A stretch of 54,546 bases of DNA from a virus (lineage: Duplodnaviria; Caudoviricetes), in the IMG/VR virus record IMGVR_UViG_3300032562_000035, positions 1 to 54,546 of that record; one strand, 5' to 3'. The notes beneath the pieces are model-generated. The model saw only the letters and a program-made list of their open reading frames with translations, searched no databases and was not told the origin of the DNA. Of the stretch, positions 1 to 54,546 are shown in pieces. Every line of letters starts with the position of its first letter. Positions within the stretch are counted from its first letter, which is position 1. The translations under genes were made by a program, and so were the position numbers.

Positions 1-126
1 CGCATCCAGGCCCCCGCCCCGCCCCCATAGGGTGAAATTCGCGGCAATCGCGCCGTACGTACGCATAAACGAGTGCCGGTCCTGGGCCGGTCCATATGCC
101 GCCCGGGTGCCCCCGGGGCTGACCCC
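1..126. repeat. Terminal direct repeat, left copy (circular closure or physical terminal repeat)
   Basis: 1-126 is identical to 54399-54524. Confidence 0.95.
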
Positions 127-149
127 GCCCCCGCCCCGCCCGACGATCC

Positions 150-440
150 GGGGAAATCCGCCCGGAGCCAGGCAGAATCTGCCGAGTCGATTTTGCCGAG
201 TCGAACGTGCCGACCGGCAGAATCTGCCCAGAGTTCCCGGCAGAATCTGCCCAGCCCCAAAACCAGGCGGCACTATTTACCTATGGGCCAAATCTGCCCG
301 GGTGGGCTGCCGGATGTGCCTATCGGCACTATCGGCACGTTCAAGATAGGTCGAATCGACCCATTGTCAATATGCCTAGGCCAAATCTGCCACATTCTAA
401 CTCTCGTCCTATATTCCATTCCAGTTATGCCAATTTGCCC
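150..440. promoter_or_regulatory. Cluster of 13-bp palindromic operator-like sites (GGCA-N5-TGCC and variants)
   Basis: GGCAGAATCTGCC at 171, 216, 239; GGCCAAATCTGCC at 286, 379; GGTCGAATCGACC at 349; weaker copies at 185, 199, 269, 308. Confidence 0.7.
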
Positions 441-612
441 CAGGGCATGCCGAATGGATTCACTAGGGCAATGGGCAGGGCAGACTAGCACTAGGGCATC
501 CTAGGGCATCCCAGAGTTAGGGCAGGGCCTAGAATGAGCTTCTCCGGCAGGGCCTAGAATGCCCTAGGACTAGCCGAATCTCCCAGGGCCTAGACTGGGA
601 TCCCCCAGCTAC

Positions 613-685
613 CCTAGGCCATCCTGGAACCGATCCTAGGCCATCCTAGAACCGATCCTAGGCCATCCTAGAACCGATCCTAGGC
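613..685. repeat. 22-bp tandem repeat CCTAGGCCATCCTAGAACCGAT, about 3.3 copies
   Basis: Units start at 613, 635, 657, 679; one mismatch in the first unit. Confidence 0.9.
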
Positions 686-693
686 ACGTACAT

Positions 694-728
694 GATTCGG
701 CCCCAGAGAACATCCCCAGGGCCGAATC
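694..728 (-). terminator. Stem-loop downstream of the leftward early operon
   Basis: GATTCGGCCC (694-703) pairs with GGGCCGAATC (719-728), just past the peptidase stop; no clear U-tract. Confidence 0.5.
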
Positions 729-745
729 GCAGTATTAGTCTGTAA

Positions 746-1882
746 TCAATACAGGGGTCGGGATTTACGATCATTCCTCAAATTACGGTAACCGATACGC
801 TTCCCTTCTTTAATTCCATCTTCCCTAGCGCGGGTCAGTGAATCCAGGATCATATCAGATTCAAATCCACTGGGATCTAGTCCCAGGATGTCCACTAGTT
901 CAGCTAATTCCGTATCAATTACTGAAATGGTAGTATCAGCAATTTTGCAAATACCCTGATACGAATAGTCATGACTGGGAGCCGATTTAGGATAATACCA
1001 GTCTTTCTTCTCCCAGGTATAACCATAGGTTGATAGGCCATTATAATCAGAGGATGTATCAGGACCTTCACAAGGTAGTGACTCCCAATCTAGTTTAATG
1101 CATTTATCCCTTAATTCGCTGTAGTATCCATAATCCAATGTTTCCTTGGGTCCATGGTTACTAGCATAGCCAATTGATATATTCACTATTTCTTGAATCT
1201 GCCCTTGGAATTCAGAGTTATCTGTATAGGTCCCGCAGTCCCAGGTATGTCCCATGTCTAGTCGGCTAGAAAGCTCACTAACGAAAGCTTTGGATGCCAA
1301 AGTACCACAAAATTGCTCTCCGCAAATGTCTTTTGTACCTTTGCGATCAAAAGCAATGCACCTTTTAACACCTTTAATCATATGCTTCATTTTTGTAGCG
1401 GCGTATTTTCCCCCCGATCCACCTTTTTCCTCATTCTGGGAGAACAGGTATAACGCTGGGATGTTTGCCTCAATCATGCATCCCAGTAGGCCAATACCTG
1501 CCCCATCATCTGCCCCTAATACAGTGGATCCATCTGTATTTACAATCCCGTCCAGTCCCATATATATATCAATAGAACCATCTTCGGTTTCAACCGTATC
1601 TAGGTGAGCTTGAAACATCGTGGATTGATCCTCTGGATTGGTCCTAGTGTCAATCCATAAATTACCCTCCAAATCGCGGGATATGGATCTAGCCTTTACG
1701 CTTTCCCCTAGGCCCTGGAGTACATCCATAACAGTCTGGATCCCATTCCCCCCATGGGGACGCTTGGTTCTCAGCGTGAGCCACAGGACCGGTTCATCGT
1801 TGATCCCCGGGTAGCGGTCTTCAATCGCTTTAGCGATTATCCTGGGGGATGATTCATTGGCGTCATTAATTCTAGCATTCAT
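746..1882 (-). CDS. M28/M20-family zinc peptidase
   Basis: Motifs AHLDTV, LGADDGAG, EEKG, FDRKG, YTD, NISIGYxxNH; RBS GGAGA. Confidence 0.85.
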   Translation of the reverse strand: MNARINDANESSPRIIAKAIEDRYPGINDEPVLWLTLRTKRPHGGNGIQTVMDVLQGLGESVKARSISRDLEGNLWIDTRTNPEDQSTMFQAHLDTVETEDGSIDIYMGLDGIVNTDGSTVLGADDGAGIGLLGCMIEANIPALYLFSQNEEKGGSGGKYAATKMKHMIKGVKRCIAFDRKGTKDICGEQFCGTLASKAFVSELSSRLDMGHTWDCGTYTDNSEFQGQIQEIVNISIGYASNHGPKETLDYGYYSELRDKCIKLDWESLPCEGPDTSSDYNGLSTYGYTWEKKDWYYPKSAPSHDYSYQGICKIADTTISVIDTELAELVDILGLDPSGFESDMILDSLTRAREDGIKEGKRIGYRNLRNDRKSRPLY

Positions 1883-1904
1883 TGGTTTATCTCCGGTTTA
1901 GTGT

Positions 1905-1934
1905 GGTTTGGTTTGGTTTGGTTTGGTTTGGTTT
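1905..1934. repeat. (GGTTT)6 simple sequence repeat in the peptidase 5' leader
   Basis: Six perfect copies plus isolated copies at 1895 and 1884. Confidence 0.9.
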
Positions 1935-1941
1935 AGGCTAT

Positions 1942-3387
1942 TTAGTCGACTTCAGTCACTGGGATACTGTCGATATTGGTTACCCTCAAGACAGTGTTAT
2001 TCAACCGATTAAATCTAGCTGTCACGCCAGTATCCCATCTGACCCTAAAGATATTGTCGTCAATAATACCGTATACGGTTCCCATGACATTTACAGGTTG
2101 GCTCTCATTATAACATTCATACATTTGGTCATCATGCATAACGACCCGATCATTAAGTGTAGGCATCAAACTATTATATGATTCTCCATGCCCAAGCTGA
2201 TATGCAAGCCGGGGATTATCCCTATAGATATCTTCCATCATTTTATAGAGCCCAATATTATCATCGTAATAACAATGGGTATGGTATACATAGATATGAC
2301 CAATACCAGACACATAGACACATATACAGTCCGACTGTAGTTCCCGGTCATATAACGCCCCAGGGTATCTAGTAACTACAGTGTCACAGGTAGCATAGTA
2401 TGCATCATACCGATCCAGGTATGATGCTTCCTCTTCTCTGATATACGTTCCATCGTCTAATTGTAATGATTCGTTCTCATTAATCCAATATCCATATCTG
2501 TCCTGTATCTGCCCCTCATGATCCTCATAATCCAGTATTCCGTCCGTTCTGCAAAATGAACAATTATCGCTTGCATTTGAGATAAAGATACAATCATCGC
2601 CCACTGTCCCACGAATATTATAACCATCCATATATGGGCCTAGCAAAGAGCCATTATAACGAATCTTATCAACTTTTAATCCATCCCAACCGTCAACGCG
2701 AGTATAACCATTGTCCTGTAGCCATTGCCTAGTGGCTGGGTCATCTGGCCTACTGTATTGCGTTGAATCGGTAGGCGTGCCATAGATACGGACATATTTT
2801 TTATCATTTACTAGGACACGGGAATAAGGGATTCCCTTCTCCGTTCGGATAACCATATTCCATCCAAATTTTGGATTATAAACGCGATACGGATGGGTCA
2901 TAGTGTCCCACCCATGGGCATTATGTTTAGTCATACAGGACCTGCAAGTATCGGCACAATCAAACATAGCATTAACAATATCGTCTATATTTGTAAGGAT
3001 CTTATATTCAGATTCTGTTTTATTATATGAGCAGACCAATTTCTCAATCATATGCCCCGGCATAGCGGGGAAAACCCTCGCTAAATATCCCCCAGGTTTA
3101 CAGGATACATGCCTATCTAATGCTCCATATTCAGCATTCCGGGTATAGGCAATGGCTCCAGGGAATTTTTCGGATGGATGGGGATATTCCATTGCCAGAG
3201 CGTTGAGATAAGGATTGATGATCCCAGAAGCCCAATCGAAACCAGTGAATTCCACAAATTCCCAGAATGCATCAATAACGATGGGAGAAAATACGTAATT
3301 AACCTTTTCTCTGTGGATATACGGGAATTCGATAGCTTTATCAGAAGCAAACTGTTCCAGTAGTTTGATAAGGCATTCTTTGCACAT
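1942..3387 (-). CDS. Hypothetical early protein (481 aa), co-transcribed with the peptidase
   Basis: Long ORF; GGAGG RBS before MCKECL; SCMT and HPYRVY motifs; Tyr/Asp-rich C-terminal half. Confidence 0.8.
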   Translation of the reverse strand: MCKECLIKLLEQFASDKAIEFPYIHREKVNYVFSPIVIDAFWEFVEFTGFDWASGIINPYLNALAMEYPHPSEKFPGAIAYTRNAEYGALDRHVSCKPGGYLARVFPAMPGHMIEKLVCSYNKTESEYKILTNIDDIVNAMFDCADTCRSCMTKHNAHGWDTMTHPYRVYNPKFGWNMVIRTEKGIPYSRVLVNDKKYVRIYGTPTDSTQYSRPDDPATRQWLQDNGYTRVDGWDGLKVDKIRYNGSLLGPYMDGYNIRGTVGDDCIFISNASDNCSFCRTDGILDYEDHEGQIQDRYGYWINENESLQLDDGTYIREEEASYLDRYDAYYATCDTVVTRYPGALYDRELQSDCICVYVSGIGHIYVYHTHCYYDDNIGLYKMMEDIYRDNPRLAYQLGHGESYNSLMPTLNDRVVMHDDQMYECYNESQPVNVMGTVYGIIDDNIFRVRWDTGVTARFNRLNNTVLRVTNIDSIPVTEVD

Positions 3388-3388
3388 T

Positions 3389-3676
3389 TTATTTTCCTCC
3401 CATGGCATATGAACTAAGGACGTTGATAGCGAGGATTGACATAGGCATGTCATCCCCATACAGGGAGATATTCCGGGCTGATTTGGCGATTAAACGAAGC
3501 TGCTTATTCAGCATTGCGTCAATGGTTCGATATGTAGTATCGGCATCAAATGAGGCTAGAGCTTGACGGTAGGCCAGTTCAAATTGGATATGAATTTGAT
3601 AGGCGTAAAGGGAAGAATCCATAGCCATCGCTGCGGCTGGGATGGCCCTAGAGGACGTGTTAGCGATTCTAGGCAT
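3389..3676 (-). CDS. Hypothetical protein (95 aa)
   Basis: GGGAGG RBS before MPRIAN; abuts both neighbours. Confidence 0.7.
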   Translation of the reverse strand: MPRIANTSSRAIPAAAMAMDSSLYAYQIHIQFELAYRQALASFDADTTYRTIDAMLNKQLRLIAKSARNISLYGDDMPMSILAINVLSSYAMGGK

Positions 3677-3681
3677 GATTG

Positions 3682-3804
3682 TTACCTCCCAAAGGAAATG
3701 GTCACTAGGATGGCAATTAGGCCTAGCAATAGGCCAAGTTCTAACTCTTCTAAAGTCATACATTTAAGCCATTGGATAGTATGGATTTTATAGTGGTGGG
3801 TCAT
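3682..3804 (-). CDS. 40-aa single-pass membrane peptide (not in ORF track)
   Basis: GGAGG RBS; MTHHYKIHTIQWLKCMTLEELELGLLLGLIAILVTISFGR; first ORF after the promoter. Confidence 0.65.
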   Translation of the reverse strand: MTHHYKIHTIQWLKCMTLEELELGLLLGLIAILVTISFGR

Positions 3805-3839
3805 GGTAGTACCTCCGACAGGCTGGATCGCCTAAGCAC

Positions 3840-3867
3840 ATTATAGGCCCAGTGTGCCGAATGTCTA
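3840..3867 (-). promoter_or_regulatory. Sigma70-like promoter with an operator-like site in the spacer
   Basis: TAGACA-16-TATAAT; spacer holds GGCACACTGGGCC. Confidence 0.75.
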
Positions 3868-3902
3868 TCATCTATTAGTGTTTTCCCTATAGCCCAAAAC
3901 TA

Positions 3903-4635
3903 GGCAATATTTGCCTGGAGATCCAGGTAATCCAGCTAGGGTAGAAAACGAAACCAGGATGCCCCGGGAATGGGCCTAGGATGCCCTAGGACACGCGATA
4001 GGCACGCTGGGCCATAACTACCCTCGAACAATAAAACGGCAGGTTTCCAGTATTCATGCGGTTCTAGCCCATTTTTGAATGTTGTTACATCCAATCTTCA
4101 TTCGCGTTGATATATCATTTCACCATGTCTATTTACGCTTTTCTTTTGTAGATACTAGGCAATAGTTGCCTGGCCCTATCAGGGGGGGTGACCAGAAGTT
4201 GCAACATTATATGTTTGAACATGCATAGGCCAATGGATGAATGTCATAACATGCATGTTGGAACATTGGGTTGCATGACATCCATTAAAGAGGTAATGGA
4301 ATACAACCGAAATGGAATATAGATTGGATCTACAGTGTAGAACATGCATGACCCTTCTTATCTGATTAGTAAGAATACTCTTTACACAGTAGATCAATTG
4401 AGTAAGAAACCATTCCCTGCGTGGTGGGCATAATGTGTAGGGCATAAGGCAAAGGATGCACAATGGGTGTAGTGGGGGATACCCTTTTTGCCCATTGCGC
4501 CCCATCGTATTAAAAAACCTTAGCGCAATACACTCAAGGTATATTCTGCCCAGGCGCAGCTAGACCAGGCAGTATCTGCCGGGAGATCCAGGCAAGACCG
4601 ACCCACCTAGCAAGCCGAGGTAGGCAGGATCTTCC
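3903..4635. promoter_or_regulatory. Second cluster of GGCA-N5-TGCC sites in a long non-coding stretch
   Basis: Exact sites at 3903, 4158, 4568; variants at 4538, 4591, 4623; the 3903 and 4568 sites share the flank GGAGATCCAGG. Confidence 0.65.
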
Positions 4636-4985
4636 GGGCTTGGCCGGGGTTATAAACACAAACCCGGGGGGGATGGGACCACGAACACTAGGCGGGGGGT
4701 GCTAGGGATACCCTCTCCCCAAAAGCGGGGCGTTTTCAGAACCCATTCACTTGCTGAGTTTACGCTCGGCAGCCAGGTATTGCCCAGGGAGGGGCATGGT
4801 GTTGTCGGAGGAGGTGGAGTGGGTGTCGGGAGACACAAAACGCCAGGGGAAAAGAAAGGCCTTATACCGTCCAGGAACTCGCTAAGTGTTTTAGTAGTGG
4901 TGGTGCGGGTTTGAAAAGAATTCCATTTAAGTAATATGGGGGTATGTTTTGAAATTCTAAAGGACTTACGGCCGCGAAATCTTGA

Positions 4986-5013
4986 AAGATAAGGAAACTT
5001 GCTTATGTTAAAA
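4986..5013 (+). other. dif-like (Xer) site candidate overlapping the promoter TTGAAA-16-TATGTT
   Basis: AAGATAAGGAA-ACTTGC-TTATGTTAAAA; right arm matches the E. coli XerD arm TTATGTTAAAT at 10 of 11 positions. Confidence 0.4.
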
Positions 5014-5040
5014 TTCGTAAGTGAAGATCGGGGGTGGTAG

Positions 5041-5523
5041 ATGTGGGAGTTGAACCCAGAGTTGGCGTTTACGGTCAGGGGAGGGGTATGCCAGGCAGTG
5101 TTTGCCTATTTGGTGAAGGCCATGCCCCGTGGGTGCCAGACTGTCAGGTTGAGGGACACGGATTTGCGGGAGCGGTATCACCCCCAGGTTTTGTGGGAGG
5201 CGTTGACGGGTTTGGCAGACCAGGGGTTGATCAGGCGGGGTGGGAAAACACGAAGCTGGGGGTTGATCTGGGTCAACCCGTATGTGATCCGGCACCACTG
5301 GCTCCATGGGCAGCGGTTGGATGAGGCCCTGGAGGCATACCGGCAGGGACCCAGTGGATTGGCGGAACTCTTGTCGAAGGGCAAGCATGACAATGGGGCC
5401 AATGCCTTCGGGATGAGTGACCAGGAACGTCTTGAGACCGCCACTAGGCTAAGAGAGATGCGCCTGGAAGAGAAGAGGCTTCTAAGGGAGAGATCCAGTC
5501 TCAAGAGAGAAAAGAAGACATAA
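5041..5523 (+). CDS. Winged-helix protein, RepL-like
   Basis: ALTGLADQGLIRR...IWVNPYV resembles the RepL-type wHTH wing; isolated rightward gene with its own promoter. Confidence 0.5.
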   Translation: MWELNPELAFTVRGGVCQAVFAYLVKAMPRGCQTVRLRDTDLRERYHPQVLWEALTGLADQGLIRRGGKTRSWGLIWVNPYVIRHHWLHGQRLDEALEAYRQGPSGLAELLSKGKHDNGANAFGMSDQERLETATRLREMRLEEKRLLRERSSLKREKKT

Positions 5524-5545
5524 AAAAGCCACCCCTGCGGGTGGC
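5522..5545 (-). terminator. Rho-independent terminator
   Basis: GCCACCC-ctgc-GGGTGGC followed by T6 on the minus strand, between convergent genes. Confidence 0.8.
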
Positions 5546-5566
5546 GTGGTGGGTAATGGGTTGGGG

Positions 5567-5743
5567 TTATGGCTTCAAGAGAGGGACCTCTCGGTTGATC
5601 CTTTTGATCTCGTAGCGGATCGACTCCATGCGTTCCTGGATGTCGGAGATGGACTTGATGGCATTATCCCGCAAATCTTCCAGGTCGATGATGGCGCGGG
5701 TCATCTCCCCCAGCGTCAGTTTAAGCATCAGGGTGGGGTCCAT
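5567..5743 (-). CDS. Hypothetical coiled-coil protein (58 aa, not in ORF track)
   Basis: MDPTLMLKLTLGEMTRAIIDLEDLRD...LLKP; fills the gap before the terminator. Confidence 0.65.
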   Translation of the reverse strand: MDPTLMLKLTLGEMTRAIIDLEDLRDNAIKSISDIQERMESIRYEIKRINREVPLLKP

Positions 5744-5746
5744 AGT

Positions 5747-5947
5747 CTAGTCCTTGGATGCCTTCAGTCGTTCATCCAGAACCTCCAGCAGCAGATCCAT
5801 GAGCTTCGCTTGGCGCGATAGCCGGGACTGCTCTTCCGGGTTGACCTTATCCCAGAGTTCCGAACTGATGAAGTTCATCAGGTGGATGTAGCGGTCATCC
5901 AGTTGGTTGCGCTCGTCCAGAAGACGGGCAAGATGGGTTGCGCTCAC
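5747..5947 (-). CDS. Small helical phage protein, crAss001_48-like
   Basis: Pattern ExxQLxxRxxxLxNFIxSExWxxVxxEEQxRLxxQxxxMxxxxxVLxERL. Confidence 0.6.
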   Translation of the reverse strand: MSATHLARLLDERNQLDDRYIHLMNFISSELWDKVNPEEQSRLSRQAKLMDLLLEVLDERLKASKD

Positions 5948-5949
5948 GA

Positions 5950-6180
5950 CTAAGCCCTCCTTTTGTGGGGTCCACCTTCATAGCCATAGACCACGAACCA
6001 GGACCCTTCGGCATCCGTGAAGGCAGCGATGTCATTGGGTCCTACCCCGCCCGGGTGGCCTACAAACTTGGGCAGGATCCGGTGCCGGATGGTCTCCCCG
6101 GTCGCCAAGGTCTCATTCTCATACTCGCAGAACTCAGGGAGATCGCTCAGACGGTTCTTGTCCAGACAGTTATTATTCAT
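5950..6180 (-). CDS. Hypothetical protein
   Basis: GGAGG RBS before MNNNCL; ATGA overlap with the upstream gene. Confidence 0.6.
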   Translation of the reverse strand: MNNNCLDKNRLSDLPEFCEYENETLATGETIRHRILPKFVGHPGGVGPNDIAAFTDAEGSWFVVYGYEGGPHKRRA

Positions 6181-6650
6181 GGGGTCTGAAGCCTCCAAGG
6201 GTTGGGGGTCTCGCCCAGATACCTGTAGCGGTCGGGGTCATAGGTGGCACCCTTCACGTTGGGCTGGTCCTGGTCCTTGGCCGCTTCCGCCGCCTGACCA
6301 CCCCGGGCAGAATCGACCCAGGAGACCGAAGTGGGCTTCGGACCTTCAGCGGCCTGGACGATCTGGGACTGGATAGGGAGTGCGGTCCCGGGAGTCTTCT
6401 GGACCGGATCCGTCCAGGAGGCCGGGATCTTCAAGGAAGCCGGTTCGACCTTCGGGTTCGGCTTTAGGTCCCTGGAACTCGGGGCGGGACTCAGAGTGGG
6501 GGCTGACATCGGCTGGATCGGGCCCAGCCGCTCCGCGATGAAGTTCATCAGATACTTGGCCTCGTTGTGCCGCTCGTAATCGGGCAGGTTAGGCAGGATC
6601 CTGATGGCAAGATCCAAATAGTCGAGTTCGTTGCTGTTGGGTTCAGGCAT
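6177..6650 (-). CDS. Hypothetical Pro-rich protein
   Basis: ORF in a tightly packed leftward operon. Confidence 0.65.
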   Translation of the reverse strand: MPEPNSNELDYLDLAIRILPNLPDYERHNEAKYLMNFIAERLGPIQPMSAPTLSPAPSSRDLKPNPKVEPASLKIPASWTDPVQKTPGTALPIQSQIVQAAEGPKPTSVSWVDSARGGQAAEAAKDQDQPNVKGATYDPDRYRYLGETPNPWRLQTP

Positions 6651-6653
6651 GGG

Positions 6654-6773
6654 TCACCAGAATTTGATGATGAAGTGGATGACGGTGTAGATCCCCAGGA
6701 TTGGGAGCCCCAGCCCTATGACTAGGACTCCACAACCAGCCAGGAAAGGTGCTACTCACCTGTCTTTGCCCAT
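6654..6773 (-). pseudogene. Small membrane peptide ORF with an in-frame TGA at codon 6
   Basis: MGKDR*VAPFLAGCGVLVIGLGLPILGIYTVIHFIIKFW; the ATG overlaps the upstream stop. Confidence 0.5.
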
Positions 6774-7180
6774 CAAAACCCCCGGGGCATGGTGAAGCTG
6801 GTCACCATCTCATGCACCAGATTCTGGAGTGCGATCAGGGCCAGGGCCTGTTGGGCAGGGCTCTCGAAGCGGGGCGAGACATGGGCGACCATGCTGTCCC
6901 CATCCGATTCGTGCAGCCGGATCTCCAGGACCAACTTCCCGGTCTTCGGGGGCTTGCCGGCATCCTTGATCTTCACGGCAAACACCCGCTTCAGTTCCTT
7001 ATGGACATCGGCGGCGGTCGCGGGACCGATCTCCACGATCTGGTAGCATTCAGGCATACCCTTGGTGCGCTGAGACTCGAAAATCTTCAGGGCCATAGCC
7101 TCGTCTTCGGCCAGGCACGTTCCACGGGACTTGCCGGTCCCGTCCACTAAGCGATACTTAAGCATCAGATGAGCCCCCAA
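6773..7180 (-). CDS. Hypothetical protein
   Basis: ORF downstream of the promoter at 7207-7234; start uncertain. Confidence 0.65.
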   Translation of the reverse strand: MGAHLMLKYRLVDGTGKSRGTCLAEDEAMALKIFESQRTKGMPECYQIVEIGPATAADVHKELKRVFAVKIKDAGKPPKTGKLVLEIRLHESDGDSMVAHVSPRFESPAQQALALIALQNLVHEMVTSFTMPRGF

Positions 7181-7206
7181 AAGAGGTGGAGTGATTCCAC
7201 ACTCTC

Positions 7207-7234
7207 AAGATAGGCTCATCCTAGTTCAGCGCAA
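7207..7234 (-). promoter_or_regulatory. Sigma70-like promoter
   Basis: TTGCGC-16-TATCTT. Confidence 0.5.
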
Positions 7235-7237
7235 GTG

Positions 7238-7393
7238 CTAATTGATTTTATTTTTCAGGTCTTCACCGGCCTTCTGGGCGGCATCAAGCACGGCACTCGC
7301 TTTGGCGGCATTCTTTCGGGTGACGAAGCCCCCGAACAGGGCCCCCAGCGAGAAGACGCAGACCCCCAGGATGACGTAGATGAAACAAGTCAT
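7238..7393 (-). CDS. Small membrane protein (51 aa, not in ORF track)
   Basis: GGAGG RBS; MTCFIYVILGVCVFSLGALFGGFVTRKNAAK... Confidence 0.65.
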   Translation of the reverse strand: MTCFIYVILGVCVFSLGALFGGFVTRKNAAKASAVLDAAQKAGEDLKNKIN

Positions 7394-7394
7394 G

Positions 7395-7982
7395 TTACCT
7401 CCGGTGTGCCAACAGGCTGATCAATTCATCGGTTCCGACCCCAAAGGCGATCCCCTGGAACCGGCCCTTCCAGGTCCCAGCCTTGTTGGCTGCCAACTGG
7501 GCCTGATAAGCGATTTCCTTCAAGCGGCACTCATTCTGGAGATCCACGATGGCTCCCTCCAGGCCCTTGATCTTCCCAGCCTGGGCCTGGTTGACCCCTT
7601 TCAACTGGGCGATCTCCAGCTTCTGTGCCGTTACCAACTCGTATTCGATGACCCCCGGGGTATCGGGAAGGGCGGGAACTGTTCCCAAATCGGGACCTGT
7701 GGGGGGTTTCTGAACAACCTTGGCCTTCGCCGCCGCCAACTTGGTCTCCAGATCGGCTACCCGGACATCGGAAGCATCGGCCTGACCTTGCAGATCCTGG
7801 ATCCGGGTGTCGTAGTCGGCATGGACCTTCGCCAACTCGTCAGAGACCTTCTTGGCTACTTCCACGGAAGCGGTCTCGGCCTCAGCACCCTTGACGGACT
7901 TCCCTGAGTGCAGCATGACTCCGCAAGTGAAGCCGGTGGCGAACACTAGGGCTACGATGCCCAACTGGTATTTAAGATCCAT
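7395..7982 (-). CDS. Membrane-anchored coiled-coil protein, possibly spanin-like
   Basis: N-terminal hydrophobic helix and two coiled-coil segments split by a Pro-rich hinge. Confidence 0.5.
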   Translation of the reverse strand: MDLKYQLGIVALVFATGFTCGVMLHSGKSVKGAEAETASVEVAKKVSDELAKVHADYDTRIQDLQGQADASDVRVADLETKLAAAKAKVVQKPPTGPDLGTVPALPDTPGVIEYELVTAQKLEIAQLKGVNQAQAGKIKGLEGAIVDLQNECRLKEIAYQAQLAANKAGTWKGRFQGIAFGVGTDELISLLAHRR

Positions 7983-7985
7983 GGC

Positions 7986-8384
7986 TCAACCCTCCAGGAT
8001 GGGACGGTCCACTGGAATCAGAGGGCAACCCTTCTTGTATTCGACCGCCCAGGTCTTGCTCTGGGGCAGGTTCAACCCCAGCCAGTCCAGGAACCGCTGG
8101 AAATGGGGCGCGATCTCTTCCGGGGTCCACTCCGTCTGACTACCGCCAAGCCTCATCTGGATTCCGCTGAAACCGAACTGGGTCATCAGGTAGCCGCTGT
8201 CTAGCACCAGTAGACCATAAGACTCGTCCTTGACCATCCAGTGGATGGGGAGGCCATCCTTCCCTAGGATCTCCACCCCCTCCATCTTCTCCAGATACTC
8301 GCGGAACTGGACTAGAGCCTTCTCGGGGTGGATCGGTCCCTGGGCCTTGGGAATCGGGGCCACAGACTTCTTGGGTTTGGGCAC
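7986..8384 (-). CDS. Hypothetical protein
   Basis: GGAGG RBS before the GTG of (M)PKPKK. Confidence 0.65.
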   Translation of the reverse strand: MPKPKKSVAPIPKAQGPIHPEKALVQFREYLEKMEGVEILGKDGLPIHWMVKDESYGLLVLDSGYLMTQFGFSGIQMRLGGSQTEWTPEEIAPHFQRFLDWLGLNLPQSKTWAVEYKKGCPLIPVDRPILEG

Positions 8385-8395
8385 ACATGCCTCCG

Positions 8396-8572
8396 TTATG
8401 CTACTCGTTGATGACACTGGCACCGAATGGGCCAGACGTTTGAAGGCTCATCATCGGGAGGCGAGGGGTCAACCTCGGTCTCCACCCAGGGAGTGTCGGT
8501 GTCGATGACAACGAACCGGCCCCTCCCATCGGTGACGAGAGCCTGGGAGCAATTCAGCTTGGCGATAACCAT
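8396..8572 (-). CDS. Hypothetical protein
   Basis: GGAGG RBS before MVIAKLN. Confidence 0.55.
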   Translation of the reverse strand: MVIAKLNCSQALVTDGRGRFVVIDTDTPWVETEVDPSPPDDEPSNVWPIRCQCHQRVA

Positions 8573-8680
8573 AATAACCTCCATTGGGATAACCCCAATT
8601 AAAGTATCGGTCGCCAACCCTGGACAAACAAGGGGAAAAGACGTAACTTGAGTACGGGAATAAACCCCTTTGGAGATCCT

Positions 8681-8872
8681 ATGACCCATGAACCCACCCC
8701 CTTCCCCAAGCTGATCGACACCCATGGGGCTGCCGACCTCTCTGGGCTGTCCGAAGCCCTCCTGATCACCCTCCGAAAAGAGCAGAAGGGTCCGAAGTGC
8801 ATCAAAATCGGTCGCCAGTATCTGTATGACCCGGAAACGGTCGCTGCCTGGCGCAAGGACCTGAATCTGTAA
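8681..8872 (+). CDS. AlpA/Xis-like helix-turn-helix DNA-binding protein
   Basis: LIDTHGAADLSGLS...GPKCIKIGRQYLYDPETVAAW is a typical AlpA/HTH_17 pattern. Confidence 0.8.
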   Translation: MTHEPTPFPKLIDTHGAADLSGLSEALLITLRKEQKGPKCIKIGRQYLYDPETVAAWRKDLNL

Positions 8873-8892
8873 CCTATCAAGCCTCCAAGATC

Positions 8893-8918
8893 GGCCCCCT
8901 TTCGGGGGCCTTTCTTTT
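8893..8918 (+). terminator. Rho-independent terminator
   Basis: GGCCCCC-tttc-GGGGGCC-TTTCTTTT. Confidence 0.85.
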
Positions 8919-10326
8919 AAGTGTGCCCTTCCGCTTTGGCGAAGTGGTTGGTGGCACCATCGAAGTGCAACTGGAACTTGAAGCCAGCCTTCCCATTCCG
9001 GTTCTTCAGCACCTTGATCCAGGTCGGATCCTGTTCATCAACCTTCGAGACTTCCTTCTGGGTCTCCCAGGGGGCCCGATCAACCCCATTCTTGGCCTTG
9101 GCCCCATACAGAGCCAGGATCGTCTGGGCATCCTGCTCCAACTGACCGGTCTCCCTGAGATCCTCCATCCCGGGTTCCCCTTCGGCCCCGTCCCGGTTCA
9201 CTTGGCACAACAGGACGATGCAGATGCCCAACGTCTGGGCCAGGGACCGGATCTGACCGGACAACTTGGCCGCTTCGTTGTAGACACTGGACCCCTTGCC
9301 CGGGTCAGGCCGACCGATCAGGCCGAAGTAGTCAATGCAGACCATCTTGATGCCATGTCTCAGGACCGCTCCACGGATCTTGGATTCGATCCGGCTCCAG
9401 GGGGTTCGACTGGGGGCAGCCCAGACGATGACCCTGTTCAGGTGGTCCCGGTGGTCGTTCAGGGTGCTGACTTCATGGGGACCATAGTTGCCCTTCCAGA
9501 AGGCTCCCGACCGGTGCATGGTCACCCAGGAGGCAAGACGGGCATGAACCTCCACCTTGGGCAATTCCAGACTGATGAACAGGCACTTATCCCCCGGGAT
9601 CATCTCTGTTTCGGGTCCATACTGCCCCACAAAGGTCTCTGGGCGGTCGGCAGTGGTCTCACAGAGCGTCTGGATCACCAGGGCGGTCTTGCCCCGCCCA
9701 GGTCGTGCACAGATGATCACCAGATTCCCGCTGGAGGCCGGGATCTCTTCATCCAGGTCTCCCACTCCGAAGTAGGCAAGTTTTGCCGAGTTGGGATCGA
9801 CCGCGAACCGTTCGTGGGACGCAACCCTCTCCATGATCTCATCCCCGCAGGGGGTAGGGGCATCATCACCCCCAGCCATGATGTCCAGGGCCTCCCGGGC
9901 CGCTTCGTAGATGATCTCCTGGTGGTTCTCCATGGGGTTGGCGGCCTTTTCGGCAGCGATGGAGAATACCCTGACCGCTTCCCTCCGGTGGAACAGATCG
10001 ACCAACCGCTTGCCCATGGGGATCGGGTCCCCGATGTATTTGATATTCTCAAAGGAAGCACTGTATTCACCCAGTTCCTTGGTGTTCTTGATGATCCCCA
10101 TGGCTCTGAGTTCCCCCAGGATCAACTGGAACTCAGGGCAAGTGCCACCATTCACTAGATTCTTCATGGCCTTGAACCAGTTCCGGGTCATCGGGAAACC
10201 AAGGGCCTCCACGGGGACCAGACTGAGGGCCTGATGCCCATCTGCCGCCCCGGCTTGGAGCGAGTCCATGACCGCATAGACGAAATCCTTTTCGGCGCTC
10301 TCATCGAACAGCCCTTCGTAGTTCAC
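8917..10326 (-). CDS. dnaB: DnaB-like replicative helicase
   Basis: Walker A ARPGRGKT, FISLE, IDYFGL, LCQVNR, DLRETGQLEQDA, KNRNG; GTG start overlaps the initiator stop. Confidence 0.92.
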   Translation of the reverse strand: MNYEGLFDESAEKDFVYAVMDSLQAGAADGHQALSLVPVEALGFPMTRNWFKAMKNLVNGGTCPEFQLILGELRAMGIIKNTKELGEYSASFENIKYIGDPIPMGKRLVDLFHRREAVRVFSIAAEKAANPMENHQEIIYEAAREALDIMAGGDDAPTPCGDEIMERVASHERFAVDPNSAKLAYFGVGDLDEEIPASSGNLVIICARPGRGKTALVIQTLCETTADRPETFVGQYGPETEMIPGDKCLFISLELPKVEVHARLASWVTMHRSGAFWKGNYGPHEVSTLNDHRDHLNRVIVWAAPSRTPWSRIESKIRGAVLRHGIKMVCIDYFGLIGRPDPGKGSSVYNEAAKLSGQIRSLAQTLGICIVLLCQVNRDGAEGEPGMEDLRETGQLEQDAQTILALYGAKAKNGVDRAPWETQKEVSKVDEQDPTWIKVLKNRNGKAGFKFQLHFDGATNHFAKAEGHT

Positions 10327-11066
10327 ACTGCCTCCTGATGGGTGATGCGCTCTCGCGCTTGTGACAGATAATCCAGCCAGACCTTCTGGGGTCCCAGGAA
10401 GGTAGCCAAGGCTTTCACATACCGCTTGGTCTTCGCCATGTCCTGGGTATACAGGAAGGCGCACATGGCGAGTTCCTCCCCGTTGGCTTCCCTGGTCTTC
10501 AAGGTTCTCTCGTAGAGAGAACGGACCTTGGTGCTGGAGGTGTAGGGTGCTGACGAACCATCGTATTGCTTCCTGGGCCACACCTCACAGAGCCTTGAAA
10601 CCCAGACATCTACAGCACCGTCAGGTGCGGCTTTTGACATATCTTTTTCTATACTCTTCTCTTCTCTTCTATATGGCATGTGCTTAGCACTTGCTAGCAC
10701 TTGCTTAGCACTTGCTATAGATGTAGATCTGGCGCGGCCTCCAGAGGCACCTGCAAACTTGCGAGATACCCTCTCTTTATCTTTTTCAGTACGTTCCGTG
10801 TTGAGCCGTTCATTAACAAGTCGCCCAGGAAGGATCTCAATGAAGCACTTGCTTAGCACTTGCCAAGCACTTGCCATAACCTCTTCGGGGCACCCACAGA
10901 TGTCGGCAAGTTTTGCCTGGTCGTTGGGGATGCACCCTTCAGCCCAGCATTCATCCAGGAGATCCCGGTAGAGTCCCCGTTGGATGTAGGTCATGCGTTG
11001 CACGGTACGGCTGGCCCGGAAATCCTGCCAGAACCATTTGTAGTAGGGTAAGGGCGGTAGGGTCAT
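10323..11066 (-). CDS. Replication initiator, DUF1376/YdaU family
   Basis: LPYYKWFWQDF...RGLYRDLLDECW...IPND..KLADICG, LVNERL; directly upstream of the helicase; internal iterons. Confidence 0.82.
   Translation of the reverse strand: MTLPPLPYYKWFWQDFRASRTVQRMTYIQRGLYRDLLDECWAEGCIPNDQAKLADICGCPEEVMASAWQVLSKCFIEILPGRLVNERLNTERTEKDKERVSRKFAGASGGRARSTSIASAKQVLASAKHMPYRREEKSIEKDMSKAAPDGAVDVWVSRLCEVWPRKQYDGSSAPYTSSTKVRSLYERTLKTREANGEELAMCAFLYTQDMAKTKRYVKALATFLGPQKVWLDYLSQARERITHQEAV
10640..10875. repeat. Putative replication origin: six AGCACTTGC iterons plus an AT-rich tract inside the initiator gene
   Basis: Three copies in 10681-10717 and three in 10844-10874 at 10-11 bp period; AT/pyrimidine tract at 10640-10675 (lambda O-like layout). 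Confidence 0.75.
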
Positions 11067-11085
11067 CGAAAGGTGCCAAGGTGGA

Positions 11086-11150
11086 CCCACCCCCCCCCGT
11101 TGTTTGGTCGAGTTCTGCCGCACTGGCAGACAAACAGGGGGGGGGATGGG
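11086..11150 (-). promoter_or_regulatory. Long hairpin in the initiator 5' leader
   Basis: Nested CCCA/TGGG, C9/G9, TGTTTG/CAAACA and TCTGCC/GGCAGA arms. Confidence 0.65.
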
Positions 11151-11193
11151 AAGTCAGGATGGGGGTTTGTTCGGACTCGACTCCGACCACCCT

Positions 11194-11243
11194 AGAATAA
11201 TCTACCGGGACCTCTTGTCAAGGACCAAAGCGGAACGTATCTT
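11194..11243. promoter_or_regulatory. Divergent promoters with overlapping -35 boxes
   Basis: Minus strand TTGACA-16-TATTCT; plus strand TTGTCA-17-TATCTT. Confidence 0.7.
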
Positions 11244-11249
11244 GATCTC

Positions 11250-11445
11250 GCCCCAGCGTTGTTCTCCCTCTCGCGGGAGAGAGACTCTATCCCAATGGAT
11301 TGTGCTGCCGCCCGGGGCAAGAGAAACAGCCACCCACCGTCATGAGTGTCCCCAGAGATGGGATGGCTGAAGGGAACACTCCCCAATGGTCGGAGCAACC
11401 CGATCCCAAAAAAGCCCCACAGCCCCTCCATTGGGGCTGTTTTTT
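11250..11445 (+). ncRNA. Candidate ~195-nt structured small RNA
   Basis: Own promoter and terminator, several stems, possible pseudoknot, no convincing ORF. Confidence 0.5.
11419..11445 (+). terminator. Rho-independent terminator
   Basis: ACAGCCCC-tccatt-GGGGCTGT-TTTTT. Confidence 0.85.
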
Positions 11446-11448
11446 GTC

Positions 11449-11476
11449 TTGACTACGGGTCATAAAGGCTTACCCT
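11449..11476 (+). promoter_or_regulatory. Sigma70-like promoter for the ssb operon
   Basis: TTGACT-16-TACCCT. Confidence 0.55.
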
Positions 11477-11506
11477 AGCAATTGACGGTCACCGTCTACT
11501 AGGGAG

Positions 11507-11929
11507 ATGTTTATGAAGGACTGGAACTCCATCACCATCATCGGGTTCTGCGGAAGGGACCCGGAGATCAAGGAGACCAAGGGTGGCAAGGCTTGCTGCC
11601 GCATGTCGGTTTCCACCTCTGAATACTGGAACGATAAGGCAAGCGGGGAGCGCAAGTCCACCACGGAGTGGCACATGTGCGTGGCGTGGGAGAAGGTCGC
11701 CACCCTGATTGCCGCCCAGGGGATCAAGAAGGGCACCCGGGTCATGGTCAAGGGCAAGATGCACTACAACTCCTTCAAGAAGCAGGATGGGACCGACTCC
11801 AAGGAAGCCCAGATCCTGGTGGAGGACATCGGGGTGCTGGAGAAGAACGCTCCTACGGGTGGCGAGTCCTACACGGGGCCCCGGTCCAACGTGAAGGTCG
11901 TTGAGGATGATGACGATATCCCATTCTGA
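11507..11929 (+). CDS. ssb: Single-stranded DNA-binding protein
   Basis: GRDPE, TSEYWNDKASGERK..TEWH, acidic tail DDDDIPF. Confidence 0.95.
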   Translation: MFMKDWNSITIIGFCGRDPEIKETKGGKACCRMSVSTSEYWNDKASGERKSTTEWHMCVAWEKVATLIAAQGIKKGTRVMVKGKMHYNSFKKQDGTDSKEAQILVEDIGVLEKNAPTGGESYTGPRSNVKVVEDDDDIPF

Positions 11930-11936
11930 GGTCCCC

Positions 11937-12155
11937 ATGATCATCTTCGACACGGAACACCGACTGCCGGAAGCCTTTGTCAAACAAGGGCTGGAATGGG
12001 CAAAAACCGCACGGCTATTCGGTGTTCCGGTCGAAGGCATGACCCGGGAGGAACTCAAGGCTTCCGTTTGCCAGGGCTGGAAGCGGTATGCGGAGATGGT
12101 CGGGGATCTGACCAAGGACCAGTTCATGGGCAAGATCGACCAGGGGCGCAGATAA
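11937..12155 (+). CDS. Hypothetical protein
   Basis: GAGG RBS; TAATG coupling to rusA. Confidence 0.65.
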   Translation: MIIFDTEHRLPEAFVKQGLEWAKTARLFGVPVEGMTREELKASVCQGWKRYAEMVGDLTKDQFMGKIDQGRR

Positions 12156-12655
12156 TGCCTTCCAAGGATGTCATCACCAAGAACATCCCCCACATCGAAG
12201 GCGAGTTCTGGCTCCCCTATGAGCCGGTAGCCAAAGGGAGGCCCCGGATGGGCAAGTGGGGTGCCTATACCCCCAAGAAGACCGAAGACGCTGAGATGTA
12301 TATCAGGAACTGGGTAGCGGCTCACCATACCCTGCATGGGCCGCTACCCTATCCTCTGTCCATGGACATCACCTTCTTCTGCTCCGCAACCAAGGCTGGT
12401 TACCATGTCAAACGACCCGATGTCGATAACTTCCTTAAGCTACTGCTTGATGCGCTCGGCCCCAACAACCAGCGGCCTGGCCTCCTATACCTGGATGACG
12501 CTCAGGTCTGCGACATCCATGTCCGTAAGCTCTGCCATCCGATCCGGGGTATCTGGGTCAAATGGTCTACACTCCCTGACTACACCCCCGTTGACCATCC
12601 CATGACCAGGGAGTTGACCCATGCTGGAACGAAGAAAGCCTCACTTTTTGCCTAG
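12155..12655 (+). CDS. rusA: RusA-family Holliday junction resolvase
   Basis: PVAKGRPR, YTPKKT, KRPDVDNFLKLLLDAL, DDAQV. Confidence 0.9.
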   Translation: MPSKDVITKNIPHIEGEFWLPYEPVAKGRPRMGKWGAYTPKKTEDAEMYIRNWVAAHHTLHGPLPYPLSMDITFFCSATKAGYHVKRPDVDNFLKLLLDALGPNNQRPGLLYLDDAQVCDIHVRKLCHPIRGIWVKWSTLPDYTPVDHPMTRELTHAGTKKASLFA

Positions 12656-12712
12656 GATTTTCTTTATCACCCTGCGCGACCTGAATTTCAAATTCAAACT
12701 CTGGATTACGAG

Positions 12713-12937
12713 GTGGTTGTGACTGAAGAAGGAAAACGGGAACACAACGACAACAATGCCAGGGCGACCGTCCAGATGGCGATGGAGCTATTAGGCCGGT
12801 GCCATGAGGACCGCGACCGTTATAGGGATGCCCTAGTCCGAAGCGATATTATTCTGGGGGAATCCTCCAGGAGCAACTACGAGTTGATCGTCAAGATGGA
12901 AGCTGTCCAGAAAATCATCAAGGCATCGTTGGAGTAG
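12713..12937 (+). CDS. Hypothetical protein
   Basis: ORF abutting the glycosyltransferase gene. Confidence 0.55.
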   Translation: MVVTEEGKREHNDNNARATVQMAMELLGRCHEDRDRYRDALVRSDIILGESSRSNYELIVKMEAVQKIIKASLE

Positions 12938-12939
12938 CC

Positions 12940-13941
12940 ATGCATATCAAACTCAGTATGATCGTCAGGAATGAGGCCCATGTGTTGGGCCGGTGCCTGA
13001 AGTCGGTCCTCCCCCTGATCGACAGCTATCGGATCGTGGACACGGGGTCCACCGACAACACAGTCCAGGTCATCAAGGCTTGGCTTGGACACCTGGACGG
13101 GGAGATCCTGCACAGCCTATGGCAGAACGATTTTGCCTACCACCGGAACGAAGCCCTGCCGGAACCCGGAACCTGCGATTACGTCCTGATCATGGATGCC
13201 GATGACGAGTTGGTGGTCAACCCTGAACTGGATAAGGAAGCCCTGGAATTCGACTGTTACAGCATCGCAGACATCCAGCAGGGGATGATCAACTACAGGC
13301 CCCACCTATTCAAGCCGTTGCCTGGAGTCGAGTGGTATGGTGTGCGCCATGAGGATGTCTGGGGATTCCCGGTATCCCATCCCTTCGACCCGAAGGACAT
13401 GCGGATCTACGTCAAGCATGAGGGGGACCGGTCGAAGAACCCGCGCCGGTTCCTGGATGATGCGGAGGCCCTGATCGAAGCCAGGAACAAGATCGACCGC
13501 GCCAATGACCACCGCAAGATGTATGACATCTACACTTCGCACATCGGCCAGAGCTTCTGTGATGCCAAGATGTTCGACCAGGGGATCAAGTATTTCAAGG
13601 AATACACCAAACTCACCAATGGCCTTACCAAGGATTTCCAGTATGGAGCCTACCTGAAGATCGCCGCCATGCTGGACGAGTCCCAGGAACCCCTGGAGAA
13701 GACCGTGAAGGCTTACAAGGCTGCCATCAAGTGCAACCCGAGCCGGATCGAAGCCTACACCCTGCTTTCCTTCTACCTATGTCGGGCTGGGCAGTTCCTG
13801 GAAGCCAAGAAGATCATGGGCAAGGCTGTGAAACTCCCGTTCAAGCTTGATGCCATCAACCAGATGACGGTCTGGTGGAGGGACCGTCAGGCCATCTATG
13901 ACAAGATTTGTGAAACTGCCAAACTCCAGGAGGTCAAATGA
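12940..13941 (+). CDS. GT2 glycosyltransferase with C-terminal TPR repeats
   Basis: MIVRNEA..LGRCLKSV, IVDTGSTD, DFAYHRN, IMDADD (DxD), HE; helical TPR-like C-terminus. Confidence 0.9.
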   Translation: MHIKLSMIVRNEAHVLGRCLKSVLPLIDSYRIVDTGSTDNTVQVIKAWLGHLDGEILHSLWQNDFAYHRNEALPEPGTCDYVLIMDADDELVVNPELDKEALEFDCYSIADIQQGMINYRPHLFKPLPGVEWYGVRHEDVWGFPVSHPFDPKDMRIYVKHEGDRSKNPRRFLDDAEALIEARNKIDRANDHRKMYDIYTSHIGQSFCDAKMFDQGIKYFKEYTKLTNGLTKDFQYGAYLKIAAMLDESQEPLEKTVKAYKAAIKCNPSRIEAYTLLSFYLCRAGQFLEAKKIMGKAVKLPFKLDAINQMTVWWRDRQAIYDKICETAKLQEVK

Positions 13942-14531
13942 AGTATATCGGAGACATCTCAAAGGAGGACGCGCATGTCCTGGGAATCCTGGGCAAGGGG
14001 GGACAAGTTCTGGAGTTCGGCATGGGTGGATCAACCCAAGTGCTTGCCCAGGTCGCTGAACATCTCATCTCAGTTGAGACCGATCCTGATTGGGTGGTGC
14101 GAACCAGAGGCAACCTTGACGCTCTGGGCATCGACCCGAAGAGGTATGACCTGATCCCCTACTTCAAATGGCCTGAGTTCGTGCGTCCCCTGAGAAAGAA
14201 GTTCGACCTGATCTTCGTGGATGGGGTGGACGAGATGCGCTTCCCCTTCGCCATCATGTCCTTCCCGATGCTGAAGGTGGGTGGGTTCATGTGCTTCCAT
14301 GACACTCGGCGCACCCCCGACATGGCGAACTTCCTGAACACGGTCCTGAACTTCAAGGACGAGATCGACCACTCCAACCTGAACTGGAGGTCCAGCAACA
14401 TCTCCTGCGCCCTCAAGAAAATGCCTGAACCCTATGTGGACTGGAACAAGGTCGAGAAGCGGGAGCCTTGGATGACCGGTGCCGTGCCTCCCCCCGCCGA
14501 TTGGGTCAAGAAAGTGAAGGGTGTCCAGTGA
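13938..14531 (+). CDS. Class I SAM-dependent methyltransferase (Methyltransf_24-like)
   Basis: VLEFGMGGST, SVETDPDW, FDLIFVDG, LKVGG...HD; ATGA-coupled to GT2. Confidence 0.85.
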   Translation: MKYIGDISKEDAHVLGILGKGGQVLEFGMGGSTQVLAQVAEHLISVETDPDWVVRTRGNLDALGIDPKRYDLIPYFKWPEFVRPLRKKFDLIFVDGVDEMRFPFAIMSFPMLKVGGFMCFHDTRRTPDMANFLNTVLNFKDEIDHSNLNWRSSNISCALKKMPEPYVDWNKVEKREPWMTGAVPPPADWVKKVKGVQ

Positions 14532-14815
14532 CTTTTATCGTCCGTCTTGTCGATGAGAAGGGGATCGAATCCTGCGGTTTCCACCTCCCCAACCAGGAGA
14601 TGATGGAGGAATATGTGGCCTCCGTCATGGCCCATGTCAGCTTCTACGTCCAGCGCATCATGGTCTATGAGTCGGAATATGAGCCTAGGACACTCATAGT
14701 TGGAGCAACCTCTTTCCATGTGAGTGCAGACCGGATGCGGCTCTTCAAGGAAATCTATGTGGGCCACCGCCCCAAGGAAAAGTCTAGGCACTCCTTGCCT
14801 ACTTGCGGAGTTTGA
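14528..14815 (+). CDS. Hypothetical protein
   Basis: GTGA overlap with the methyltransferase gene. Confidence 0.6.
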   Translation: MTFIVRLVDEKGIESCGFHLPNQEMMEEYVASVMAHVSFYVQRIMVYESEYEPRTLIVGATSFHVSADRMRLFKEIYVGHRPKEKSRHSLPTCGV

Positions 14816-14842
14816 CGCATCCTGGAGGTCAGAGGGTGTGCC

Positions 14843-15493
14843 ATGTTGAGACCCAACGAACTGTTTGACGGACCAATCCTTGACCCGGAGGCTTTCGAGC
14901 GGGTCACCGAAGCCTTCAGCCAAGCCTCCAATTTCTTCTACCACGGCTGGGATGTTCAAGGGCAGGACCAGTATCCCGATTTCCCCCTCTGTGTCGAGTC
15001 CGACCAGGGGGGGTTTCTGGTTTGGATCGTAGGGGTGGTGATTGGCAACCGTCCCGGGAAAGCCTTACTGGTCGGTGCCACCAAGGTCCGTGGTTACAAG
15101 GACACCATCCATTCAGCCTTCGAGATCCTGCCGGGGATACCTGCCGGGATGGACGCAGACTCCAGGAAACACGCACTCCAGTCCTTACGCAGACGCATGA
15201 GGTTCGGGACCGTGATCCTGGCGAAGAAAGCCAAGTTGCTAGTGCATAACGACCCCTCCCAGGAGTACAACCATGGACTTCTACCCGCATTATCGAACCC
15301 CACACCTGACGATCAGGCGGGACGAAACGCAGTCCACGGTGCTGATCCAGGACGGGAGGTCCCTGCTGAAGGACCCGCTGCCGCCCGATGCGACCCTGGA
15401 CGAACTGAGGAACGCTGCGACCACGGAAATCCTGACTTTAGTGGTGCGCGATCTGGTGGACCTTATCCCTCTCTTGAGGGAACACGATGTTGA
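14843..15493 (+). CDS. Hypothetical protein; 3' end overlaps the next gene by about 220 nt
   Basis: GAGG RBS; the last ~70 codons look like shadow frame. Confidence 0.55.
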   Translation: MLRPNELFDGPILDPEAFERVTEAFSQASNFFYHGWDVQGQDQYPDFPLCVESDQGGFLVWIVGVVIGNRPGKALLVGATKVRGYKDTIHSAFEILPGIPAGMDADSRKHALQSLRRRMRFGTVILAKKAKLLVHNDPSQEYNHGLLPALSNPTPDDQAGRNAVHGADPGREVPAEGPAAARCDPGRTEERCDHGNPDFSGARSGGPYPSLEGTRC

Positions 15494-16565
15494 GGCTCCC
15501 TACATTGAGATAGACGAGCAGGAGATGAAGGTGATCCGCAGGATGGCCTTCCTGCGAGGGCGCATCCTCTTCCTGCCGAAACAGACCGCCAGGAAGCTCG
15601 GGAAACGGATGTGGACTCAGGCCATGAAGAGCCCTTTCTTTAAGCCTGAAGAGTTTGAGGGGAACATGCCCAGCATGGTGGTCTTCTCTTGCGATTTCGT
15701 CTGCTCCCAACTTTACCCGCCGATCTACCCCGACATTTATGCCAATGGGCGCACGGGAGGGGGTAGGGGGTTCAACAAGGAGTCCGTCTTCGACCTGGCC
15801 TCCGACCGTGGCATCCTGATCTCTTCGATGCCCCAGCACCCCCTAGAACGCTATACACGGCTGACCCCCCTGGAAGAGTGCAAGCAGATTGGAGTCCCTG
15901 AAGTGAAAAACGACCTGGAACTGCCAGAGGACTTCGAGCCGGTCAAGGGGAGCGACTTCCCTATCGCCAGGGAAGCCCTGCGTGGCCAGAAAGAGGCTAC
16001 CGGGGCCTTCATCAGTGACCGGACCTTCGATAACCTAATAATGCGGATCAATCGGGACGCACGGGAGAAGATCTATCGGGTGGGGAAGACCGCCATGAAC
16101 CGTTTTGAGATGATGGCTTACATCCCCTGGGCCATCTCTGAAGGCAGGACTAGGCGCGATCTGTGCCAGGGCATCAATGGGTGCCCTTCCATGCTGGAGA
16201 TTGCCAAGTGGGAGACCCTGTACCCTGACTTCAAGGAATCCCTACGTTTAGCGGAACAGGTCCAGGCCCATACCTTCATGGATCAGGCCCATGACATCGT
16301 GATGAACGTCCGTGCCGACAAGGACGAGATCGCCCAGGCGAAGCTCCAGAGCAACTTCCTGATGAAGAGGGCTGCCCTCCAGGACGAGAAGTTCCGCGAC
16401 AAACAGGTCATCCAGACGGAGAACCTGAACCAGAAGAACGAACTGGAACTCAAGCGCACCCTGAAGATGCTGATCATGGGCCATGCCGAAGCCCTGGATG
16501 GGGTGATTGACGTAACCCCGAATGCCCCGGTCCCCGAAGGGGAGGAAGACGATGCCCAGGCATAA
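15273..16565 (+). CDS. Terminase small subunit-like protein with a long N-terminal extension
   Basis: C-terminal ISEGRT..DLC...PS...KW...PDFKE....A...QA...D...DI......IAQAKLQ resembles HTH-type TerS; ends with a VIDVTP tail. Confidence 0.6.
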   Translation: MDFYPHYRTPHLTIRRDETQSTVLIQDGRSLLKDPLPPDATLDELRNAATTEILTLVVRDLVDLIPLLREHDVEAPYIEIDEQEMKVIRRMAFLRGRILFLPKQTARKLGKRMWTQAMKSPFFKPEEFEGNMPSMVVFSCDFVCSQLYPPIYPDIYANGRTGGGRGFNKESVFDLASDRGILISSMPQHPLERYTRLTPLEECKQIGVPEVKNDLELPEDFEPVKGSDFPIAREALRGQKEATGAFISDRTFDNLIMRINRDAREKIYRVGKTAMNRFEMMAYIPWAISEGRTRRDLCQGINGCPSMLEIAKWETLYPDFKESLRLAEQVQAHTFMDQAHDIVMNVRADKDEIAQAKLQSNFLMKRAALQDEKFRDKQVIQTENLNQKNELELKRTLKMLIMGHAEALDGVIDVTPNAPVPEGEEDDAQA

Positions 16566-16592
16566 GAAAGCCCCCGAAGGGGCCTTCTTTTC
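16564..16592. terminator. Bidirectional terminator
   Basis: AAGAAA-GCCCC-cgaa-GGGGC-CTTCTTTT between convergent genes. Confidence 0.8.
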
Positions 16593-16611
16593 TCGTCACA
16601 GTAGGTGGTGG

Positions 16612-16908
16612 CTAGTCCTCAGTGTCCTTCCCCTGGGGGTTCTGCGAGTTGCAGTTCATGCGGTTCATGGTTTCCGCATCCCTTTTCTGCCGTTCCCTGA
16701 AACGCCCCGCGATATTCACAGGATCCAGAGGGTCTATGGGGGAGGGTTCAGCCATGTGGCTGTGGACAACCTCTCCAGTCCGGGCGTTGTAGATGGTGAC
16801 ATTCTGGGAGGCAACATGACCACCCTTGTTGTCGCCTTGCAGGAACGGCTTGTGCATCTTCTTGGGGAGGATGCGGCACTTCAAATCTCGTTCAGGATCA
16901 AAGGGCAT
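16612..16908 (-). CDS. Hypothetical protein
   Basis: GGAAGGG RBS; follows the His-rich gene. Confidence 0.6.
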   Translation of the reverse strand: MPFDPERDLKCRILPKKMHKPFLQGDNKGGHVASQNVTIYNARTGEVVHSHMAEPSPIDPLDPVNIAGRFRERQKRDAETMNRMNCNSQNPQGKDTED

Positions 16909-16929
16909 GGTATCCCTTCCTTTCAGGGA

Positions 16930-17343
16930 CTACTTGTGGGGGTGCTTGTGGCTCTTGCCCTTGTGCATGTGGTGTTCGGGGTTGTGCTTGGCGTGATCAC
17001 CACGGAGTTCGTGGGGATGGCCCTCACTGGTGTGGCTGTATTCGCTGGGCACACCCTCGTCCTTGCGTTCGCCCTCGCCCTTCTCACGCTTGGTATCGTG
17101 CTTGATGTGGGCAAACGACCCGCCCAGGTGACCCGCCTTGGCGTGGCCCAGGACATGCTCGGCGGGTTCGTGGAGAACATGGTCGATATGCTCCCCGATC
17201 ACCTCGCCCAGGGGGCCGGTGAAATGCTGCGGGGGCAGAACCACAGCGGCCTCGGCCAGCGTGGAATGCCCTGCGGTGGTGATGGTGCCCTGCCCGATGG
17301 TCTGGTGATACTTGATCTCCAGCTTCTCCGCGACGGTTTTCAT
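16930..17343 (-). CDS. His-rich small protein
   Basis: GGGAG RBS; 22 His in 137 aa. Confidence 0.7.
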   Translation of the reverse strand: MKTVAEKLEIKYHQTIGQGTITTAGHSTLAEAAVVLPPQHFTGPLGEVIGEHIDHVLHEPAEHVLGHAKAGHLGGSFAHIKHDTKREKGEGERKDEGVPSEYSHTSEGHPHELRGDHAKHNPEHHMHKGKSHKHPHK

Positions 17344-17424
17344 GGTTTCTCCCTTTTATGCCCGTAGTGGGCAAATTGTGCCCCATGCACAACCCCATGG
17401 TACGTCTTCCCTAGGAGCAGTCAA

Positions 17425-18903
17425 GTGAACGAACCCGCCCCACCCCAGCGCAGAAAGATGACAGAGGAAGAACTTGATGCCTACTTGGCAAAGATGTCGG
17501 CTCCCCAGGCCGCTGCGGCGGTCAAGGAGATGGAGGCCCTCCTAAAGAAGAAGCGGGAGGGTATGTTCTATACCTATAAGCCTCAAAACCATCAGATACC
17601 TATCCATAGCGACAAAAGGAAGATCGTAGAAGTCATGGGCGGGAATCGCAGTGGGAAATCGCATTGTTGCGGGTTCACCATGGCATGTCATATTTTAGGG
17701 GAGTATCCAGATTGGTGGCAAGGGCTTCGCCTAAATACCCCACCAGATGTCGGTGTTGTGTCTATCTCCACGGAACAGATGCGGAAATCGGCCCAGGTAA
17801 AATTAATGGGAGAACCACACGCCTTGGGCACTGGGTTCATCCCCGCCGACCGGATCATCGACAAGGCATGGCGTGGCGGCACCAACGGGTGCCTGGACTG
17901 GGTTCTGGTGCAACATGCCTCGGGAGGGGTCAGCCGGATCAATTTTATGACCAACGAGCAGGGGCAGACCAAGTTCATGGGTTACGCCTGGGACCTGTGC
18001 TGGTTTGATGAGGAACCCGACCTGAACATCTTCAACGAAGTCCAGATGCGTATGATCGACAAGCGTGGGCACATCATCATGTCCTTCTACCCCTACAATG
18101 GGACCACGGAACTGATCACCAAGCTGGACAACATATCGGGCGAATTCTGTGGGCATTACACCTTGTCGATGGAGGACAACAGCACCCTTGACCCGGAAGA
18201 GATCCGTATGCACATCGAATCCATGCCTGAATGGGAGAAGGAATCCCGTATCTATGGTCGCCCAGGAGTAGGCGAAGGCCGAATTTTTACCATGAGCCGC
18301 GATGAATATACAGTCGATCCGTTCGACATCGAACCAAACTGGAGGTGTATCGCTGGCCTTGATGTTGGTTTCGGACACGCCACCGGGGCGATTGAGATCG
18401 CCATTGATGACCAGGCAAATGTTGCCTATGTCTTCAGGGAATATATCAACAAGGGCAACCTGCCTATAGTCCACGCATCGGCCTTGCGTAAGTGGGGGGA
18501 TGTCGAGTTCAAGATCGACACATCGGCGCACCGGAGATCCGCAACGGACGGGAAGAACCTGTTCCAAATGTATACGGACGAGGGCCTGAACGTGTCCAAT
18601 GCCGACACTAAGGGCGGTTCGGTCCAGGCTTCGATCAATACCATCAACCAGATGCTGGCTGAAGGGAGGCTGTATATTTTCTCGACATGCCGCGAATTAT
18701 TCAAGCAAATGGGGCTTTATCGCATGACCAAGAATCAGAAGACCGGACAGGTTAAAGTCATTGAAAAGGATGATGACTTGATTGACCCTCTGCGATATGC
18801 GGTCATGGCGTTAGACCAAGCGAGAGTCCCCGGAGTCCCCCGGATGAAGCCGGTCCCAAGGATCGTGCAGTGGGCACCGACAAACCCGCGCATCGGCATT
18901 TAA
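17425..18903 (+). CDS. terL: Terminase large subunit
   Basis: Walker A GGNRSGKS, Walker B WFDEEP, nuclease GLDVGFGH and DDDLIDPLRYA. Confidence 0.95.
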   Translation: MNEPAPPQRRKMTEEELDAYLAKMSAPQAAAAVKEMEALLKKKREGMFYTYKPQNHQIPIHSDKRKIVEVMGGNRSGKSHCCGFTMACHILGEYPDWWQGLRLNTPPDVGVVSISTEQMRKSAQVKLMGEPHALGTGFIPADRIIDKAWRGGTNGCLDWVLVQHASGGVSRINFMTNEQGQTKFMGYAWDLCWFDEEPDLNIFNEVQMRMIDKRGHIIMSFYPYNGTTELITKLDNISGEFCGHYTLSMEDNSTLDPEEIRMHIESMPEWEKESRIYGRPGVGEGRIFTMSRDEYTVDPFDIEPNWRCIAGLDVGFGHATGAIEIAIDDQANVAYVFREYINKGNLPIVHASALRKWGDVEFKIDTSAHRRSATDGKNLFQMYTDEGLNVSNADTKGGSVQASINTINQMLAEGRLYIFSTCRELFKQMGLYRMTKNQKTGQVKVIEKDDDLIDPLRYAVMALDQARVPGVPRMKPVPRIVQWAPTNPRIGI

Positions 18904-18913
18904 TACCTGGCTA

Positions 18914-18942
18914 TTGACAGGGCATATCTTGCCCACCATACT
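18914..18942 (+). promoter_or_regulatory. Late-operon promoter with an operator in the spacer
   Basis: TTGACA-17-CATACT; GGCATATCTTGCC at 18921-18933. Confidence 0.8.
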
Positions 18943-18961
18943 CCAGGACAGAGGTGGGTAA

Positions 18962-21280
18962 ATGCCTGGACCCAAGGGTCTCTCGATGATGGAGTCAGAG
19001 TCCACACCTCCATCCATTGTGGAAGGTTACGGGGGAACCGAAACCGGAGATAAGCTCGCTACCAGGGTCTTGAAGGACTGGACGCTTTCATCTTCCGCAA
19101 GACTCTTCCAGGAGCAACAGGTCTTCGTTCGTGCCTTATTCAACTCCAGGGCTTATTACCTTGTGGAGCGGGATGACACGGGTGGGACCACCACCACTTC
19201 CCAGGCGGCAGTGAACTCCACCCGCCCCAAGTTGCAGACCGCTGAAGCCCTTCTGATGCCCATCGTGTGTCCTCCGGGTCAGAACTGCTTCACCATCGAC
19301 CCCGACCCAGAAGCGATGGACCCGAAGGACGCATGGGAACTGCTGCAAAAGCAGATCCCCCCTGACCAGATCAGGGACATGCTGTTCCAGAAGGCGGGGC
19401 AGAAGGCTGACCGGCTCACCGCGAAGATCCAGAAGAGTGATGACTTCACTCGGATGAACGACAAGCTTCTACTTCACAACTGGGACTTCATCACTTTCGG
19501 GACCGGCATCATGCTTGGCCCCCTCGCGGTCAAGAACCCGGAACTGTCGGAAGCACCCCAGGAAGACCAGGAGCAGGACAGCACGGTCTGGACCCCAACG
19601 GTCGGCCAGCCCTTCGATGGCAAGGCCATGAAGATGATGATCGACATGGGTCTGTTCGATGAATATCTCGCTGACATGCAGCGCATCTGCCCCCTGGACT
19701 GCTACCCCGACCCTGCCGCCTCCACGGTTGAGATGTGCCGGTTCATCATCTGGCGTATGAGCCTGGGCAAGGGCCAGGTCATGGCAATGGCCGAAGAGGA
19801 CGGATTCCGCAAGGATGTCATCAAGCAGATCCTGGAAGACCACCCCAATGGCATCTGGCAGCCGACCTACTGGGAAACGGCAGTCAATTCTCTCAACAAG
19901 CAACCGGCGCAGACCTTGCCCAACGGTCGCTTCGTCTGCCACCAATGGTGGGGCTACCTGACTGGTCGGGAACTGGCGGAACAGCCTGGGCTTGAGGAAG
20001 CGATCCCCAAGTCCCGTTACGATGAGCGGGTGGTGGCGCAGATCTGGGTCATGGCGAACAAGGTGATCAAGGTCGCCATCTCCGAACTGCACAACGAGCG
20101 ACTCCCCTTCTATTTCTCCCCCTACTCCGTGGCTACCAACTCCATCTGGGGTGTCGGTGTCGCGGAGATGATGTTCGACCAGCATGATGGGATCCAGGCT
20201 TGCGAGCGAGCCATCATGGATGCCATGGCTATGAGCATCGCCCCCCAGATGACCGTGGATGTGGATCAGCTTGCCGACCCGATGACGGTCCTGGAACTGA
20301 AACCCCGCAAGATCTGGGCAATCCGGGGCAAGGTTGGAGCCACCGGGAAACCCATCGACTTCTTCCTGCCCCAGTACGATTTCTCGGCCATGCTCCAGGT
20401 CCAGCAGAACGAAGAGCGTCTGGCTGACGAGCAGACCGGCCTCCCCCGCTTCCTGAATGGCAACAACGATGGTGCCCATAACCGGACACTCGGTGGTGCC
20501 AGTCTCCAGTGGGACAATGCCCTGACCACGCTGAAAACCGCTGTCTACAATATGGAGAACAACCTGATCGTCCCAATGACGAACAAGAAGATCCGGTTCT
20601 TCCAGAAGTTCTCCAAGGATCCACTGGTCAAGGGCAGTTACCGTGTCACCGCGCATGGGGTCAAGGGCCTCTTAGCCAGGGAAACGCTCATCCAGGCCAT
20701 GGGTCTGCTGCTTCAGAATGTCGGGAACATCCCCGATGAAGTCGGTCGGCTCAAGATGTCCAACTTCTTCGCCTCCTACCTGCGCTACTCCGGTCTGGTC
20801 AACGAGGATTTGGTCTACTCCGATTCCGAATACCAGCAGATCCAGCAGCAGAAGGCGGAAGAGGCAGAGAAGTCGGCAGCCTACCAGGGCGGTATCCAGG
20901 CTTCCGTCAATGCCCAGCCGAAACTGAGGGCGGAACTCCCACCGAAGGATGCCCTGGTCGAAATGGTCAAGGAAGCCCCGGAGAATTCGCCCCTCCGCAT
21001 TGCCTACATGAAGATGGTCAACCAGGTCTATGGCTTCCAGTCCCCTGAGATCAATAAGGCCATGGCCGAAGAGGACCAGATGGCGCACCTCACGGATCTC
21101 CATGAAGCGCACGGGATGGGCCATGACGTTGGCAACCGGCCTTTCGAGCCAGCCAATAATCCGCTCCAGAATCATCCCCACCTGATGCCTCCGGTCCCCG
21201 GTGGAGACAACGGCATCACCCTCCCCAAGGGGATGTCTATCGGCCCGACCAAGCCTCACGGGAAGGGAGGTAGACGATGA
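18962..21280 (+). CDS. Portal protein
   Basis: 772 aa after terL; TRPK, FGTGI, YPDP, SIWGVGVAEMM, RT.GG motifs of podoviral portals. Confidence 0.88.
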   Translation: MPGPKGLSMMESESTPPSIVEGYGGTETGDKLATRVLKDWTLSSSARLFQEQQVFVRALFNSRAYYLVERDDTGGTTTTSQAAVNSTRPKLQTAEALLMPIVCPPGQNCFTIDPDPEAMDPKDAWELLQKQIPPDQIRDMLFQKAGQKADRLTAKIQKSDDFTRMNDKLLLHNWDFITFGTGIMLGPLAVKNPELSEAPQEDQEQDSTVWTPTVGQPFDGKAMKMMIDMGLFDEYLADMQRICPLDCYPDPAASTVEMCRFIIWRMSLGKGQVMAMAEEDGFRKDVIKQILEDHPNGIWQPTYWETAVNSLNKQPAQTLPNGRFVCHQWWGYLTGRELAEQPGLEEAIPKSRYDERVVAQIWVMANKVIKVAISELHNERLPFYFSPYSVATNSIWGVGVAEMMFDQHDGIQACERAIMDAMAMSIAPQMTVDVDQLADPMTVLELKPRKIWAIRGKVGATGKPIDFFLPQYDFSAMLQVQQNEERLADEQTGLPRFLNGNNDGAHNRTLGGASLQWDNALTTLKTAVYNMENNLIVPMTNKKIRFFQKFSKDPLVKGSYRVTAHGVKGLLARETLIQAMGLLLQNVGNIPDEVGRLKMSNFFASYLRYSGLVNEDLVYSDSEYQQIQQQKAEEAEKSAAYQGGIQASVNAQPKLRAELPPKDALVEMVKEAPENSPLRIAYMKMVNQVYGFQSPEINKAMAEEDQMAHLTDLHEAHGMGHDVGNRPFEPANNPLQNHPHLMPPVPGGDNGITLPKGMSIGPTKPHGKGGRR

Positions 21281-21525
21281 CCACGCGCCGGTTCGCCAAC
21301 GCCTCCGACCGGGAACTGGTTTCCAAGGTGATTTCCCTCGCTCATTCAGAGATGGGGGATGCCTTGAACGAGTTCTGCGAGAGGGCCGTGGACTCCGCGC
21401 ATAGGGACCTGGAAAAGATCTACAATGACCCCCCTGCCGTGACTCTATTGCAGGGTCGCATCGCTCAACTCAGAGACCTCCTTAACCTACTCAACCCATC
21501 AGCACCTCTGGTTGGAAACTTCTAG
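21277..21525 (+). CDS. Small portal-adjacent protein
   Basis: ATGA-coupled; LLQGRIAQLRDLLNL. Confidence 0.7.
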   Translation: MTTRRFANASDRELVSKVISLAHSEMGDALNEFCERAVDSAHRDLEKIYNDPPAVTLLQGRIAQLRDLLNLLNPSAPLVGNF

Positions 21526-21544
21526 AGCCTGAACAGGAGAACCC

Positions 21545-22675
21545 GTGCCTACCACTGAATACGATCCCGCAACCCTGAAGCGTGTCATCAATCACGATGC
21601 GTCCCGAAGGCAGAAACAGTTGGATGCCGTTATGGCGAAGCTGGCCGAAGAACAGCCAGGACTCGTTGAACAGCCTTCCCTGCACGAAGCCCCGACTCCC
21701 GCACCCATTGAAGACGAGAAGACTGCCCTCCCCGCGCCGGTCCTTGAACCCGCCAGCGAACTCCCCGAACTGCCTCCCCTGGAGCCACCTCCCGCTGAAG
21801 AACCCGCACCGGCAACGGACTGGGAAACGGAAGCGAAGCGGTGGCAGAAGCGGTACGGTGACATCCAGAAGATCGTCACCCCCCTCCAGCAGAAGAGCAT
21901 CGTGGAAGCGAAGGAACGGGAAAGCACCAAATCTGAGATCCAGGCCCTGAAAGAGATGATCACCACCCTGGCTCAGACTGTCGCGCAAGCTTCTCTCCCC
22001 AAACAGGAACCGTCCTACGATCCCGACCTGGATCCCGACCTGGACAACATCGACCCCATTCTCGCGGAACGGTTCCGCAGGATGAACCGGTCCATGGCCC
22101 AGTCGAACCAGGCCGCTGAACGGAAACTGCGTGAAGAGATTGAGGCTTTGAAGCAGAAGGACCAGGAACGGCAGCGACTCAGCGAAACGTCACAGGCACA
22201 GGCGCAGGACACAGCCTGGGAAGCCACCTTCACCACCCTAGTCCCCGACTTCGCCCAGTTCCTGCCTGGGACCCCGCACGGTCAGAATCTGGCTGTATGG
22301 GCCTCGAAGATGGCCCCCGAATACACGGCTGCCATCGAGAGACCGAAATCTTATACCCCTTACTTCGTGGCGCAGATCGTCAACGCCTACAAGGCATCCC
22401 TGAGGCCTTCAGCCGCCACCCGCAAGCCTTCCCTGGGTGACATCGCCAATCCGTCCCTGACGGGTTCGGCTCCCGTGAAGGTCTCCGTGGTCGAACCGGA
22501 ATCGTTCTGCTCGACCTACGAGATGCAGAACGCCTCCAAGATCATGGACGAGATGATGAGGAAGGCTACCAACACGAAGAATAAGGATGACCGTGCTGCG
22601 CTTCTCCAGGAAGCGGAAGACTTCTCTTCCAAGTATCAGCGAACCCTTCAGAAACGAAACAACCAAAGAGGATAG
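21545..22675 (+). CDS. Capsid scaffolding protein
   Basis: Acidic Pro-rich N-terminus, W..RYGD.QK, coiled coils; lies between portal and capsid. Confidence 0.75.
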   Translation: MPTTEYDPATLKRVINHDASRRQKQLDAVMAKLAEEQPGLVEQPSLHEAPTPAPIEDEKTALPAPVLEPASELPELPPLEPPPAEEPAPATDWETEAKRWQKRYGDIQKIVTPLQQKSIVEAKERESTKSEIQALKEMITTLAQTVAQASLPKQEPSYDPDLDPDLDNIDPILAERFRRMNRSMAQSNQAAERKLREEIEALKQKDQERQRLSETSQAQAQDTAWEATFTTLVPDFAQFLPGTPHGQNLAVWASKMAPEYTAAIERPKSYTPYFVAQIVNAYKASLRPSAATRKPSLGDIANPSLTGSAPVKVSVVEPESFCSTYEMQNASKIMDEMMRKATNTKNKDDRAALLQEAEDFSSKYQRTLQKRNNQRG

Positions 22676-22678
22676 AGC

Positions 22679-23179
22679 ATGGCGATCTATGACCTAACTA
22701 CCCCTCTCAGTGCTGGTAACTCGGTCGGCTTCCTGCCGAATCGTGTCAATCAGCTTTGGGAAGGCCCCCCCACCCGTGTTCGCCGCCGCATTGTCACCAT
22801 CGGGTCTCCCGACTGGACGAACAGTGTGACCGGCGTTTACACCACCCCCGCCCCCGGTGATGTTGCCAGGACCAACCCCATCGACCTCGGGGCCCTGGTC
22901 ACCGCTGTCTGGCTGAACGTCCTGAACACCTCAAGTGTAGCTTCTTCGATCGCCTATCTGGGCGACTCCGCTGCCTACAATACCTTCACTACCGTCGGGA
23001 TCCCCCTCACGGCTACCACCTCGAACATGATCACCACCGGCACCCCGAAGTGGTATTCGACCGCTGCGGATTACCTGCTGCTCACTCTGGGCAACACGGC
23101 TGCCACTGCCGGGACGGGTGCAGTCGTGGATACGGGCTTCGTTGCCATCAGCGTGATCCCCTACGCTTCCATTGAATAG
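22679..23179 (+). CDS. Capsid decoration/cement protein, paralogue A
   Basis: Beta-rich; paralogous to the next gene (DLTTPL, LPNRxNQLW, KWYSTxADYLL, VIPY). Confidence 0.6.
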   Translation: MAIYDLTTPLSAGNSVGFLPNRVNQLWEGPPTRVRRRIVTIGSPDWTNSVTGVYTTPAPGDVARTNPIDLGALVTAVWLNVLNTSSVASSIAYLGDSAAYNTFTTVGIPLTATTSNMITTGTPKWYSTAADYLLLTLGNTAATAGTGAVVDTGFVAISVIPYASIE

Positions 23180-23186
23180 GTGAACC

Positions 23187-23657
23187 ATGGCGAGCAATAT
23201 TGACCTGACCACCCCCCTGACCTCCGGTTCCAACACCGGTTATCTCCCCAACCGTGCCAACCAGCTTTGGGCTGGACCTCCGTCCTATCTGCGCCGCCGC
23301 ACCTTCACGGTCGGTGGCCCTGAGTGGGGTGGGGTCACCCCCGCCGCCGCCGATACCATCAAGTGCTTCCCCTTCGGTATTGGTGATATCTCCGAACAGG
23401 TCTTCACCAACGTTGTGGTCGGCTTCGGTGCCGCTTGCAACTTCAGTGTCGGTGACTCCGGTGGTGCCACCCAGTATCTGAGTGCTGTTTCTGCCCAGAC
23501 TGCTGGGAATACCCAGCTTGCTGCCGCTACCACCGCCAAGTGGTATTCCACCACTGCCGACTACCTCCTGATCACCATCGGAGCCACCGCCGCCACTGGA
23601 GTCCAGTTGGAAGTCGGCTGTGTGGTTGACTCCGTCATCCCCTACACCAACGAATAA
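23187..23657 (+). CDS. Capsid decoration/cement protein, paralogue B
   Basis: Shares the motifs of paralogue A. Confidence 0.6.
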   Translation: MASNIDLTTPLTSGSNTGYLPNRANQLWAGPPSYLRRRTFTVGGPEWGGVTPAAADTIKCFPFGIGDISEQVFTNVVVGFGAACNFSVGDSGGATQYLSAVSAQTAGNTQLAAATTAKWYSTTADYLLITIGATAATGVQLEVGCVVDSVIPYTNE

Positions 23658-23675
23658 CTTTCTAGGAGCATTACC

Positions 23676-24611
23676 ATGGCTGGCAATATCACCGGCAGTT
23701 CCTTCAACAACCTTACCTCCTTCAAGCCCCAGCTTTACCCCCTCCAGTTCATCCAGAAGTTCTATGCGGGGTCGATCACCAACTACATCTGCAATACCAA
23801 CTGGGAAGGTGACATCCTCGGACCTGGCACCACGGTCAACCTCCGTCAGATCCCTGACGTTGCGGTTGCCGCAGCGACCAATGACGGTGATGTGAACTGG
23901 CAGTCCATCCAGGCTTCCTCCATCCAGCTTGTCATCAACTATGCGTTCAACGGCGCGTACTGGGTGACCGATGTGGATCGGGTCGCCATTGATGTGGACA
24001 TGGAAGGTGCCCTGATCAATGAGATGATCAACAAGCTTCGGCTTGCCATCGAATCCACGATCCTGGGTTCCATCTACGCTTCGGCGGCGAACATCATCCC
24101 CATCGCTTCGATGAACTCCACCACCACTTGCTGGAATGGCGGCATCTCCGCTACCCAGCCGAACTCCAACGCTGTCGCCTACGTCAACATGGCAGCGCAG
24201 TACCTGGATGTCGGTGCCGGTAACGGCATTGACGTTGCGCCCTGGGAGGACCGATTCCTGGTCATCCACCCCAACATGCGCTTCGGTCTCGTCCAGTCCC
24301 CCGGCTACTACGCTCTGAACGCCGGGACCCCCAAGGGTGCGCTCTACGAGGGCTGGCTGGGCTACGCTTCCGGCTTCAACATCCTCCAGTCCCCCCTGGT
24401 CCCCGGTGCTGGCACCAACGCTTCGCCCTACCAGGCGATTGCTGGTCACCCCGAAGCTACCACCATGGCGACCAAGTTCACCAACGTCCAGGCTGACATC
24501 ATCCTGCCCAACAAGTTCGGCATCGGCACCCGCTGCCAGAACTTCTTCGGCTTCGTGGTGACCAAGCCCTGGCTCCTGGTCAACCTCCAGACCGGCCTCG
24601 CCGGTTCGTAA
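23676..24611 (+). CDS. Major capsid protein (P22/T7-like coat)
   Basis: FxPxxY, NTNWEGDI..PGTTVNL, VP-like APWEDRFLVIHP, GFNILQS; strong codon bias. Confidence 0.88.
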   Translation: MAGNITGSSFNNLTSFKPQLYPLQFIQKFYAGSITNYICNTNWEGDILGPGTTVNLRQIPDVAVAAATNDGDVNWQSIQASSIQLVINYAFNGAYWVTDVDRVAIDVDMEGALINEMINKLRLAIESTILGSIYASAANIIPIASMNSTTTCWNGGISATQPNSNAVAYVNMAAQYLDVGAGNGIDVAPWEDRFLVIHPNMRFGLVQSPGYYALNAGTPKGALYEGWLGYASGFNILQSPLVPGAGTNASPYQAIAGHPEATTMATKFTNVQADIILPNKFGIGTRCQNFFGFVVTKPWLLVNLQTGLAGS

Positions 24612-24623
24612 GCGGCAACAATG

Positions 24624-24659
24624 GCGGGGGGTTTCGGCCCCCCGCTTACTTTCTTCTTC
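24624..24659 (+). terminator. Stem-loop/terminator after the capsid gene
   Basis: GCGGGGGG...CCCCCCGC followed by a T-rich tract. Confidence 0.6.
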
Positions 24660-24689
24660 AACCTCAACCCACTCCCATGGAGACCTCCA

Positions 24690-25091
24690 ATGCCTGTCGA
24701 ACTCATCGAACTGATCCCCCCCGAAGTGAAACTGGAATCCCGCCAGTGCAAGGAGATCATCAACAAGATCAGTGGTTTCTCTTGGACCCGTGATCTGGAC
24801 CCCCGTGCCCGTTGGGCCACCCTGTATTACGAAGCCAAGATGAACGAGAAGCAGTTCGACTGCATTATGGACGATAAGGAGCAGACCGTCATGGAGGTGG
24901 AGGGCGAAGAAGGCCCCGAAATCCGTGAGGTCTTCAACCAGATCGAACTGGAGGCGCAGTCGATGCGGAAACTCCAGGAAGTTGGTAGACTGTATGGTGT
25001 CAGGGGAGTGCGGAAGCGCGACCTGATCCTCCAGATCCTCCAGGCGCAGACCAAACTCGTTCTTAGGGCAAAGACAGAACAGGGGAAGTAA
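24690..25091 (+). CDS. Hypothetical protein with a C-terminal Rho-N/HeH-like motif
   Basis: LEAQSMRKLQEVGRLYGVRGVRKRDLILQIL. Confidence 0.6.
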   Translation: MPVELIELIPPEVKLESRQCKEIINKISGFSWTRDLDPRARWATLYYEAKMNEKQFDCIMDDKEQTVMEVEGEEGPEIREVFNQIELEAQSMRKLQEVGRLYGVRGVRKRDLILQILQAQTKLVLRAKTEQGK

Positions 25092-25094
25092 GCC

Positions 25095-26219
25095 ATGAGC
25101 TTCACCACCAGGTCGCTTCTTGGACGAGTCTCTAAGTTCCGATCCGATCTACCGGACTCGGGAGTCACTGAGTACTTCCTCCAGGAAGCGGCTAGGCGTG
25201 TAATGCAGGACACGTTCCTTGGGCAGATCGTGCAGAGGACGTTCTTCCTCCCTAGGCGGGTGGACACGATCCTGTTCACGGCGAACATCCCCTGGTGGGA
25301 TGTCACCAATGCCCAGCCGAACATGGCTTACGTCCCGAATACGAACACCTACTTGACGGGGACCAACTCGCTCGGGTTGGACCCCAACATGATGTTCCTC
25401 CCGGCCTGTGATGACTACAGCACGGCGACCTCTGGGCAGCTTGACCCTGTAGACATCCTCCGGTTCACGAACCTGAAGATCGCCAATGCCGCGATCTCTC
25501 CATCTCCGGGTACTGGAAATTTCAGAGGGTATTTCAAGGCCATTCCATCAACCACGGGGTGGACGATGGGAGATTTTATCATCCTGATGGTGGGGGGATC
25601 CATCACCCAGAGTTCCATTACCTCTTATTGGAACGGGGACGATGTTGCCTATTGGAATAATGCCACCTCCATGTGGACGTTCCTCCCGGCGAACCAGTTC
25701 ATCAACCTCGCGCAGCAGAGCGCAGGTAACGCAGAACACTCCCCATCGGCTCCAGTGATCCTGCCCCCGCAGTCTAACCCATCGAACACCTATCCGGCCT
25801 TCTGGACGCAGCGCAGCGGCAGGATGGCCTATCTCCAGTCCGGTGCGAACCTGTACACAGGGTTCACCGGGATGCAGATCAAGCTCTACAATGCGTCCTC
25901 CTACGACACGGCTTTCCAGGTTCAGTATTCATGTATCCCGAATGGGGACATCGGGAACATGGAGTTGAACCTGCCCGATGAAGCCAGGGATGCCATCGTG
26001 GATCTCTGCTTGTCGGATATCCTGTCCCTGCCAGGCACGGGGCAGAACCTGATCTTGTCGGAGAACAAGCGGGTGACCTACGAACAGGTCAAATCCAAAC
26101 TCGCTGCCCTTGGTGTCATGGGCATGGGTGGATCTACCACCTTCCACTCCCCGAACTTCGGCTCCAGGACGGGGCGGTCTTCGCCTTACTGGTTCTCCAA
26201 CTCGTTCCCCGGATGGTGA
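25095..26219 (+). CDS. Head-tail adaptor-like virion protein
   Basis: Position; N-terminal helix FLQEAARR and C-terminal LPDEARDAIV. Confidence 0.55.
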   Translation: MSFTTRSLLGRVSKFRSDLPDSGVTEYFLQEAARRVMQDTFLGQIVQRTFFLPRRVDTILFTANIPWWDVTNAQPNMAYVPNTNTYLTGTNSLGLDPNMMFLPACDDYSTATSGQLDPVDILRFTNLKIANAAISPSPGTGNFRGYFKAIPSTTGWTMGDFIILMVGGSITQSSITSYWNGDDVAYWNNATSMWTFLPANQFINLAQQSAGNAEHSPSAPVILPPQSNPSNTYPAFWTQRSGRMAYLQSGANLYTGFTGMQIKLYNASSYDTAFQVQYSCIPNGDIGNMELNLPDEARDAIVDLCLSDILSLPGTGQNLILSENKRVTYEQVKSKLAALGVMGMGGSTTFHSPNFGSRTGRSSPYWFSNSFPGW

Positions 26220-26222
26220 GCC

Positions 26223-26900
26223 ATGACCACTGTTTTAGTTACCCCCTATACCCTGCTGCAACTCCAGACGGACCTCTACGCTCTGTTGGGGGACTTCCAG
26301 CAGACTCGGTTCTCGGCAACGATGGTTACGGATGGCATCAACTTCGCCATCAAGACTATGGCGAGAAAGATGCGCTGCACCCGGGTAGAGGGTGTCATCC
26401 CAGTGATCGCAACCCCGACCGGGGAGAACTTTGGGATGGCAAGTCTGGTCTCCACGGTGACTCCGATCTACAACTTCACCGACTACCTGGAACTGATCAG
26501 GCTGGTCTGGGGTGGGGTTGGTTACACCTATGGGAACGGCCCCTACTATGAGATGACCCGCACCACCATTGAGTGGGAAGCGGAACGCAACCCTTACTGG
26601 AGACAGGCTGTCGGCCTCCCGCTGCGGTGGGGTTCCTGGGATGGGGCCTCCATCTTCGTCACCCCCTACAACCCCGTCCTGATGGGGACCAACGACAACT
26701 TCACCCTGTCGTATCTCCAGGCCCCCCAGTTGTTGGTCGCGGCATCAGACACGGTTGATGCCAGGGTCCCGATCAGCACCCAGCAGTACATCAAGTATGG
26801 TGCGGCTTCCTGGTTGCTGAGTCTCGACCAGAGCGACACCACTTCTCTCCAGACCGCCAAGACCTATTTGGACACGTTCAACGCTCTGCTGGAGGGTTGA
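26223..26900 (+). CDS. Head-tail adaptor / tail tubular protein A-like
   Basis: GINFA, G.P.RW, FVTP, LSYLQAP, YIKYGAA. Confidence 0.6.
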   Translation: MTTVLVTPYTLLQLQTDLYALLGDFQQTRFSATMVTDGINFAIKTMARKMRCTRVEGVIPVIATPTGENFGMASLVSTVTPIYNFTDYLELIRLVWGGVGYTYGNGPYYEMTRTTIEWEAERNPYWRQAVGLPLRWGSWDGASIFVTPYNPVLMGTNDNFTLSYLQAPQLLVAASDTVDARVPISTQQYIKYGAASWLLSLDQSDTTSLQTAKTYLDTFNALLEG

Positions 26901-27631
26901 TGATCACGAATTCGACCATCTACCAGAGCCCTTCAAGCCAGGACCCGTTCACCACCCTGGGGTCGGCGTTCCTCCCCCAGAGCATCTGGTACCAGACGGA
27001 CAATGGATTCCTGTTTGTCAGAAACACCGCAAATACGGGGTGGACGCTGTGGACCGCCCCCACTGTGACGGTGAACACGGCGAACCTTGGGCTTCTTCCC
27101 AAGAGCGGTGGCTTCACTGGGGGAGCCATGTTCGGAGCCAACGGGGTGATGACTGCCGATGGCACTTCGCTCCCCTTTAGTTCGGTTCCCCAGATTACAA
27201 GTAAGAATTCCCTTGCCGCTACCTTGGCTGATTTGGCTAACTTCTATGCCGCTGTCCAAGCCCAGATATCTGCCGCCACAGTCGCTGCGCTGAGTGCGAT
27301 CTATGTCCCCACTCTCCATAAGAGCATGTCATTCTCTATCGTCCAAAGTGTCGGGAGCAACTCTTCTTCTATCATCCCCGTGACAGCACCGATCTCAGGG
27401 CTGACCTACAGCGATGGTTCGGTGGTGAACCTGTTTGACATCTACGGGTTCGCTACTCCCCCCTTCCTTGGGGTGGGGGCCGCTATCGTGTCCCCATATG
27501 ACAACGGGAATTGGGCGGTGGATACGGTCCATGGGTCGGTTTGGGATGCCTACTACAGGGCCGCCGGAACCTACCAAATTTATAATCAGTCTCTGACATG
27601 GTTTATCTGGGCCATTAAGGCTACCGCTTAA
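26897..27631 (+). CDS. Virion structural protein, paralogue A
   Basis: Shares SPSSQDP, VRNxANTxWTL, MTADG and AIK with the next gene. Confidence 0.65.
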   Translation: MMITNSTIYQSPSSQDPFTTLGSAFLPQSIWYQTDNGFLFVRNTANTGWTLWTAPTVTVNTANLGLLPKSGGFTGGAMFGANGVMTADGTSLPFSSVPQITSKNSLAATLADLANFYAAVQAQISAATVAALSAIYVPTLHKSMSFSIVQSVGSNSSSIIPVTAPISGLTYSDGSVVNLFDIYGFATPPFLGVGAAIVSPYDNGNWAVDTVHGSVWDAYYRAAGTYQIYNQSLTWFIWAIKATA

Positions 27632-27642
27632 CAGGAGTCCCG

Positions 27643-28371
27643 ATGAGCATCACCAACGGAGCAATTTGGACCTCCCCCAGTTCTCAGGACCCTTCCGGTC
27701 AAGGCGGGTTCACTGGGGCCGGGAACATCTGGGCGCAGAACGACACCGGCAACTGGTATGTGCGGAACATGGCAAACACAGCATGGACCTTATTGGGTTC
27801 AGGGGACCAGCAGTCTTTCGGGTTGATGCCCCTGTCTGGAGGGGCCATGTCGGGTGCCCTCACGGGGTCCACAGGGTTGATGACCGCAGATGGATCGACT
27901 CCCTTCGCGGTCCCCCCGACCGTCACCAGCAAGAGTAGCGTCATCGCGTCCATGGCTGATCTAACGGCATTACAGAACAATATTGTGACCTTGATCAACC
28001 AGACGGTCGCCCAGTCACTTTCGTCACTCCCGTCTTTCGGGATACGGAGCAACATGGCTTTCTCCTACGGGACAGTCACCAGCACCCAGGTAACATCAAC
28101 CCCTGTCATCCTGAACCTCCCCTACTCAGGGATGACTTACCCAGACGGGACAGCCGTTGCCCTGGCCGACTGCTTCGGGTTCGCCTCCATCCAGAACGTC
28201 ATGACTGGGACCAGTGCCTCTGCCTACCAGACTGCCCTTATTCCCCAGGGAACCACTACAAATAATTTCTACAATGGGATGCAGTGGGTCTGTTTCAATT
28301 TCATCTCCCCAAGCACCTATTCGGGTGGAACCTTGAATTACCTGATCATTGCCATCAAGCCGAATGCCTAG
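27643..28371 (+). CDS. Virion structural protein, paralogue B
   Basis: Shares the motifs of paralogue A. Confidence 0.65.
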   Translation: MSITNGAIWTSPSSQDPSGQGGFTGAGNIWAQNDTGNWYVRNMANTAWTLLGSGDQQSFGLMPLSGGAMSGALTGSTGLMTADGSTPFAVPPTVTSKSSVIASMADLTALQNNIVTLINQTVAQSLSSLPSFGIRSNMAFSYGTVTSTQVTSTPVILNLPYSGMTYPDGTAVALADCFGFASIQNVMTGTSASAYQTALIPQGTTTNNFYNGMQWVCFNFISPSTYSGGTLNYLIIAIKPNA

Positions 28372-28383
28372 TGGAGGGTCTGC

Positions 28384-31300
28384 ATGAAGACCTATAAAGT
28401 TGATTTCTCCAAGGGCATCAACGTGGTTGCCGACAAGAGATTGACCCCTGAAGGCTACATCGTTTTGGCCGACAATGTGGATCTCCGCAGCGGCAGCCTC
28501 CACCCGTTCAAATTCCCAGAACCGTTCATGCTACCGACTGCCGGTGTCCCTGCGGGGACCAACTGCATCTATGAGTTCAAGAACCAGTGGTTCTTCTCCA
28601 GCCTGTATCGAAACTACACCTCTGAATATGTTAGTTCACAGGCACGGGTCTACTTCTGCGAAACGACCATCGGAGCGGCTTATGGCGTATCCCACCTGGC
28701 CCCCCAAAAGGTCGTGAATGGAGTCCAGGCCAACCTCGGGTCCAATGTCCCAACCATGTCCTTGTCTGTATCGGAATCGACCACCGATAGCCCCTCCGCA
28801 TTCCTGGCGACTCCGATGACCACGGGTGGGGATCTCCCCACTGGGCAATATTCATACATGATCTCAGCGGTCATCGGGAACCAGGTGCTTCCTCCTTCGG
28901 GTTCTTATCTGGTGAGCATCCCCCAAGTGGCCGGGGCCAATATCACCACTGGGTCGGTTGTCCTGACCTGGGCAGCTACCGCGAATGCAACGGGGTATAT
29001 CATTTTTGGCAGGACCCAAGGGAAAGAGCAGACCTTGTTCACTCTTGGGTCTGGTGCATCTACCGTGACGGATATCGGGGTCTACAGCCCGTCTGGGGCT
29101 TACGCTGCCAATTACGCCCCTATCGACCCCCTCACCTATGTTTACACCTACGTCAGGGATGTGGGGACCATGGTGGATGAGAGTGGGCCTAGCCCATTAT
29201 CGGCAGCCTCCAGTTCATCGTATGTCAGGACATTGACCAGGAACCCTTTGACGGATGGTTTCTACGCTTCGTCCAATGCCTACACTGGGAACCTGTCTGC
29301 GTCTTCCTCCAACGGGTCAACCCCAATTACGGGTGCTGTTTTCCAGGGGTCACTGACGATCCTGACCCTTGCTGGATCAGCCCCTATTTCTTCGGGACCA
29401 TGGTGGGTGCCCGGGATGTCGATGGTGTTCTCCGCTTCTGACACTACCTACACCCCCTATCCGTTCTCTTTACCTGCCCCCCTGGGGACCCCGGTGGCAC
29501 CTAACCAGCCAGTCAACGGGGGTCTTGGGTCTGGCCTTGCCGCTGGTACCTACTCCTATAAGGTGGCAGCAATCAGGGGTGCTGTTGCAGGGCTTACTAG
29601 CCCCGCTACAACGATAGCTTCTGCCATCTCGCCATCCCTAGTTCTTCCGTCTGCCAACAGCATCAACGTGTCTTGGACTGGGGTTTCCGGGGCAACAGGC
29701 TATGTCCTTTACCGATATAACGGTACGAACTACCAGATTGCAGCGACAATCAACGGGAGTGCCACCAGTTTCGTTGACGTTGGGGCAGGGACTACGGTAG
29801 TGACCCCCCCGACCGTGGATGATACCGGGGTTACATATGGAAGCCCTGTTGTTGGGTATCCTCTGAGTTGGGAGAACCCTCCCGCGACTCACTGTGGCAG
29901 GATCATGATCATCCCCCAAGTCCTTCCGGCCAATACGAAGGTGAACCTGTTGCCGGGGACCCCCATTGCCAGTTTCTCTCTGGCTGCCTCTACGATCACT
30001 TCCATCGCTCCGACCTTCACCGGAGTTGACCAGGATGCGGTCTACATCTCGGGACCATCGACCCTGACCAAGAATCAGCTTGGCGGCAGAACCTACTACC
30101 ATGATGCGATGGGGATCTTCACCAACCCGGCATGGATCAACTGCTACTCCAAAGTATCAGTGAATGGGGTTTCCTTCTCGGATGTCCCAAATAATAATTA
30201 CTACACCTACTGGAACATCTATCGTGCTGGCGATACCGGGACCGCCTTTTCATTCGTGGCATCGGTCCCTATCCAGACCACAGTATTCAATGACGTTGTG
30301 GGGACGGAAGGGTTGGGCTATACCCTGCCTACCGAATACCCTGATGCCGATACCGGTGGAACGGTTATTTTCGCCCCACCCCCGGCAGACCTGATTGGGG
30401 TCACTGCCTACAATGGGATGCTGATGGGGATCAGTGGGAACTCGGTTCGGTGGACTCCCATCGGGATGCCTGATGCCTGGCCACTCATCTACTCCCAGAG
30501 TTTCCCCTTCCCCCCGCAGTGTGTCATTTCCCATTCTGGTGGTGCCTGGATCTTCTGCGAGGACGCGATCTACCGGATGGATGGCTTCACCCCGGGCGGG
30601 ATGGGGGTCCAGAAGACCCGCTGCGATGGGTGTATCGGTCCCCTGACCCCAAAAGTCATCGGTTCCGTGATCGTCTATCTGGCGAAGCGGGGCATCATGG
30701 TCATCAATGGCATGGATGCTACCTGTGCTACGGAGAGGGTGATCCCCTACAGACTGTTGACGCAACCGTCCTATTACTTGGGCGGGGTCTCCCAGCAGAA
30801 GTTCTGGTGGAACACCACCGACCACATGTCCTCCTACGGGGCACTCCTTGACATCGGCATGAACCCGATCCCCGCTGCGGATACCTTCGGGGTGGTCACG
30901 GCCAAGGACAAGCCGATCAATGGGGTCATCTGGGAGGCCCGATCCTTCGTCTGGCAGAACAAGTATTACCTGTATTTCTCCAATGTGCCGACCACGGAGT
31001 TCGCCGGTAACCCGACTTGGTGCCTGGACTTCGGGACCCTCCAGCAGTTGTATCAGATCCCCAACCACCCCGTCACTACCCTGGGGTTCAAGCCCACCGA
31101 TGTCCATGTCTCGTCCACGGGGGAGTGTTATACCCTGCTTGGGATTGACGCGACCAACGATCCTGAGAACCAAGCCAGACTCGCCATGGCCGAAGCCCAG
31201 TTTAATACCGCCTTGGCCTTAGTGAACCCTTCCTACACGGCATCCCAGGCGATCTACCGGTTCAACCCGACCTTCGGTCTGAATGTGCCGATGCGGTTCA

Positions 31301-31590
31301 GAACGTCTGAGAATACGGCGAACTCCCCCCAGACCCGGAAACGGTGGCGGGAGGTCAGGATGAATGGCATCGGGACCTGCCAGGTCCGTGTCTTCATTGA
31401 CGGGGTTCTGTGGACTCTGGCAAATGGACAGACTGCTACCACGGTGACCCTATCGGAAAGTCCGATCCACCCGTCCAGAATCCTTTTGCCGGTTGGGTCT
31501 TGGGGGTATTCTTGTTCTGTTGAGGTCTGTGGTGACATCACCGTCCGATTCATTGAATTTGGCTACGACCCGATGACCGGTGAAGACTGA
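28384..31590 (+). CDS. Tail nozzle (tubular protein B / gp10-like) with FN3-like insertions
   Basis: FSKGIN...ADNVDL N-terminus, PDAWP propeller region; two GxYSY...W...ATGY repeats. Confidence 0.7.
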   Translation: MKTYKVDFSKGINVVADKRLTPEGYIVLADNVDLRSGSLHPFKFPEPFMLPTAGVPAGTNCIYEFKNQWFFSSLYRNYTSEYVSSQARVYFCETTIGAAYGVSHLAPQKVVNGVQANLGSNVPTMSLSVSESTTDSPSAFLATPMTTGGDLPTGQYSYMISAVIGNQVLPPSGSYLVSIPQVAGANITTGSVVLTWAATANATGYIIFGRTQGKEQTLFTLGSGASTVTDIGVYSPSGAYAANYAPIDPLTYVYTYVRDVGTMVDESGPSPLSAASSSSYVRTLTRNPLTDGFYASSNAYTGNLSASSSNGSTPITGAVFQGSLTILTLAGSAPISSGPWWVPGMSMVFSASDTTYTPYPFSLPAPLGTPVAPNQPVNGGLGSGLAAGTYSYKVAAIRGAVAGLTSPATTIASAISPSLVLPSANSINVSWTGVSGATGYVLYRYNGTNYQIAATINGSATSFVDVGAGTTVVTPPTVDDTGVTYGSPVVGYPLSWENPPATHCGRIMIIPQVLPANTKVNLLPGTPIASFSLAASTITSIAPTFTGVDQDAVYISGPSTLTKNQLGGRTYYHDAMGIFTNPAWINCYSKVSVNGVSFSDVPNNNYYTYWNIYRAGDTGTAFSFVASVPIQTTVFNDVVGTEGLGYTLPTEYPDADTGGTVIFAPPPADLIGVTAYNGMLMGISGNSVRWTPIGMPDAWPLIYSQSFPFPPQCVISHSGGAWIFCEDAIYRMDGFTPGGMGVQKTRCDGCIGPLTPKVIGSVIVYLAKRGIMVINGMDATCATERVIPYRLLTQPSYYLGGVSQQKFWWNTTDHMSSYGALLDIGMNPIPAADTFGVVTAKDKPINGVIWEARSFVWQNKYYLYFSNVPTTEFAGNPTWCLDFGTLQQLYQIPNHPVTTLGFKPTDVHVSSTGECYTLLGIDATNDPENQARLAMAEAQFNTALALVNPSYTASQAIYRFNPTFGLNVPMRFRTSENTANSPQTRKRWREVRMNGIGTCQVRVFIDGVLWTLANGQTATTVTLSESPIHPSRILLPVGSWGYSCSVEVCGDITVRFIEFGYDPMTGED

Positions 31591-34532
31591 TGGCAAGACC
31601 GCCCTTCCTGATCCATGACGTAAGCCTCGATGAATTAAATCGGGTCTTCCGGCATATCCAGGCAGCGTCAACCAACGCAAGCAAGGGCGGTAATAGCATC
31701 ACGGAGATCACCGGCACCGGGGGGTCCGTATCGGCCTCCTTCGGCGGTGGTGGCGGTGGTGGTGGGACCTGGGGCAGCATCACCGGGACCCTGAGTGCCC
31801 AGACGGATCTGTGGACTGCGCTGGGGGGGAAGCAACCCCTGGCGACCAACCTGACCACTTTCTCAGGGCTGGCCGATGCCTCTGGGTGGCTCCAGAACAA
31901 CGGGAGCGGAACCTATACCTGGACCGTCCCCCAGGCTACCTTGGCGAGGGCCAACTTCAACTACACCACGGGGGTCTTGGCCCCGAATGCCCAGGTGATC
32001 TACACGGTCCCCATGGGCACAGAGACCTTCCAGTTCCAGAACATGCAGGTTACCGCCCCTTGTCGGGTGCGGGTCTATGGGACCATGGCCGCTGCGGTGG
32101 CCGACCAGGCTCGGATCTCCACGGTAGATCCGACCGGGAACCACGGCATGTATCTGGAGATGCTCTTCAATGCAGCCAACCTCGTATGGACGGTAACCCC
32201 GATTGCAACCATTGAGAACCAGGACGTGGTGGAGAATGGCGCGATCTACATGACCGTGCAGAACCTGGGAGCCAGCACTGGGACGATCACTATCACCGGG
32301 GTCTACCTGGGCATGGAGATCACCGGGAGCAGCACCAGTTCCTGGATGCTCAACCCAATGACGAGCGTGGGTGATCTGATCGTTGGCAGCACGGCTGGCA
32401 GCCCCTCCAGGCTGTCGATTGGGGCCAATGCCTACGTCCTCACCAGTAACGGGACAACGGCCTCCTGGCAGCCTTCTACAGGGGGTGGCGGGGCTTCATG
32501 GGGTTCGATCACGGGGACCCTGAGTGCCCAGACCGACCTCAATTCTGCGCTGAATGGGAAACAGCCCCTGGCGACCAGCCTGACCACGTTCTCCGCCCTG
32601 GCGAATGCAAATGGTTACCTATCCAACAACGGGTCCGGGGTGTTGACCTGGACTGCCGGAACGGGTGGGGTGGCCTGGGGATCCATCACCGGGACGCTGA
32701 GTGCCCAGACCGACCTGAACACGGCGCTTGGCAACTTGCAGCCGCTAGCCACGCCGCTCACCAACTTCGCCGCGCTCTCGAATGCTTCGGGCGTGCTCAC
32801 CAACAACGGCACCGGCACGCTCTCGTGGGGCGCTGCCTACACGCTGCCTACAGCCACCTCCACGGTGCTTGGCGGCGTGAAACCGGACAATGTGAGCATC
32901 CTCAATGCGGCTGGCGTGCTGACGGCCACTGCCGCCTCAGTCGGGGCCGTCCCTGCGGGCGGCAACGCTGGCACGGCCACCTCCCTCGCTGCTGGCACAG
33001 CCAACCAGATCCCCTACCAGACCGGAGCGGGAGTCACCTCGTTCTTCTCCGCTGCGAACTACGGTGTCCCTATCTACGGAGCGACTGGAGTTCCACAGAG
33101 CATCGCAGGTGCTGCCGGTGTGTTGATCGGCAGTGCTTCGGCCATCCCTGCATGGTCAACCTACCTCCCTGCCGCTCAGTTCCCTGCGATGACGGGAGAT
33201 GTGACCTCTGTGGCTGGTGCCTTGGCTACGACCCTCGCCACCACCCAGAGTGCCGTTCACACTTGGTCAGCCGCGCAGACGTTCAGTAGCACCCTGAACA
33301 AGGTCACGATCACCGCTCCCACCACCTCTGCTACTTTGACGCTGGTGACAGGTTCTACCCTGCAAACAACCGGGGCATTCACCCTCAATCTGACCACCAC
33401 AGCCGCTTCCACCCCGACCTTCCCGGCTGGGTCAGGGACGCTTGCCTACCTGGGCGGAACCAACACCTGGAGTGCCGCCCAGACTTTCGGTTCCACCATC
33501 AACAAGGTCACGATCACCGCGCCGACCACTTCGGCCACCCTGACCCTGGTAACTGGATCCACCTTGGTCACGGCTGGGGCGTTCTCGCTCACGCTCACCA
33601 CCACGGCAACGACTGTGGCGACCTTCCCGGCTGGGACCACGACCCTGCTCCAGAACGTCCTTACCACGACCGGCGATCTCATGTACTCCTCGTCTGGCAC
33701 GACTCCGGCCAGACTTGGGGTTGGTTCTTCGGGCCAGGTGCTTGGTGTCTCTGCGGGGCTACCGGCCTGGGTCAACTCGACCGCCGACATGCTCTCATCC
33801 ATCGTAAACGCAGAGATCGCGGTATCGGGCGCAACCACCGCCACCATCCTGTGCTGGCACAACTGCACGGCAACGAGCGCCAACTACGCGCTGACCCTGC
33901 CGACCGCCGCATCGTCTTCCGGCAAACTCTTGGGCATTCGTATCGACCCGTCCTCCACCTACCTAGTCACCGTTACGGGCAACGGTGCGGAGACCATTGA
34001 TGGCTCGAACACCCGCATCATGTGGGCCAATGAGGTAGCGGTTCTGAAAAGCAACGGAACCACCTGGACGAAGGTGAGCGGCAAGACCATCCCCATGGTC
34101 AGTGTGCTGGGTTTCCAAGCGGCACAACTGTTCTCAGCCTCAACGCTCACCAAAGTAAATCTGACAACCAGCCTGCAACTGACCGCTCCCCCAGCCTTCC
34201 AGATTACGGCTTGGGCCCAAGTCACGATCCTGCGCCCAGGGAACTACCGATCAGAAATCTGCTTGGTATATAACCTAAATAATGCTTCAGCCTGTATCGT
34301 CCAGGCTTCCCTCTGCAAGAACGGCGCGAACGCCGTTGATGGCTACAACTACGCACAGGCCAACTTGCAGCAATCCGCGATCAACGCCTCCCTGCTGCCC
34401 TTCGTAGCCGGGGACGCACTGACTGCCTATGGATTCTTTGGGGCTGGTTCCTACACCACCTCGACCCTGATCGTGGACGTATCGCCACTCAGCCGGAACA
34501 GCTTCATCGTCACGGAGATCCCCACATGGTAG
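31590..34532 (+). CDS. Tail fibre protein
   Basis: Three WGSITGTLSAQTDL repeats, two TWSAAQTF..NKVTITAPTTSATL repeats, two TxxGDL..PxRL repeats. Confidence 0.85.
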   Translation: MARPPFLIHDVSLDELNRVFRHIQAASTNASKGGNSITEITGTGGSVSASFGGGGGGGGTWGSITGTLSAQTDLWTALGGKQPLATNLTTFSGLADASGWLQNNGSGTYTWTVPQATLARANFNYTTGVLAPNAQVIYTVPMGTETFQFQNMQVTAPCRVRVYGTMAAAVADQARISTVDPTGNHGMYLEMLFNAANLVWTVTPIATIENQDVVENGAIYMTVQNLGASTGTITITGVYLGMEITGSSTSSWMLNPMTSVGDLIVGSTAGSPSRLSIGANAYVLTSNGTTASWQPSTGGGGASWGSITGTLSAQTDLNSALNGKQPLATSLTTFSALANANGYLSNNGSGVLTWTAGTGGVAWGSITGTLSAQTDLNTALGNLQPLATPLTNFAALSNASGVLTNNGTGTLSWGAAYTLPTATSTVLGGVKPDNVSILNAAGVLTATAASVGAVPAGGNAGTATSLAAGTANQIPYQTGAGVTSFFSAANYGVPIYGATGVPQSIAGAAGVLIGSASAIPAWSTYLPAAQFPAMTGDVTSVAGALATTLATTQSAVHTWSAAQTFSSTLNKVTITAPTTSATLTLVTGSTLQTTGAFTLNLTTTAASTPTFPAGSGTLAYLGGTNTWSAAQTFGSTINKVTITAPTTSATLTLVTGSTLVTAGAFSLTLTTTATTVATFPAGTTTLLQNVLTTTGDLMYSSSGTTPARLGVGSSGQVLGVSAGLPAWVNSTADMLSSIVNAEIAVSGATTATILCWHNCTATSANYALTLPTAASSSGKLLGIRIDPSSTYLVTVTGNGAETIDGSNTRIMWANEVAVLKSNGTTWTKVSGKTIPMVSVLGFQAAQLFSASTLTKVNLTTSLQLTAPPAFQITAWAQVTILRPGNYRSEICLVYNLNNASACIVQASLCKNGANAVDGYNYAQANLQQSAINASLLPFVAGDALTAYGFFGAGSYTTSTLIVDVSPLSRNSFIVTEIPTW

Positions 34533-34906
34533 ACGCTCTATGGGTAGACGATGGCAATGGCCCCATCCAGAACCCTGCTATCAGCCCAGAAGATTTCCCG
34601 GCCCTACTAGCAGCGTGGCAAGCCAACAACGTGGCCTCGCTCTGGCAGAGTGCCTACAGCTACGAGTTCAACCGCATCAGCGGTACGGCGGTCGCTCTCC
34701 TGGCCCAGGGCGTGGTCAAAGGCGGTCCCGTTGCCAAGGCCATCCTGGAGTGGTCGAACTCCCTATGGGCACTCTACTATGAGCGGAAGCCGTTGGTGTT
34801 GGCATGGGCTTCTCCGGCTGGCACCGACTGGACCCTGATGGACTTTTCCAGCCTTGGGGAACTGCCCCACTCCATCCCCGAATTGCTTGCTGAAGTTTCT
34901 TCTTAG
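34526..34906 (+). CDS. Putative tail fibre assembly chaperone
   Basis: Small gene overlapping the fibre 3' end. Confidence 0.5.
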   Translation: MVDALWVDDGNGPIQNPAISPEDFPALLAAWQANNVASLWQSAYSYEFNRISGTAVALLAQGVVKGGPVAKAILEWSNSLWALYYERKPLVLAWASPAGTDWTLMDFSSLGELPHSIPELLAEVSS

Positions 34907-34915
34907 GAGCACCGC

Positions 34916-36967
34916 ATGTCCACCTTCCAAGGCTATGCCGCATCGCTGGTGCCACTGGGTTACTCGATCCTACAGACTCAGCAGCAGTTCATCTCCTGGC
35001 TCTGCACCAGCCCTGGGCAGTGGCAGTGCCACCGGCAGGCCTATCCGCCCATGAACACCACCGGCTCCACCATCCCCAACCCCGGCAACGCCATTGACGG
35101 CACGCCCACGACCTCTGCGGGAGGTGCTGGCGCGGCTCCAGGCTACCTGGAACTGACCTTCCCTGCCGCCTTCACGCCGACCGCGCTCTACATCCAGGTC
35201 GGGCTGACCTACGCCACCTCCACCACCTACGAGCTTGACGCGCCCTCCGCGTGGACGCTCGACTACTACAACGGCTCCACCTGGGTCAACGTGCAGACCT
35301 GGAGCGGTCAGGTCGGCTGGGCACCGGGAGAGCGCAGACGATTCACCGTGGCCGGTGCGCCCTCAACATGGACGATCTGGCGCGTGAACTTCACCTCGAA
35401 CAACGGCTCCGCGAACACCTACATCGCTGAGTGCGTGCTGGAGGATCTGAGCAGCACCACCAACGCGACCACGGTGGCGAACTGGGGCACCTCCTACAAC
35501 TTCGCCGACTTCGTTCCGGTGGCAACGGAACTGATCGGCAACAGCGTGGCTCGCGAAGTGCTACGCATCAACTTCCTGGCCGCGTCCATAAACTTTGCCA
35601 TCGGCCAGGAGTTGCTTACCTCCATGGCTGGCGTGTTCTCCTGGGACACGGCGGCAGCGGCAGCGGTGACGCTCACCATCACCGGCCCTGGTGGCAACAG
35701 CTACAGCTACACCGGCTCTGCTGGCAACACTGCGACTCAGAACGCTCGTGCGCTGTTCGAGTTGTGCGCGGCCAACGCCAACTCCTACTCCGATTTCGCG
35801 GCGTGGAACTGGGTGTGGTTCGGCTTCAACCAGGGCGTGACCGGCTGCGGCTACTTCTACGCCGTGCAGAAGACTCCCGGCATGACCGCGCCGTTCACCT
35901 CCAACGCCAACATCGTCACCCGCATTCGCATGGCCTACGCGCAGGGCGTGCCGTCCATCGGCATGATGCAGGGCTGCTCCTGGACCTACACGCAGTCGCT
36001 CACCTACGATCTGGTCAATGGCTTCATCGCGTATCTCCAGATCAGTTCGCGGTCGATCTGCCTGGGCGTGAAGACCAACGTGGGCTACAACGGCCCCATC
36101 TACGCTGGCTACGGCGCGAATGCCGATGCGCTCGCGCAGTTGCCGACCTCCGACCTGTCCGTGGCTGGTGGCCCTCCTTGTACACCCATCGAGCTTGTCA
36201 TCGGAGCAACGGACGGCACCGCTGCGAACTCTGGCGGTACCTACTACGTGGGCCATGTGTGGGGCATCTGTTCGGCACAGTCCACCATGGCGAACAACGG
36301 AATCCTGCTCAGTACGGAAACCAATGGCAACTGCCCCTTCTGGTCGAAGGGCATCATCCCTGGCTTCATGCAGGAGTTCGGCATGAACTCCGCCGGACTG
36401 AACTGGTCCAGCAACTCGCTGAACGCCGGCTCTCTGAAGCTTGGTTCTGAAGGGCAGGCCTCTGGTGCTGATACTGCCTCCACTTGGGCCTCAATTCATC
36501 GTATGGGTGCTGTCAGTTTCACAATTGGCATCGGCACCGTGCAGAATACCTCTTGGGCGAGCGGCCGTGGCGGCACGCCTGGACTGCCCATGCTCGACTT
36601 CTACCGCTACGTGGGCACGCCGCCCTCCAGCGAGCAGATGATCCTCGCTCCCGACCAGGACTACACGGCGGTCGCCAACGGCAACCAGACCAATGCCGCG
36701 ACTACGATCAACATCACTTCATTGCAAACGTGGCCTCCCGTGTCCACCATGGGCTACGCCATCATCGATGGTGAGGTCGTCACCTACACCGGCATTACGA
36801 ACACCGGAGCGGGTGGCACCACCAACTCGCTCACCGGCTGCGTGCGAGGAGCCTACTCCACCTCGCCTGTGAACATCATCGGCGGTGTGACCAACGTAGT
36901 CATCGGCGGGTGGTTCATCGCGTTCAACAACGGTCTGCTGTTCTTCGGCTACACGAAGCCGGTCTAG
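34916..36967 (+). CDS. Tail spike / receptor-binding protein with a discoidin (F5/8C)-like domain
   Basis: NAIDG...AP.AWTL...NG.TW..V...W..GERRRF...WR.NFT.NNG..YIAE. Confidence 0.65.
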   Translation: MSTFQGYAASLVPLGYSILQTQQQFISWLCTSPGQWQCHRQAYPPMNTTGSTIPNPGNAIDGTPTTSAGGAGAAPGYLELTFPAAFTPTALYIQVGLTYATSTTYELDAPSAWTLDYYNGSTWVNVQTWSGQVGWAPGERRRFTVAGAPSTWTIWRVNFTSNNGSANTYIAECVLEDLSSTTNATTVANWGTSYNFADFVPVATELIGNSVAREVLRINFLAASINFAIGQELLTSMAGVFSWDTAAAAAVTLTITGPGGNSYSYTGSAGNTATQNARALFELCAANANSYSDFAAWNWVWFGFNQGVTGCGYFYAVQKTPGMTAPFTSNANIVTRIRMAYAQGVPSIGMMQGCSWTYTQSLTYDLVNGFIAYLQISSRSICLGVKTNVGYNGPIYAGYGANADALAQLPTSDLSVAGGPPCTPIELVIGATDGTAANSGGTYYVGHVWGICSAQSTMANNGILLSTETNGNCPFWSKGIIPGFMQEFGMNSAGLNWSSNSLNAGSLKLGSEGQASGADTASTWASIHRMGAVSFTIGIGTVQNTSWASGRGGTPGLPMLDFYRYVGTPPSSEQMILAPDQDYTAVANGNQTNAATTINITSLQTWPPVSTMGYAIIDGEVVTYTGITNTGAGGTTNSLTGCVRGAYSTSPVNIIGGVTNVVIGGWFIAFNNGLLFFGYTKPV

Positions 36968-36976
36968 GGGTGAAGC

Positions 36977-37315
36977 ATGGCAACGCCGGTCAAGGCTCTC
37001 GTCCAGCCAACCTCGCCCACGCTGGGCATCGCGTCCAGCGGTGTGAAGTGCTACCTCAAGCCGTTCACCATCGGCCGCTCCACCTTGTGGGAATGCACGA
37101 TCACCTCGACCTCGCCGTGGAGCCACGCCCCACGCTTCTGCCTTCGCAACTTCACGCTGGGCACAGCCACCACCACCGTGCGCCTGACCCTCAAGCCGTT
37201 CACCCTCGCCACGGCACGGTTCGCCATTGACTGGCCTCCGTTCTACCAACCCACACTGCGCCCCACAGTCGGGCAACTCTGGCCCCGTGGGTTCTACTCG
37301 AAGGGTGCCCTATGA
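36977..37315 (+). CDS. Hypothetical virion-module protein
   Basis: Three LKPFT/LRNFT repeats; PTVGQLWPRG tail. Confidence 0.6.
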   Translation: MATPVKALVQPTSPTLGIASSGVKCYLKPFTIGRSTLWECTITSTSPWSHAPRFCLRNFTLGTATTTVRLTLKPFTLATARFAIDWPPFYQPTLRPTVGQLWPRGFYSKGAL

Positions 37316-37983
37316 GATTCGCCACCCCTGGAGATAGGCCCATCATTGAAGCCATCCTGGCGGAAGCAGGGGCTTCTGGGGAGACCATGATCATGGGTGA
37401 TTCGAGCCTTGAATGGTTCTTCGATAATGGGTTCTTCCTGGTGTCAGAGGGCGGGGAAGGGTGCTTTTGGCTCCGGGTCTTGGATGAGCAGACGCTAGAA
37501 GTCCACGCCACCTATAAGCCATCAGCCCGGGGCAGGGTCGCTCGTCAGATCGCTAAGGATGGCATCCGCGAAGTGTTCTCGTCCTTGCCGACTCAACGCT
37601 TGATAACACGATGCAAGACCAAGCATAAGCATGTCATCATGTTTGGCGAATGGCTTGGGTTCCGGCGAGTCGGGACGATGGGTGACGATGTAGTGATGGA
37701 ATGCACCCTGGATACCTTTGTTGCCAATGACGGGATCCTGATGGAGCGGGTCATGGACGCCGGATTCCCGCTGCCGCTACCCTGCACTTTGGGGCAAGCG
37801 ATATATGCTGGGTTCTTTTTAGAGTGTTTAGAGCATGGGCAAGTGTTCAAAGGGGTTGATGTGTATAACCGAATGGGGTCCCTGTTAGGCTGGGAACCCT
37901 TGCTAATCTCAGGTAACGACCCTATGCTTTTTAGCGTAGGGACTAGGCAATTCTCGCCCATCAAAGTGGAAACTGAGGCATAA
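37312..37983 (+). CDS. GNAT-fold tail assembly protein (T7 gp13 / P22 gp14-like)
   Basis: EVHATY.P.ARG, LITR, LGFRRVG; precedes the ejection proteins. Confidence 0.7.
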   Translation: MRFATPGDRPIIEAILAEAGASGETMIMGDSSLEWFFDNGFFLVSEGGEGCFWLRVLDEQTLEVHATYKPSARGRVARQIAKDGIREVFSSLPTQRLITRCKTKHKHVIMFGEWLGFRRVGTMGDDVVMECTLDTFVANDGILMERVMDAGFPLPLPCTLGQAIYAGFFLECLEHGQVFKGVDVYNRMGSLLGWEPLLISGNDPMLFSVGTRQFSPIKVETEA

Positions 37984-37984
37984 C

Positions 37985-38878
37985 ATGGGGCAGAACGCGC
38001 AAGATCCAGGATCAGGGATGGCACAGGGGGCACAGGCTGGCTCTTCCATGGGTCCGTGGGGTGCCGCCATTGGTGGTGTAGCCGGTCTCTTTGGAGGAAT
38101 CAGTAACGCGAATAAGGCTGACGATGCTAAGTTTGCCCAGATCCAGGCCCTCCAGGCAGACCAGATTAAGCGAGATCAGTTCGCTTCCCAGGAAAAAAAT
38201 GCCTTCGACCCGATGCGGCAGAGATTACTGGACGAGGCTGCCAACCCGAACCCTCTGAACTATGGGCCGATGGCGGGTGCGATCAACCAGAACTACGATG
38301 CCGCCCAACGGAACTCGGCTACCCAGATGGCGCAGCGGGGGATGACTGGGAGCGGCCTCCAGGGTGGGCAGATCCAGGGCCTTGAGATGGGCCGTGCGGG
38401 TGCCCTCGCCGGGGCCTTCCAGACGGGGCTACAGGCTCGCCAGAACCTCGGGATGAATCTCTTGCAGCACTACAACCCCCTGGGCAACGCGCAGCTTCAG
38501 GTGGGTGCCTTGCCCCAGCAAGTGCAGAACGGTGAGTTCCAGCAGCAACTGGCGACCAACCAGGCCAACAACGCCTTCGCTGCGGCAGGGAAGGGATTGG
38601 GTGCGCTGGAGACCATGTGGTCGAAACCCAACCCGAATTCGGCAAAGATGCAGCAACTACAGGGTCAGATGCCGACCTCAATGCCCCAAATCCAGAATTC
38701 AGGGATGGCCCCTGACCAAGTTCAGATGATGGGTGGGATTGGCACCCCTTCTGGGTTTACTGCAGACACCACTGGGATGATCGGCCTTGGGATGGGGGAT
38801 GGTTCCTTCCAGATGCCGCCCATGGGATCTGATCTTACAGCCGGAACTGACTTCACGGGTGGAGGGTTCTTCGGATGA
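37985..38878 (+). CDS. DNA ejection / internal virion protein (P22 gp7-like position)
   Basis: GPWGAAIGGVAGLFGG, AQRGMTGSG; Gln/Gly-rich. Confidence 0.7.
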   Translation: MGQNAQDPGSGMAQGAQAGSSMGPWGAAIGGVAGLFGGISNANKADDAKFAQIQALQADQIKRDQFASQEKNAFDPMRQRLLDEAANPNPLNYGPMAGAINQNYDAAQRNSATQMAQRGMTGSGLQGGQIQGLEMGRAGALAGAFQTGLQARQNLGMNLLQHYNPLGNAQLQVGALPQQVQNGEFQQQLATNQANNAFAAAGKGLGALETMWSKPNPNSAKMQQLQGQMPTSMPQIQNSGMAPDQVQMMGGIGTPSGFTADTTGMIGLGMGDGSFQMPPMGSDLTAGTDFTGGGFFG

Positions 38879-40560
38879 GCGGCCTTTCTGGATTGAACCT
38901 GGGTGGCATCGCTACGATGGGTGCCGACATCGGGCAAGCGGCAGCCAATGCCCCTGACTTCTGGGCCAAGACCCAGATCGCCCAGGGACAGGCGCAGGGT
39001 CTGAACCTGGAGAACCAGCAGAAGCAGATGGAACTCCAGGGCAACCAAGCGCAGAATGCGGCACTTGCCAAGAATATGCAGGGGCTCAACCTCACGGGTG
39101 ATCCGCTGGCCGATATGGACCTGAAGGCTGAAGCCAAGTTGAAGACCGCCCAGGAACTTGCGGCACAGGGGCAGGGGGATAAGGCCACCGCCATGCTTGG
39201 GGAAGTGGCGAAGGATAAACAGGCCAAGCAAGGGATGATCTATAGCCGCTTGGCCCAGGCATCGCTACTGAACGATGCCGATGCCATCCAGAAGATCGTC
39301 ACCGACCATCTCGGGCACAAGGATGTAGCGAAGGTGGCCCTGGATGAGGGCGGGGAGAACTGGAAATATCTGGACAAGAATGGGGACACCTTGGCGGTTG
39401 TCCCCAAGAAGCCGATGGACCGGCTTGACTGGACCCCCGCAGAACATGCAACGGAATTGACTCGAATGGGGGTTGCCAATGTGGCCGCTCAGAGCAGGGT
39501 GGACGTTGCCCAGAAGAATTTCGAGGCCAGGACCAAGGTAGCCGAACTCATGTCTGCCAAGGCCCAGTCCGACATCGGTAGGATTCGTGCTGACGAGGCC
39601 AAGGGAGTCGAGAACGGTGGCATCTCCCATGCTGATGCGGAAGCGAGGATCAAGAAACTGCTAGAGCCACACGCCACTGTTGGTGGCGCAGCGGGGGGGA
39701 TGTTCATGCCCCCTGCCGGTTCTTCCCCGGGCAGTGTTTTCGAACCTGATCCGATGCGACCGTGGAGGCAGCATCCTTCCTTCCAGGCCCTGGTGCGCGA
39801 TCCGAAGATGGCAGAGATGGCGAATGCCGTTGACATGTATCTCAACGGGGATGCCCAGATCCAGGCCGGTCGGGCATCTGCCCATGACAAGGCGGTAATG
39901 GCTTGGGCACACCAGATCGACCCCAATGCAAATCAGGGAGACTATGGACGCAAGCAGAGGGTCCTGCTTGACCATGGCGGCGAGATTGAAGCTGGCAACA
40001 CCACAATGAAGCACTTGAATGACTTCGTGAACAAGTACAACCAGCTTGATTCCCAGACACAATCGAGGCTTGCCAACACCAAGATCAATGATTGGGAAAC
40101 GGCCTTCAAAAACAACGAAAATTCCAAGATCATTTCGGAACTCAAGGCAATCAACCTGTCCCTGTCCAACGAATATGGGGATGCCCTGGGAGCCAGCAAG
40201 AACGTGGTCGGGGATGTCAAGCGGGAAGAAGTATTCGACCCTGCCCAGCCTCCCAAGAATATCGAGGGTCGGGTCCAGGCTGTGGCTACCCTGTTGCTGC
40301 GCCGGTTGAACTCCAAGGAGAACATGATCACTCTTGGCAATCCGAACCGCATCCCCATCTCCCTGGTGAACCCTGGGGTGGCCGACATCTTCGACCGGTT
40401 CGGGGCGCATTACTACCCCGGGGGGAGGCCCAATGCCCCCACCCCCAAGCAGACGCTCCCCAACCCCGAAGGCCCCACTGCTGCCCCCAAGGAATCCCCC
40501 GCTCCGACCGGGAAAGAGGCGAAGGCTGTTGCCAACCGGTGGCTTTCTGAACAGAAATAG
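38875..40560 (+). CDS. DNA ejection / internal virion protein
   Basis: Helical Q/A-rich 561 aa in the ejection position. Confidence 0.6.
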   Translation: MSGLSGLNLGGIATMGADIGQAAANAPDFWAKTQIAQGQAQGLNLENQQKQMELQGNQAQNAALAKNMQGLNLTGDPLADMDLKAEAKLKTAQELAAQGQGDKATAMLGEVAKDKQAKQGMIYSRLAQASLLNDADAIQKIVTDHLGHKDVAKVALDEGGENWKYLDKNGDTLAVVPKKPMDRLDWTPAEHATELTRMGVANVAAQSRVDVAQKNFEARTKVAELMSAKAQSDIGRIRADEAKGVENGGISHADAEARIKKLLEPHATVGGAAGGMFMPPAGSSPGSVFEPDPMRPWRQHPSFQALVRDPKMAEMANAVDMYLNGDAQIQAGRASAHDKAVMAWAHQIDPNANQGDYGRKQRVLLDHGGEIEAGNTTMKHLNDFVNKYNQLDSQTQSRLANTKINDWETAFKNNENSKIISELKAINLSLSNEYGDALGASKNVVGDVKREEVFDPAQPPKNIEGRVQAVATLLLRRLNSKENMITLGNPNRIPISLVNPGVADIFDRFGAHYYPGGRPNAPTPKQTLPNPEGPTAAPKESPAPTGKEAKAVANRWLSEQK

Positions 40561-40568
40561 AGGTCGCA

Positions 40569-43295
40569 ATGGCTTGGGACGATAAGGCAGTTTCCAGTTT
40601 CCTGGACCTCCCTGACGAGGCCCAGGGGCACGTTGCCAAGGCCCTCCAGTCCCAGGACCAGAAGCAGGGCACCACTCGCTTCTCGGACCTTGTGGCAGCC
40701 TACAAGGACTTCAACAAGAGAACGCTCGCCTCCAAGGAGATGGGCCCCATCCAGGGATCTCCTGGGGGTATCGGTGGAGCTACCCCCCCCGTTCAGCCTG
40801 GGGTCGCTGGGGCACCGTCCTACTATGGAGGGTCAACCCCTGACCCTGATCAACTTCGGGTTCAGGGTTCGACCACCTTCGGGGGTGGTGCCGCCCCTGA
40901 CCCGGAGAAGCCATTTGTCGCGCAGCATCCGTCCACGGAAGAAGCTATCAGAACCTACTCAGGGCCTGGCGGGACGCTCGGACGCATCGGCCTCAACCTG
41001 AACTCTGGCCTGGAGAACACGGCAATCAAACTGAAGAGTGCCGGGGAATGGGCAGAGGACAAACTCGGGTTCCCTGGCAACCCCGAAGAGAACGCCAAGA
41101 ATAAGGAATACCGTGAAAAGAGGCTGGAAGCCGGGGAACTGAACGAAAAATCCATGACCGGTGGTGGGCTGGTTCAGTCGGCTGTCCCCATGGCTCTGTC
41201 TGAGGCGTTCACGGGACCGCTTGGAGCAGAGGCGGGTATCGGAGCGAGGACGCTACGGGCTGGCAATGTCGGCGCGAAGATGGCATTGCTCAGTGCTCAC
41301 TCCGCAGACTTCGACCCTGTTCGGTTCATGGCAGAGGGACCCATTGGCTGGGGCCTTGGCGCAGCGGGTCACCTCATCCTGAATGAGGCGGGGGGAGCCA
41401 TCGGCAGCAAACTGTTGGACAAACTGTCAACCACGGCTTGGGGCCAGAAATATCTTGGGTTGGTCCCGAAGGTGGCAGAGAAGTATGGCGGCGAAGCCAC
41501 TGCCCACTACGCTGATGATCTCCCTCCCGATGCCCCGCTGACGGTTGCCCAACGGAGCGGTAACCCGAAGTTGGTGTCGAATGAGGGCAAACTCGCTCAG
41601 ACCAACGAAAAGATGATGGCTCATCGGCTTGAAGAGAATAAGTATGGAACCGATGCTGCGGCGAAGGCTGTCACCGACCTAAAGAAGGTCGCTGACGAGG
41701 CTGGGTGGGACAACCTGGATGACATTCTGAAGGCTTCGGCAAGTGGTGGACCCAGAAAAGCGAAGGCAGACTTCTTCCTTGGGCTGATCCACAACATGTC
41801 GGATTCCGGGGGGAAGGGGACCTCCGACTACTGGAACATGGCGAAGGCGAATGGCGGTCTTCAACTGGTTTTCAATAAACTGGTGGGGGATGCCAAGGCC
41901 GACACCGTGATGGCAATCGCCAACCCCTTGGGCAAGGTGGCACCAACGGAGTTGGAGAGTGTCCTGGCTCGGGAGACCGCCGCTCTGAAAGGGAATACCG
42001 GGGCTCCCGCTGGCGGTCTTGCCTACCTTGAGAAGATTAAGAATGGTATTGAGGGCACTCACGCCCCTGGCGGGATGCGTCCAACGGGTCCGCTCCCCGC
42101 TGGCTATGGTGCCCCGACCCCCGAAGCCCCGGTTGATCCTCTCCACCTACAGCATGGCAATCCGGTAGTCACTCATGGGGATAACCCTTTCGCCCCGCCG
42201 ACTCAGGAACCAGTTGACCCGCTCCATCTACAGCATCCATCTGAAGTCAAGCCGGGGCATCAGGTAGATCCCCGTGCCCTTGACCCGATGGCAAACTTCG
42301 ACCCCAAGACCGGCTATGCCGCCCCCAAAGCAGAGACTCCTGCGGCTGCCCCGGGCCAGGCCCCTATCCAGGGTGCCTATATCGCTCCCCAGCAGAACTT
42401 CTCCTGGGGCGGGATGCGCCAACTCCGGTCATCCATCCAGGCTCGGATCTCAGCCATCATGGAGGGGAAACTCGCCACCACTTCAGACGAGTTGGCACCA
42501 CTCCAAAGGACGGTGGATGCCATCACCAAGGACATGAACGACTTCGCAGAGGCACACCCGGAGTCCGGTCTCAAGGAAGCCAATGCGGATCTCAATCTCC
42601 ACCACGCTACGAAGGTGGCCCCCTACAAGAACCCGTTGCTTGGGCAAGCCCTCGCTGATAGCAACCCCCAGGCGTTCATCGACCTGATGGTCGGAAGCAA
42701 CGCCACCGCCCAGAGGGACATGCTGAAGTTGGTGGGGGACAAGGGGACCAAGGCGATCCAGGCCGGATGGCTTGATAGCGCAGTGAGGGCAGGAGGTAAA
42801 ACCCAGAGGGGCGGCATGGGTTCCACCATGAGCCTGAAGGCTGTCGCTGATACCATCCAGGAAGCGGAGAACAGTGGCTCCCTGGATGCCATCTATCCCC
42901 GTGGTTCCCAGGCTCGCTCGGTCACGGGTGGGGTTCTGAAACTTCTCAGGACGCTGGACAGTTCCGATACCGTCCACTTCCAGGCGGCGGGGAATACCCC
43001 TGGTATCCCCACCAACGCAGGGGGAGTCCTTCACACGGCTGTCACCAAGGTCATGGACTGGATCAACGGGGAAAGGCTCTACAAGGCTTATACCGACCCA
43101 CAGATGAAGATGCTCATGATCAGGGCCAACTCTCTGGACCCGAAGTCGAAGGCGTTCCTGGACATCGCCTCTCGCCAGTTGCCCAAGCTGGTAGCCAAAT
43201 ATGGGACGGACTACCTGCCTTCTTCACTGTCTTCCCCGGGCGGGGATACCGCTCCCAAGCAGCAGATCTTCGCTGAGGAAGGGGGCACCCAGTGA
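40569..43295 (+). CDS. Large DNA ejection / internal virion protein
   Basis: 908 aa, Gly/Ala-rich; internal duplication PVDPLHLQH. Confidence 0.6.
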   Translation: MAWDDKAVSSFLDLPDEAQGHVAKALQSQDQKQGTTRFSDLVAAYKDFNKRTLASKEMGPIQGSPGGIGGATPPVQPGVAGAPSYYGGSTPDPDQLRVQGSTTFGGGAAPDPEKPFVAQHPSTEEAIRTYSGPGGTLGRIGLNLNSGLENTAIKLKSAGEWAEDKLGFPGNPEENAKNKEYREKRLEAGELNEKSMTGGGLVQSAVPMALSEAFTGPLGAEAGIGARTLRAGNVGAKMALLSAHSADFDPVRFMAEGPIGWGLGAAGHLILNEAGGAIGSKLLDKLSTTAWGQKYLGLVPKVAEKYGGEATAHYADDLPPDAPLTVAQRSGNPKLVSNEGKLAQTNEKMMAHRLEENKYGTDAAAKAVTDLKKVADEAGWDNLDDILKASASGGPRKAKADFFLGLIHNMSDSGGKGTSDYWNMAKANGGLQLVFNKLVGDAKADTVMAIANPLGKVAPTELESVLARETAALKGNTGAPAGGLAYLEKIKNGIEGTHAPGGMRPTGPLPAGYGAPTPEAPVDPLHLQHGNPVVTHGDNPFAPPTQEPVDPLHLQHPSEVKPGHQVDPRALDPMANFDPKTGYAAPKAETPAAAPGQAPIQGAYIAPQQNFSWGGMRQLRSSIQARISAIMEGKLATTSDELAPLQRTVDAITKDMNDFAEAHPESGLKEANADLNLHHATKVAPYKNPLLGQALADSNPQAFIDLMVGSNATAQRDMLKLVGDKGTKAIQAGWLDSAVRAGGKTQRGGMGSTMSLKAVADTIQEAENSGSLDAIYPRGSQARSVTGGVLKLLRTLDSSDTVHFQAAGNTPGIPTNAGGVLHTAVTKVMDWINGERLYKAYTDPQMKMLMIRANSLDPKSKAFLDIASRQLPKLVAKYGTDYLPSSLSSPGGDTAPKQQIFAEEGGTQ

Positions 43296-43540
43296 GCATC
43301 TATCATCAGGTCGTTCACCAGCGTCATGCCCAGATCAAGGATACCTTCGACCAGAAGATGGCGAAGATCGACAAGTTGAAGGCCACCGCACCCACTGACG
43401 AAGAGGGTGCCACAGCGGCCAGGGCGCATCGACATAAACTGCGGGTTGAGGCAGCCAAGGAATACTGCGATGCCCGTCATACCCTCAACGATGTCTATGG
43501 CAAATATGCCGGGACAAACACCCACCAGGAGAAGAAATGA
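43292..43540 (+). CDS. Hypothetical protein
   Basis: GTGA/ATGA coupling on both sides. Confidence 0.65.
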   Translation: MSIYHQVVHQRHAQIKDTFDQKMAKIDKLKATAPTDEEGATAARAHRHKLRVEAAKEYCDARHTLNDVYGKYAGTNTHQEKK

Positions 43541-43836
43541 GCGTGTATGACCAGTTCGTGGCCCTGCGGAAGAACCAGTTCCGGCACTCTGCCAACAAGC
43601 AGTTGCTGGGTGCCAATGCCAAGCGACCCAAGCCGACCCCTGGAGCGAGTCCTGAGATGAATGATGTCCAGGTGGCCCAGAACCGTGACCTCAAGAAGAT
43701 GGCTGCCCAGGAATACGGGAAGAATATGAACGAACTGACCGGTGCCTACGGCGATTTCATGGATGGCAAGACGGAGAACCAGTCTGCCTCCGGTGGCTCG
43801 TCCAGGTCTCCCCAAGTCAAGACCCCCAAGTCGTAG
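43537..43836 (+). CDS. Hypothetical protein
   Basis: AGGAG RBS; coupled to the upstream gene. Confidence 0.65.
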   Translation: MSVYDQFVALRKNQFRHSANKQLLGANAKRPKPTPGASPEMNDVQVAQNRDLKKMAAQEYGKNMNELTGAYGDFMDGKTENQSASGGSSRSPQVKTPKS

Positions 43837-43843
43837 GTGCATC

Positions 43844-44032
43844 ATGCCGCTGAAACCTGGCCGAAGCAAGAAGACCCGTGAAGAGAACATCGAAGAAGCT
43901 GCCCACTCCGCTAAGGCTTCGGGCAAGTTCGGCAACCAGAAGGGGTCGATCAAGAAGTTGATGCCCTCCATCTTGGCGGCAGCCTACAAGAAGTCAGGGG
44001 AGAGCAAGACTCCCCCCAAGCGCAAGAAGTGA
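43844..44032 (+). CDS. Small basic protein (MPLKxGxSxK...NI type)
   Basis: MPLKPGRSKKTREENIEE...AAAYKKSG. Confidence 0.65.
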   Translation: MPLKPGRSKKTREENIEEAAHSAKASGKFGNQKGSIKKLMPSILAAAYKKSGESKTPPKRKK

Positions 44033-44355
44033 TTATGGACAACTGTGAGAAGGCATCCACCTGTGGGAATCGGATACGACCGGCAGCCAAGAAGGCCCTG
44101 GTGGAACTTGGCATCCACTCTGCCCTGAACCTGATCCTGTTTATCTGCGGGATCATGCTCGGGGTGTCCTTCCATTCGGCGGCACAAACGCATAAGATGG
44201 AAGTGTTGGAGGCAGACAGGGATCACTGGAGACAGTCGTATGCGGAGTTACACCTTCAGGCACAGAGTATTCAGGACCACTTCGACAAAATCAACGAAGA
44301 ACACAACTTGGTCCTGATAAGGATCGAAGCCGCGATTAAGGGGCAAAAGAAATGA
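44029..44355 (+). CDS. Membrane protein with a coiled coil (lysis region)
   Basis: One hydrophobic helix followed by a coiled coil. Confidence 0.6.
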   Translation: MIMDNCEKASTCGNRIRPAAKKALVELGIHSALNLILFICGIMLGVSFHSAAQTHKMEVLEADRDHWRQSYAELHLQAQSIQDHFDKINEEHNLVLIRIEAAIKGQKK

Positions 44356-44684
44356 TCCTGGACAACCCCGACACGATCTACGCTCTTGGTTTCAAGGAAG
44401 CCCTCTCTGTTGGTGGTTTGGTCGTTGTAGCCATGCTGGCCGGGTTCGGCGGGATGCTGCAATGGTTCGTCAAGGCCAAGTTGACCGACCTCGCCGCCTC
44501 CATCAAGGAACTCCAGGACGGTCAGGACGAGACCAATGCGCGGCTACGCGATGATGTGACTGCCATGAAGACCGAAGCCTTCGAGTTCAAACTTTACGCA
44601 GAGCGGGAGTTCGCCAAGAAGGCATCACTTGAGCGGGTGCATGAGCGTCTGAACGATGTCCTGAACGCAGTGAACAGCAAATAG
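44352..44684 (+). CDS. Holin/antiholin-like membrane protein
   Basis: N-terminal TM helix plus coiled coil, directly upstream of the endolysin. Confidence 0.55.
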   Translation: MILDNPDTIYALGFKEALSVGGLVVVAMLAGFGGMLQWFVKAKLTDLAASIKELQDGQDETNARLRDDVTAMKTEAFEFKLYAEREFAKKASLERVHERLNDVLNAVNSK

Positions 44685-44692
44685 GAGAGACC

Positions 44693-45220
44693 ATGCTTTA
44701 TTTCGTGCAGACCGGAGGCTTCTACCACGGCCCCGACAATGCCACCCCTGGCGATCTGGCCCTGATCTCTGACAAGGGCTGGGCTGGCCGGTTCTCGGGC
44801 AAGGGCAACCCCAAGCTTGAATCTGCCCATGGCATCGGGCCTCTCCCCTGCGCGTACTACACGCTCGACAGTTGGGAAGAGAACCACCTTAAACTCGGCA
44901 AGATGGTCGCTCACTTGACCCCTGACCCAGGTTCGCAGATGTGGGGTCGGGATGGCTTCTACATCCATGGGCCTTCCAATGATCCTTCGGAATACGGGAA
45001 TGAGTCGATGGGATGCATCGTGGAACCCCATCCCCAGCGTCAGGCGATCAAGGACACTGGAGATATGCGTCTACGGGTGATCTCTTGCATGGATGATCTC
45101 CTGCCGAAGCCGGAACCAGTTTCTGAACCCGACCCCATCCCTGAACCTGAACCGATCCCCGAAGTCCCCGTGGTTGAGCCTGAACCAGTGGTGGATGAGG
45201 GTGGACCCGTATCTGCTTGA
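44693..45220 (+). CDS. Endolysin candidate, Tlde1/DUF2778 L,D-transpeptidase-fold domain
   Basis: FSGKG, GPLP..YY, LTP, GRDGFYIHG...SMGCI catalytic His/Cys; Pro-Glu tail. Confidence 0.82.
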   Translation: MLYFVQTGGFYHGPDNATPGDLALISDKGWAGRFSGKGNPKLESAHGIGPLPCAYYTLDSWEENHLKLGKMVAHLTPDPGSQMWGRDGFYIHGPSNDPSEYGNESMGCIVEPHPQRQAIKDTGDMRLRVISCMDDLLPKPEPVSEPDPIPEPEPIPEVPVVEPEPVVDEGGPVSA

Positions 45221-45243
45221 TCCCTACTGGGAGGACCCCTACG

Positions 45244-45486
45244 ATGTCGAACTTCCTGATGGCACTCCAGACGATCCTTCGGAATACCTTTACCGGGAAA
45301 GACAACAAGACCCATGACATCGGAGCGATCTCATGGGGCGTGTCTGCCGCTGCGATCATTGGCCTTGCTGCCTGGCAGACGGGGCACCATACGCATGTTG
45401 CGGTGACCGATCTAGCCTATGCCCTTACTGCGATCTCGGCTGGGCACGGCCTAGCCATGGGGGCCAAGGCCAATACCCAGCCGTAA
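45244..45486 (+). CDS. Holin
   Basis: GGAGG RBS; two TM helices; FTGKDNKTHDIG; follows the endolysin. Confidence 0.65.
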   Translation: MSNFLMALQTILRNTFTGKDNKTHDIGAISWGVSAAAIIGLAAWQTGHHTHVAVTDLAYALTAISAGHGLAMGAKANTQP

Positions 45487-45487
45487 T

Positions 45488-45760
45488 TCACTTGGGGTTG
45501 AGGGCGGCGCTGGCGATGCAATGGCTGCACCACTCGCTGGTCTGGTCGGGGTGGGTGTCGCGGCAGGTAGTGCCCTCGTAGAGGGTTTCGCAGGCTCCCT
45601 CGCGCCGGATCCGCTCCAGGGCCTCGCGGTAACGGTCCAGCAGGGCCATAGGGTCAGTCCCCTCGGAAACCCCTCGGTTGGTGTAGGCATCGAGCATCCG
45701 GCGTTTCTCAGCCTCCAGTTCCGCGACCCGCAATTTCAAAGCATCGGTTATTGGCCTCAT
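45488..45760 (-). CDS. Array gene: coiled coil plus CxxC protein
   Basis: TGTCCA then GGGAGG RBS; LRVAELE...CSHC..ALNPK. Confidence 0.7.
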   Translation of the reverse strand: MRPITDALKLRVAELEAEKRRMLDAYTNRGVSEGTDPMALLDRYREALERIRREGACETLYEGTTCRDTHPDQTSEWCSHCIASAALNPK

Positions 45761-45782
45761 GGATGCCTCCCGCATCTGGACA

Positions 45783-45983
45783 TTATTCGGGGGTGATGGC
45801 GATGGTAGATCGGTTTATTTCGATGCGAGTGACCCTCCACGGTTCATGGACCTGGGCAGCGAATTTCATCGCCTCATCTTCGGTCATAAATTCCATGTAG
45901 CGTTCCCACCCGCCAAACCGAAAACCCCATACTTCGTATTGATTCCAGGTGGTTCTGGGGGCGAAGTTGGTTATGGCATCCAC
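45783..45983 (-). CDS. Array gene: hypothetical
   Basis: TGTCCA-GGAG then GTG; stop followed directly by TGTCCA. Confidence 0.7.
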   Translation of the reverse strand: MDAITNFAPRTTWNQYEVWGFRFGGWERYMEFMTEDEAMKFAAQVHEPWRVTRIEINRSTIAITPE

Positions 45984-46100
45984 GGCAATCTCCTGGACAA
46001 CTTCAGTTGTTGTAGTGGCGGCAACCCTGGCAGTATGGACATGATTGTTTTTGGTTTGAAAATCGACAGGTCGCGGGGATGTGTCGATCTCCTGGACAGG

Positions 46101-46235
46101 CTACGCAGCCTGGATGCGATTAATGAGGTAGTAGCCCTGCGACCAGGGGAGGCGCAGGATGCTGGCAACCTCGGCGGGGCTGTTGACCAAGGTCATGGGC
46201 GGGAACCCGTTGGGGCACTCAATGATTTCCCACAT
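46101..46235 (-). CDS. Array gene: 44-aa peptide (not in ORF track)
   Basis: TGTCAA-ctGGAGG RBS; MWEIIECPNGFPPMTLVNSPAEVASILRLPWSQGYYLINRIQAA. Confidence 0.6.
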   Translation of the reverse strand: MWEIIECPNGFPPMTLVNSPAEVASILRLPWSQGYYLINRIQAA

Positions 46236-46311
46236 GGTTCCTCCAGTTGACAAGTGAAGCGGGTGGGATTGCGTTCCACGTTTAAAGCCGCTTGGCTCCC
46301 GCAGATGGACA

Positions 46312-46587
46312 TTACGGGTTGAGGGCTCTACGGGCAGCGCACCAGACGCAACCCGTCTTATGGGGCTCGAAGTAGGCCATGGATTCCTTGTGGCGGTCGG
46401 GTTCAGCGGTGAGCATGTCGTTCAACCGCGCCTCCAGTTCCGATACCCTGGCGGTCAGGGTGGAATTGTCCCGGTGCATGGTCTGGATGATGGCATCCAG
46501 TTCCGCGACCCTGGCGCGGAGTTCAGCGTTGTCCACGAAGGCAGTTGCCTGGAGGCGCGTGACGGATTCAGGGAAAAGGGTTGCCAT
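46312..46587 (-). CDS. Array gene: coiled coil plus CxxC protein, related to 45488-45760
   Basis: LRARVAELD...RVSELE...CVWC..ALNP. Confidence 0.7.
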   Translation of the reverse strand: MATLFPESVTRLQATAFVDNAELRARVAELDAIIQTMHRDNSTLTARVSELEARLNDMLTAEPDRHKESMAYFEPHKTGCVWCAARRALNP

Positions 46588-46605
46588 ACCTGCTCCTGGA
46601 CAACT

Positions 46606-46950
46606 TCAGTTGGGGATGATTTCTCGCCCACACTCAACGGGTTGGCATGAAATGAAGCGCACCGGCAGGTTCGCGGTGTGGGGAAGGCGTTCCGCATACC
46701 AAGCGAGGTAGGCGGTTAGGTCTTCCCGGCTAGGCGCGTCCTTCTTATCCAGCCACCAGTAGTAGGGGACGGATGGGCGAACCCGATGGGCCGTGAGCAT
46801 CCACCTCCCATAGCCGAAGGTGCGAGCCTCCCAGCAGGGCGGGTAGACCTTCCGGTTCCGCCCTGCCTTCTTGGGCTTCTGGGTGGGAGGGTCAACCCGG
46901 CGCTGAGTTGAGACGGATGGGAGGCCCTCGCCTCTCCAGTCTTTTGACAT
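46606..46950 (-). CDS. Array gene: hypothetical
   Basis: TGTCCA-GGAG before MSKDWR. Confidence 0.7.
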   Translation of the reverse strand: MSKDWRGEGLPSVSTQRRVDPPTQKPKKAGRNRKVYPPCWEARTFGYGRWMLTAHRVRPSVPYYWWLDKKDAPSREDLTAYLAWYAERLPHTANLPVRFISCQPVECGREIIPN

Positions 46951-46970
46951 GAGCATCTCCTGGACAGGCG

Positions 46971-47147
46971 CTACGGAAGGATGGAGGTCAGCATTCGGAG
47001 CGTGTCGGCGCACTCGCGCTTGCCCTGGCGAATGCCTTCCGCGATGTTATTACCTCGCTGCGCCTCGGGCGACCCGTCCTCACAGACGGGGTTGGCGGCA
47101 TCGTTGTCCCAGCGTTTTGCCAGTTCAAGCAGGATTTCGTTTTTCAT
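46971..47147 (-). CDS. Array gene: hypothetical (58 aa)
   Basis: TGTCCA-GAAAGGA before MKNEILLELAKRW. Confidence 0.7.
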   Translation of the reverse strand: MKNEILLELAKRWDNDAANPVCEDGSPEAQRGNNIAEGIRQGKRECADTLRMLTSILP

Positions 47148-47166
47148 GGTGGTCCTTTCTGGACAT

Positions 47167-47382
47167 TCACTTCTTGGTTTCAAAGGCTTGGGGGAATTCG
47201 GCACGGAGAACGGCAACCCGATCTCGCGCCCGTTCACGCTCCAGGGCATCCATGCGATACCAGCAGTCAGCCATTTCTTCGGATATGGCGTCCTCCTCGG
47301 CTTCGGTGATGGTCCCGGCGACTCGACCAGAGATCAGTTTCTTCTCCAGTCTCCGGTGGCTTTCTTCATCAGCCCACGACAT
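47167..47382 (-). CDS. Array gene: hypothetical (71 aa)
   Basis: TGTCCA-GAAAGG before MSWADEES. Confidence 0.7.
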   Translation of the reverse strand: MSWADEESHRRLEKKLISGRVAGTITEAEEDAISEEMADCWYRMDALERERARDRVAVLRAEFPQAFETKK

Positions 47383-47404
47383 AGGTTCACCTTTCTGGAC
47401 AAGA

Positions 47405-47632
47405 TCAAGCGTTGGGGTTTGCGGTCTGCCACTTCTCAAAGAGGGCGACCACTTGAGGACGTTCATACCAGTCGTGCATGGGCTTCTGGCAATCCTTGTC
47501 GTGGTAGAAGGACGGCCCCAGGTAGGAGTGCCACTCCATCCAAACGCCCCGGCCCAAGTGGTGGACCGGGGACCAACAGATGAAACCAACCCGGCGCTTG
47601 CCGCAAAAGTCGAGGATGGGGGAGCAGGGCAT
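47405..47632 (-). CDS. Array gene: hypothetical (75 aa)
   Basis: TGTCCA-GGAG before MPCSPI; MEWHSYLGPSF. Confidence 0.7.
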   Translation of the reverse strand: MPCSPILDFCGKRRVGFICWSPVHHLGRGVWMEWHSYLGPSFYHDKDCQKPMHDWYERPQVVALFEKWQTANPNA

Positions 47633-47651
47633 CGTGGCTCCTGGACAGGTG

Positions 47652-47894
47652 CTACTTGGGGCGATGCTTGGAGCAGGTGCGCCGGTAGCCAGTGGGAGTG
47701 GGGGTGCCGCAGGTGTCGAAGTCAAAGCACTCCGGTTCATCGCAGCACGTTCTCAGGTCGTTGATCGAATGGCAGAGAGGGCAAGCCATCAACGTTTCGC
47801 CGGGGTCGAAGGGATCGGGGGCGGAAAGGGTTTCGTTCTCCACCCCGATCCAGCCGCATCGGTAGTTCGGGCAGCGCAGATACCCAGCGGTCAC
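47652..47894 (-). CDS. Array gene: Cys-rich zinc-finger protein
   Basis: CPNYRCGW, CPLC, CCDEPEC, TCSKH; GTGA-coupled to the upstream gene. Confidence 0.7.
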   Translation of the reverse strand: MTAGYLRCPNYRCGWIGVENETLSAPDPFDPGETLMACPLCHSINDLRTCCDEPECFDFDTCGTPTPTGYRRTCSKHRPK

Positions 47895-48067
47895 GGGTTC
47901 ACCTTGAACTTCTTCAGGTCGGTGCAGTGGCAATGGGGACAGGCGAGGGTGGACCAGCCGCCCGAATCGGGGAGCCGCGCCATGTCCTTGTATTTCGTGA
48001 CGCGCTTGCAGGACTCGCAGATGTAGTCCTTGTTCGCCATGCGCTGGGTCAGGACTCGGGTGGTCAT
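47891..48067 (-). CDS. Array gene: zinc-ribbon protein (58 aa)
   Basis: CESC...CPHC; TGTCCA-GAAAGGGG RBS. Confidence 0.7.
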   Translation of the reverse strand: MTTRVLTQRMANKDYICESCKRVTKYKDMARLPDSGGWSTLACPHCHCTDLKKFKVNP

Positions 48068-48090
48068 ACTTCCCCTTTCTGGACAGTGGA

Positions 48091-48648
48091 TCACGCAGCC
48101 TTGCGGAGCAGCGAGGGTCTGATGGTCGGGCACTCGGGGAAATAGCCCCGGATGATGTCGGACTGGGCGTCCCGTGCGGCGGCCCCTGCGGCGTCCCGTG
48201 CGGCGGCCCGTGCGGCGGCCCATGCGGCGTCCCGTGCGGCGGCCCATGCGGCGGCCCATGCGGCGGCCCATGCGGCGGCCCCTGCGGCGGCCCCTGCGGC
48301 GGCCCCTGCGGCGGCCCCTGCGGCGGCCCCTGCGGCGTCCCATGCGGCGTCCATCTCATCTCGGGTGGCCTCGCCACGGGCAAACCTCCGGGCGCACTCG
48401 ATGGCGAGGCGGGGTCGGTCCTCCCCGGCAGGGACGAGATGCAGCACCGCCTCGGCAAAATCACAGGCCATGAGGCGCAGCCGGGGGTCGTCCTGGCCCA
48501 GTGTGGTCCGGGTCAGCAGCCAGAGCATCCAGTCGGGGCGTTTGCAATTCGCCCATGCAGTCTGGAGGTCGGGCTGGGACTCAGCCCAGCATGTGGCCTC
48601 GTTACAGGCGTTGAGGCATTGCAGGATCGTGGAGAGTTTGAGTTTCAT
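48091..48648 (-). CDS. Array gene: Imm5-like protein with Ala tetrapeptide repeats
   Basis: AW..C.RPDWMLWL, ACDFAE.VL, DRPRLAIE.AR.FA.G followed by (A/D)AA(W/G/R) x15. Confidence 0.7.
   Translation of the reverse strand: MKLKLSTILQCLNACNEATCWAESQPDLQTAWANCKRPDWMLWLLTRTTLGQDDPRLRLMACDFAEAVLHLVPAGEDRPRLAIECARRFARGEATRDEMDAAWDAAGAAAGAAAGAAAGAAAGAAAWAAAWAAAWAAARDAAWAAARAAARDAAGAAARDAQSDIIRGYFPECPTIRPSLLRKAA
48167..48352. repeat. 12-bp coding tandem repeat, about 15 copies
   Basis: GCGGCG(G/T)CCC(C/G/A)T units. Confidence 0.9.
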
Positions 48649-48671
48649 GGGTTCCTCGGAATGGACAGGTG

Positions 48672-49013
48672 CTAGATGTGGTGGACGTAGACCCGGAGGC
48701 CCAACGATAGGGCGGTTCGGATCATATTGGCGGTGCCTTTGCTCCTGCCATCCCAGATGGCAATCAGGGCATCGGATTCTTGGGCCATCTGCCTGTTGCG
48801 GATCGGGCCAGCGGCTTTTCCGTGGGCCTTCCAGTCGGCGGGAAACACCCGGAGCGGGACAGCGTAGAGCGCGGCCCAGAGTTCGCCGTAGTGGTCGGCC
48901 CCAGGTGCGCCACCGGAAATGACTTCGGTGATGATGAAGCCGGAAGCCCTGATGGCCTCAACCACTGGCTTGGAGTCGGTCAGGGTTCGGCCCCCGGCGA
49001 TGATGGTTTTCAC
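48672..49013 (-). CDS. Array gene: SLOG-family protein (YspA/DUF2493-like)
   Basis: IIAGGR, VISGGAPGAD, FPADW..HGKAAGPIRN.QMA, WDGRSKGT. Confidence 0.88.
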   Translation of the reverse strand: MKTIIAGGRTLTDSKPVVEAIRASGFIITEVISGGAPGADHYGELWAALYAVPLRVFPADWKAHGKAAGPIRNRQMAQESDALIAIWDGRSKGTANMIRTALSLGLRVYVHHI

Positions 49014-49123
49014 GGTTGCCTCCCGGCAGAGGATGGACAAAATCAGATGGTTTATTTGGGTAAAAAACATTAGGACCCCATTGGTTCTGGTGGTTCGGAT
49101 CCTTGAATAGCAGTTGAACCTAG

Positions 49124-49345
49124 TTAGCGGTCCCGGTGCTTCCTTGCTTTCCTTAGGTTCTCGCTGGTTTCCTTCAGATTCTCGTAGTAGGAAGACACCC
49201 TGGGATCATAGTCTTCCTTCGCGGGGTTCCCCTCTGCTGATCTCTGCCTAGCCTCCAGGACATGCGCCCTGGCTTCCTGTTTGGCCCTGCCAACAACCTC
49301 AGAAAGGCTGTTGGTCAGGGCAACCTGCGGGACCGGAGGTCTCAT
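49124..49345 (-). CDS. Hypothetical basic protein
   Basis: ATGA-coupled to the upstream gene. Confidence 0.6.
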   Translation of the reverse strand: MRPPVPQVALTNSLSEVVGRAKQEARAHVLEARQRSAEGNPAKEDYDPRVSSYYENLKETSENLRKARKHRDR

Positions 49346-49524
49346 TTGTGCATCTTCTTGAGAGTTTCGGCCAACCTGGCCCTCTTCCCCTCAACGCCAC
49401 CCTTCTTCTCGGCAGCCTTCAACTTCTTCTCGGGGATATTCTTCCCCTTTGGGACACCCAACTCTTCGTGGAGCGCCCCGGGATGCTTGATGGCACCCTT
49501 GATCCAGTTCTTCTTCTCGGCCAT
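49342..49524 (-). CDS. Small Lys-rich phage protein
   Basis: WIKGAIKHPGALH..LGVPKG..IP.KKL.......KRARLAETLKK. Confidence 0.75.
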   Translation of the reverse strand: MAEKKNWIKGAIKHPGALHEELGVPKGKNIPEKKLKAAEKKGGVEGKRARLAETLKKMHK

Positions 49525-49533
49525 GGGAGCCTC

Positions 49534-49686
49534 CTACTTGCAGCCCTTCTTGCCCTTCTCTTCCTTCTTCTCCCGCTTCTCGACCTTCTTCTCGACCTTC
49601 TCAGCCAGCTTCTTGTCGGCCTTCTTGTCTTCCTTCAGAAACTCGCGCTTGGCTTCCTTGCCCTTCTTCTCGGCTTCCTTTTTCAT
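49534..49686 (-). CDS. 50-aa Lys/Glu-rich peptide (not in ORF track)
   Basis: AGGAG RBS; MKKEAEKKGKEAKREFLKEDKKADKKLAEKVEKKVEKREKKEEKGKKGCK. Confidence 0.65.
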   Translation of the reverse strand: MKKEAEKKGKEAKREFLKEDKKADKKLAEKVEKKVEKREKKEEKGKKGCK

Positions 49687-49727
49687 TTCTTTCTCCTAGA
49701 GGGCCATCGTGATTGACGGTCTAACAC

Positions 49728-49756
49728 AAGATAAGTCCGTATAGCACACCGTGCAA
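49728..49756 (-). promoter_or_regulatory. Sigma70-like promoter upstream of the basic genes and the array
   Basis: TTGCAC-17-TATCTT. Confidence 0.55.
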
Positions 49757-49757
49757 C

Positions 49758-50021
49758 CTATTCAAGCATGTCAACGTGGATATTCTCCCCTTTCTTTCTG
49801 AGGAAGATTGAGACCGCCATCTTCCCGCCCGGATGGGGCGTGGACTCCATGACCAGTTCCGCTTCACTGGGGAAGCACCCTGCGTTCTTGATGAAGTCCT
49901 CAACGATCTGCATCTTCTTCATCTCCACTCGTTCCAGGATGGTCGTATTCATCTTGTCGAGCGAGGTACGGTTCTTACGGATGTTCTCAGTGATGTATTT
50001 GAACTTGGCACCATCAGTCAT
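49758..50021 (-). CDS. Hypothetical protein
   Basis: AGGAG RBS; C-terminus resembles 50265-50456 (ends FLRKKG versus YIRKKG). Confidence 0.7.
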   Translation of the reverse strand: MTDGAKFKYITENIRKNRTSLDKMNTTILERVEMKKMQIVEDFIKNAGCFPSEAELVMESTPHPGGKMAVSIFLRKKGENIHVDMLE

Positions 50022-50263
50022 TTCTGCTCCTGGGAGTGTGGGATCATCTCATCAACAAGTCGGTTCATGGCAATCTCTTCGGTCTCGAAGGGACCCCTTG
50101 GGGCGGGTTCCATGACCTTGCCATCCATCAAAAAAACATAGGCATAGGTTCTCCCGTCACGCCCAGGCCAAAGGTGAGCCAGTTTCTTGCCCCGGAACCC
50201 CGTAAGCCACCAGCCCAGCCCATTGGGTGGCCGCTTCCATTTGTAGGCACTCGGACTAGCCAT
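50018..50263 (-). CDS. Hypothetical protein
   Basis: Tightly coupled ORF. Confidence 0.65.
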   Translation of the reverse strand: MASPSAYKWKRPPNGLGWWLTGFRGKKLAHLWPGRDGRTYAYVFLMDGKVMEPAPRGPFETEEIAMNRLVDEMIPHSQEQK

Positions 50264-50264
50264 A

Positions 50265-50456
50265 TCACACCCCCTTCTTGCGGATATAGGTTCGGATGAC
50301 CAAACCTTCCTGGGTGGTCACGGGTTCGATCTTGTCCAGGCCAAGGCCAGATTCAGCCATGTAAGCCAGCATCAGGGTCTCCACCCCCATCTGGTAGACC
50401 TGGATCATGGGGCCGAGGGCTTCGTCTTCCATCTGTTCGAGTTTGCTGCGGTCCAT
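50265..50456 (-). CDS. Hypothetical protein
   Basis: GAAGG RBS before MDRSKLE. Confidence 0.65.
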   Translation of the reverse strand: MDRSKLEQMEDEALGPMIQVYQMGVETLMLAYMAESGLGLDKIEPVTTQEGLVIRTYIRKKGV

Positions 50457-50458
50457 GG

Positions 50459-51433
50459 TTACACCTTCCAGGTGATGCTTGGGAAACGGGAAGCCGACTT
50501 CCGGTATTGTGCCGCAAGATCGGGGTAGTCCTGGGAAAATTTCACAGAGTCGAAGGAACCGGCGCGGTCCTTCCACTTGACGCTGGCGGTCTCGGTGTCG
50601 AAGCCTTCCTTGGGCAGCAGATCCTTGAGTTCAGCCTTCAGGGTTTCGATGCGCTTGTCCTTGGCACGATCCTCGTCCGTCTTGGGGGAGTCCAGTTCTT
50701 GCAGTTCCTCCAGGATGGTCTTGAGCCGCAGTTCGACCACGAAATCGCCCTGCTCTTTGGGCTGGTCATGCTTCCAGGTGGGGCAACCATCCCTGATGGG
50801 GCACTTGTCACACTGGTACCCCAGTTCACCCTTGGCCAGCATCCCGAAGATGATGGCAGTCTGGGCATCCACCGCTTTCTGCCGAAGGGCGGCATAGGCG
50901 GTCTCGTCCCAGGGGATGGTGACCATCTCGCACTCGCTGAGATCATCGGCCTGGAAGTACCAGAGGGTCCCCTCGTTGCAGGGTTCCCCTTCGGCACGGG
51001 CTGACCCGATCTGGGCCAGGATCTGGTCCTGGTGATAGCTGGGAACCTTGCCCTGCCGGATCTTCCGGAAGACTCCCTGGGTGGCGGTCTTGATGTCGCA
51101 GACCACCATCTGGTCGTTCTTATAGGCCAGGAAGTCAGGGTGCGCGGTGACCGGTCCATCCACATATTCGATGCAGTTGTCACCCTGGGTTCGGGCCACC
51201 GTCCAGCCCTGGTTCCCCAGGATCACTTCGGCCAGAGCGATGCACTCAGGCTCCAGGACATGACCACGGGCAGCCTTCCCGATCCAGGAGTCGGTGTTCT
51301 CCGGGTTGCCCCTACGATGCACCAGAAGCCTGGGGCAACCACCGATCTCACTGGCCCCGATCTGATGTGGGTTATTTTTGCCTGGTCGGGGGGGCTGACG
51401 AAGCTGGAGTGCGTTCGTGACGTTGATTTTCAT
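50459..51433 (-). CDS. PD-(D/E)XK nuclease (Cas4-like / YqaJ-like exonuclease)
   Basis: GASEIGGCPR, HPDFL, CDIKT, Q...Q, C..CP...GC iron-sulfur-type cysteines; next to ERF. Confidence 0.82.
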   Translation of the reverse strand: MKINVTNALQLRQPPRPGKNNPHQIGASEIGGCPRLLVHRRGNPENTDSWIGKAARGHVLEPECIALAEVILGNQGWTVARTQGDNCIEYVDGPVTAHPDFLAYKNDQMVVCDIKTATQGVFRKIRQGKVPSYHQDQILAQIGSARAEGEPCNEGTLWYFQADDLSECEMVTIPWDETAYAALRQKAVDAQTAIIFGMLAKGELGYQCDKCPIRDGCPTWKHDQPKEQGDFVVELRLKTILEELQELDSPKTDEDRAKDKRIETLKAELKDLLPKEGFDTETASVKWKDRAGSFDSVKFSQDYPDLAAQYRKSASRFPSITWKV

Positions 51434-51440
51434 GTTCCAC

Positions 51441-51545
51441 CTAAGAAAAAAGAATGTAGAGAAGACCCAGGAAGACCATCAGGACGCACAGGAAGGTCCA
51501 TGGGTGGTGCAATGCCTCACTTAGGAACCATCTTGTGCGCCCCAT
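51441..51545 (-). CDS. 34-aa membrane peptide (not in ORF track)
   Basis: GAGG RBS; MGRTRWFLSEALHHPWTFLCVLMVFLGLLYILFS. Confidence 0.5.
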   Translation of the reverse strand: MGRTRWFLSEALHHPWTFLCVLMVFLGLLYILFS

Positions 51546-51552
51546 GACTACC

Positions 51553-52275
51553 TCACCGGCTCACGAACTCTTCCATGTCCTTCTTGGCCTGATCACGCTT
51601 CGCCTTGGTGTGTGGCAGGATCTTGGCTGGGCCGTACTCGCCCATGGCCTTGGTCGCACTGGTCAGCAGATCCTCGTACTCATCGAACAGGTTCATGGAG
51701 TGCATGTAACCCTTGATCTCCGTCATCAGCCCGTTGAACTCATCGGTCTCTTCGGGAGTCCATGTGTTCTTGAGGTCTGCCGGGGCCTTGGCGACCTTCT
51801 TCGGCTTGTCGGCTACGGGAGGGGCGGGAACGGTATTCTGCGTCCCCTGGGCGGTGCTGGGGCGACCGCTGGCCGCTTCCCCGTCATCGTCAGACTCGTC
51901 CTGGGCAGCCACAAGGCCCATGGCAGCCATGGCATACCGGCAAGCGTAGGTGGTGCCGCTGCCGATCACCTGGGGATCGACCTTGCCCGGGGCCAGGGGA
52001 ACCGTGGTGGACCCAAGGATCCACTCGCCCGACTCATGCAGGAACAGGGTCTCGACCGTGATCCGGTTCTCAGCGTCCAGCCCCTGGGGGATCTGGGTGA
52101 TGGCTACCCCATGCTTCGAGTAGATGGGACGGACAGTGTTCAGGATGGTAGCCAGATTGGCATACCTGCTCTTGAAGAACGGATTATCGGAGTCCTTGAC
52201 CACGTTCTTGACTTCCGACTGAGCGGCAGCCATGGCCTTAGCGATATTCCCGATGTTGTCCGAATGGGTGAGCAT
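51553..52275 (-). CDS. erf: ERF-family single-strand annealing protein
   Basis: KDSDNPFFKSRYANL, HESGEW, DPQ.IGSGTTYA.RY, DDDG. Confidence 0.92.
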   Translation of the reverse strand: MLTHSDNIGNIAKAMAAAQSEVKNVVKDSDNPFFKSRYANLATILNTVRPIYSKHGVAITQIPQGLDAENRITVETLFLHESGEWILGSTTVPLAPGKVDPQVIGSGTTYACRYAMAAMGLVAAQDESDDDGEAASGRPSTAQGTQNTVPAPPVADKPKKVAKAPADLKNTWTPEETDEFNGLMTEIKGYMHSMNLFDEYEDLLTSATKAMGEYGPAKILPHTKAKRDQAKKDMEEFVSR

Positions 52276-52276
52276 A

Positions 52277-52525
52277 CTAGCTCTCCGTAGAAGTGGCAGG
52301 GTTGGTCCCTGCGGGGGTGGCGGTGGTCCCCCAGGTTGGAGGGGTCAGGTCGTGTGCTTCAAAAAAAATATCCAGTAGCCGCTTCCCCGCTGCGCCCGGG
52401 ACTCGCTCCCCATGGGCCCATGAAAAAAATGTCCTACGGGAAACACCTAACAGCCTGATCACGTTCTCAATGGTGCCGTGCTTGGCTACCAGTTGCGTCC
52501 AGGGTTCGGTCAGCGTGGTCTTCAT
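52277..52525 (-). CDS. Cro-like HTH regulator
   Basis: GTIENVIRLLGVSRRTFFSWAHGERVP. Confidence 0.75.
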   Translation of the reverse strand: MKTTLTEPWTQLVAKHGTIENVIRLLGVSRRTFFSWAHGERVPGAAGKRLLDIFFEAHDLTPPTWGTTATPAGTNPATSTES

Positions 52526-52542
52526 GTCATCCCTCTCTCCCT

Positions 52543-52570
52543 AATATAGGTTTGTTGTGCCGATTGGCAA
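52543..52570 (-). promoter_or_regulatory. Sigma70-like promoter with an operator half-site
   Basis: TTGCCA-16-TATATT; spacer ATCGGCACAACAAACC. Confidence 0.7.
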
Positions 52571-52573
52571 GGG

Positions 52574-52813
52574 CTAAAGTTTGATCCTGAAACTTTTCAG
52601 GAAGTCCCGGTCCTCAACGGTCCAGGTGGAGTTCGGGTTAGGCGCAACTAGGCGGAATTTGCCGTATCCGGGGACCCTGACCTGGGCCATTACGGGTTCC
52701 TCGTATCCTCGCAGCATCCCGAAGGCGAGTTCAGCTTCCAGCATATGCTGTAGGGTGTTCCTCACCCTCATCTCCTGGCACTCGCGGCAGACACATCTCA
52801 GATCATGGTTCAT
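52574..52813 (-). CDS. Hypothetical protein
   Basis: GAGG RBS; HxxxCxCxEC; ends DRDFLKSFRI. Confidence 0.65.
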   Translation of the reverse strand: MNHDLRCVCRECQEMRVRNTLQHMLEAELAFGMLRGYEEPVMAQVRVPGYGKFRLVAPNPNSTWTVEDRDFLKSFRIKL

Positions 52814-52816
52814 GGG

Positions 52817-52999
52817 TCACCTCTGGAGGAAACGGATCAGGGCATCGGCTTCCATTGGGCCATTCTCATACAGCGCGATGCTGATGCACTCGGCAACGAA
52901 CTTCGCGGCTTGCACAGGGCACTCGAAGCGGGTGATAGCCAGGAACAGGGGCTGGGTCTCCCCCTGCAAAAAAAGTTTCATGGCATAGTCGGGGGTCAT
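52817..52999 (-). CDS. Hypothetical protein
   Basis: AGGAG RBS. Confidence 0.6.
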   Translation of the reverse strand: MTPDYAMKLFLQGETQPLFLAITRFECPVQAAKFVAECISIALYENGPMEADALIRFLQR

Positions 53000-53027
53000 G
53001 AGGTCTCCTGGAGGGTCATGGTGAATT

Positions 53028-53225
53028 TTAGTTTTTGGTATAACCCGGGTTCTTCTGTTTGTACCGCTTGATGGCGATCATAGTCCGGTCGGCCTTGATC
53101 TCACCGGACCCCTTACAACGTTCACAGATCTGCCAGCCGGTCCAGCGGTCGGTGTTGGTCACTTGCCCCGACCCCTTGCAGTCGGTGCAGACGAAATAGT
53201 GGCGGGTCACTAGGCGGTATCTCAT
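53028..53225 (-). CDS. DnaJ-type zinc-finger small protein
   Basis: CTDCKGSG and CERCKGSG. Confidence 0.7.
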   Translation of the reverse strand: MRYRLVTRHYFVCTDCKGSGQVTNTDRWTGWQICERCKGSGEIKADRTMIAIKRYKQKNPGYTKN

Positions 53226-53962
53226 ATGCGATCCTGGGCATAACCACGGTTCAGTTCATCGTAGTAGGCAGCTTCTTCGGAAGTGGCATAGTCTTCGGCA
53301 AATTTTCGCTCCGCCGACCGGATCCAGGCATCAGCCAGCCCCCGGGGCACTCCATCGGCCAGAGCCTCTTGCAGTTGGGCGCAGGGAAACTTCAGGTCTG
53401 CGAATTCGGGCCAACCTTGCAGGACCGCTCCCTGCTTGGGGCCATAGATCCGGCCAGCCACCACCGGATAGGCCATGAGTTCATCCACGTTGCCCGGATA
53501 GAGTGGCTTGGGCGGGGTGAGGCCATCGGAGTAGGTGAACCACCGTTCCCGGCTCTGGTGAGGCTTGCCATAGTTCATGGCATTCATCTTGATCTTATGG
53601 AAGCCGGGGATGTCCAGGGCGCGAACGTTCTCGAAGATCGCCCAACCCCAGGTGCAGTTCCCCAGAATCTCCAGGACCGGTGCCAACAGATCCCCGAATT
53701 TCGGGGCGCGGATCGACCGGAGAGTGGAGCGGGACTGGCAGGGGATGCCGCCGATGATGCCATCGTAATATTTCCCCTTCGACCATGCCACCACATCATG
53801 CAGGTCATCGAATAGGTGGATGTCGTATATGACGCCCAGGAAGTCCCGGTAGATCGCCCTCTTGTGGGGCATGATCTCACAGGCCGGGATGACCGTATGA
53901 CCGGCCTCCATCCACGCCTTGTCCCATAGACCGGCTGAAGTGCAGAGCGAAAGAATTTCCAT
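53222..53962 (-). CDS. DNA (cytosine-5) methyltransferase, compact
   Basis: Motif I ILSLCTSAG, IV GGIPCQ, VI FENV, VIII QSRER, QGWP. Confidence 0.82.
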   Translation of the reverse strand: MEILSLCTSAGLWDKAWMEAGHTVIPACEIMPHKRAIYRDFLGVIYDIHLFDDLHDVVAWSKGKYYDGIIGGIPCQSRSTLRSIRAPKFGDLLAPVLEILGNCTWGWAIFENVRALDIPGFHKIKMNAMNYGKPHQSRERWFTYSDGLTPPKPLYPGNVDELMAYPVVAGRIYGPKQGAVLQGWPEFADLKFPCAQLQEALADGVPRGLADAWIRSAERKFAEDYATSEEAAYYDELNRGYAQDRI

Positions 53963-53964
53963 AG

Positions 53965-54261
53965 TTACTTCTCCTGGGCGGAACGGATGATCCGATCCAA
54001 ATAGATCTTGCACATGTCAACAGAAGCGACCGCCATGTCGTTCAGCATGTTCTCGTCAACGGCCATATTCGGGCCTCCATTGATCCACTTTGAGATGTGC
54101 TTGCCCGTGGTGCGGCTGGAAGCCATGCCCGAACGCTGGTATACACAACAGCCTTCGACAGCGACTCCAACCAGGGTCTCGTAGCTGAAGAGAAGTTCGC
54201 GGTCGTTCACGCAGACCACATGGGCATGAGGCCCAAGTTCCTTGAGGGTGATGACGTTCAT
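53965..54261 (-). CDS. Conserved small early phage protein
   Basis: LLFSYET.V...SRTTGKHI.KW; GGAGG RBS. Confidence 0.7.
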   Translation of the reverse strand: MNVITLKELGPHAHVVCVNDRELLFSYETLVGVAVEGCCVYQRSGMASSRTTGKHISKWINGGPNMAVDENMLNDMAVASVDMCKIYLDRIIRSAQEK

Positions 54262-54282
54262 GGGTGCTACCTCCATGCCCCT

Positions 54283-54346
54283 AGTTTAGGCACCGTGTGC
54301 CGCTCGTCAAGAGGTGGTGAAGAAAAAAATAATAAAAAAAAATATT
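54283..54346 (-). promoter_or_regulatory. Strong early promoter with an operator in the spacer and an upstream A/T tract
   Basis: TTGACG-16-TAAACT; GGCACACGGTGCC at 54289-54301; A/T tract at 54323-54347. Confidence 0.78.
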
Positions 54347-54398
54347 TCCCCGCTTTTGGCGCATGGCACACGCGACGTGCGCCTTTATCTTCTCATCA

Positions 54399-54524
54399 CG
54401 CATCCAGGCCCCCGCCCCGCCCCCATAGGGTGAAATTCGCGGCAATCGCGCCGTACGTACGCATAAACGAGTGCCGGTCCTGGGCCGGTCCATATGCCGC
54501 CCGGGTGCCCCCGGGGCTGACCCC
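54399..54524. repeat. Terminal direct repeat, right copy, then a degraded poly-C end
   Basis: Identical to 1-126; the last 22 nt read as poly-C where the left copy has interspersed G. Confidence 0.95.
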
Positions 54525-54546
54525 CCCCCCCCCCCCCCCCCCCCAC

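What the first reader, a model, noticed from the sequence alone, without database searches (positions are those of the whole stretch)
45488..49039. Integron-like array of small genes punctuated by a TGTCCA hexamer at nearly every junction
Seen (minus strand): 12 short co-oriented genes, with junctions reading stop + 0-5 nt + TGTCCA + RBS + start. Examples: TAGcacc-TGTCCA-ttccGAGGA (48662), TGAtccac-TGTCCA-GAAAGGGG (48080), TAGcacc-TGTCCA-GGAG (47642), TGAtct-TGTCCA-GAAAGG (47396), TGAa-TGTCCA-GAAAGGA (47160), TAGcgcc-TGTCCA-GGAG (46961), TGAagt-TGTCCA-GGAG (46597), TAA-TGTCCA (46306, 45777), TAGcc-TGTCCA-GGAG (46093). I count 13 exact copies and 2 one-mismatch copies, all on one strand and none inside the genes, where about one would be expected by chance. 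The other early operons lack it. Left flanks (TAGCACC, CAACTGAAGT, TAA) and right flanks (GGAG, GAAAGG, TGC(C)GGGAG) fall into a few classes that combine differently, as expected if exchange occurs at the hexamer. The one junction without it (47891) is a coupled zinc-finger pair, i.e. a two-gene unit. Established: integron cassettes are promoterless single-gene units joined at a short core, but they need attC hairpins and IntI, and neither is visible. Inference: a minimal gene-cassette acquisition or shuffling system for accessory, possibly anti-defence, genes. Alternatives are an mRNA processing site or a translational regulator site (UGUCCA).
Basis: partly seen in the sequence, partly recalled or inferred. 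Interest (0 to 1): 0.92.

Follow-up and report, generated by a model that had tools for sequence, protein, structure and literature searches.

The report
Conserved TGTCCA gene-junction signal in phages
A six-base word, TGTCCA, sits in front of almost every small accessory gene in one operon of this lake phage and of about twenty related uncultured phages, marking the borders at which single genes are swapped; it looks like a new expression signal rather than an integron.

Summary
13 exact TGTCCA lie on the minus strand between 45777 and 49039, all in the 11% of that stretch that is non-coding (about 1.25 expected; P about 1e-9).

It is not private to this genome. The same layout (stop, 0-7 nt, TGTCCA, Shine-Dalgarno, start) occurs in about 20 other viral or metagenome contigs. 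These have at least three kinds of structural module. One array lies in a prophage on a 5.7-Mb Holophagaceae (Acidobacteriota) contig.

Only the hexamer is invariant. It is always in the sense orientation, precedes the first gene of an array, and is missing after the last. It is absent where genes overlap.

High-identity single-gene blocks shared between phages begin exactly at the hexamer and end just past the next one. Lake-metagenome contigs lose homology at the hexamer edges.

The integron reading fails. There is no tyrosine or serine recombinase in this 99%-complete genome, no attC-like inverted repeats, and decayed units keep both flanking hexamers.

Best reading (about 0.5): a sense-strand, probably mRNA-level, punctuation or regulatory signal of the accessory end of the early operon. 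Together with the ribosome-binding site it also serves as a recombination linker. It resembles mycobacteriophage start-associated sequences and T4 PeSLs in role but not in sequence. No RNA data exist, so the function remains inferred.

The parts
49034..49039 (-). TGTCCA no. 1, in the 5' leader of the first array gene g1. The upstream stop is 85 nt away.
48672..49013 (-). g1, 113 aa, YspA/SLOG family (PF10686, phrog_289), GTG start
48662..48667 (-). TGTCCA no. 2 (TAGcacc-TGTCCA-ttccGAGGA)
48091..48648 (-). g2, 185 aa, phrog_18326, with a 12-nt tandem repeat coding Ala-rich AAxDAA/AAGAAA units
48080..48085 (-). TGTCCA no. 3 (TGAtccac-TGTCCA-GAAAGGGG)
47652..48067 (-). g3 (58 aa) and g4 (80 aa), Cys-rich pair with overlapping stop and start (GTGA). 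No hexamer lies between them. A viral contig (L070) carries the same pair; its g4 is 95% identical in protein, and the DNA across both genes is 93% identical.
47642..47647 (-). TGTCCA no. 4 (TAGcacc-TGTCCA-GGAG)
47405..47632 (-). g5, 75 aa, phrog_7990
47396..47401 (-). TGTCCA no. 5 (TGAtct-TGTCCA-GAAAGGTGAACC), the commonest junction string of the whole phage group
47167..47382 (-). g6, 71 aa, no family
47160..47165 (-). TGTCCA no. 6 (TGAa-TGTCCA-GAAAGGA)
46971..47147 (-). g7, 58 aa, no family
46961..46966 (-). TGTCCA no. 7 (TAGcgcc-TGTCCA-GGAG)
46606..46956 (-). g8, 114-116 aa, no family
46597..46602 (-). TGTCCA no. 8, inside a 20-nt string (CAACTGAAGT-TGTCCA-GGAG) repeated exactly at 45990-46009
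   Evidence: D9
46312..46587 (-). g9, 91 aa, coiled coil with a C-terminal CxxC...ALNP. Appears paralogous to g12 by eye and by DNA repeat D2.
   Evidence: D2
46236..46311 (-). 76-nt spacer. An exact TGTCCA (46306-46311) abuts the g9 stop and is followed by an orphan ribosome-binding site. A one-mismatch TGTCAA (46247-46252) lies just before the ribosome-binding site of g10. Read as a decayed unit.
46101..46235 (-). g10, 44 aa (not scanned against family libraries)
45984..46100 (-). 117-nt gap with three exact TGTCCA (46093-46098, 46036-46041, 45994-45999) and one TGTCGA (46063-46068). These are remnants of lost units, the last still carrying a gene 3' end plus a stop.
45783..45983 (-). g11, 66 aa, GTG start (not scanned against family libraries)
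45777..45782 (-). TGTCCA no. 13 (TAA-TGTCCA-gaTGCGGGAGG). Metagenome contigs lose homology on both sides of it.
45488..45775 (-). g12, 90-95 aa, last gene of the array. No hexamer follows its stop. It converges on the lysis/structural module.
50459..52275 (-). Upstream in the same direction: a 324-aa gene that I read as a PD-(D/E)XK/RecB-like exonuclease from its sequence alone (no family search was run on it), and an ERF single-strand annealing protein (PF04404). Together they form the phage's own homologous-recombination module.

Best explanation
TGTCCA is a functional, strand-specific signal. It marks the 5' edge of every non-overlapping cistron in the distal, accessory part of the phage's early operon, the stretch downstream of erf and the putative exonuclease gene. 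This position is comparable, from my own knowledge, to the 'ea' region of lambdoid phages.

I think it is read on the polycistronic mRNA as UGUCCA. It would work as a punctuation mark: either an endonucleolytic processing or 5'-end-defining site, or the binding site of a host or phage factor that controls the whole accessory set together.

The same word, with its adjoining ribosome-binding site, gives 10-24 identical bases at every junction in many phages that seem to share a host lineage. It therefore also serves as the linker at which single-gene units are exchanged by ordinary short-homology recombination; this phage encodes Erf and a putative exonuclease.

Shown: the anatomy, the conservation across phages, and the unit-wise exchange. 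Inferred: the RNA level of action, the trans-acting factor and the recombination route.
For: 1. Enrichment and placement. 13 copies against 1.25 expected, all non-coding.

2. Group-wide signal.
- Arrays with the same layout occur in 12 of 72 viral loci found with the hexamer+SD string; one of the 12 is the contig already found through g4.
- They occur in 9 of 117 metagenome loci, 3 of which are the same contigs again.
- They occur in 1 of 14 bacterial-genome loci, a Holophagaceae contig of 5.7 Mb.
- The phages have different structural modules.

3. Selection on the hexamer itself. In 143 array sites only the six bases are fixed. The flanks carry at most 0.66 bit per position (G at -5 in 69%, G at -1 in 1%). 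At the 7 longer array junctions that lack an exact copy, 4 carry a one-mismatch copy at the junction position: TATCCA three times and TGCCCA once.

4. Sense orientation and gene linkage.
- 95 copies in 10 genomes lie upstream of a start. The distance from the motif to the start has its mode at 12 nt.
- 62 of 92 co-directional gaps of 15-40 nt hold the hexamer, against 5 of 275 overlapping or near-overlapping junctions.
- The first gene of an array has it; nothing follows the last gene in G000, G003 and G004.

5. A short asymmetric word with no predicted structure (unpaired probability 0.45 against 0.47 for the background), and no promoter or terminator excess. This fits a linear RNA motif.

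6. Not a general host gene signal.
- 16 of 17 hits outside the prophage in the Holophagaceae genome look coding.
- 0 of 20 sampled hits in 121 family genomes are arrays.

7. Unit exchange.
- Of 16 blastn matches between arrays, 8 start at hexamer offset 0 and 11 end within 12 nt after a hexamer. The random figure is 9%.
- G002 and G003 share 97.6% and 95.9% identical single-gene blocks bounded this way.
- 9 of the 24 listed loose ends of lake contigs lie at a hexamer edge or just after its ribosome-binding site (163 more were not shown).

8. Junction strings of 20 nt or more are shared by 84 site pairs, 78 of them between genomes. This count is inflated because the genomes were found with that string.

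9. ERF gene in the same operon, next to the putative exonuclease.
Against: - No RNA evidence of any kind: no RNA run holds the stretch.
- No protein family is common to all array-bearing genomes, so a phage-encoded reader is not identified. A host reader is pure inference.
- In 21 junctions with a long spacer (17-80 nt to the start) the hexamer stays next to the upstream stop rather than next to the ribosome-binding site. This weakens the 'translation-initiation enhancer or repressor' form of the idea.
- The hexamer does not pair with the 3' tail of the host-lineage 16S rRNA, which reads ...CCTCCTTTCT then aaggag.
- Sense-strand copies occur inside late genes at chance frequency. They are not significantly depleted inside array genes: 4 observed against 7.2 expected, P = 0.15.
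- Breakpoints at the hexamer are expected both if it is the crossover point and if it is merely the only thing conserved between unrelated neighbours.
- My gene calls come from a simple home-made caller.
Confidence: 0.5

Rival explanations
1. Recombination linker first. The hexamer with its flanks is kept mainly because it lets co-infecting phages and prophages swap single-gene units by short-homology recombination (Erf or host RecA), as PeSLs do in T4-type phages. It would have no separate role in expression.
For: - Homology blocks start at offset 0 of the hexamer and end just after the next one.
- Lake contigs break at hexamer edges.
- Flank classes re-assort.
- Identical junction strings of 20-24 nt occur in different phages.
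- Erf and a putative exonuclease are encoded directly upstream.
- Hexamer-preceded genes are small (median 73 aa) and rarely shared: 14 of 93 against 160 of 554 for other genes.
- PeSL precedent: abstract of PMC2839356.
Against: - Six invariant bases are far too few for homologous recombination. If identity by descent alone kept the junctions alike, the hexamer should decay as fast as its flanks, yet only the hexamer is fixed.
- Selection for future exchange is weak selection.
- The first gene of an array also carries the hexamer in its leader, and the orientation always follows transcription.
- Gene loss leaves remnants with both hexamers rather than clean hexamer-to-hexamer deletions.
Confidence: 0.2
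2. DNA-level protein site. TGTCCA, with weak flanking positions, is bound on double-stranded DNA by a phage or host protein that silences or gates transcription through the accessory operon. It would work like the asymmetric stoperators of Cluster A mycobacteriophages.
For: - One orientation relative to transcription, intergenic placement, many copies per operon.
- Weak extra conservation from -5 to +3 widens the site to about 14 bp.
- Some members are temperate: integrase in G001, G008, G009 and the Holophagaceae prophage.
- A repressor-like small protein lies upstream in the window (phrog_35, E = 4e-5).
- Stoperators are recalled from my own knowledge and mentioned in PMC3203893.
Against: - About 15 bits of information gives roughly ten extra same-strand copies per genome inside genes.
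- 4 of the 5 complete array-bearing genomes have no integrase, so prophage silencing is not a general need.
- The sites are confined to one sub-operon and are not genome-wide.
- No DNA-binding protein is shared by all the genomes.
Confidence: 0.12
3. Integron-like site-specific cassette system. A dedicated enzyme cuts and joins at TGTCCA, excising and inserting circular single-gene cassettes.
For: - Promoterless single-gene units in one orientation.
- Exact unit borders at the hexamer.
- An HNH_3 endonuclease gene lies directly upstream of the arrays in G002 and G003; a family member is also encoded in G001, about 40 kb from the array on that contig.
- The integrase is adjacent to the array in G009 and in the Holophagaceae prophage.
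Against: - No PF00589 or PF00239 recombinase in the 99%-complete window genome.
- An integrase is present in only 1 of 5 complete genomes.
- No candidate enzyme is common to all.
- No attC-like inverted repeats; the inverted repeats found are 84 nt or more apart and not at junctions.
- Decayed units keep both hexamers.
- There is one hexamer per gene on the 5' side and none after the last gene.
Confidence: 0.05
4. Transcription signal. Each hexamer is part of a promoter or start site for a host or phage polymerase, so that each small gene has its own transcript.
For: - The hexamer sits at the 5' edge of every unit, including the first, which follows an AT-rich 85-nt spacer.
Against: - No sigma-70-like promoters above chance: 1 found against 1.2 expected, and that one is on the other strand.
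- Nothing is conserved at -10/-35 distances on either side.
- The upstream bases are the end of the preceding gene and differ everywhere.
- No phage RNA polymerase was identified in the proteins scanned (only part of the genome's proteins were scanned).
Confidence: 0.05

Closest known systems
Start-associated sequences (SAS) of Cluster K mycobacteriophages (PMC3203893; passages read)
   Same: - A short asymmetric repeat in one orientation, in 11-19 copies.
- Restricted to the non-structural part of the genome.
- Lies a few bases upstream of start codons of genes from different families.
- Not found as a signal in the host genome.
- Function unknown; a role in translation initiation or a binding site for a host or phage product was proposed.
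   Different: - SAS is a 13-bp word (GGGATAGGAGCCC) that contains the Shine-Dalgarno core and sits 3-7 bp from the start. Here only 6 bases are fixed and only the last A can belong to the ribosome-binding site.
- Here the word tracks the upstream stop when the spacer is long.
- Here it occurs across phages with unrelated virion modules, not in one cluster.
- No ESAS-like 17-bp inverted repeats were seen.
PeSLs (promoter-early stem-loops) of T4-type phages (PMC2839356; abstract read)
   Same: - Repeated small regulatory elements that flank small non-essential ORFs in hyperplastic regions.
- Exchange between copies explains gene insertion, deletion and replacement between related phages.
   Different: - PeSLs are composite sigma-70 promoters plus terminator stem-loops. 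The TGTCCA junctions have neither.
- The TGTCCA junctions are 6 nt plus a ribosome-binding site inside one polycistronic unit.
- PeSL mini-circles were shown physically. Nothing of that kind could be tested here.
RegB endoribonuclease sites in phage T4 early mRNAs (PMC1702504; abstract read)
   Same: - A short single-stranded RNA word at the ribosome-binding sites of early genes that lets one factor act on a whole temporal class.
- Roughly a fifth to a quarter of the 143 junctions read TGTCCA-GGAG: the listed GGAG-starting six-base right flanks sum to 26.
   Different: - The RegB target is GGA(G) plus an A-rich 3' stretch, not UGUCCA.
- No RegB homologue (PF10715) in the window genome.
- No cleavage data exist here.
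Integron gene cassettes (attC / IntI); recalled knowledge
   Same: Promoterless single-gene units in one orientation, joined at a short conserved core.
   Different: - No integrase.
- No attC hairpin.
- The core lies on the 5' side of each gene.
- Decayed units are retained.
Stoperators of Cluster A mycobacteriophages (recalled; mentioned in PMC3203893)
   Same: Asymmetric intergenic sites oriented with transcription, many per genome.
   Different: - Stoperators are 13 bp, spread over the whole genome and bound by the prophage repressor.
- Here the word is 6 bp and confined to one sub-operon, mostly in phages without an integrase.

Membership tests
Integron (IntI + attC cassette array) | Tyrosine recombinase IntI encoded next to the array | tested here: not met
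   PF00589 gave 0 matches at E <= 1 in the 99%-complete genome, while the control found it in 14 of 14 reference genomes. Only G009 among the 5 complete array-bearing genomes has an integrase.
   No local inverted repeats at the junctions; all 19 inverted pairs have arms 84 nt or more apart. There is no pairing signature around 135 sites. The gaps are mostly 15-40 nt.
Integron (IntI + attC cassette array) | Promoterless single-gene units in one orientation | tested here: met
   12 co-oriented genes and no promoter or terminator excess.
Start-associated sequences (Cluster K mycobacteriophages) | The 13-bp consensus GGGATAGGAGCCC, which contains the SD core, 3-7 bp from the start | tested here: not met
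   The consensus here is TGTCCA only. Distance to the start has its mode at 12 nt and ranges up to 80 nt.
Start-associated sequences (Cluster K mycobacteriophages) | Asymmetric, one orientation, upstream of starts of non-structural genes of different families, not a host signal | tested here: met
PeSL regulatory cassettes (T4-type phages) | Sigma-70-like early promoter plus terminator stem-loop in each copy | tested here: not met
   1 promoter-like site (on the other strand) against 1.2 expected, and 4 terminator-like sites against 5.2 expected, none at junctions. No structure.
PeSL regulatory cassettes (T4-type phages) | Copies flank small variable ORFs, and exchange between copies shuffles genes | tested here: inconclusive
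   Unit borders coincide with the hexamer. The crossover point cannot be told apart from mere conservation of the hexamer. Mini-circles are not testable with contigs.
T4 RegB target sites | RegB endoribonuclease encoded by the phage | tested here: not met
   PF10715 gave 0 matches at E <= 1.
T4 RegB target sites | Cleavage of early mRNA at the motif | not testable with these tools
   No RNA run holds the stretch.
Extended Shine-Dalgarno (pairing with the 16S 3' tail) | The motif is complementary to the 3' end of the host 16S rRNA | tested here: not met
   The Holophagaceae 16S ends ...GGATCACCTCCTTTCT, followed by aaggag. Only the final A of the hexamer can extend AGGAG or AGAAAGG pairing. TGTCC lies beyond the rRNA end.

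The most novel reading that the evidence does not exclude
TGTCCA is the core of a phage gene-cassette exchange system that needs no integron integrase. A pool of single-gene units, each headed by the hexamer, would circulate among unrelated phages of one host lineage. The units would be cut out, perhaps as mini-circles, and inserted at the hexamer by an as yet unrecognised enzyme or by Erf-type annealing. The same word would make each inserted gene expressible in the operon. That would be the 'universal linker' of Botstein's modular theory in its purest form.
Probability: 0.1. Interest if true: 0.9.

Novelty: new variant of a known kind. Interest (0 to 1): 0.62.

Why it matters
Phage accessory regions are where anti-defence and host-takeover genes accumulate, and how they are assembled and co-regulated is mostly unknown.

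Here one six-base word heads nearly every accessory gene in about twenty uncultured phages with different virion modules, apparently of one poorly studied host lineage (Holophagaceae, Acidobacteriota).

That gives three things:
- A simple search key for finding the accessory gene pool of these phages in metagenomes.
- A clean natural case of gene-sized modules with a common border, which makes the old 'linker' idea of modular phage evolution directly testable.
- A candidate new post-transcriptional signal in a phylum with almost no molecular genetics.

If it proves to be a processing or regulator site, it would be a compact part for building polycistronic constructs in such hosts.

Tried and rejected
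Close relatives
- No DNA match to 45400-49400 in 50,697 phage records.
- The terminase has only 31-34% identical relatives there, and g5 about 35%.
- The putative exonuclease has 2 relatives (63-65%) among 5.8 billion proteins, on contigs of 6.5 kb or less.
- The putative exonuclease, alone or as an alignment, found nothing in viral contigs or metagenome contigs.
- The 18-mer around the g8/g9 junction found nothing in viral contigs.

Expression
- No RNA holder is listed for the stretch.

Pairing with rRNA
- The 16S tail does not continue into the complement of the hexamer.
- One TGGACA lies inside the 16S at position 733. A given hexamer is expected 0.3-0.4 times in 1.5 kb, so I give this no weight.

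Trans-acting antisense RNA
- No non-coding anti-hexamer is common to the complete genomes (one search list).

RNA structure and known RNA families
- No signature in the folding profile.
- No Rfam match in 45000-50000 at E <= 1.
- A hairpin form GTCCAGG-N5-7-CCTGGAC exists at only about 6 of the 143 sites, none of them in the window. The loose pattern matched 8 sites, 2 of which do not fit on inspection.

Host-wide signal
- Rejected. The 45 against 15 excess of TGTCCAGAAAGG in 121 family genomes looks like codon usage: 20 of the 45 places were inspected, none was an array, and about one looked like a gene start.

Depletion of the hexamer inside array genes
- Not significant.

Shared reader protein
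- None found by BLASTP clustering.
- The families scanned were an integrase, HNH_3, DUF4406, a RecA-dependent nuclease-like protein and a dATP/dGTP pyrophosphohydrolase-like protein. None is universal.

tRNAs
- None in the genome.

Limits of what I looked at
- Clusters of TGGACA in L015, L067 and L142 and in the structural genes of G004 are coding-sequence effects, not junctions.
- The four-copy clusters in L083, L085, L105 and L121 were not inspected.
- g10 and g11 were not scanned against family libraries (10 of the 12 array genes were).
- Only part of the window's 80 called proteins was scanned against Pfam or PHROGs.
- Supplementary files of the papers were not seen. The SAS site tables of PMC3203893 may bear on the comparison.

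Full report
**What the window is**

The 54,546-base window is a whole virus record, 99% complete by the collection's estimate. DNA runs that hold it are lake and freshwater metagenomes.

It has no close relative among 50,697 deposited phages. The virion and lysis genes lie on the plus strand (about 12.9-45.5 kb).

On the minus strand, one long leftward gene string runs from about 54.3 kb down to 45.5 kb. It encodes:
- a C5 DNA methylase;
- an ERF annealing protein (51553-52275);
- a 324-aa protein (50459-51433) that I read as a RecB/PD-(D/E)XK-like exonuclease from its sequence alone (no family search was run on it);
- six small genes;
- then the twelve genes of the finding.

DnaB, DUF1376, SSB and RusA lie elsewhere. 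From my own knowledge, this is the position of the non-essential 'ea' genes at the end of the early-left operon of lambdoid phages.

- 13 of the 31 minus-strand TGTCCA lie in 45777-49039, where 1.25 are expected (P = 9.5e-10). All 13 fall in the 10.7% of that stretch that is non-coding.
- Each of the ten ordinary junctions reads stop, 0-5 nt, TGTCCA, ribosome-binding site, start.
- The pair g3/g4 overlaps (GTGA) and has none.
- The first gene g1 has a copy in its leader, 85 nt after the previous stop.
- Nothing follows the last stop.
- Two gaps are longer and hold remnants:
  - 46236-46311 has an exact copy beside the g9 stop, an orphan ribosome-binding site, and a one-mismatch TGTCAA just before the g10 ribosome-binding site.
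  - 45984-46100 has three exact copies and a TGTCGA. The last remnant still ends in a gene tail plus stop that repeats, base for base over 20 nt, the g8/g9 junction.
- There is no promoter or terminator excess, no Rfam match and no local inverted repeat.

**The signal is not private to this phage**

- A g4 homologue with 95% protein identity lies on a 42.7-kb viral contig (L070). There the g3/g4 pair is flanked by four junctions of the same kind but followed by different genes.
- Searching viral contigs for the hexamer plus the commonest ribosome-binding string gave 72 loci. Twelve of them (one being L070's contig) carry arrays of 3-19 junction copies.
- The 18-mer found 9 array loci among 117 metagenome loci, three of which are contigs already seen.
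- It found one array among 14 bacterial-genome loci: eleven copies within 3.5 kb of a 5.7-Mb contig of a Holophagaceae MAG, next to an integrase.
- That prophage shares an endolysin family with the window phage (48% over 85 residues), G007 (64%), G006 and G003. It shares eight proteins with G008. This is the only host clue and it is indirect for the window phage.
- These relatives were found with the motif itself. They show that the layout recurs, not how common it is.

**Anatomy across ten genomes**

I rebuilt nine contigs and called genes with a simple codon-usage caller.

- The phages fall into at least three virion-module types plus several unique ones.
- 95 hexamers lie upstream of a start. 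The distance to the start has its mode at 12 nt, and the distance from the upstream stop is 0-5 nt in most.
- Where the spacer is long (17-80 nt; 21 cases) the hexamer stays beside the upstream stop. The reverse arrangement is rare: 2 cases with an upstream gene called.
- Among co-directional junctions, 62 of 92 gaps of 15-40 nt carry it, against 5 of 275 overlapping or near-overlapping junctions.
- In 143 array sites only the six bases are fixed. The best flanking positions are G at -5 (69%), non-G at -1 (99%) and A at +3 after the hexamer (66%).
- The commonest right flanks are GAAAGG (26 sites) and GGAG-starting strings (the listed ones sum to 26). In both, the last A of the hexamer can belong to the ribosome-binding site (AGAAAGG, AGGAG).
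- Of the 7 longer array junctions without an exact copy, 4 carry TATCCA (three) or TGCCCA (one) at the junction position.
- Folding gives no signature: unpaired probability 0.45 against 0.47 for the background.
- Hexamer-preceded genes are small (median 73 aa) and seldom shared between the ten genomes: 14 of 93 against 160 of 554 for other genes.

**Exchange of units**

- Between arrays there are only 16 blastn matches (8 reciprocal pairs). 8 start exactly at the first base of a hexamer, and 11 end within 12 nt after one; random positions do so in 9%.
- G002 and G003 share single-gene blocks of 97.6% and 95.9% identity bounded this way, between unrelated neighbours.
- Contigs of four lake runs were laid on 43500-52500. 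More abundant relatives (85-94% identical) match g1, g2 and g3+g4 separately.
- 9 of the 24 loose ends listed lie at a hexamer edge or just past its ribosome-binding site: 45776/45782, 48079/48085 (three runs), 48668 (two runs) and 47390 (163 more loose ends were not shown).
- The loose letters behind 48085 are those of L070: another gene's end, TGAtct, then the hexamer.

So the units are swapped as wholes. These data cannot say whether the crossover happens in the hexamer or whether the hexamer is simply all that unrelated neighbours share.

**Why not an integron**

- The window genome has no tyrosine or serine recombinase.
- Of the five complete array-bearing genomes only G009 has an integrase.
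- No protein family is common to all.
- There are no attC-like repeats.
- The word heads each gene rather than trailing it.
- Lost genes leave stumps with both hexamers, here and in L112 and L087.
- 69 loci with g1 homologues in other phages have no array.

**Why probably RNA**

- The word is short, asymmetric and always sense. It is confined to one sub-operon and is not used by host genes. Copies inside genes occur at chance frequency, which would be tolerable if translating ribosomes mask them.
- It is not an extension of rRNA pairing. There is no RegB homologue.
- Its position at the 5' edge of every unit, first gene included, and its indifference to the distance from the ribosome-binding site fit a processing or 5'-end-defining mark, or a regulator site for the whole set. 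They fit an initiation enhancer less well.
- This is inference. No RNA run holds the DNA.

**Comparison with known systems and novelty**

- The nearest precedents are the start-associated sequences of Cluster K mycobacteriophages (passages of PMC3203893).
- For the shuffling aspect, the nearest are the PeSLs of T4-type phages (abstract of PMC2839356).
- T4 RegB sites (abstract of PMC1702504) are the model for a class-wide RNA word.
- The sequence, its brevity, its anchoring at the unit's 5' edge and its spread across unrelated phages differ from all three.
- Full-text searches for TGTCCA with phage and intergenic (14 papers, none relevant by title or abstract), for UGUCCA (24 papers, the 15 listed all siRNA or miRNA contexts) and for Holophagae with prophage (5 papers) found no description of it.

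**Verdict**

This is a real, strongly selected and so far undescribed junction signal of a group of uncultured, probably Acidobacteria-infecting phages. It is a new variant of the known kind 'repeated gene-start or junction motifs of phage accessory regions'. The integron-like mechanism is not supported; the module-border role is. Interest 0.62.

Noticed in passing
window 48130-48400 (inside g2): 16 copies of a 12-nt tandem repeat encode an Ala-rich run (AAGAAA/AAWAAA/AARDAA). Lake contigs differ here by 1-6-nt indels and reach depths of 160-300, far above the phage's own depth of about 5-7. Many related genes or organisms therefore carry this repeat.
   Followed up: partly
window 45984-46100 and 46236-46311: Non-coding stumps between hexamers: an orphan ribosome-binding site, a gene tail with a stop, and degenerate hexamers TGTCGA and TGTCAA. 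They look like decayed single-gene units. Similar stumps occur in L087 (1231/1289) and L112 (4357/4400).
   Followed up: partly
other phages: G007 30342 and 31526, G010 27882, L098 3644, L143 120 and 1031: About 6 of the 143 junctions continue as a hairpin GTCCAGG-N5-7-CCTGGAC before the ribosome-binding site. None is in the window. The meaning is unknown; it could be a fuller form of the signal.
   Followed up: no
G012:C1 about 5,381,000-5,412,000 (loci L189, L207, L208): Prophage in a Holophagaceae MAG chromosome-sized contig. It has an 11-copy TGTCCA array directly beside its integrase. It is most like viral contig G008, with which it shares eight proteins.
   Followed up: partly
G002 (L153:623-982) and G003 (24949-25308): An HNH_3 endonuclease gene (my family F4) lies immediately upstream of the arrays in G002 and G003. 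A family member is also encoded in G001 (L173:535-1065), far from the array on that contig. There is none in the window.
   Followed up: partly
window 49040-49123: An AT-rich 85-nt spacer with a T-run precedes the first hexamer. It may hold the array's own promoter or a terminator of the upstream genes. The consensus scan found neither.
   Followed up: partly
window 12357-12368: A perfect 12-base palindrome TGTCCATGGACA lies inside the RusA gene. It is probably chance.
   Followed up: no
G004 1-21400: 31 of 41 reverse-strand hexamers are antisense copies inside GC-rich structural genes (TGGACA from Leu/Val/Met-Asp codons). Raw strand counts of the hexamer are therefore misleading in GC-rich genomes.
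   Followed up: yes
window 47658-48668 in runs X16-X18, X20: Relatives carrying g2 and g3+g4 homologues (85-93% identical) are 10-40 times more abundant in the lake runs than the window phage itself.
   Followed up: no
array sense strands of 7 genomes: Array mRNAs are C-rich and G-poor (C 30-34%, G 27-30%), whereas other genes have C about equal to G. The 20 nt before each hexamer are more extreme (C about 40%, G about 17%).
   Followed up: partly
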